Positions 1 through 4,278 of a stretch of DNA of 4,278 nucleotides are shown here, piece after piece. The translations under genes were made by a program, and so were the position numbers. Origin of the DNA: a virus. Its lineage: Duplodnaviria; Heunggongvirae; Uroviricota; Caudoviricetes. The notes under the pieces were generated by a model that worked only from the letters and a program-made list of their open reading frames with translations, made no database searches and was not told where the DNA came from. Numbering within the stretch: the first letter of the stretch is position 1; every line of letters begins with the position of its first letter. The stretch lies in the IMG/VR virus record IMGVR_UViG_2531839104_000018. One strand, given 5' to 3'.

Positions 1-92
1 CCCCGTAACAGCAGTACCGCACACAGCAGCGCTATCATGATCGGTCGCCAGAAGCGGTTCAGACTTTCGGCAAATCGTAGCGACATAACCAT
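1..92 (-). CDS. Probable spanin (Rz-like inner-membrane subunit), 5' end only; runs off the left edge
   Basis: A minus-strand frame opens after a TGA at 95-93, with in-frame ATGs at 92, 86 and 38. Translation is MVMSLRFAESLNRFWRPIMIALLCAVLLLRG, i.e. Arg-rich N-terminus followed by a hydrophobic stretch, as expected for an N-in signal-anchor protein. It overlaps the 3' end of the endolysin gene, as lysis genes often do. True start is ambiguous and only about 30 codons are visible. Confidence 0.35.
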   Translation of the reverse strand, partial: MVMSLRFAESLNRFWRPIMIALLCAVLLLR

Positions 93-559
93 TCATCCGC
101 CGAACGGCGGGCCTCAAGGCCGGGGAGCTTCACCCCCTTTGAATAAATCCAGCGGATATACTGCTTACAGGACGCGGGCATCTGCCCGGCATTGATCAGG
201 CGCAGAAGCGTGGAGTTGCGAAAGTTCGTTTCACCGGCCCAGAAGATCCACGAAGCCAGCGCCACCGTCTGACCACGGGTAAGCGGCACCTGAACACGCC
301 GATCAATGGCCGCAAAGGCCCATTTCATGTCCTTTTCCAGTAGTTCCAGGCATTCTTCATCCGTCAGGGTCATACCCGGTTTCACATCCGGGCCGGTATG
401 GCCGTAACAGATGGTGGGTGTACCGGTGGGATCGATATACGTGGAGTTTTCTTTCCCTTCCCAGTAACCGGTGTAATGCGTGGCAATCGTGAACGTCCCG
501 GCACCGGCCAGAACAAGGGCAATCAGCTTTTTACGCAGTGGTGCGGGGAGTTTTGGCAT
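59..559 (-). CDS. Endolysin, T4-lysozyme-like muramidase (GH24) with N-terminal SAR (signal-anchor-release) domain
   Basis: 166-aa ORF with ATG at 559. Catalytic spacing matches T4 lysozyme E11/D20/T26: E-x8-D-x5-T inside WEGKENSTYIDPTGTPT. N-terminus KKLIALVLAGAGTFTIATHY is a Gly/Ala-rich weakly hydrophobic segment typical of SAR endolysins (P21 R, P1 Lyz, Mu Lys). Motifs CYGHTGPD and AAIDRRVQVPLT resemble Mu-type endolysins as I recall them. Confidence 0.85.
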   Translation of the reverse strand: MPKLPAPLRKKLIALVLAGAGTFTIATHYTGYWEGKENSTYIDPTGTPTICYGHTGPDVKPGMTLTDEECLELLEKDMKWAFAAIDRRVQVPLTRGQTVALASWIFWAGETNFRNSTLLRLINAGQMPASCKQYIRWIYSKGVKLPGLEARRSADEWLCRYDLPKV

Positions 560-560
560 T

Positions 561-598
561 GTTACGCTGTCTCATGATGTTCTCTGAGTCAGCGTAAC
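561..598 (-). promoter_or_regulatory. Dyad symmetry / potential RNA stem-loop abutting the endolysin start codon
   Basis: Perfect 9-bp inverted repeat gttacgctg (561-569) / cagcgtaac (590-598), extendable to 14-bp arms with one mismatch (ctca/tgag) around a 10-nt loop. On the mRNA the 3' arm ends 1 nt before the endolysin AUG, and no clear Shine-Dalgarno is visible. Could be a translational control hairpin or an activator binding site. Confidence 0.4.
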
Positions 599-630
599 GG
601 TGAAGGAAAGGCGGCAGGCTTTGCGGAATA

Positions 631-1056
631 TCAGAAAAGTGGCGGTTGTGTTCTTGCCAGATGCAGACGGCGCTGTTCACGTATGACGGTATAAATCTGG
701 GTTTCTGACATCCGGTAATGGCGGCGAAGGGATTCAATTTTCTCGCCCCGGTCCCAGCGCGAAAATATCTCATTGTTTCGCAGCTCGGCAAAGAGAGATT
801 CCCCGACCGGCAGGTAATAACCCCGTCCGCCCATATAGGCTGCCTGAGCCGCAGCCACCTTGCGTGCCAGTTTGCCGGCCAGTACCGGCTCAATCCCCTG
901 ACGCTGAAGTTCTGCGCCGGTGACTTCAACCAGTTCTGACAGGGTCCGCGGCCAGTTCTTTTTGAGAACATCATCAGGGATGTCATCAAGGCGGTCGATA
1001 AGGGCGTGCAGTTGCTCACTGTCACCACCAAACATGCTCATCTGAGTTTCTGCCAT
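631..1056 (-). CDS. Mor/C-family transcriptional activator (Mu middle/late gene activator family)
   Basis: 141-aa ORF, ATG at 1056 preceded by GGAGG 5-6 nt upstream. C-terminal half AYMGGRGYYLPVGESLFAELRNNEIFSRWDRGEKIESLRRHYRMSETQIYTVIREQRRL matches the recalled Mu Mor signature (GG..Y.P.G..L...R...I...F.G.N..EL...Y.....T.Y..IR..RRL) with a C-terminal HTH. It sits immediately upstream of the endolysin, as C does in Mu. Whether it is the Mor or the C equivalent cannot be decided from sequence alone. Confidence 0.75.
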   Translation of the reverse strand: MAETQMSMFGGDSEQLHALIDRLDDIPDDVLKKNWPRTLSELVEVTGAELQRQGIEPVLAGKLARKVAAAQAAYMGGRGYYLPVGESLFAELRNNEIFSRWDRGEKIESLRRHYRMSETQIYTVIREQRRLHLARTQPPLF

Positions 1057-1087
1057 ATCAGCCTCCGGTTCTCGCGTTCCCGGTAAG

Positions 1088-1121
1088 TTTAAAATAAAAA
1101 TCCCGCGTTGTGGCGGGATTT
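1088..1121 (-). terminator. Rho-independent terminator between the GemA-like gene and the Mor/C-like gene
   Basis: Minus-strand RNA reads AAAUCCCGC-CACAAC-GCGGGAUUU followed by UUAUUUU. This is a perfect 9-bp GC-rich stem (plus strand 1098-1106 / 1113-1121), 6-nt loop and U-rich tail, starting 5 nt after the GemA-like stop codon. Confidence 0.7.
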
Positions 1122-1125
1122 GGGG

Positions 1126-1635
1126 TTAACGGGGAAGTGATTTTTCATACTGCCTGCAAACGGCGTCATACCCCATCAGCGTGCGTTCGGGCATTCCCAT
1201 CGCGGCCAGCATTTTGCGGCGGTGCCATCGCTTGAGACGCTCCAGCACATCTGAGGCCAGGGCGGGGTGTTGCTCCAGCCACTGCCAGTTTGCCACACCT
1301 TCGCCGCCGTTTTGCGCGGCCGTCTGCGATTTCACCCAGCGGTTAAGGGCGGTTTCCGCACCATCAGAGATAAAGCCCTGCCGGTGCATCACCTTCCAGA
1401 TGGCGCGAATTTTAGCGGTCACCGTACCCGGTTTTAAGGCCCGGTTAACCGGGTTCTGACGCACTTTAAAACCGCGTTTTTTGAAAACATCCAGCACGCG
1501 GGATAACTCATCCGGTGACATATCCCGGCAGCTGGTTTTGCCGGTGACCGCCAGTAGTACGGATGTGTAGGTTTCATCATCCAGGGCAAGCTCGCGTTTT
1601 GCCACATGAATGGCAGATATCAGTTTCCCTCTCAT
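1126..1635 (-). CDS. gemA: GemA-like protein (Mu gp16 family, formerly DUF1018)
   Basis: 169-aa ORF. N-terminus LISAIHVAKRELALDDETYTSVLLAVTGKTSCRDMSPDELSRVLDVFKKRGF matches the recalled GemA signature (IHIAK.QLGLDDDTYR.LL...GK.S...M...EL..V...L...GF). ATG at 1635 overlaps the upstream stop as ATGA. Position just upstream of the Mor/C-like gene matches Mu gene order. Assignment is from memory of the family, not from a search. Confidence 0.65.
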   Translation of the reverse strand: MRGKLISAIHVAKRELALDDETYTSVLLAVTGKTSCRDMSPDELSRVLDVFKKRGFKVRQNPVNRALKPGTVTAKIRAIWKVMHRQGFISDGAETALNRWVKSQTAAQNGGEGVANWQWLEQHPALASDVLERLKRWHRRKMLAAMGMPERTLMGYDAVCRQYEKSLPR

Positions 1636-1928
1636 GCTGTATCAACACTCCTGCGGATATGATAGGTATTATTTTCCCGATCGAGCTGAACCCGATACTC
1701 CGGAGGAATCACAAAAATATTAAAACCATCATCAGTTTTTATTCTTGAGTAGCATTCCCCCTTATGATATCTGGCCAGTGCATTAATCAGAGAAGTCGCA
1801 GCCTGCCCAATCAGGTATTTTTTATGAAAAATACTGATAACTTTCCGGCACAGCCATCGTGTAATGACGAATGCACCGAAAAAGGATGTGATATATAAAT
1901 ACCAGAACAACTGCGAACTACTGTCCAT
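1632..1928 (-). CDS. Hypothetical small membrane protein (98 aa), in the low-GC block
   Basis: ATG at 1928 with strong SD AAGGAGA 7 nt upstream. Predicted N-terminal transmembrane helix FWYLYITSFFGAFVITRWL. Stop overlaps the GemA-like start (ATGA). Local GC about 40 percent versus about 60 percent in flanking genes. Confidence 0.5.
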   Translation of the reverse strand: MDSSSQLFWYLYITSFFGAFVITRWLCRKVISIFHKKYLIGQAATSLINALARYHKGECYSRIKTDDGFNIFVIPPEYRVQLDRENNTYHIRRSVDTA

Positions 1929-2115
1929 TATCTTTCTCCTTATTCAGTCTTCTGCGGCATTCGGCACAGTCATCAGGGCTTTCAAATGTATCCGGCTCGC
2001 GATTATGAGCCAGATATAACCACCGTCCACATATACTGATATTTTCGCCTGTTTTAAAAAAATGATGCTTCCTGGCCATTAGTGGCCGCGCCCATCCAGC
2101 GGGTAGACTATTCAT
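1918..2115 (-). CDS. Hypothetical small Cys/His-containing protein (65 aa)
   Basis: ATG at 2115 with strong SD GGAGGA 8 nt upstream. Contains C29, H37 and a C50-x2-C53 pair (ICGRW...DDCAECRRR), which might form a small zinc-binding fold. Overlaps both neighbours by a few codons. Confidence 0.45.
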   Translation of the reverse strand: MNSLPAGWARPLMARKHHFFKTGENISICGRWLYLAHNREPDTFESPDDCAECRRRLNKEKDNGQ

Positions 2116-2443
2116 TTGCTTTATCCTCCATGCTGGACAGAATCATATGTATTAATGTCGGGCGTGGAGATATACGCATTTCATTAAGCGTCTGAAGGGC
2201 AGCAACAGCTGCCTGTTTATCGGTGCCTTTGGCAATTTCAGCAAGAGAATGCACAATCCATAATGGGCTTAACGCTACGGCTGAATGCAGAATCATGTCA
2301 TCCATAATAATTTCTGGCATATCCCGTTTGTCACATTCTTTATCCATAAAAGAAACGATTTTTTCTGCATCTTCCGGTTTCATGCCTCCGGCGATGAGAA
2401 TTTTACGATATTCATAAGACGATCTTAATTCAATACTCATCAT
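2108..2443 (-). CDS. Hypothetical protein (111 aa)
   Basis: ATG at 2443 (second ATG at 2440) preceded by AGGTGA. No recognisable motif. Lies in the low-GC block (about 37-42 percent GC). Confidence 0.5.
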   Translation of the reverse strand: MMSIELRSSYEYRKILIAGGMKPEDAEKIVSFMDKECDKRDMPEIIMDDMILHSAVALSPLWIVHSLAEIAKGTDKQAAVAALQTLNEMRISPRPTLIHMILSSMEDKANE

Positions 2444-2455
2444 TCACCTGCCTGT

Positions 2456-2848
2456 TTAATCAGTTTCCAGTGCTTTGCTACGGGCAACAGCCTCACACTC
2501 AAAAAATACCGACTCCGGCACACGCTCCTTTAATTCACGAACAAGAAAATCATTAACGAGTTCATGACGTCTTATATTTCTTTCCTTTTCCTCCTGGCGC
2601 AATACAGCAAGGCGGTATTCAACAGTCCGGCGTTGTTTCTGAAAGACAGCCAGTGCTTTTCTGGCAGAGTTACGCAATGTATCATCGCCACAGGGTTCGT
2701 ATTCAAGCTGAAATTTAATCTCTTCAATGGTTTCTTTTATTTTTGCCAGCAAGCTAAGACAGTCGCTGATTGTCTTCAGTTTTTCATTATCAATATAACT
2801 TCTCACGCATTCACCTCCCGTCATTCCGGTAAAGCTGAAATATGGCAC
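2456..2848 (-). CDS. Hypothetical charged, probably helical protein (130 aa from GTG 2848, or 122 aa from ATG 2824)
   Basis: GTG at 2848 is preceded by AGGTGA 7 nt upstream. Alternative ATG at 2824 forms an ATGA overlap with the upstream stop. Translation is rich in K/E/R runs (KETIEEIKFQLEYE, LRQEEKERNIRRHE), suggesting helical or coiled-coil character. Confidence 0.5.
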   Translation of the reverse strand: MPYFSFTGMTGGECVRSYIDNEKLKTISDCLSLLAKIKETIEEIKFQLEYEPCGDDTLRNSARKALAVFQKQRRTVEYRLAVLRQEEKERNIRRHELVNDFLVRELKERVPESVFFECEAVARSKALETD

Positions 2849-3132
2849 CAGTGCGTCACCTGTCCGTCCTCATCTTCAAGGCAGGCTCCGGTTTCTTCAT
2901 CAATAAAAAAGCCTTCATACCCCATATGGCCGATGCGCAGTTCCTGTTGGTCACCATACTGAACAATCAGCACGACAGCCTCCATATCAGGCGGGAAAGC
3001 ATCATTCAGTGAATGCCAGGGATAACCGCGCAAATCCCCGAAATAAACACCGGTCAGCGTTCCGCCACAGACCGGCATTCCGACGGCACACACAAGGGGT
3101 TCATCTGATTCAACAAATAATGTCGTTATCAT
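2821..3132 (-). CDS. Hypothetical highly acidic small protein (103 aa)
   Basis: ATG at 3132 overlaps the upstream stop as ATGA. By direct count the translation has 18 Asp+Glu against 2 Arg and no Lys, including the cluster FIDEETGACLEDEDGQ. Net charge is about -16. Confidence 0.55.
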   Translation of the reverse strand: MITTLFVESDEPLVCAVGMPVCGGTLTGVYFGDLRGYPWHSLNDAFPPDMEAVVLIVQYGDQQELRIGHMGYEGFFIDEETGACLEDEDGQVTHWCHISALPE

Positions 3133-3680
3133 GGCATTAATTCCCGTAATACAACATCTTCGGCAGTCCGACGACGGTGATAAATAAAACTCACCGTGCC
3201 CTCGGATAATTCAAATTTCTCGCCGATTTCCCTAAAGGTAAGACGCCGTGGTGATTCAGCATCCCGTAATTCACGAATAAGACGAACATCATCGTCAGGT
3301 ATGCGGGTGAAGGGCAGCAACTCTCCGTATTTTTTCATGCTTACGCCAATATATCGCGCCCGATTGTGGACAGAATCCCGGTCTCGCCCCAGATATTCTC
3401 CTATTTGCTTACCGGTCATTGTTCTGGCATTTTTTCGGATAAATTTATCTTCATCAGGTTTAAATCTGAGGCGTTTGCATTTGAGCAACTCCGGGTAAGT
3501 ACCGCGTAATAAAACAATCCGGTTATGTACACCCCAGAAACTTCTTTTTATCCTGACAGCAATATCCTTAACCGGGGTGGATGGATAAAGCGCAATCAGC
3601 AGCGCATCTTCTTCAGGTGTCCATGCGCGAACATGAGCGGGTGCACGGCCTTTTCTCCCCATGGGTTGTAATATCATCAT
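3129..3680 (-). CDS. Putative DNA-binding protein with tandem Myb/SANT-like HTH repeats (183 aa)
   Basis: ATG at 3680 preceded by GGGGGTGA. Two internal repeats align: WTPEEDALLIALYPSTPVKDIAVRIKRSFWGVHNRIVLL and FKPDEDKFIRKNARTMTGKQIGEYLGRDRDSVHNRARYI, sharing [WF]xP[ED]ED, a central K[DQ]I[AG] and VHNR. A third HTH-like segment is LTFREIGEKFELSEGTVSFIYHRRR. The W-x-PEED pattern resembles Myb/SANT repeats. Confidence 0.55.
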   Translation of the reverse strand: MMILQPMGRKGRAPAHVRAWTPEEDALLIALYPSTPVKDIAVRIKRSFWGVHNRIVLLRGTYPELLKCKRLRFKPDEDKFIRKNARTMTGKQIGEYLGRDRDSVHNRARYIGVSMKKYGELLPFTRIPDDDVRLIRELRDAESPRRLTFREIGEKFELSEGTVSFIYHRRRTAEDVVLRELMP

Positions 3681-3683
3681 GCA

Positions 3684-4028
3684 TCACCCCCTGACTCGCT
3701 TTTCAGCAGCATAAAACTCATCAGACAGAATTTCGGTCATTTTCTGATTTGCGGGTTTTACGCCGCACTCAAGGTAAATCACATCGTCAACGCAGAACCA
3801 CTTCACAGGGCCAAACATGATTGCCGAGAAATCAATACCCAGCCAGAACAACAGTGCATCGGTTCTGGCATACGTGACGGGCGAATATTCACGCCACAGA
3901 CTGTTAAGTTCGTCAGAGGCAACGCGCAGGGCTTTGGGAATACGTGATGTGCGCGGTGTGCAGCTCCAGCCATTCGACGCAGTCGGTTTTCGCCATAAGT
4001 CGCGATGAAAAGGATATTTGTCATCCAT
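3684..4028 (-). CDS. Hypothetical protein (114 aa); its 5' end and RBS lie inside the left arm of the inverted repeat
   Basis: ATG at 4028 with AAGGG about 12 nt upstream. Stop at 3684-3686 lies 3 nt upstream of the next gene start. No recognisable motif. First 24 codons (MDDKYPFHRDLWRKPTASNGWSCT) are exactly duplicated on the plus strand at 4206-4278. Confidence 0.5.
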   Translation of the reverse strand: MDDKYPFHRDLWRKPTASNGWSCTPRTSRIPKALRVASDELNSLWREYSPVTYARTDALLFWLGIDFSAIMFGPVKWFCVDDVIYLECGVKPANQKMTEILSDEFYAAEKRVRG

Positions 4029-4049
4029 AAAGCGCAGCCCTTTAAAACA
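3956..4049. repeat. Left arm of a perfect inverted repeat (at least 94 bp)
   Basis: Checked base by base: position p pairs with 8234-p for every p from 3956 to 4049. First mismatch is 4050 vs 4184. The outer limit is unknown because the partner of 3955 lies beyond the window end. Confidence 0.9.
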
Positions 4050-4184
4050 TCAAACCCTTCCGCGCTGGCCGCGTGGCAAAAATATCAGCAGGACTGCCAG
4101 AAAGTTAAGGATGAGGCAAAACGCCTTGAGGCCGTGCTGAATGTTGCGTGCCGGTCGGTATTTGTATCCGGTATCAGTGGCTTT

Positions 4185-4278
4185 TGTTTTAAAGGGCTGC
4201 GCTTTATGGATGACAAATATCCTTTTCATCGCGACTTATGGCGAAAACCGACTGCGTCGAATGGCTGGAGCTGCACAC
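4185..4278. repeat. Right arm of the inverted repeat; truncated by window end
   Basis: Exact reverse complement of 3956-4049. Arms are separated by a 135-bp non-palindromic core (4050-4184) that has no ORF in the six-frame track. Confidence 0.9.
4206..4278 (+). CDS. 5' end of a plus-strand gene whose first 24 codons mirror those of the 114-aa minus-strand gene; partial
   Basis: ATG at 4206 followed by codons for MDDKYPFHRDLWRKPTASNGWSCT, identical to the N-terminus of ORF 3684-4028, with the same RBS region because both lie inside the repeat. Whether the downstream sequence continues to match is not visible. Confidence 0.4.
   Translation, partial: MDDKYPFHRDLWRKPTASNGWSCT

Follow-up and report, generated by a model that had tools for sequence, protein, structure and literature searches.

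Translation of the mom gene of phage Mu is inhibited by a hairpin that the Mu protein Com opens. Another arrangement is known from phage T4, in which a helix in the early, long transcripts of gene e hides the Shine-Dalgarno sequence and the AUG and so avoids premature lysis (PMC3014915). Late promoters lie within the 5' strand of this helix, and the transcripts that they initiate, which are without it, are translated about 100-fold better; the same masking operates at T4 soc, 49 and I-TevI (PMC3014915). The C-dependent late promoters of Mu require an element at -52 to -34 and a -10, and are without a -35 (PMC2582627).

We analysed a stretch of 4,278 nucleotides of viral DNA (hereafter the window), in which an inverted repeat directly precedes an endolysin gene, lys. 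We propose that this dyad is probably the imprint of an RNA hairpin, a translational insulator of the T4 gene e type that would be specific to read-through RNA. The locus resembles T4 gene e in that it encodes a lysis enzyme, has a predicted masking helix in its longer RNAs and has a putative late promoter within the 5' strand of that helix. The promoter class differs: the window would use sigma-70 and a Mor/C activator with an upstream box, whereas T4 uses a gp55-dependent TATAAATA late promoter. The window phage is also temperate, transposable and unrelated to T4, its enzyme is a SAR endolysin, and its masking is predicted from the sequence. Unlike in T4, the -10 hexamer itself would be the element that opposes the ribosome-binding site. 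The stem-loop of Mu mom offers a second parallel: it too is a hairpin of a Mu-type phage, and one in which the start region of a dangerous late gene is sequestered. However, the mom hairpin sits in the functional mRNA and is opened by the protein Com, whereas in the window phage the position of the promoter would remove one arm, so that no trans-acting opener would be needed. In the literature that we searched, with limited coverage, no lys-leader hairpin or read-through masking was described for Mu or Mu-like phages, and an insulator of the T4 gene e type in Mu-like phages is apparently undescribed.

All long ORFs of the window lie on the minus strand. DNA searches placed the window in a Mu-like prophage, found commonly in E. 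coli of the EHEC type; the window matched 231 of the 5,426 complete genomes, in some cases at 100% identity, as well as regions of Stx phage records annotated as 'inserted Bacteriophage Mu-like phage'. The gene order runs from GemA through a terminator to a single C-like activator and then the SAR endolysin:

1635-1126, minus strand: gp16/GemA gene (PF06252).
1098-1121, minus strand: intrinsic terminator between the gp16/GemA gene and the activator gene, found by terminator scan.
631-1056, minus strand: Mor/C-family activator gene, C-like, 141 aa (PF08765, E = 2.8e-32).
59-559, minus strand: SAR-type endolysin gene (lys), a phage lysozyme of 166 aa (PF00959, E = 6.3e-37).

The activator is 39% identical to Mu C (E = 4e-35) and 27% identical to Mu Mor. 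It is the sole member of the Mor/C family annotated in the prophage, and the window phage, unlike Mu, has no separate Mor gene. Along its whole length, the lys product shares 39% identity with gp22 of Mu, itself annotated as a SAR endolysin. Between the stop codon of the activator gene (633-631) and the lys ATG (559-557) lies a gap of 71 nt, in which a terminator scan of positions 1-1700 found no terminator, the single terminator-like site being the one at 1121-1098. Mu differs here, with a predicted terminator directly after C. A Com-family protein is encoded elsewhere in the prophage.

The dyad occupies the 3' part of this gap and is composed as follows:

585-598, minus strand: left (5') arm, GTTACGCTGACTCA, with 13 paired positions, none variable; predicted in read-through RNA only.
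575-584, minus strand: loop of 10 nt, GAGAACATCA, which carries the natural variant T577C.
561-574, minus strand: right (3') arm, TGAGACAGCGTAAC, with 13 paired positions, none variable; it covers the GAG Shine-Dalgarno at 573-571.

The arms are complementary at 13 of 14 positions, with a perfect core of 9 bp and a lone mismatch of A589 against A570, and a single base, A560, separates the right arm from the ATG. The Shine-Dalgarno sequence of lys is weak, its best match to the 16S anti-SD being the 3-nt GAG (-2.7 kcal/mol), 10 nt 5' of the AUG. The initial annotation had described these features in the same way: a 9-bp perfect dyad, extending to 14 bp with one mismatch, whose 3' arm ends one nucleotide before the AUG, in a 71-nt gap between a Mor/C-like gene and an endolysin gene with no clear SD. 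It had also named folding of the 5' UTR region as a check, and the 101-nt RNA with the hairpin indeed folds at -21.6 kcal/mol (z = -3.2), with none of 200 shuffles as stable.

The dyad is not a chance feature in the window. The window holds a single dyad with at least 13 of 14 positions paired and a loop of 3-20, 60 dinucleotide shuffles yielded none, and the analytic expectation for a dyad of such quality is 0.012 per window. Among 55 annotated gene starts of the prophage, that of lys ranks first for pairing of the upstream segment with the ribosome-binding site, at -19.6 kcal/mol where the mean is -6.2 (z = -4.4). Rfam covariance models gave no match at E <= 1 on either strand of positions 400-1200. 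The hairpin does not have the form of a rho-independent terminator, a G+C-rich stem with a U-tract behind it; its stem is followed by AAUGCCAAAACUCC. Processing of the hairpin by RNase III was considered and set aside, the 14-bp interrupted helix being short as a substrate for this enzyme.

The left arm, GTTACGCTG, probably holds the -10 hexamer TACGCT of an activator-dependent late promoter, a placement that forms part of the insulator reading. The predicted elements are:

614-635, minus strand: predicted box for binding of the activator, CTGATATTCCGCAAAGCCTGCC, at about -51 to -30, overlapping the activator stop codon.
599-613, minus strand: promoter spacer, variable and without a recognisable -35 element.
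591-596, minus strand: predicted -10 hexamer TACGCT, within the left arm.
583-585, minus strand: predicted late transcription start, 6-8 nt past the -10, where the left arm meets the loop.

A scan with the sigma-70 consensus found no full promoter at lys; the -10 is of the TAnnnT type and overlaps the 9-bp core of the left arm, and the interval between the box and the dyad contains no TAnnnT. Within the consensus taCCg.AAtCCC, the columns that hold CCATAATCCC in Mu are occupied by CCGCAAAGCC in the box. The start site at 585-583 is predicted from the position of the -10. An element at about -52 to -34, a -10 without a -35 and an encoded cognate activator can thus all be assigned, pointing to a Mor/C-dependent late promoter at lys, and the predicted layout agrees with the published requirement of Mu late promoters (PMC2582627). 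A box was also looked for upstream of the activator gene and of com/mom, with nothing convincing before com. On the opposite strand of the right arm, a candidate antisense promoter with its own TACGCT was set aside, since that strand has no box upstream.

These elements do not bear out the suggestion of the initial annotation that the adjacent Mor/C activator binds the dyad. The conserved box lies elsewhere (635-614), the arms are unlike it, and the PI-like promoter of the same prophage has a box and no dyad. The accompanying argument, that the geometry speaks against a standard -43.5 activator site, holds: the 38 bp of the dyad extend from about -14 to +24.

We compared the predicted lys promoter with others in the prophage, in Mu and in related phages. 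The PI-like promoter, which precedes the head-protease gene, reads CTGAAATCCCGCAAAACCCGCC, 16 nt and TATGCTG, and the lys promoter CTGATATTCCGCAAAGCCTGCC, 16 nt and TACGCTG; these two are the only full-scoring box/-10 sites in 43 kb. Mu Plys is similar in its position between a C-like activator and lys, its element at -52 to -34, its weak -10, its lack of a -35 and its short leader. The -10/start region is colinear, with TAGACTGCCATCAGAGAA in Mu Plys (-10 TAGACT) corresponding to TACGCTGAC-TCAGAGAA in the window. In the Mu GenBank record the promoter features are uniformly 67 nt long; we took them to span -53 to +14 and deduced the Mu +1 from this, and the same ruler puts the +1 of Mu Plys on an A of GCCATCA. 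In Mu, this GCCATCA (-6 to +1) can form a 7-bp pairing with TGATGGC at the start codon (p = 0.13), compared with 13 bp in 14-nt arms in the window. A gap-free alignment from box to start codon is also obtained with a prophage of Citrobacter braakii that has an activator of 66% identity: its GTTACTCT lines up with GTTACGCT of the window, and the distance from -10 to start codon is 31 nt in both.

A wider alignment comprised 18 promoters, namely the lys promoters of the 14 lineages described below, the PI-like promoter of the prophage, and Mu PI, PP and Pmom, and was anchored on the assigned -10 only. All 18 carry taCCg.AAtCCC at -44 to -33 without gaps, and the gap between the -10 and AAtCCC is fixed at 20 nt throughout. 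Natural variation among 10 variants of the E. coli lineage affects 9 of 15 spacer positions, 1 of 22 box positions and 0 of 26 stem positions, a pattern that fits the layout of box, spacer and -10. Changes within the dyad are confined to the internal mismatch and the loop. Within the E. coli lineage the hairpin does not vary, and this helix therefore shows no covariation. Conservation of both arms would be expected in any case, given the -10 in one and the ribosome-binding site in the other. Two proteins of intermediate identity, P0076 (79%) and P0082 (72%), proved to belong to this same lineage; their sequences are noisy and frameshifted, the dyad is identical, and no stepwise covariation in the helix was obtained from them.

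Given this arrangement, we calculated the cost of opening the ribosome-binding site (577-545) in the two predicted RNAs. It is 16.4-17.1 kcal/mol in read-through RNA with realistic flanks and 5.9-6.4 kcal/mol in RNA starting at 587-583, a difference of ~10.5 kcal/mol. By standard thermodynamic initiation models, such a difference corresponds to roughly a hundred-fold effect. With 80-200 nt of upstream sequence included, the hairpin is still predicted. The proposal of the initial annotation that endolysin translation is structurally gated is thus upheld in spirit. It needs one restriction: with the -10 in the left arm, gating is predicted only on transcripts that begin upstream, within the activator gene or before it. 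The predicted start lies inside the dyad; a start downstream of the dyad had been named as evidence against a role for the hairpin, and on our prediction that role would be reinterpreted, not abolished.

We hypothesize that the endolysin is driven by its own late promoter, which would require the adjacent C-like activator, and that the -10 hexamer and the bases up to the start site double as the 5' arm of the hairpin. Because the activator is needed first and no terminator precedes lys, RNA from upstream would be expected to run into lys. Such RNA would carry both arms, and the hairpin (~-20 kcal/mol), which ends 1 nt short of the AUG, would bury the weak Shine-Dalgarno, so that no endolysin would be made early from read-through RNA. 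SAR endolysins are exported by the Sec pathway and do not need a holin, which is why early silence would matter for this enzyme. Once the activator accumulates, RNA polymerase would start inside the dyad. Since a -10 hexamer is absent from the RNA that it initiates, the late lys mRNA would lack the 9-bp core of the left arm; its 25-nt leader, A-rich and nearly unstructured, would leave it open to translation. From the sequence we infer where late transcription starts, that read-through RNA exists and in what amount, and how translation is affected. If correct, the model would show how early synthesis of a holin-independent SAR endolysin is avoided in a Mu-like phage that has one activator and lacks a terminator before lys, the promoter's own -10 acting against the ribosome-binding site with no extra factor. 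It would also extend a mechanism of T4-type lytic phages to temperate transposable phages that use sigma-70 and Mor/C activators. For annotators and engineers, endolysin expression would then depend on the transcription start as well as on the ribosome-binding site.

To place the window lineage among its relatives, we gathered loci by exhaustive HMMER search, alignment-based scans with a 5-sequence alignment and a look-up of contigs by a single protein. This yielded 14 distinct lineages in which an activator gene is followed by a SAR lysozyme gene, the window lineage and 13 others. In all 14, the -10/pre-start segment pairs with the lineage's own Shine-Dalgarno or start codon. The read-through RNAs fold at -6 to -20 kcal/mol, and the predicted late RNAs are nearly unstructured (-0.7 to -5.7 kcal/mol). 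The pairing arms are GUUACGCUG with CAGCGUAAC in E. coli, CUUAUCC with GGAUAAG in Kluyvera, CGGUUUA with UAAACCG in Apirhabdus, UAUCC(U)GUUCG with CGAACGGAUA in Edwardsiella and GCCAUCA with UGAUGGC in Mu. In Citrobacter they are GUUACUC with GAGUGAC, including a compensatory G-C to U-A swap and a U-G pair. In two further lineages, L064 and L089, they are UUUAUC and AGUCGA with UCGACU and GAUAAA, and UCUGUCGUUA with UAACGGACAGA, respectively. Loop lengths range from 6 to 23 nt and the arm sequences differ, while in every case the right arm goes with the Shine-Dalgarno or start codon.

Shuffling gave p-values of 0.0005-0.40 per lineage. The Fisher combined value is 2e-9 for the 14 lineages and 6e-7 for 10 groups without the window; the lineages share ancestry, and these combined values are thus optimistic. 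Five of the 14 are not significant individually (Mu at p = 0.13 and four others at 0.23-0.40). Arms from the same lineage pair better than arms combined across lineages, with a mean rank of 3.1 of 14 (permutation p = 5e-5). We suggest, with a little more doubt than conviction, that in Mu-like phages of enterobacteria, and weakly in Mu, the -10/start region of lys has a second role as a sequence directed against the ribosome-binding site, and evolves together with the Shine-Dalgarno and start codon of lys. Promoter and initiation sequences would then be mutually constrained, and insulator strength may trade off with a terminator after the activator gene. Mu Plys, a long-studied model promoter, may thus carry a weaker version of the arrangement, which we did not find described in the literature searched.

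Other explanations of the dyad have to be weighed against an insulator of read-through RNA. A hairpin that is stable, occludes the ribosome-binding site and covers a weak Shine-Dalgarno could also lie in the 5' UTR of every lys mRNA and gate its translation, to be opened by a factor, by temperature or by a ribosome-coupled event. The Com-family protein of the prophage fits this, as Mu Com opens the translation-inhibiting hairpin of mom according to the Mu annotation. We nevertheless consider a hairpin on all lys mRNAs unlikely. It needs a start upstream of 598, where the stretch between box and dyad is devoid of TAnnnT; the box-to--10 spacing found in 18 of 18 promoters places the -10 in the left arm; and an internal promoter makes an opening factor unnecessary. 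The dyad might instead be a DNA operator, with a dimeric activator or repressor on both arms controlling Plys. It overlaps the -10 and +1, a typical place for an operator, and Mor/C proteins bind imperfect dyads (PMC2582627). Moreover, the window hairpin folds equally on both strands (sense -20.1 and antisense -21.0 kcal/mol, the sense strand being no better), so that in the window lineage a role of the RNA and a role of the DNA cannot be told apart by folding energy. Across lineages, however, the sense strand does form the more stable fold of the two (Wilcoxon p = 0.009), in keeping with an RNA helix that uses G-U pairs, which several of the helices need. The variable loops and arm sequences of the relatives, with a right arm that follows the Shine-Dalgarno or start codon, also speak against an operator, as do arms unlike the activator box, a PI-like promoter that has the box without a dyad, and perfect cores ~29 bp apart centre to centre, an awkward distance for a small dimer. 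An operator is therefore decidedly improbable.

It is very unlikely that the hairpin primarily serves the activator mRNA, whether by stabilising its 3' end, by causing a pause or by acting as a weak terminator of non-canonical type, with occlusion of lys being incidental. The window lineage does lack the post-activator hairpin or terminator of its relatives, its gap is short (71 nt against 99-126 nt) and its hairpin is the strongest of all lineages. Yet no U-tract follows the stem and the terminator scan was negative there; a 3' stabiliser need not abut the AUG or overlap a -10; and relatives that have terminators still pair the -10/start region with the ribosome-binding site. We assign an equally small probability to a dyad without selected function, arising from a local inverted duplication or from chance complementarity between the -10 and the Shine-Dalgarno. 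Hexamers of the TATCCT type are inherently complementary to Shine-Dalgarno sequences of the GGA type (AGGATA), which together with the five individually non-significant lineages would fit such an origin. This is countered by the low chance expectation in the window and the first rank of lys among the gene starts, by the better pairing of same-lineage than of different-lineage arms, and by stem positions that are invariant while the spacer varies freely.

The lineages differ in what separates the activator gene from lys. A clear terminator lies directly 3' of the activator gene in the Citrobacter, Mu and Aeromonas relatives, and a G+C-rich palindrome is found there in many others. Several relatives carry both a terminator-like hairpin after the activator gene and a hairpin at the ribosome-binding site, so the view that the hairpin replaces a terminator rests on one lineage. 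That lineage, the one of the window, has neither terminator nor palindrome, the shortest of the gaps and by far the strongest hairpin, which suggests a trade-off between terminator and hairpin of which it would be the sole example. The left arm of the terminator that precedes the activator gene in the window, AAATCCCGC, resembles the activator box, with the nearest TAnnnT 5 nt out of register.

The second predicted late promoter of this Mu-like prophage, which resembles PI of Mu and precedes the head-protease gene, lies outside the window, and a weaker site resembling the activator box (the predicted activator-binding element upstream of the late-promoter -10) was located elsewhere in the same prophage:

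20994-21046 of L001 (a locus of the same prophage in strain 97-3250): PI-like late promoter of the head protease
13816-13860 of L004 (same prophage): third, weaker box-like site, before the DUF6645 gene and downstream of the invertase

At the PI-like promoter, just 6 nt separate the -10 hexamer, TATGCT, from the downstream ATG annotated as the start of the head-protease gene. With only this distance between the predicted -10 and the start codon, the late mRNA would be leaderless or nearly so, whereas the leader at Mu PI is about 26 nt. The L004 site consists of CTGAATTAACGCAAAATGGCGT and, 15 nt further on, TATGAT, and may represent an additional activator-dependent promoter serving an accessory, moron-like gene.

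Within the window, the terminator that separates gp16 from the activator gene (1098-1121, minus strand) has AAATCCCGC as its left arm, a 9-mer that also forms the core of the activator box at the PI-like promoter. This coincidence is reminiscent of Pm in Mu, where the predicted terminator after mor sits within the annotated Mor-dependent promoter. However, the closest TAnnnT motif, TAAACT, is 5 nt out of register relative to the late promoters.

On the other side of the activator gene, a conserved, G+C-rich imperfect palindrome, exemplified by CAACCGGCTGCGCTCGAGAGCGCGGGTTG, was observed in related loci between this gene and the promoter box:

10-50 nt past the activator stop codon: palindrome, in L007, L011, L012, L014, L064, L077 and others

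A U-tract is lacking in most copies, and the element may act as a terminator or as the binding site of a protein. The lineage of the window is devoid of a G+C-rich palindrome at this position.

Close to the start of the endolysin gene lys, we also observed an upstream AUG (575-573, minus strand) that is out of frame with lys and opens a short reading frame:

575-531, minus strand: 14-codon ORF, MRQRNNAKTPRTTA, overlapping the lys start

The GAGA preceding this AUG is better spaced than the Shine-Dalgarno sequence of lys itself. The ORF could modulate lys initiation on the late mRNA, or it could have no meaning.

In the Erwinia tracheiphila-type prophage loci L012 (about 3020-3110) and L085, the SAR endolysin has a (PKS)n repeat at its N terminus, encoded by approximately seven tandem copies of CCCAAAAGC; the close relatives L070 and L084 have no such repeat.

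A perfect 94-nt inverted repeat (3956-4049 and 4185-4278) reaches the final base of the window. Comparison with a complete genome revealed that positions 1-4049 are colinear with it, while 4040-4278 match the same region in reversed orientation; the repeat forms a foldback junction at the contig end, almost certainly an artefact of assembly.

Follow-up and report, generated by a model that had tools for sequence, protein, structure and literature searches.

The window, the whole 4,278-nucleotide stretch of DNA that was analysed, matches over bases 1-4049, at 100% identity, Sp18, a Mu-like prophage carried by E. coli O157:H7 and by other STEC. Sp18 is considered an intact prophage (PMC2669165), and prophages of its type are present in about 230 of 5,426 complete E. 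coli genomes (a few percent), many of them STEC, including O157:H7. The genes follow one another on one strand in the order MuA, MuB, small ORFs, Gam, homologues of gp11 and gp12, a variable slot, GemA and Mor; the lysozyme gene comes immediately after Mor. Prophage identity and gene context thus bear out a preliminary description that had assigned a group of small ORFs to a Mu-like early operon. A scan of the window against Rfam detected no RNA family. The features of the slot and its surroundings are:

1126..1635, minus strand: gp16/GemA gene (Pfam GemA, E=2e-30), the conserved left flank of the slot
1632..1928, minus strand: ORF98, 98 aa, basic (pI 9.4), with a 4-nt overlap between its stop and the GemA start
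1918..2115, minus strand: ORF65, 65 aa, located between ORF111 and ORF98
2108..2443, minus strand: ORF111, acidic (pI 5.2) and predicted to be all-helical, the semi-conserved anchor gene of the slot
2195..2221, minus strand: 27-nt island within ORF111, GATAAACAGGCAGCTGTTGCTGCCCTT, encoding DKQAAVAAL
2456..2806, minus strand: ORF116, 116 aa, GTG start as in RefSeq, GC 0.416, the fourth AT-rich gene
2821-3132, minus strand: ORF103, right-hand neighbour, GC 0.50
3129-3680, minus strand: gene for a SANT/Myb-like DNA-binding protein of 183 aa, right-hand neighbour, GC 0.46

The three ORFs named in the preliminary description exist as minus-strand frames of 98 aa (1632-1928), 65 aa (1918-2115) and 111 aa (2108-2443), and a Shine-Dalgarno-like site precedes each of them (AAGGAG for ORF98, GGAGGA for ORF65 and AGGTGA for ORF111); in RefSeq the last of these starts at 2440, which gives a protein of 110 aa. 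The low-GC block that had been reported with them is also real, with a GC content of 0.418 over 1640-2450 against 0.557 over 1-1639 and values of 0.30-0.50 in individual 60-nt stretches, but its extent has to be redrawn. The proposed right edge at 2450 is wrong, since 2451-2820 has a GC content of 0.427 and about 0.50 is reached only from 2821 on, and the count of three genes was too low, as the gene at 2456-2806 (116 aa, GC 0.416) forms part of the same valley. The valley therefore contains four genes over 1632-2806 and has a GC content of about 0.42, against 0.56 in GemA, Mor and lysozyme. The 63-65% GC once given for the GemA and lysozyme genes does not hold either: each has 0.563 overall, and 0.63-0.68 is attained only in local 60-nt peaks. 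At the GemA/ORF98 junction the step is sharp, from 0.563 to 0.404. The codon-usage check agrees, with a GC3 of 0.35-0.41 in the ORFs against 0.56-0.64 in lysozyme, Mor and GemA, meaning that the shift is present at the codon level. Windows of 1175 nt with the GC of the valley belong to the lowest 0.3% of windows over the prophage, and slot composition (GC 0.40-0.46) deviates from that of the whole prophage (0.536).

Packing, signals and selection

The genes are tightly packed: neighbours either overlap (-4, -11 and -8 nt) or are separated by 14-15 nt. A promoter scan of the block found 5 sites against 5.2 expected from shuffled sequence, hence no excess, although this crude scan covers consensus sigma-70 sites only and weak or non-sigma-70 promoters would escape it, so that the genes may still be expressed in the lysogen. 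No terminator was found at either block edge, the sole strong one lying after gp16, between GemA and Mor. Because they overlap or nearly abut and show no promoter or terminator of their own, the four genes read as part of the lytic operon, which favours early-operon membership over a strict moron. The moron-like cassette of the preliminary description thus loses its footing, given genes that overlap by 4-11 nt, promoter sites at the shuffled level and no promoter or terminator found for the block in the scans.

Among natural alleles, pN/pS is 0.12 for ORF65, 0.17 for ORF111 and 0.14 for ORF116, compared with 0.13 for Mor and 0.29 for GemA. ORF98 differs by allele: allele b has a value of 0.16, whereas allele a, the type present in the window, has 0.94 with few substitutions. 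These small genes are genuine and maintained by selection, which is clearly purifying in ORF65, ORF111, ORF116 and ORF98 allele b. Allele a is near neutral, which could be a sign of relaxed constraint and not of an arms race. The papers searched on Sp18 and the Mu semi-essential region yielded no transcript, protein or gene-level expression data for these ORFs and, with DUF2513 and Mu anti-defence included, no functional data on them.

Variable content and exchange junctions

That the block is accessory agrees with the comparison among relatives, in which Mor and gp16 occur in 231 E. coli genomes and most of 1640-2820 in 118 of the 231; the GemA gene itself is found in every E. coli genome with an Sp18-type prophage (231/231). 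All four AT-rich genes are absent from two relatives (L010 and L011), which indirectly indicates that the set may be dispensable. At least five slot architectures exist within E. coli, among them the full four-gene set, orf61, a reverse-strand DUF2513 gene, a combination of 95-aa and 79-aa genes, and swaps of the ORF98 allele. The flanks are retained in almost every long-enough locus, including relatives without the four AT-rich genes: to one side lie GemA and Mor, to the other ORF103, the SANT/Myb-like gene and the homologues of gp12 and gp11. The exceptions are the L003/L004 type, where ORF103 is replaced, the SfMu type, which has neither ORF103 nor the SANT/Myb gene, and the distant loci L046 and L061. 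In the L003/L004-type relatives a 61-aa ORF takes the place of ORF116 and ORF103. Both ORF103, which is 81% identical in a Citrobacter-type lineage, and the SANT/Myb-like gene are more broadly conserved than the four AT-rich genes.

The alternative cargos of the slot are all AT-rich (0.39-0.47), Mu gp13 and gp14 included. Among the surveyed loci no relative has the slot flanks directly adjacent, and the slot always holds some cargo; a scan of species-representative genomes yielded one locus only, in Citrobacter braakii. Conserved flanks, differing gene content and deviant composition, three of the attributes of an accessory region, are all found here. The earlier proposal of a horizontally acquired cassette survives in part: ORF65 and ORF116 do occur in unrelated phages, but the genes did not arrive as one block, their histories being different.

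The cargo appears to be bounded by two junctions. One comprises the first ~8 gemA codons (about 1612-1635); variants that carry a different cargo cease to match at the DNA level at ~1611. The other is the 27-nt island, where identity across three lineages amounts to 76-83% (in 30-nt windows) against 30-56% on either side. Between L005 and the window, identity falls from ~90% to ~36% just past the island, and the BLAST breakpoint lies at query position 557, which corresponds to window position 2196. Beyond about codon 82, the ORF111 tail varies according to which cargo lies downstream. The cargo between ORF111 and GemA is evidently exchanged at the island and at the gemA 5' end. Since the most conserved peptide of ORF111 is encoded in the island as well, protein constraint may account for part of the nucleotide conservation there.

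Proteins of the slot

Homologues of ORF111 with 32-43% identity are located one to three genes upstream of GemA in SfMu-, Citrobacter- and Sp18-type enterobacterial phages. They lie below the GC of their flanks elsewhere too (0.437 vs 0.53-0.54 in SfMu; 0.489 vs 0.53-0.55 in L012), and genes of this type are common without ORF98, as in the SfMu-type and DUF2513 variants. The AlphaFold2 model of ORF111 is of low confidence (pLDDT 54) and too poor for a fold search, and a PDB search with the protein gave chance-level matches only (Art22, E 0.06, domain i-E 0.9).

ORF98 carries the N-terminal hydrophobic segment that had been reported for the 98-aa protein. Its predicted topology is N-out/C-in, which by the positive-inside rule places the soluble domain in the cytoplasm. 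The C-terminal domain comes in two alleles, a and b, which share 50% nucleotide identity over residues 37-98 and reassort independently of the flanking genes. The protein is very rare, with 6 matches in 1.84 billion representatives and one true distant relative (P0040); two further candidates from this exhaustive search (P0039 and P0041) were discarded as spurious, being repeat proteins. A search of phage records found no match except its other allele. In the loci seen, ORF98-type genes always have an ORF111-type gene just upstream, and in L012-L015, a lineage whose GemA is only 64% identical, the homologues of ORF111 and ORF98 are adjacent with a 4-nt overlap. The linkage of the two genes is known from two independent lineages only.

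ORF65 has a far wider distribution. Relatives were found in 185 phage records as well as in lambdoid prophages and a Mu-like prophage of Salmonella, and the family extends to virulent Pseudomonas PB1-like phages and adjoins GemA in another Mu-like lineage. The alignment, from which P0015-P0017 were omitted because they look like frameshifted copies, confirms the Cys/His content noted earlier: residues G7, W8, P11, H18, C29, W32, C50 and C53 are invariant, and H18, C29, C50 and C53 remain so from E. coli to the homologues in Pseudomonas phages. In the AlphaFold2 model (pLDDT 78) the C-terminal helix (residues 51-63) starts at the C50-x2-C53 pair, so that four invariant candidate ligands and, in the model, a Cys-x2-Cys at a helix start are present as in a zinc ribbon or treble clef. 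A Cys3His metal site is therefore predicted and is probable. A PDB search with ORF65 gave chance-level matches only (BPTI, E 0.07, through its cysteine pattern). The early protein gp12 of the PB1-like phage 14-1, considered as a possible homologue, was rejected as a 310-aa DUF6011 protein, and no ORF65 homologue was found in the gp12 region of that phage.

ORF116 corresponds to phrog_6158 and has relatives of about 40% identity in Escherichia phage Fraca and Aeromonas phage AsXd-1. The four proteins fall into PHROGs families 17269, 2358, 1988 and 6158, none of which has a known function. Pfam and NCBIfam at curated cut-offs gave no match to any of the four AT-rich gene products, PADLOC gave a single non-significant match (ORF111, E 0.035), and sequence searches of the PDB, with single proteins and with profiles, and fold searches found no functional match to slot proteins. 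The role in host takeover, exclusion or anti-defence put forward in the preliminary description stays a suggestion, the library, profile and fold searches having returned no functional match.

Interpretation and comparison with known accessory regions

The stretch 1632-2806 is likely to be an AT-rich hypervariable accessory region in the early (semi-essential) operon of an intact Sp18-type Mu-like prophage. A region of this sort is an ordinary, known kind of phage feature. The slot lies between the Mu gp11/gp12 homologues with the SANT/Myb-like gene and the GemA-Mor pair, and its content is composite, with three histories represented by ORF111, ORF98 and ORF65. ORF111 is the long-standing occupant of the slot and its anchor in three lineages of phages; ORF98 is a rare membrane-anchored partner, found directly after ORF111 in its sole known distant relative; and ORF65 a promiscuous small His/Cys3 protein lying between the two. 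Expression would occur only when the early promoter fires, upon infection or induction, alongside transposase and Gam. We infer that the four genes are dispensable lytic-phase helpers that bind components of the host or of competitors, and that they do not protect the lysogen. ORF65 might bind, as a metal-stabilised protein, a target that is conserved among gamma-proteobacteria, and ORF111 and ORF98 might work jointly on the cytoplasmic side of the inner membrane. By analogy with other phage accessory regions, an early-expressed role in host takeover or counter-defence is suggested for the slot genes.

Two other readings explain the block by its origin or by its expression in the lysogen. A true moron or lysogenic-conversion cassette, transcribed on its own in the repressed prophage and protecting the lysogen, for example with ORF98 as a membrane protein for superinfection exclusion, would account for the atypical composition, for presence and absence among relatives, and for a short membrane-anchored protein whose two alleles have diverged; in Mu-like phages of Pseudomonas, small genes of the early region can exclude other phages (PMC9936078). 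It is nevertheless improbable, since all genes are co-directional with the early operon and overlap their neighbours, promoter-like sites show no excess, no terminator flanks the block, the soluble domain of ORF98 faces the cytoplasm by the positive-inside rule, and no similarity to PADLOC or Pfam families was found. The candidates for autonomous expression in the slot of relatives are instead the reverse-strand genes (DUF2513, SfMu16-like). Acquisition of the whole block in a single recent event from an AT-rich donor, whose origin the GC would record, is very unlikely: the sharp step from 0.563 to 0.404 at GemA/ORF98 and the very narrow taxonomic ranges of ORF98 and ORF111 in large databases suit it, but the genes differ in distribution and history, ORF111 homologues hold the same position in other lineages with GC below their flanks there too, every alternative cargo is AT-rich, including Mu gp13 and gp14, and ORF98 alleles reassort independently of the flanks.

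The remaining alternatives concern the genes themselves. ORF111 and ORF98 might form a self-contained module, either toxin/antidote-like or a membrane effector with its regulator, that could either set off cell death at the membrane or prevent it, leaving ORF65 as an unrelated passenger. The adjacency of their homologues with a 4-nt overlap in a lineage with a GemA only 64% identical, the consistent presence of an ORF111-type gene immediately upstream of the ORF98-type genes seen, and the opposite charges of the two proteins (pI 5.2 vs 9.4) all point this way; yet the pairing is backed by two independent lineages only, ORF111-type genes are common without ORF98, ORF65 splits the pair in Sp18, and no match to toxin-antitoxin or defence profiles was found, so this reading is possible though unlikely. 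A non-coding AT-rich spacer in which the ORFs arose by chance would fit their shortness and their want of family annotation, but such a reading is extremely improbable and already contradicted by the conservation data: the frames are intact in all loci examined, ORF65, ORF111 and ORF116 have a pN/pS of 0.12-0.17, protein homologues at 32-70% identity exist in other genera and phage types, and Shine-Dalgarno sites and coupled stops and starts are present throughout.

A bolder combination than the accessory region alone is a tentative and rather doubtful proposal, namely that ORF111 and ORF98 constitute an unrecognised two-protein module of enterobacterial Mu-like phages, that ORF65 is a widespread His/Cys3 metal-binding host-takeover factor, and that the island is a dedicated recombination anchor. 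The module may consist of a soluble acidic helical protein and a membrane-tethered cytoplasmic domain with deeply diverged, freely reassorting alleles, and it may act at the inner membrane against a variable target, for instance a defence system of the host or a rival phage. The ORF65 factor may serve temperate Mu-like and lambdoid phages and virulent Pseudomonas phages alike.

Phage accessory regions have been a repeated source of counter-defence and host-takeover gene discoveries, and mapping this slot turns a vague group of AT-rich ORFs without known function into a short list of testable candidates. The map comprises the anchor (ORF111), mobile cargo (ORF65, ORF98, ORF116, DUF2513 and PF04447), the exchange junction and the selection acting on the genes; in itself it does not change knowledge of Mu-like phages.

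One close counterpart is the semi-essential region of Mu, where gp13, gp14 and Mu_54 lie between gp12 and gemA, in the same position, with the same flanks and in the early operon. The GC dip of the Mu slot reaches 0.455-0.475 against 0.55. Mu itself has none of ORF98, ORF65, ORF111 and ORF116, whereas SfMu and Yersinia Mu-like phages have an ORF111 homologue. Sp18 further differs from Mu in that Mor leads directly to the lysozyme gene and a strong terminator is located between GemA and Mor.

Mu-like phages of P. aeruginosa possess regions of genomic plasticity, including the nin-like RGP C and the low-GC anti-CRISPR RGP G (Cazares et al., 2014, PMC4378225). As in those regions, the slot holds variable, short, packed genes with no known function between core genes whose order is kept, and it forms a GC valley. 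The phage group is however a different one, with no sequences in common, and the anti-CRISPR region lies in the head-gene area, in contrast to the Sp18 slot in the early operon directly upstream of GemA. A PADLOC scan of the slot proteins found no anti-CRISPR or other counter-defence homology. Unlike the Pseudomonas regions, the slot has a conserved anchor that can be named, ORF111, and a junction defined to 27 nt.

Accessory regions of enterobacterial phages have been surveyed, and the Mu early gene E6/Mup07 was designated gnarl2 (Silas et al., 2023, bioRxiv 10.1101/2023.04.06.535777). Here too the resemblance consists in a fast-turnover hotspot of small genes with deviant GC between conserved genes, and gnarl2 is a small gene of the Mu semi-essential early region with an experimentally assigned host-directed role. 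It maps upstream of gam, outside the window; the survey covers cultured phage genomes only, without prophages, and no slot protein is linked to its hits.

Lambdoid morons (defined by Hendrix/Juhala, summarised in PMC4378225) are likewise extra DNA that is present in some relatives and differs in composition from its neighbours. In contrast to them, the slot shows no promoter or terminator of its own, and its genes form part of the early lytic operon, to which their translation is coupled. Lambdoid phages also carry relatives of ORF65 (58-65% identical) in early accessory strings of the nin type and of the exo-xis/ead type, which differ from the Sp18 slot in phage architecture and regulation. 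The small zinc protein ea8.5 of lambda, encoded after ea22, is a positional analogue of ORF65; sequence and fold searches against solved structures gave no ea8.5-type match for ORF65. In two lambdoid loci the ORF65 relative lies directly downstream of an Ead/Ea22-like gene, and PF04447 and Lar genes belong to the same lambdoid accessory pool.

Identity of the prophage and position of the slot

Over positions 1-4049 the window matches, at 100% identity, a chromosomal region present in many genomes of E. coli O157:H7 and other STEC (exact identity was confirmed in NZ_CP022050.2). Pfam and RefSeq annotation agree on a Mu-like prophage reading on the minus strand, which in strain Sakai is named Sp18 and was judged intact (PMC2669165).

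Gene order of the prophage (minus strand; RefSeq/Pfam)
5' part: transposase A, AAA+ B protein, several small ORFs, Gam, three ~175-aa proteins
Continued: SANT/Myb-like DNA-binding protein, five small hypothetical proteins, gp16/GemA
3' part, after GemA: Mor, lysozyme, then lysis and head genes

Two of the three ~175-aa proteins are clearly homologous to Mu gp11 and gp12 and, together with the gene order, this makes the slot, a swappable stretch of accessory genes just upstream of gemA, the counterpart of the Mu semi-essential early region. In Mu, the corresponding stretch just before gemA holds gp13, gp14 and "Mu_54". At the right end, window 4050-4278 is the exact reverse complement of the genome positions matching window 3956-4184; this fold-back creates a perfect 94-nt inverted repeat (3956-4049/4185-4278), truncates the 171-aa gp12 homologue, and most likely reflects a chimera from assembly or library construction, not biology.

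Composition, gene packing and selection

The stretch 1632-2806 is a hypervariable accessory region within the early lytic operon, and contains the following genes:

1632-1928, minus strand, ORF98
1918-2115, minus strand, ORF65
2108-2443, minus strand, ORF111
2456-2806, minus strand, ORF116

The preliminary description had confined the low-GC block to 1640-2450. The dip itself is present (GC 0.418, vs 0.557 in 1-1639), but its right edge does not hold, since 2451-2820 is at 0.427 and the 116-aa gene at 0.416; the compositional block is 1632-2806, with four genes. GC3 is 0.35-0.41 in the ORFs vs 0.56-0.64 in lysozyme, Mor and GemA, and the GemA and lysozyme genes, credited earlier with 63-65% GC, are each at 0.563 overall. 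In sliding windows over ~23 kb of prophage the stretch falls in the lowest 0.3% by GC, the repressor/ner control region being the only other one equally AT-rich. A reading of this valley as the timestamp of one recent acquisition was rejected because all the alternative cargos (exchangeable genes) of the slot are AT-rich: the DUF2513 gene (0.387-0.425), the 95-aa (0.41) and 79-aa (0.44) ORFs, orf61 (0.387), and Mu gp13 and gp14 (0.455-0.475), for comparison with 0.55-0.57 in GemA. The low GC is a lasting feature of the slot itself and of the pool of genes that supplies it.

The three ORFs first described (98, 65 and 111 aa) each have a Shine-Dalgarno site as claimed. The 98-aa protein does begin with a hydrophobic stretch, and the 65-aa protein does contain Cys and His residues; in RefSeq the third ORF begins one codon further in (110 aa). 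From the gp12 homologue through GemA, nine of nine genes are co-directional. The stop of ORF98 overlaps the GemA start by 4 nt, that of ORF65 the ORF98 start by 11 nt, and that of ORF111 the ORF65 start by 8 nt, while the other gaps measure 14-15 nt. A consensus scan found no excess of promoter-like sites (5 vs 5.2 expected from shuffles), and the single strong terminator lies 3' of GemA (1121-1098). As read from the sequence, the four small genes are arranged as parts of the early lytic operon with coupled translation, and this arrangement predicts their co-expression with it. The moron label proposed earlier is not supported: the genes are tightly packed, promoter-like sites are no more frequent than in shuffles, and the scan found no terminator of their own. 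A lysogen-protecting exclusion role is less likely, because the slot genes show no expression signals of their own. From position and precedent, the products would instead be made on infection or induction, as dispensable helpers that would bind host or rival components. Pseudomonas Mu-like phages have low-GC plastic regions, including an anti-CRISPR region (PMC4378225), and enterobacterial phages have accessory regions, among which Mu E6 is assigned as gnarl2 (bioRxiv 10.1101/2023.04.06.535777); the present region is a better-defined example of an already known phage feature, and of modest interest. The slot proteins gave no match in Pfam, NCBIfam, PADLOC or PDB, and their PHROGs families are all labelled unknown function.

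No gene-level expression data were found in the published literature, and selection was therefore gauged from natural alleles at 60-odd loci. The pN/pS is 0.12 for ORF65, 0.17 for ORF111 and 0.14 for ORF116, for comparison with 0.13 for Mor and 0.29 for GemA; ORF98 gives 0.16 for allele b and, on very few substitutions, 0.94 for allele a (the window's type). The slot genes are maintained by selection, and these values exclude their reading as chance ORFs.

GemA and Mor are separated by 69 nt, and the strong terminator-like hairpin falls there:

1098-1121, minus strand, intrinsic-terminator-like hairpin, AAATCCCGCCACAACGCGGGATTT then T-run

In Mu, by contrast, gemA and mor overlap. Because of this hairpin, Mor may need read-through or a separate promoter.

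Layouts of the slot and swap junctions

Layouts were surveyed in representative loci and by local tblastn of 49 IMG/VR contigs and E. coli and Citrobacter loci.

Layouts from the SANT/Myb-like gene to GemA (h, homologue)
Window's own: ORF103-ORF116-ORF111-ORF65-ORF98 (allele a or b)
orf61-ORF111-ORF65-ORF98
ORF103-ORF116-ORF111 (altered tail), then DUF2513 gene on reverse strand
ORF103, 95-aa ORF, reverse-strand 79-aa ORF; none of the four AT-rich genes
Citrobacter type (distant): ORF103h, PF04447 pyrophosphohydrolase, ORF111h, ORF98h, 88-aa ORF
Citrobacter type, alternative: ORF111h, then reverse-strand DUF2513
SfMu/Yersinia type (distant): gp13, ORF111h, gp14, reverse-strand ORF
SfMu/Yersinia type, alternative: gp13, ORF111h, reverse-strand DUF2513

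Mor and gp16 occur at a coverage of at least 80% in 231 E. coli genomes, vs 118 with at least 80% of 1640-2820. Whether the block is an indel among related prophages had been raised as a check; its presence does vary, but not as a single unit. The accessory, horizontally mobile reading is supported by the differing layouts and by relatives of ORF65 and ORF116 in other phages.

ORF111 is an old, semi-conserved resident of the slot: in each of the three lineages its homologues (32-43% identity) are invariably found 1-3 genes upstream of GemA, and their GC is below that of the flanks (SfMu, 0.437 vs 0.53-0.54; Citrobacter-type L012, 0.489 vs 0.53-0.55). Mu differs in having none. The C-terminal tail varies with the downstream gene, and the ORF contains a short island that marks one swap junction:

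2195-2221, minus strand, 27-nt island, GATAAACAGGCAGCTGTTGCTGCCCTT, encoding DKQAAVAAL

Its identity is 76-83% in 30-nt windows across the three lineages, with 30-56% in adjoining windows. In the DUF2513 variant of the window's own lineage, identity falls from ~90% to ~36% immediately after it, and one BLAST breakpoint maps to the island (query position 557, window 2196). The second swap junction is placed within the first ~8 codons of gemA, since variant matches end at window ~1611. A direct repeat of 22 nt (86% identity, ...GTGAAGGGCAGCAAC) may be chance; one copy overlaps the island (2185-2206) and the other falls inside the SANT/Myb-like gene (3300-3321). The ORF111 protein (pI 5.2) is predicted to be all-helical, in an unreliable model (pLDDT 54).

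The reverse-strand DUF2513 gene directly upstream of GemA (loci L005 2065-2475, L016 5277-5732, L055-L060, L064 and L065) occurs in three separate Mu-like lineages (E. coli Sp18, Citrobacter and SfMu types). It runs antisense to the early operon, and as an autonomously expressed, moron-like gene it is a stronger candidate than the ORFs first described; a literature search found no function for DUF2513. In Mu (AF083977, ~7945-8160, reverse strand), an ORF nearly identical to annotated SfMu_16 (88 aa, MENNVQPYDVAGYAIASALV...) lies where the GenBank record has the forward-strand "Mu_54", and the 79-aa ORF of E. coli loci L010 and L011, in the same place, is related to it. PF04447, a dATP/dGTP pyrophosphohydrolase (formerly DUF550), is slot cargo in the Citrobacter-type lineage (L012 4735-5682, L014 2624-3700) and also accompanies an ORF65 relative in a Citrobacter lambdoid-type string (L069 4889-5488), which points to a common accessory-gene pool.

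Separate histories of the slot genes

The single cassette described earlier breaks up, in that ORF111, ORF98 and ORF65 have three different histories. ORF65 is the promiscuous member. Its DNA has matches of 60-80% identity in 237 E. coli records, relatives align at 58-65% in Salmonella, Citrobacter, Buttiauxella and Trabulsiella, and tblastn hit 185 phage records, the majority from virulent, PB1-like Pseudomonas phages. The Salmonella relative overlaps GemA from directly upstream in a different Mu-like prophage. In Citrobacter and Trabulsiella the relatives are part of early accessory gene strings in lambdoid-type elements, where Ead/Ea22-like, Lar and PF04447 genes are their neighbours. ORF116 has ~40% relatives in the unrelated phages Fraca and Aeromonas AsXd-1. 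An ORF65 paralogue (~70% DNA identity) lies in a lambdoid prophage of E. coli 2012C-4606:

L006 3990-4178, minus strand, ORF65 paralogue, 50 aa in RefSeq (WP_001375713.1)

If translation begins at an in-frame GTG, the ORF is 62 aa long and regains the family-invariant GWARP motif; the annotated start is therefore probably too short. In two different lambdoid-type prophages an Ead/Ea22-like gene (L006 4175-4531, L070 3603-4001) has an ORF65 relative immediately downstream and overlapping, a recurring gene pair. In lambda, ea8.5, which encodes a small zinc protein, follows ea22 likewise; searches with ORF65 detected no sequence or fold similarity to solved structures. Several ORF65-related entries (P0015-P0017) have the first ~22 residues in common, diverge completely thereafter, and look like frameshifted or pseudogenised copies.

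ORF98 is nearly an orphan, with six clusters in a search of 5.8 billion sequences and no match in phage records other than the alternate allele. Searching 1.84 billion representatives with a profile yielded six matches, only one of them a genuine distant relative (P0040, 101 aa, 40% identity), which has an N-terminal anchor as ORF98 does and the same core motif, C-x-RIK-x2-DG-x-N-x-FV-x2-P-x-YRV. Its gene lies in Citrobacter-type Mu-like prophages directly 3' of the ORF111 homologue (4-nt overlap), which suggests that ORF111 and ORF98 are a linked pair, split by ORF65 in the Sp18 type. Alleles a and b reassort without regard to their flanks, which are otherwise identical (L028 vs L030), and their C-terminal halves share 50% nucleotide identity with synonymous sites saturated, which indicates old alleles shuffled by recombination. 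In the protein (pI 9.4), the hydrophobic N-terminal segment is preceded by no positive charge and followed by several, and the positive-inside rule would place the soluble domain on the cytoplasmic side.

Follow-up and report, generated by a model that had tools for sequence, protein, structure and literature searches.

The locus raises the question of what a small protein, apparently built from repeated helix-turn-helix (HTH) motifs, does in the early region of a Mu-like phage, and on which DNA it might act. An earlier note on this DNA had described a 183-residue product encoded at positions 3129–3680, with two related internal repeats and a third HTH-like segment, had assigned the repeats to the Myb/SANT type, and had suggested that the protein is a host-directed transcription factor or a nucleoid-associated protein used in host takeover. 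The window, that is the whole 4278-nucleotide stretch of DNA that was analysed, covers the distal part of the early region in a Mu-like prophage of the Escherichia coli O157 type. Its DNA shares 96.7–100% identity with Mu-like prophages found in Shiga-toxin-producing E. coli, and all of its long open reading frames lie on the minus strand. The reading frame at 3129–3680 is exactly as described; to the earlier account can be added its strand, minus, which had not been given, and its ATG start codon. The gene and its surroundings are as follows, in the direction of transcription.

3684–4028, minus strand: gp12-like gene (phrog_2314), upstream of the gene under study
3685–3691, minus strand: Shine–Dalgarno-like run GGGGGTG, 5–11 nt upstream of the ATG of the gene under study, read from the sequence
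3129–3680, minus strand: the gene under study, a complete coding sequence of 183 aa from the list of open reading frames, its product identical to RefSeq WP_000973023.1, 'DNA-binding protein'
3129–3132, minus strand: ATGA stop/start overlap of this gene with the downstream gene
2821–3132, minus strand: first of five small downstream genes (phrog_6925)
2456–2848, minus strand: second small gene (phrog_6158)
2108–2443, minus strand: third small gene (phrog_1988)
1918–2115, minus strand: fourth small gene (phrog_2358)
1632–1928, minus strand: fifth small gene (phrog_17269)
1126–1635, minus strand: gp16/GemA
631–1056, minus strand: Mor
59–559, minus strand: lysozyme

The PHROGs matched by the five small genes are all without assigned function, and searches of these genes against NCBIfam and PADLOC gave zero matches. 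Nucleotides of the GGGGGTG run also belong to the stop codon of the gp12-like gene upstream, and the ATGA overlap at 3129–3132 implies translational coupling with the gene at 2821–3132, within the early operon. Scans for promoters and terminators on either side of the gene found no consensus signal. From this absence of flanking signals and from the arrangement at both ends, we conclude that the gene lies inside the early operon and is translationally coupled to both of its neighbours. Its product is basic, with a pI of 10.2 and a net charge of +13 as computed from the sequence.

Two further features of the window were observed. A strong intrinsic-terminator hairpin of 9 pairs with a T-run (1098–1121, minus strand) sits in the 69-nt gap from the stop of gp16/GemA (1126) to the start of Mor (1056), and suggests that the early transcript of this prophage ends, at least partly, before mor. 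At its end the window carries a perfect 94-nt inverted repeat (3956–4049 and 4185–4278, with a loop at 4050–4184). The collinearity of reference E. coli genomes with the window stops at 4049, and the last 239 nt of the window map back to the gp12-like gene on the opposite strand; the repeat resembles a contig end that is folded back or chimeric, or a local inversion. The upstream gene 3684–4028 is thereby truncated at its N-terminus, with 114 aa compared with 171 aa in the reference, covering positions 58–169 of the 173 in phrog_2314.

The gene is found at a coverage of at least 80% in 229 of 5426 complete E. coli genomes (about 4%), O157 and other Shiga-toxin strains among them. WP_000973023.1 of E. 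coli O157 FDAARGOS_293 is encoded between Gam and gp11/gp12-like genes on the upstream side and gp16, Mor and lysozyme on the downstream side, with the transposase and MuB genes farther upstream. An exhaustive search returned full-length orthologues of 170–196 aa; clustered at 50% identity, those within its best 150 matches fall into about 22 clusters, and the named sources are E. coli, Salmonella, Citrobacter and Hafniaceae. Gene neighbourhoods were surveyed by a scan of viral contigs comprising 49 IMG/VR loci, a set that also took in one truncated Mu-like fragment and one distant partial match. Orthologues in other Mu-like prophages, for which the earlier note had advised a search, are present: the gene stands directly after gp12 in 42 of the 42 Mu-like loci having upstream sequence. 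It is not confined to this phage type, lying between a Dam-type methyltransferase gene and replication gene A in six of six P2/186-like loci. NCBI and Logan contigs of P2/186-like prophages from Salmonella and Citrobacter display the same order of Dam methyltransferase gene, orthologue and gene A, often with a stop/start overlap onto A. The one exception among the P2-like elements examined is Citrobacter phage Shae_phiSM, whose copy of the gene has no methylase next to it. A scan of genome contigs yielded one distant locus only.

The architecture of the protein was analysed with an alignment of 25 homologues, which defined the following segments.

3501–3629, minus strand: repeat 1 (R1), aa 18–60, Myb-like, predicted helices 22–31, 37–43 and 48–59
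3345–3464, minus strand: repeat 2 (R2), aa 73–112, a duplicate of R1, predicted helices 75–84, 90–97 and 101–110
3168–3302, minus strand: unit 3 (R3), aa 127–171, a predicted HTH resembling sigma-70 region 4 or the AsnC type, helices 129–140, 149–156 and 160–169
3138–3164, minus strand: acidic C-terminal helix, aa 173–181, from the AlphaFold2 model and its charge

The two segments singled out in the earlier note correspond to residues 20–58 and 73–111, and their kinship is borne out. In a pairwise BLASTP the two halves share 30% identity (E = 1e-4), and profile–profile comparison of R1 with R2 by hhalign, using profiles from the 25-homologue alignment, gives a probability of 98% and an E-value of 2.5e-13 over 42 columns. 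This is far beyond chance, and the internal duplication is real. Unit 3 stands further off: its relation to R2 is weaker (55%, E = 1.2e-4) and the same method detects none to R1 (9%). The AlphaFold2 model calculated from the 25-sequence alignment (mean pLDDT 85) has three separate three-helix HTH bundles and the C-terminal helix 173–181. The predicted fold of the repeats is thus of the HTH kind, as the earlier note had proposed, and its third HTH-like segment reappears as the bundle at residues 129–169. The pTM of the model is just 0.54, as would be expected if the domains are loosely coupled and take no set orientation to one another, and for the same reason a whole-chain Foldseek search against the PDB was uninformative.

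The units differ in charge and in conservation. Positive charge is carried by R1, R2 and both linkers, while unit 3 is neutral and the C-terminal helix acidic. In the 25-homologue alignment, W20, T21, E24, D25, L28, L31, R46, R54 and L58 of R1 are invariant; the first aromatic residue of R2 is F73 in the window protein and Trp in the P2-type clade. Unit 3 is the richest of the three in invariant columns (D129, D131, L134, R136, L138, R139, D140, F149, I152, E154, K155, F156 and R170), which are densest in its helices 1 and 2 (DxDVxLIRxLRD and LTFxEIGEKF). The presumed recognition helices, by comparison, differ between the Mu-type and P2-type clades, except for one conserved arginine in each.

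How far the repeats may be called Myb/SANT domains, Pfam PF00249 and PF13921, depends on the level at which they are examined. The window protein passed not one gathering threshold in Pfam, and its Myb_DNA-binding match scored 16.9 against 24.4 bits over residues 19–31 only, the W-T-P-E-E-D start. Among the 25 homologues, 19 match Myb_DNA-binding at E ≤ 0.01 (best E = 6.3e-9), and two orthologues of the P2 clade, P0027 (34.5) and P0019 (26.0), exceed the gathering score of 24.4. A single-sequence phmmer search of the PDB gave noise, with a best E-value of 0.095, and it was therefore through the family profile that Myb relatives were found there: run against all PDB sequences, the profile places c-Myb at the top (E = 4e-6), followed by B-Myb (2e-4) and other Myb domains. 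Residues 18–105 align in one stretch to residues 60–149 of c-Myb, its R2R3 segment, with both repeats and the linker in register. The predicted repeats have the three-helix bundle of a Myb/SANT domain, of about 50 aa with the HTH formed by helices 2 and 3, and in their charge R1, R2 and the linkers, all basic, resemble DNA-binding Myb domains and not acidic SANT domains. What is missing is the regularly spaced Trp triad of the c-Myb and B-Myb R2R3 structures (PDB 1h88, 1a5j and 1mse): in the 25 homologues W20 is invariant and R2 has Trp or Phe at position 73, but the second and third positions of each repeat are of the I/A/L type. The protein is, moreover, prokaryotic-viral, and its third unit is no Myb repeat. 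The similarity to Myb proposed in the earlier note is thus significant for the family, whereas the window protein taken by itself stays below threshold and lacks the triad. 'Tandem Myb-like HTH repeats' appears a fair wording, whereas strict membership of the Myb family would go beyond the scores of the window protein.

Databases offer other names. Most homologues are called 'AsnC family protein' by NCBI, others 'SANT/Myb domain-containing', and on the first of these labels the window protein would be an AsnC/Lrp-family regulator. HTH_AsnC-type does match it, at 21.5 bits, but below the cut-off of 27 bits and covering just the HTH of unit 3; no RAM ligand-binding domain is matched, and the model is all-helical with no β-strands. 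With the C-terminal RAM domain absent, the AsnC/Lrp reading is refuted, and we regard the label as almost certainly wrong.

Three further assignments were rejected. The best Pfam match of the window protein is Sigma70_r4 at residues 145–169 (23.3 against 24.1 bits), and the NCBIfam search returned just a sub-threshold match to the sigma-70 ECF model TIGR02937 (18.9 against 42.9 bits); these matches are to region 4 alone, with no region 2, and the protein is not a sigma-70 factor. Membership of the GcrA family was set aside after neither the window protein nor its 24 homologues matched Pfam PF07750. In PADLOC the protein had no defence-system match beyond a marginal 'homing endonuclease' (E = 0.0096). 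A weak similarity was also seen to Cbp1, the CRISPR-repeat-binding protein of Sulfolobus (PDB 2lvs), a small protein with three HTH units in tandem that reads an extended DNA site; it was present in both structure searches, with a profile match at E = 6e-4 over residues 29–114, but it is archaeal and chromosomal and has another biological role.

The clearest relationship is with a protein of phage T5. Over residues 2–182 the window protein matches positions 80–256 of the 319 in phrog_323, 'transcriptional regulator, D5-like', with an E-value of 6.3e-58, and D5 of T5 (T5.118, YP_006946.1) falls in the same PHROG (E = 1.2e-71). The family is therefore already catalogued as PHROG 323 and is not a new kind of element. 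Direct comparison of the family with D5 by hhalign gives 96.6% and an E-value of 6e-10 over 151 collinear columns, residues 17–171 aligning with D5 71–232, such that R1, R2 and R3 correspond to D5 units 2, 3 and 4. Both proteins are products of early genes and have tandem tri-helical HTH units of the W/F-T-P-E type, with a Myb-like internal unit and a last unit like sigma region 4; in Pfam, unit 2 of D5 is Myb-like but sub-threshold, and its last unit passes Sigma70_r4_2. By these alignments the window protein is a three-unit member of a T5 D5-like multi-HTH family. The link is nevertheless a remote one, with about 24% identity between a 183-aa protein of three units and a 255-aa protein of four, and T5 is a virulent phage with its own replisome, in which the D5 gene lies between those for ligase and helicase.

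Phage Mu itself encodes a shorter relative. Mup09 (gp9, formerly E8; 99 aa, NC_000929 5482–5781) belongs to the same PHROG (E = 5.2e-29), a label carried in its RefSeq record, and its homology to the window protein takes in R2, linker 2 and R3 (hhalign 97.8%, E = 8.5e-13; BLASTP 32% identity, E = 2e-9). Mu gp9 accordingly has two units, without the N-terminal Myb-like R1, where the window protein has three. Its gene precedes gam in Mu, whereas the window gene follows gp12, although both lie in the early region of a transposable phage. The remark in the earlier note that such repeats are not a well-known feature of Mu early regions was in consequence half right, the feature being little known but represented in Mu by this two-unit homologue. 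When the window protein, Mu gp9 and T5 D5 were used as tblastn queries on a 24.5-kb stretch of O157 prophage, the gene under study alone was matched, and the three genes directly before gam in that prophage fall in other PHROGs. A literature search on Mu gp9, on Myb/SANT in Mu-like prophages and on GcrA- or Myb-like phage proteins returned nothing specific.

Beyond these full-length and two-unit proteins, the Myb-like HTH unit is very common, with 12,956 cluster representatives at E ≤ 0.001. Many of the proteins bearing it are long, with 5–10 tandem copies, and the metagenomic sequences P0033, P0036, P0043, P0080 and P0139 are examples of proteins with 4–10 copies of about 47 aa each. Among phages of Vibrio, Klebsiella and Escherichia (the last including D6 and C130_2), and among mycobacteriophages, there are distant relatives with two units, some of which adjoin or sit inside HNH-endonuclease or methylase genes. 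In P0033 the tandem units are fused to a SNF2/ResIII helicase. The 'replication origin binding' helicase T5.108 is annotated with the InterPro entry SANT/Myb (IPR001005), and these two proteins hint at a recurrent pairing of helicases with Myb-like HTH units in phage replication proteins.

Taking these lines together, we think it probable that the gene encodes an early-operon double-stranded DNA-binding protein, similar to T5 D5, whose three independently folded HTH units serve as an accessory factor on phage DNA. D5 is reported to be a DNA-binding protein, and papers published in 1979 by McCorquodale and by Rice and colleagues reportedly describe its cooperative binding to double-stranded DNA. 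From this kinship and from the distribution of charge we infer that the window protein also binds DNA, and our proposals for its specificity and biological role are inferred in the same way. The three tri-helical units would be strung on short basic linkers like beads on a string. In the way of c-Myb R2R3, R1 and R2 might each insert their third helix into the major groove of neighbouring DNA, and the neutral, sigma region 4-like unit 3 could contribute an extra DNA contact, a conserved protein contact, or both. By analogy with D5, the target of the protein in the lytic cycle would be phage DNA, and as a dispensable accessory it would modulate the passage from early to late expression or replication. 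According to the RefSeq note on D5 (YP_006946.1), this DNA-binding protein is needed both for late transcription and for the replication of DNA, and takes part in shutting off expression. The analogy has its limits, since remote homologues often differ in function and the identity to D5 is 24%. Nor does a role in replication such as that of D5 carry over directly to Mu-like phages, which replicate by transposition.

The main alternative is the one suggested in the earlier note, a factor aimed at the host, which as a sequence-specific transcription factor or nucleoid-associated protein would reprogramme or silence host genes during takeover. A basic protein with multiple HTH units would suit such a task, as would its location in the semi-essential early region, which in Mu is home to the host-directed Kil and Gam, and expression of D5 alone is toxic to E. 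coli. Nothing that we found, however, favours a target on host DNA over one on phage DNA; D5, the characterised relative, acts in phage replication and late transcription, and the same gene stands in the replication module of P2-like phages. We consider host direction unlikely and, by analogy with D5, a dedicated host transcription factor would be less likely than action on phage DNA. The pattern of conservation raises another issue. Variable recognition helices combined with conserved helices 1 and 2 of unit 3 suit a conserved DNA site no better than a conserved protein partner, and the pattern fits non-specific or diversified DNA contacts made together with such a partner. Carried further, this would make the protein an adaptor in which unit 3, the SANT-like units, or both dock on RNA polymerase or some other protein (the β-flap, sigma or a replication protein, for example), with DNA binding in second place. 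Protein binding is frequent among SANT domains, and both the top Pfam match, Sigma70_r4, and the best structural match, GcrA, can be read in the same sense; yet R1, R2 and the linkers are strongly basic, and D5 is reported as a DNA-binding protein. The chance that the adaptor reading is correct seems to us small.

GcrA enters a further alternative, in which the protein would read adenine methylation as GcrA does and would depend on Dam methylation for its DNA binding or its activity. The DNA-binding domain of Caulobacter GcrA (PDB 5yiu) is the best structural match, but the likeness is structural only and concerns one unit. GcrA works with sigma-70; it has a single unit and a C-terminal sigma-interacting region, while the window protein has three units and lacks that region. 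A methylation reader is, in our estimation, very unlikely. There remains the reading of the gene as the stand-alone remnant of the DNA-binding arm of an HNH-type homing endonuclease, or as a selfish cassette with no role in phage development. It draws on the two-unit relatives that stand under HNH endonuclease or methylase annotations in mycobacteriophages, on BFVD structural neighbours that include 'Endonuclease' and 'HNHc' proteins, on weak matches to the PADLOC 'homing endonuclease' (E = 0.0096) and to the HNH profile phrog_1891, and on the occurrence of the gene in the unrelated Mu-like and P2-like phages. Against it, the protein has no nuclease domain, the gene stays intact, with its length and translational coupling conserved, in no fewer than 22 clusters (50% identity), and the orthologue alignment gives no sign of dN/dS near 1 or of frequent pseudogenisation. 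Its fixed position in each phage type likewise argues for a selected function, and we rate a homing remnant as highly improbable.

An accessory DNA-binding protein acting on phage DNA is therefore the reading that we retain. It is no new kind of system, as tandem Myb-like HTH modules abound in the proteins of phages and prokaryotes. Most genes in the semi-essential early regions of Mu-like phages are uncharacterised; the present one and Mu gp9 are now joined to the T5 D5 family. The kinship with D5 supplies a concrete hypothesis for a gene found in about 4% of complete E. coli genomes, and a misleading 'AsnC family' label in the databases is corrected. D5 has also come to notice in bacterial immunity: a 2026 preprint describes it as an HTH protein that is toxic when expressed alone, and proposes that it triggers the type IX retron Kva2 through binding to msdDNA, the binding being an AlphaFold3 prediction (bioRxiv 10.64898/2026.07.11.737809). 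One may speculate that Mu gp9, the O157 three-HTH protein and T5 D5 form a single ancient and widespread early 'DNA-coating' class of multi-HTH proteins, which by marking or remodelling phage DNA switches it from early expression to replication and late expression, is also a trigger sensed by retrons, and in P2-type phages acts in a GcrA-like manner coupled to the adjacent Dam methylase. We doubt that this scheme is right as a whole. If it were, a prophage protein would be a developmental regulator and an immune liability at once, type IX retrons would bind D5 by mimicry through their msdDNA, and the class would be a common trigger of bacterial immunity.

The slot between the gene and GemA is variable. 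In Salmonella Mu-like prophages, a gene for a PF04447 dATP/dGTP pyrophosphohydrolase, which is not in the window, lies between the orthologue and GemA; the region from gp12 to gemA is a hotspot for accessory genes.

Follow-up and report, generated by a model that had tools for sequence, protein, structure and literature searches.

The long palindrome that closes this Mu-like prophage sequence is very probably a fold-back (snap-back) chimera, an artefact of sequencing or assembly rather than part of the genome of E. coli 97.0007. The window, that is, the whole stretch of 4,278 nt analysed here, is the entire contig ANMC01000017.1 (4,278 bp) of the draft assembly GCA_000316505.2 of this strain; the deposited contig is the exact reverse complement of the window, with the palindrome at the contig end. 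Comparison with complete genomes accounts for every base of the palindromic region by a single novel junction, in which one prophage locus is read up to a native 10-nt inverted repeat and then read back on the other strand.

A perfect inverted repeat at the end of a prophage contig

An inverted-repeat scan and an independent recomputation both found that positions 3956-4049 and 4185-4278, each 94 nt long and separated by 135 nt, are 100% reverse-complementary, as the original prediction had described. A perfect repeat of 94 nt is far beyond chance, and the remaining inverted pairs in the window are all 17 nt or shorter. The symmetry is lost at the inner edges of the arms: T at 4050 would require A at 4184, where the window has T instead. 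At its outer edge, the right arm ends with the final base of the window. The repeat therefore does touch the window edge, as had been pointed out, but the accompanying suggestion that the arms might be longer did not survive a check of rightward extension: because the window is the complete contig, there is no sequence to the right into which to extend.

Up to the end of the left arm, the window is authentic prophage, identical to the Mu-like prophage found in complete STEC genomes. Positions 1-4049 match 2402-6450 of the corresponding locus in E. coli O157 FDAARGOS_293 (NZ_CP022050.2, 2277850-2290299; hereafter L001) ungapped and with no mismatch, and represent the early/middle region of a Mu-like prophage with its genes on the minus strand. 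This prophage is of the type annotated as Sp18 in O157:H7 Sakai and occurs in about 230 of the 5,426 complete E. coli genomes, at a median copy number of one and a maximum of four. Genome annotation and Pfam labels identify genes for a lysozyme (59-559), Mor (631-1056) and GemA/gp16 (1126-1635), all on the minus strand. Also annotated on the minus strand are several small hypothetical genes and a gene encoding a 183-aa DNA-binding protein (3129-3680), which lies downstream of the gp12 homologue discussed below. The helix-turn-helix matches of this last protein were all sub-threshold (Sigma70_r4, 23.3 bits against a cutoff of 24.1, and an AsnC-type HTH), and it is named 'AsnC family protein' in one RefSeq record. 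The same Mu-like element was also found in two phage records, LC727881.1 and LC727895.1, with 96.7-97.7% identity, where it is labelled 'region of the inserted Bacteriophage Mu-like phage'. These records are genomes of Stx2c- and Stx1a-converting phages, so a transposable Mu-like prophage can land inside Stx prophages.

The palindrome involves a gene that encodes a 171-aa protein in complete genomes (WP_000465562.1) and of which codons 51-171 and the stop codon occupy 3684-4049 on the minus strand. The protein is annotated as 'hypothetical' in complete genomes and had no match in a local Pfam profile search; we refer to it as a gp12 homologue because a precomputed match to PF26885 (Phage_Mu_Gp12) is on record and because its neighbour is gp11 (PF25754). 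In complete genomes, the gene order past gp12 is gp11, gam, B and A. On ANMC01000017.1 the gp12 homologue was called as a protein of only 114 aa (3684-4028, minus strand) that starts at an internal methionine, Met58 (ATG at 4026-4028). The left arm (3956-4049) is native sequence in its native place, and its content differs from what had been proposed from the window: instead of a ribosome-binding site and the first 24 codons of a protein, the arms contain internal codons 51-82 of the 171-aa gene, and the presumed start codon is Met58. Likewise, what had appeared to be two identical gene starts diverging from a common core is one gene read twice, once per strand.

A single novel junction at a native 10-nt inverted repeat

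We scored three models derived from the native genome (native order, simple inversion and fold-back) against window 3600-4278, a total of 679 bases. Unaltered genome order agreed at 450 of 679 bases. Simple inversion of the 135 bp agreed at 595 of 679 and broke at 4195, 10 nt past the core. A fold-back model, which reads to L001 6450 and continues on the other strand from 6585 backwards, agreed at all 679. As the fold-back alone fits all 679 bases, there is only a single novel junction, and the long 'repeat' is the same DNA read twice, with one reading per strand. Consistent with this, the reverse complement of window 4040-4278 is exactly L001 6357-6595, and the parts of the window on either side of the junction come from opposite strands of one locus and lie close together. 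The core, or fold-back loop (4050-4184, plus strand), consists of gp12 codons 6-50, reverse-complemented relative to the left flank, and is not a promoter module; the right arm (4185-4278, plus strand) is a second, other-strand reading of the DNA in 3956-4049.

In complete genomes, the same 135 bp also adjoins position 4049, but in the opposite orientation, and the native sequence past it, AACATTACGCC..., spans the start codon of gp12 and the terminal part of gp11. The possible arrangements can thus be told apart by short diagnostic sequences: the fold-back junction reads GCGCAGCCCTTTAAAACATCAAACCCTTCC, the normal left and right junctions read GCGCAGCCCTTTAAAACAAAAGCCACTG and GGGTTTGATGTTTTAAAGAACATTACGCC, respectively, and an inverted core meeting the true right flank would be expected to read CAGTGGCTTTTGTTTTAAAGAACATTACGCC.

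The strand switch coincides with a perfect 10-nt inverted repeat in the native genome, CTTTAAAACA (L001 6441-6450) and TGTTTTAAAG (L001 6586-6595), with a 135-nt spacer. The gp12 homologue contains both copies, at codons 51-54 and 2-5, and its codons 6-50 make up the spacer between them. In the window, the first copy, at 4040-4049 (gp12 codons 51-54 on the minus strand), forms the microhomology zone of the switch, and the second, at 4185-4194, is its reverse complement. The sequence at 4185-4194 is also that of the copy at L001 6586-6595 (codons 2-5), and the two origins are indistinguishable here. We considered whether this repeat marks a special site and rejected the idea. The 12.45-kb locus contains five perfect inverted repeats of at least 10 nt (loops of 3-300 nt), compared with 2.89 ± 1.79 in dinucleotide shuffles (p = 0.155), a frequency in line with chance. 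Fold prediction for a single DNA strand ending at L001 6595 pairs its 3' end with the other copy, which is the geometry of a primer on a template. This predicted fold was no more stable than that of shuffled sequence (z = -0.92), and such ordinary hairpin stability does not mark the site as a hotspot.

The junction and its protein product in other genomes

The prophage is matched by 233 complete E. coli records, and the fold-back junction is spanned by none. All of them stop matching at 4049, all show one orientation only relative to the left flank, and none covers at least 80% of window 3600-4278. The two phage records with this Mu-like element also stop matching at 4049. A 30-mer across the junction had no exact match in species-representative genomes (one per GTDB species), JGI metagenomes or IMG/VR. 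The collections searched contain few draft E. coli assemblies, so the power of the search resides mainly in the 233 complete records and in an index of 15 billion proteins. In that index, the 91-aa product of the chimera was found on one contig only, and the normal 171-aa protein on hundreds.

The chimeric product is encoded by a spurious open reading frame (4005-4278, plus strand) that has been deposited as EKW85385.1 (UPI0002A41B54; 'E13 domain protein, partial', 91 aa). The N-terminal 11 residues (MKRIFVIHKAQ) are an antisense read-through of gp12 codons, and the rest corresponds to gp12 residues 2/3-81. In public protein collections, EKW85385.1 clusters with genuine gp12 homologues.

Three other contigs with a 114-aa call (L002, L003 and L005) were examined as candidate fold-backs or inversions and rejected, as two are nonsense mutants and one is a plain contig end. 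The two mutants have the normal orientation, come from independent Logan assemblies (DRR588653 and SRR28415098) and carry differing nonsense mutations (Q22 to TAG and W14 to TGA) in the N-terminal part of the gp12 homologue (L002 9690-9900 and L003 3126-3336). Both mutations fall within the first 57 gp12 codons, which accounts for the 114-aa call from Met58. The gp12 homologue may be able to do without its N-terminal part; alternatively, the gene may be undergoing decay in prophages.

Probable origin of the palindrome and competing explanations

The palindromic assembly artefact that had been listed among the possible explanations is the one we favour, given the fit at 679 of 679 bases, the microhomology at the switch, the position at a contig end and a junction unique to this contig. 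The chimera would begin with a single prophage strand ending at or near TGTTTTAAAG, at the start of the gp12 homologue. Its 3' end would anneal to the complement, CTTTAAAACA, located 135 nt upstream either within that strand or on its sister, and a polymerase, most likely an end-repair or amplification enzyme of library construction, would extend the annealed end and copy the flank backwards. The reverse complement of the contig does read L001 6357-6595 and then run backwards from 6440, as expected of snap-back from the copy at 6586-6595 onto that at 6441-6450 followed by extension. One or a few such reads may then have entered the draft assembly at a contig end. For a de Bruijn assembler, simple arithmetic suggests that an arm of 94 nt is what would be expected if a unitig ended one node short of the branch k-mer at k = 95.

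Chimeras of this kind are well documented. In sonication libraries, chimeric reads occur where inverted repeats are naturally present, with the intervening sequence inverted, and have been ascribed to end repair (PDSM model; PMC10908179). In FFPE material, artefactual chimeric reads form by annealing of short reverse-complementary regions, after which T4 DNA polymerase carries out the fill-in (PMC8458033). Among E. coli chimeras from MDA and 454 sequencing, 85% were inverted, mostly joining sequences less than 10 kb apart, and were primed on 2-21 nt of complementarity (PMC1855051). Fold-back artefacts are also on record for long reads (PMC12870357). The window resembles such artefactual reads in that its two segments derive from opposite strands of one locus 135 nt apart, the breakpoint coincides exactly with a 10-nt reverse-complementary sequence, the stretch between its two copies is inverted and the junction occurs in no independent genome. 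It differs in that artefactual fold-back reads are soft-clipped, whereas this chimera was fixed in a deposited contig and a deposited protein record. We found no paper on strain 97.0007 or on accession ANMC.

Some considerations count against an artefact. Most assemblers out-vote a single chimeric read, which would therefore not be expected to break a contig here. In addition, the left end of the contig (window 1, equivalent to L001 2402, in an endopeptidase/Rz-like gene) does not lie at any repeat boundary that would explain the isolation of this 4.3-kb piece. We considered a graph-based break at a repeat boundary there and rejected it, as the sequence is single-copy and uninterrupted in other genomes, with 231 of 232 complete-genome records running straight through. 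Several diverged prophage copies in strain 97.0007 could possibly lie behind the isolated piece, given that up to four copies per genome occur elsewhere.

A genuine inverted duplication in the 97.0007 culture, either fixed or in a subpopulation, would also produce the observed junction, although we consider it unlikely. In such a scenario, the strand would switch at the 10-bp repeat by template switching or snap-back priming, perhaps during replication of the Mu-like prophage or at a stalled host fork, and the early/middle region would be duplicated head-to-head around the 135-bp loop in sufficient abundance to be assembled. The junction geometry would be identical to that of the artefact, and an inverted junction at a short repeat does not discriminate between the two because it is common to both. 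Several observations are compatible with such an event. Short-read assembly would collapse true arms into one contig with just such a short palindromic end, and 4.3 kb of a prophage that is normally single-copy were assembled in isolation, so something unusual may affect the prophage in 97.0007.

There is also precedent for such events in vivo. Inverted duplications and triplications arise by template switching during lac amplification in E. coli, in which inverted template switches occur at 3-30 bp of microhomology (PMC3161906), and they are described for ODIRA in yeast (PMC4689423, PMC10766183). The window shares with the events described there a strand switch at a short inverted repeat, a head-to-head arrangement and a spacer that forms an asymmetric loop; unlike the window, those events involve copy-number gain, a second junction and selection. 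Against a duplication in vivo, the junction is missing from 233 of 233 complete prophage records and from all further collections examined. With copies of 10 bp, 135 nt between them and a frequency in line with chance, the repeat is moreover a poor substrate in vivo, and nothing beyond this one contig supports the head-to-head duplication that the original prediction had offered as its first option. Fixed rearrangements of this type are much rarer than chimeric reads, and from such base rates we infer that the chimeric molecule arose in vitro rather than in cells.

A true inversion of the 135-bp spacer alone, in one prophage copy or in a subpopulation, followed by an assembler choosing the wrong branch past the inverted spacer and walking back into the left flank, appears very unlikely. 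This reading predicts the left junction (4040-4060) exactly and agrees with the window through base 4194, and as some genomes carry up to four copies of the prophage, mixed alleles within one genome are conceivable. However, beyond the second repeat copy the window continues with 84 bases that correspond to the left flank in reverse instead of the true right flank, so an extra misassembly must be assumed. Published spacer inversions by template switching have spacers of a few bp, not 135 (PMC8604942). An inversion here would in addition destroy gp12 codons 6-50, and the inverted spacer was found in none of the 233 complete records.

The proposal of a promoter within the core, inverted by a recombinase so as to express either of two genes with a common N-terminus, is refuted on several counts, and we give such a programmed switch almost no weight. 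The one point in its favour is how the window looks, with perfectly inverted arms on either side of an asymmetric core. Site-specific inversion switches include the Gin/gix G segment of Mu, Hin/hix of Salmonella and fimS of E. coli, and the likeness to these is superficial, going no further than a Mu-like phage in which inverted repeats enclose a unique segment. Unlike in those systems, the flanks are not conserved: the right flank is replaced by the reversed left flank rather than being AACATTACGCC, and the inversion model fails at 4195. The native repeat spans only 10 bp and is no more frequent than expected by chance. The segment itself is coding, being codons 6-50 in the interior of one 171-aa open reading frame; the supposed common N-terminus is codons 58-81 of that same gene, and a single orientation is seen in the 233 complete records. 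Nor is a recombinase close by, which had been raised as a check: no serine or tyrosine recombinase was found among the open reading frames of the window or annotated in the surrounding 12.45 kb, where the only annotated recombination genes are those for Mu transposase A and B. Finally, hairpin ends of linear replicons are known to give palindromes at contig ends, but a covalently closed end read by the assembler as a fold-back is hardly credible here: in complete genomes the prophage continues past this position uninterrupted, with gp11, gam, B and A following; the middle of the structure is an asymmetric loop of 135 nt rather than a palindrome centre; and the annotation of the 12.45-kb locus includes no gene for a protelomerase.

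Collectively, these results suggest that the palindrome is most probably not real as a biological feature, and they illustrate how a single fold-back junction at a contig end can mimic an invertible switch or a duplicated gene start. The chimera has already introduced a spurious protein (EKW85385.1, UPI0002A41B54) into public databases. When a scan reports a long perfect inverted repeat, two questions should come first: does the repeat extend to a contig end, and is one arm together with its 'core' simply the neighbouring genome read backwards? Were the junction true in vivo, it would represent one more modest inverted duplication mediated by a short repeat in E. coli, a known kind of event.
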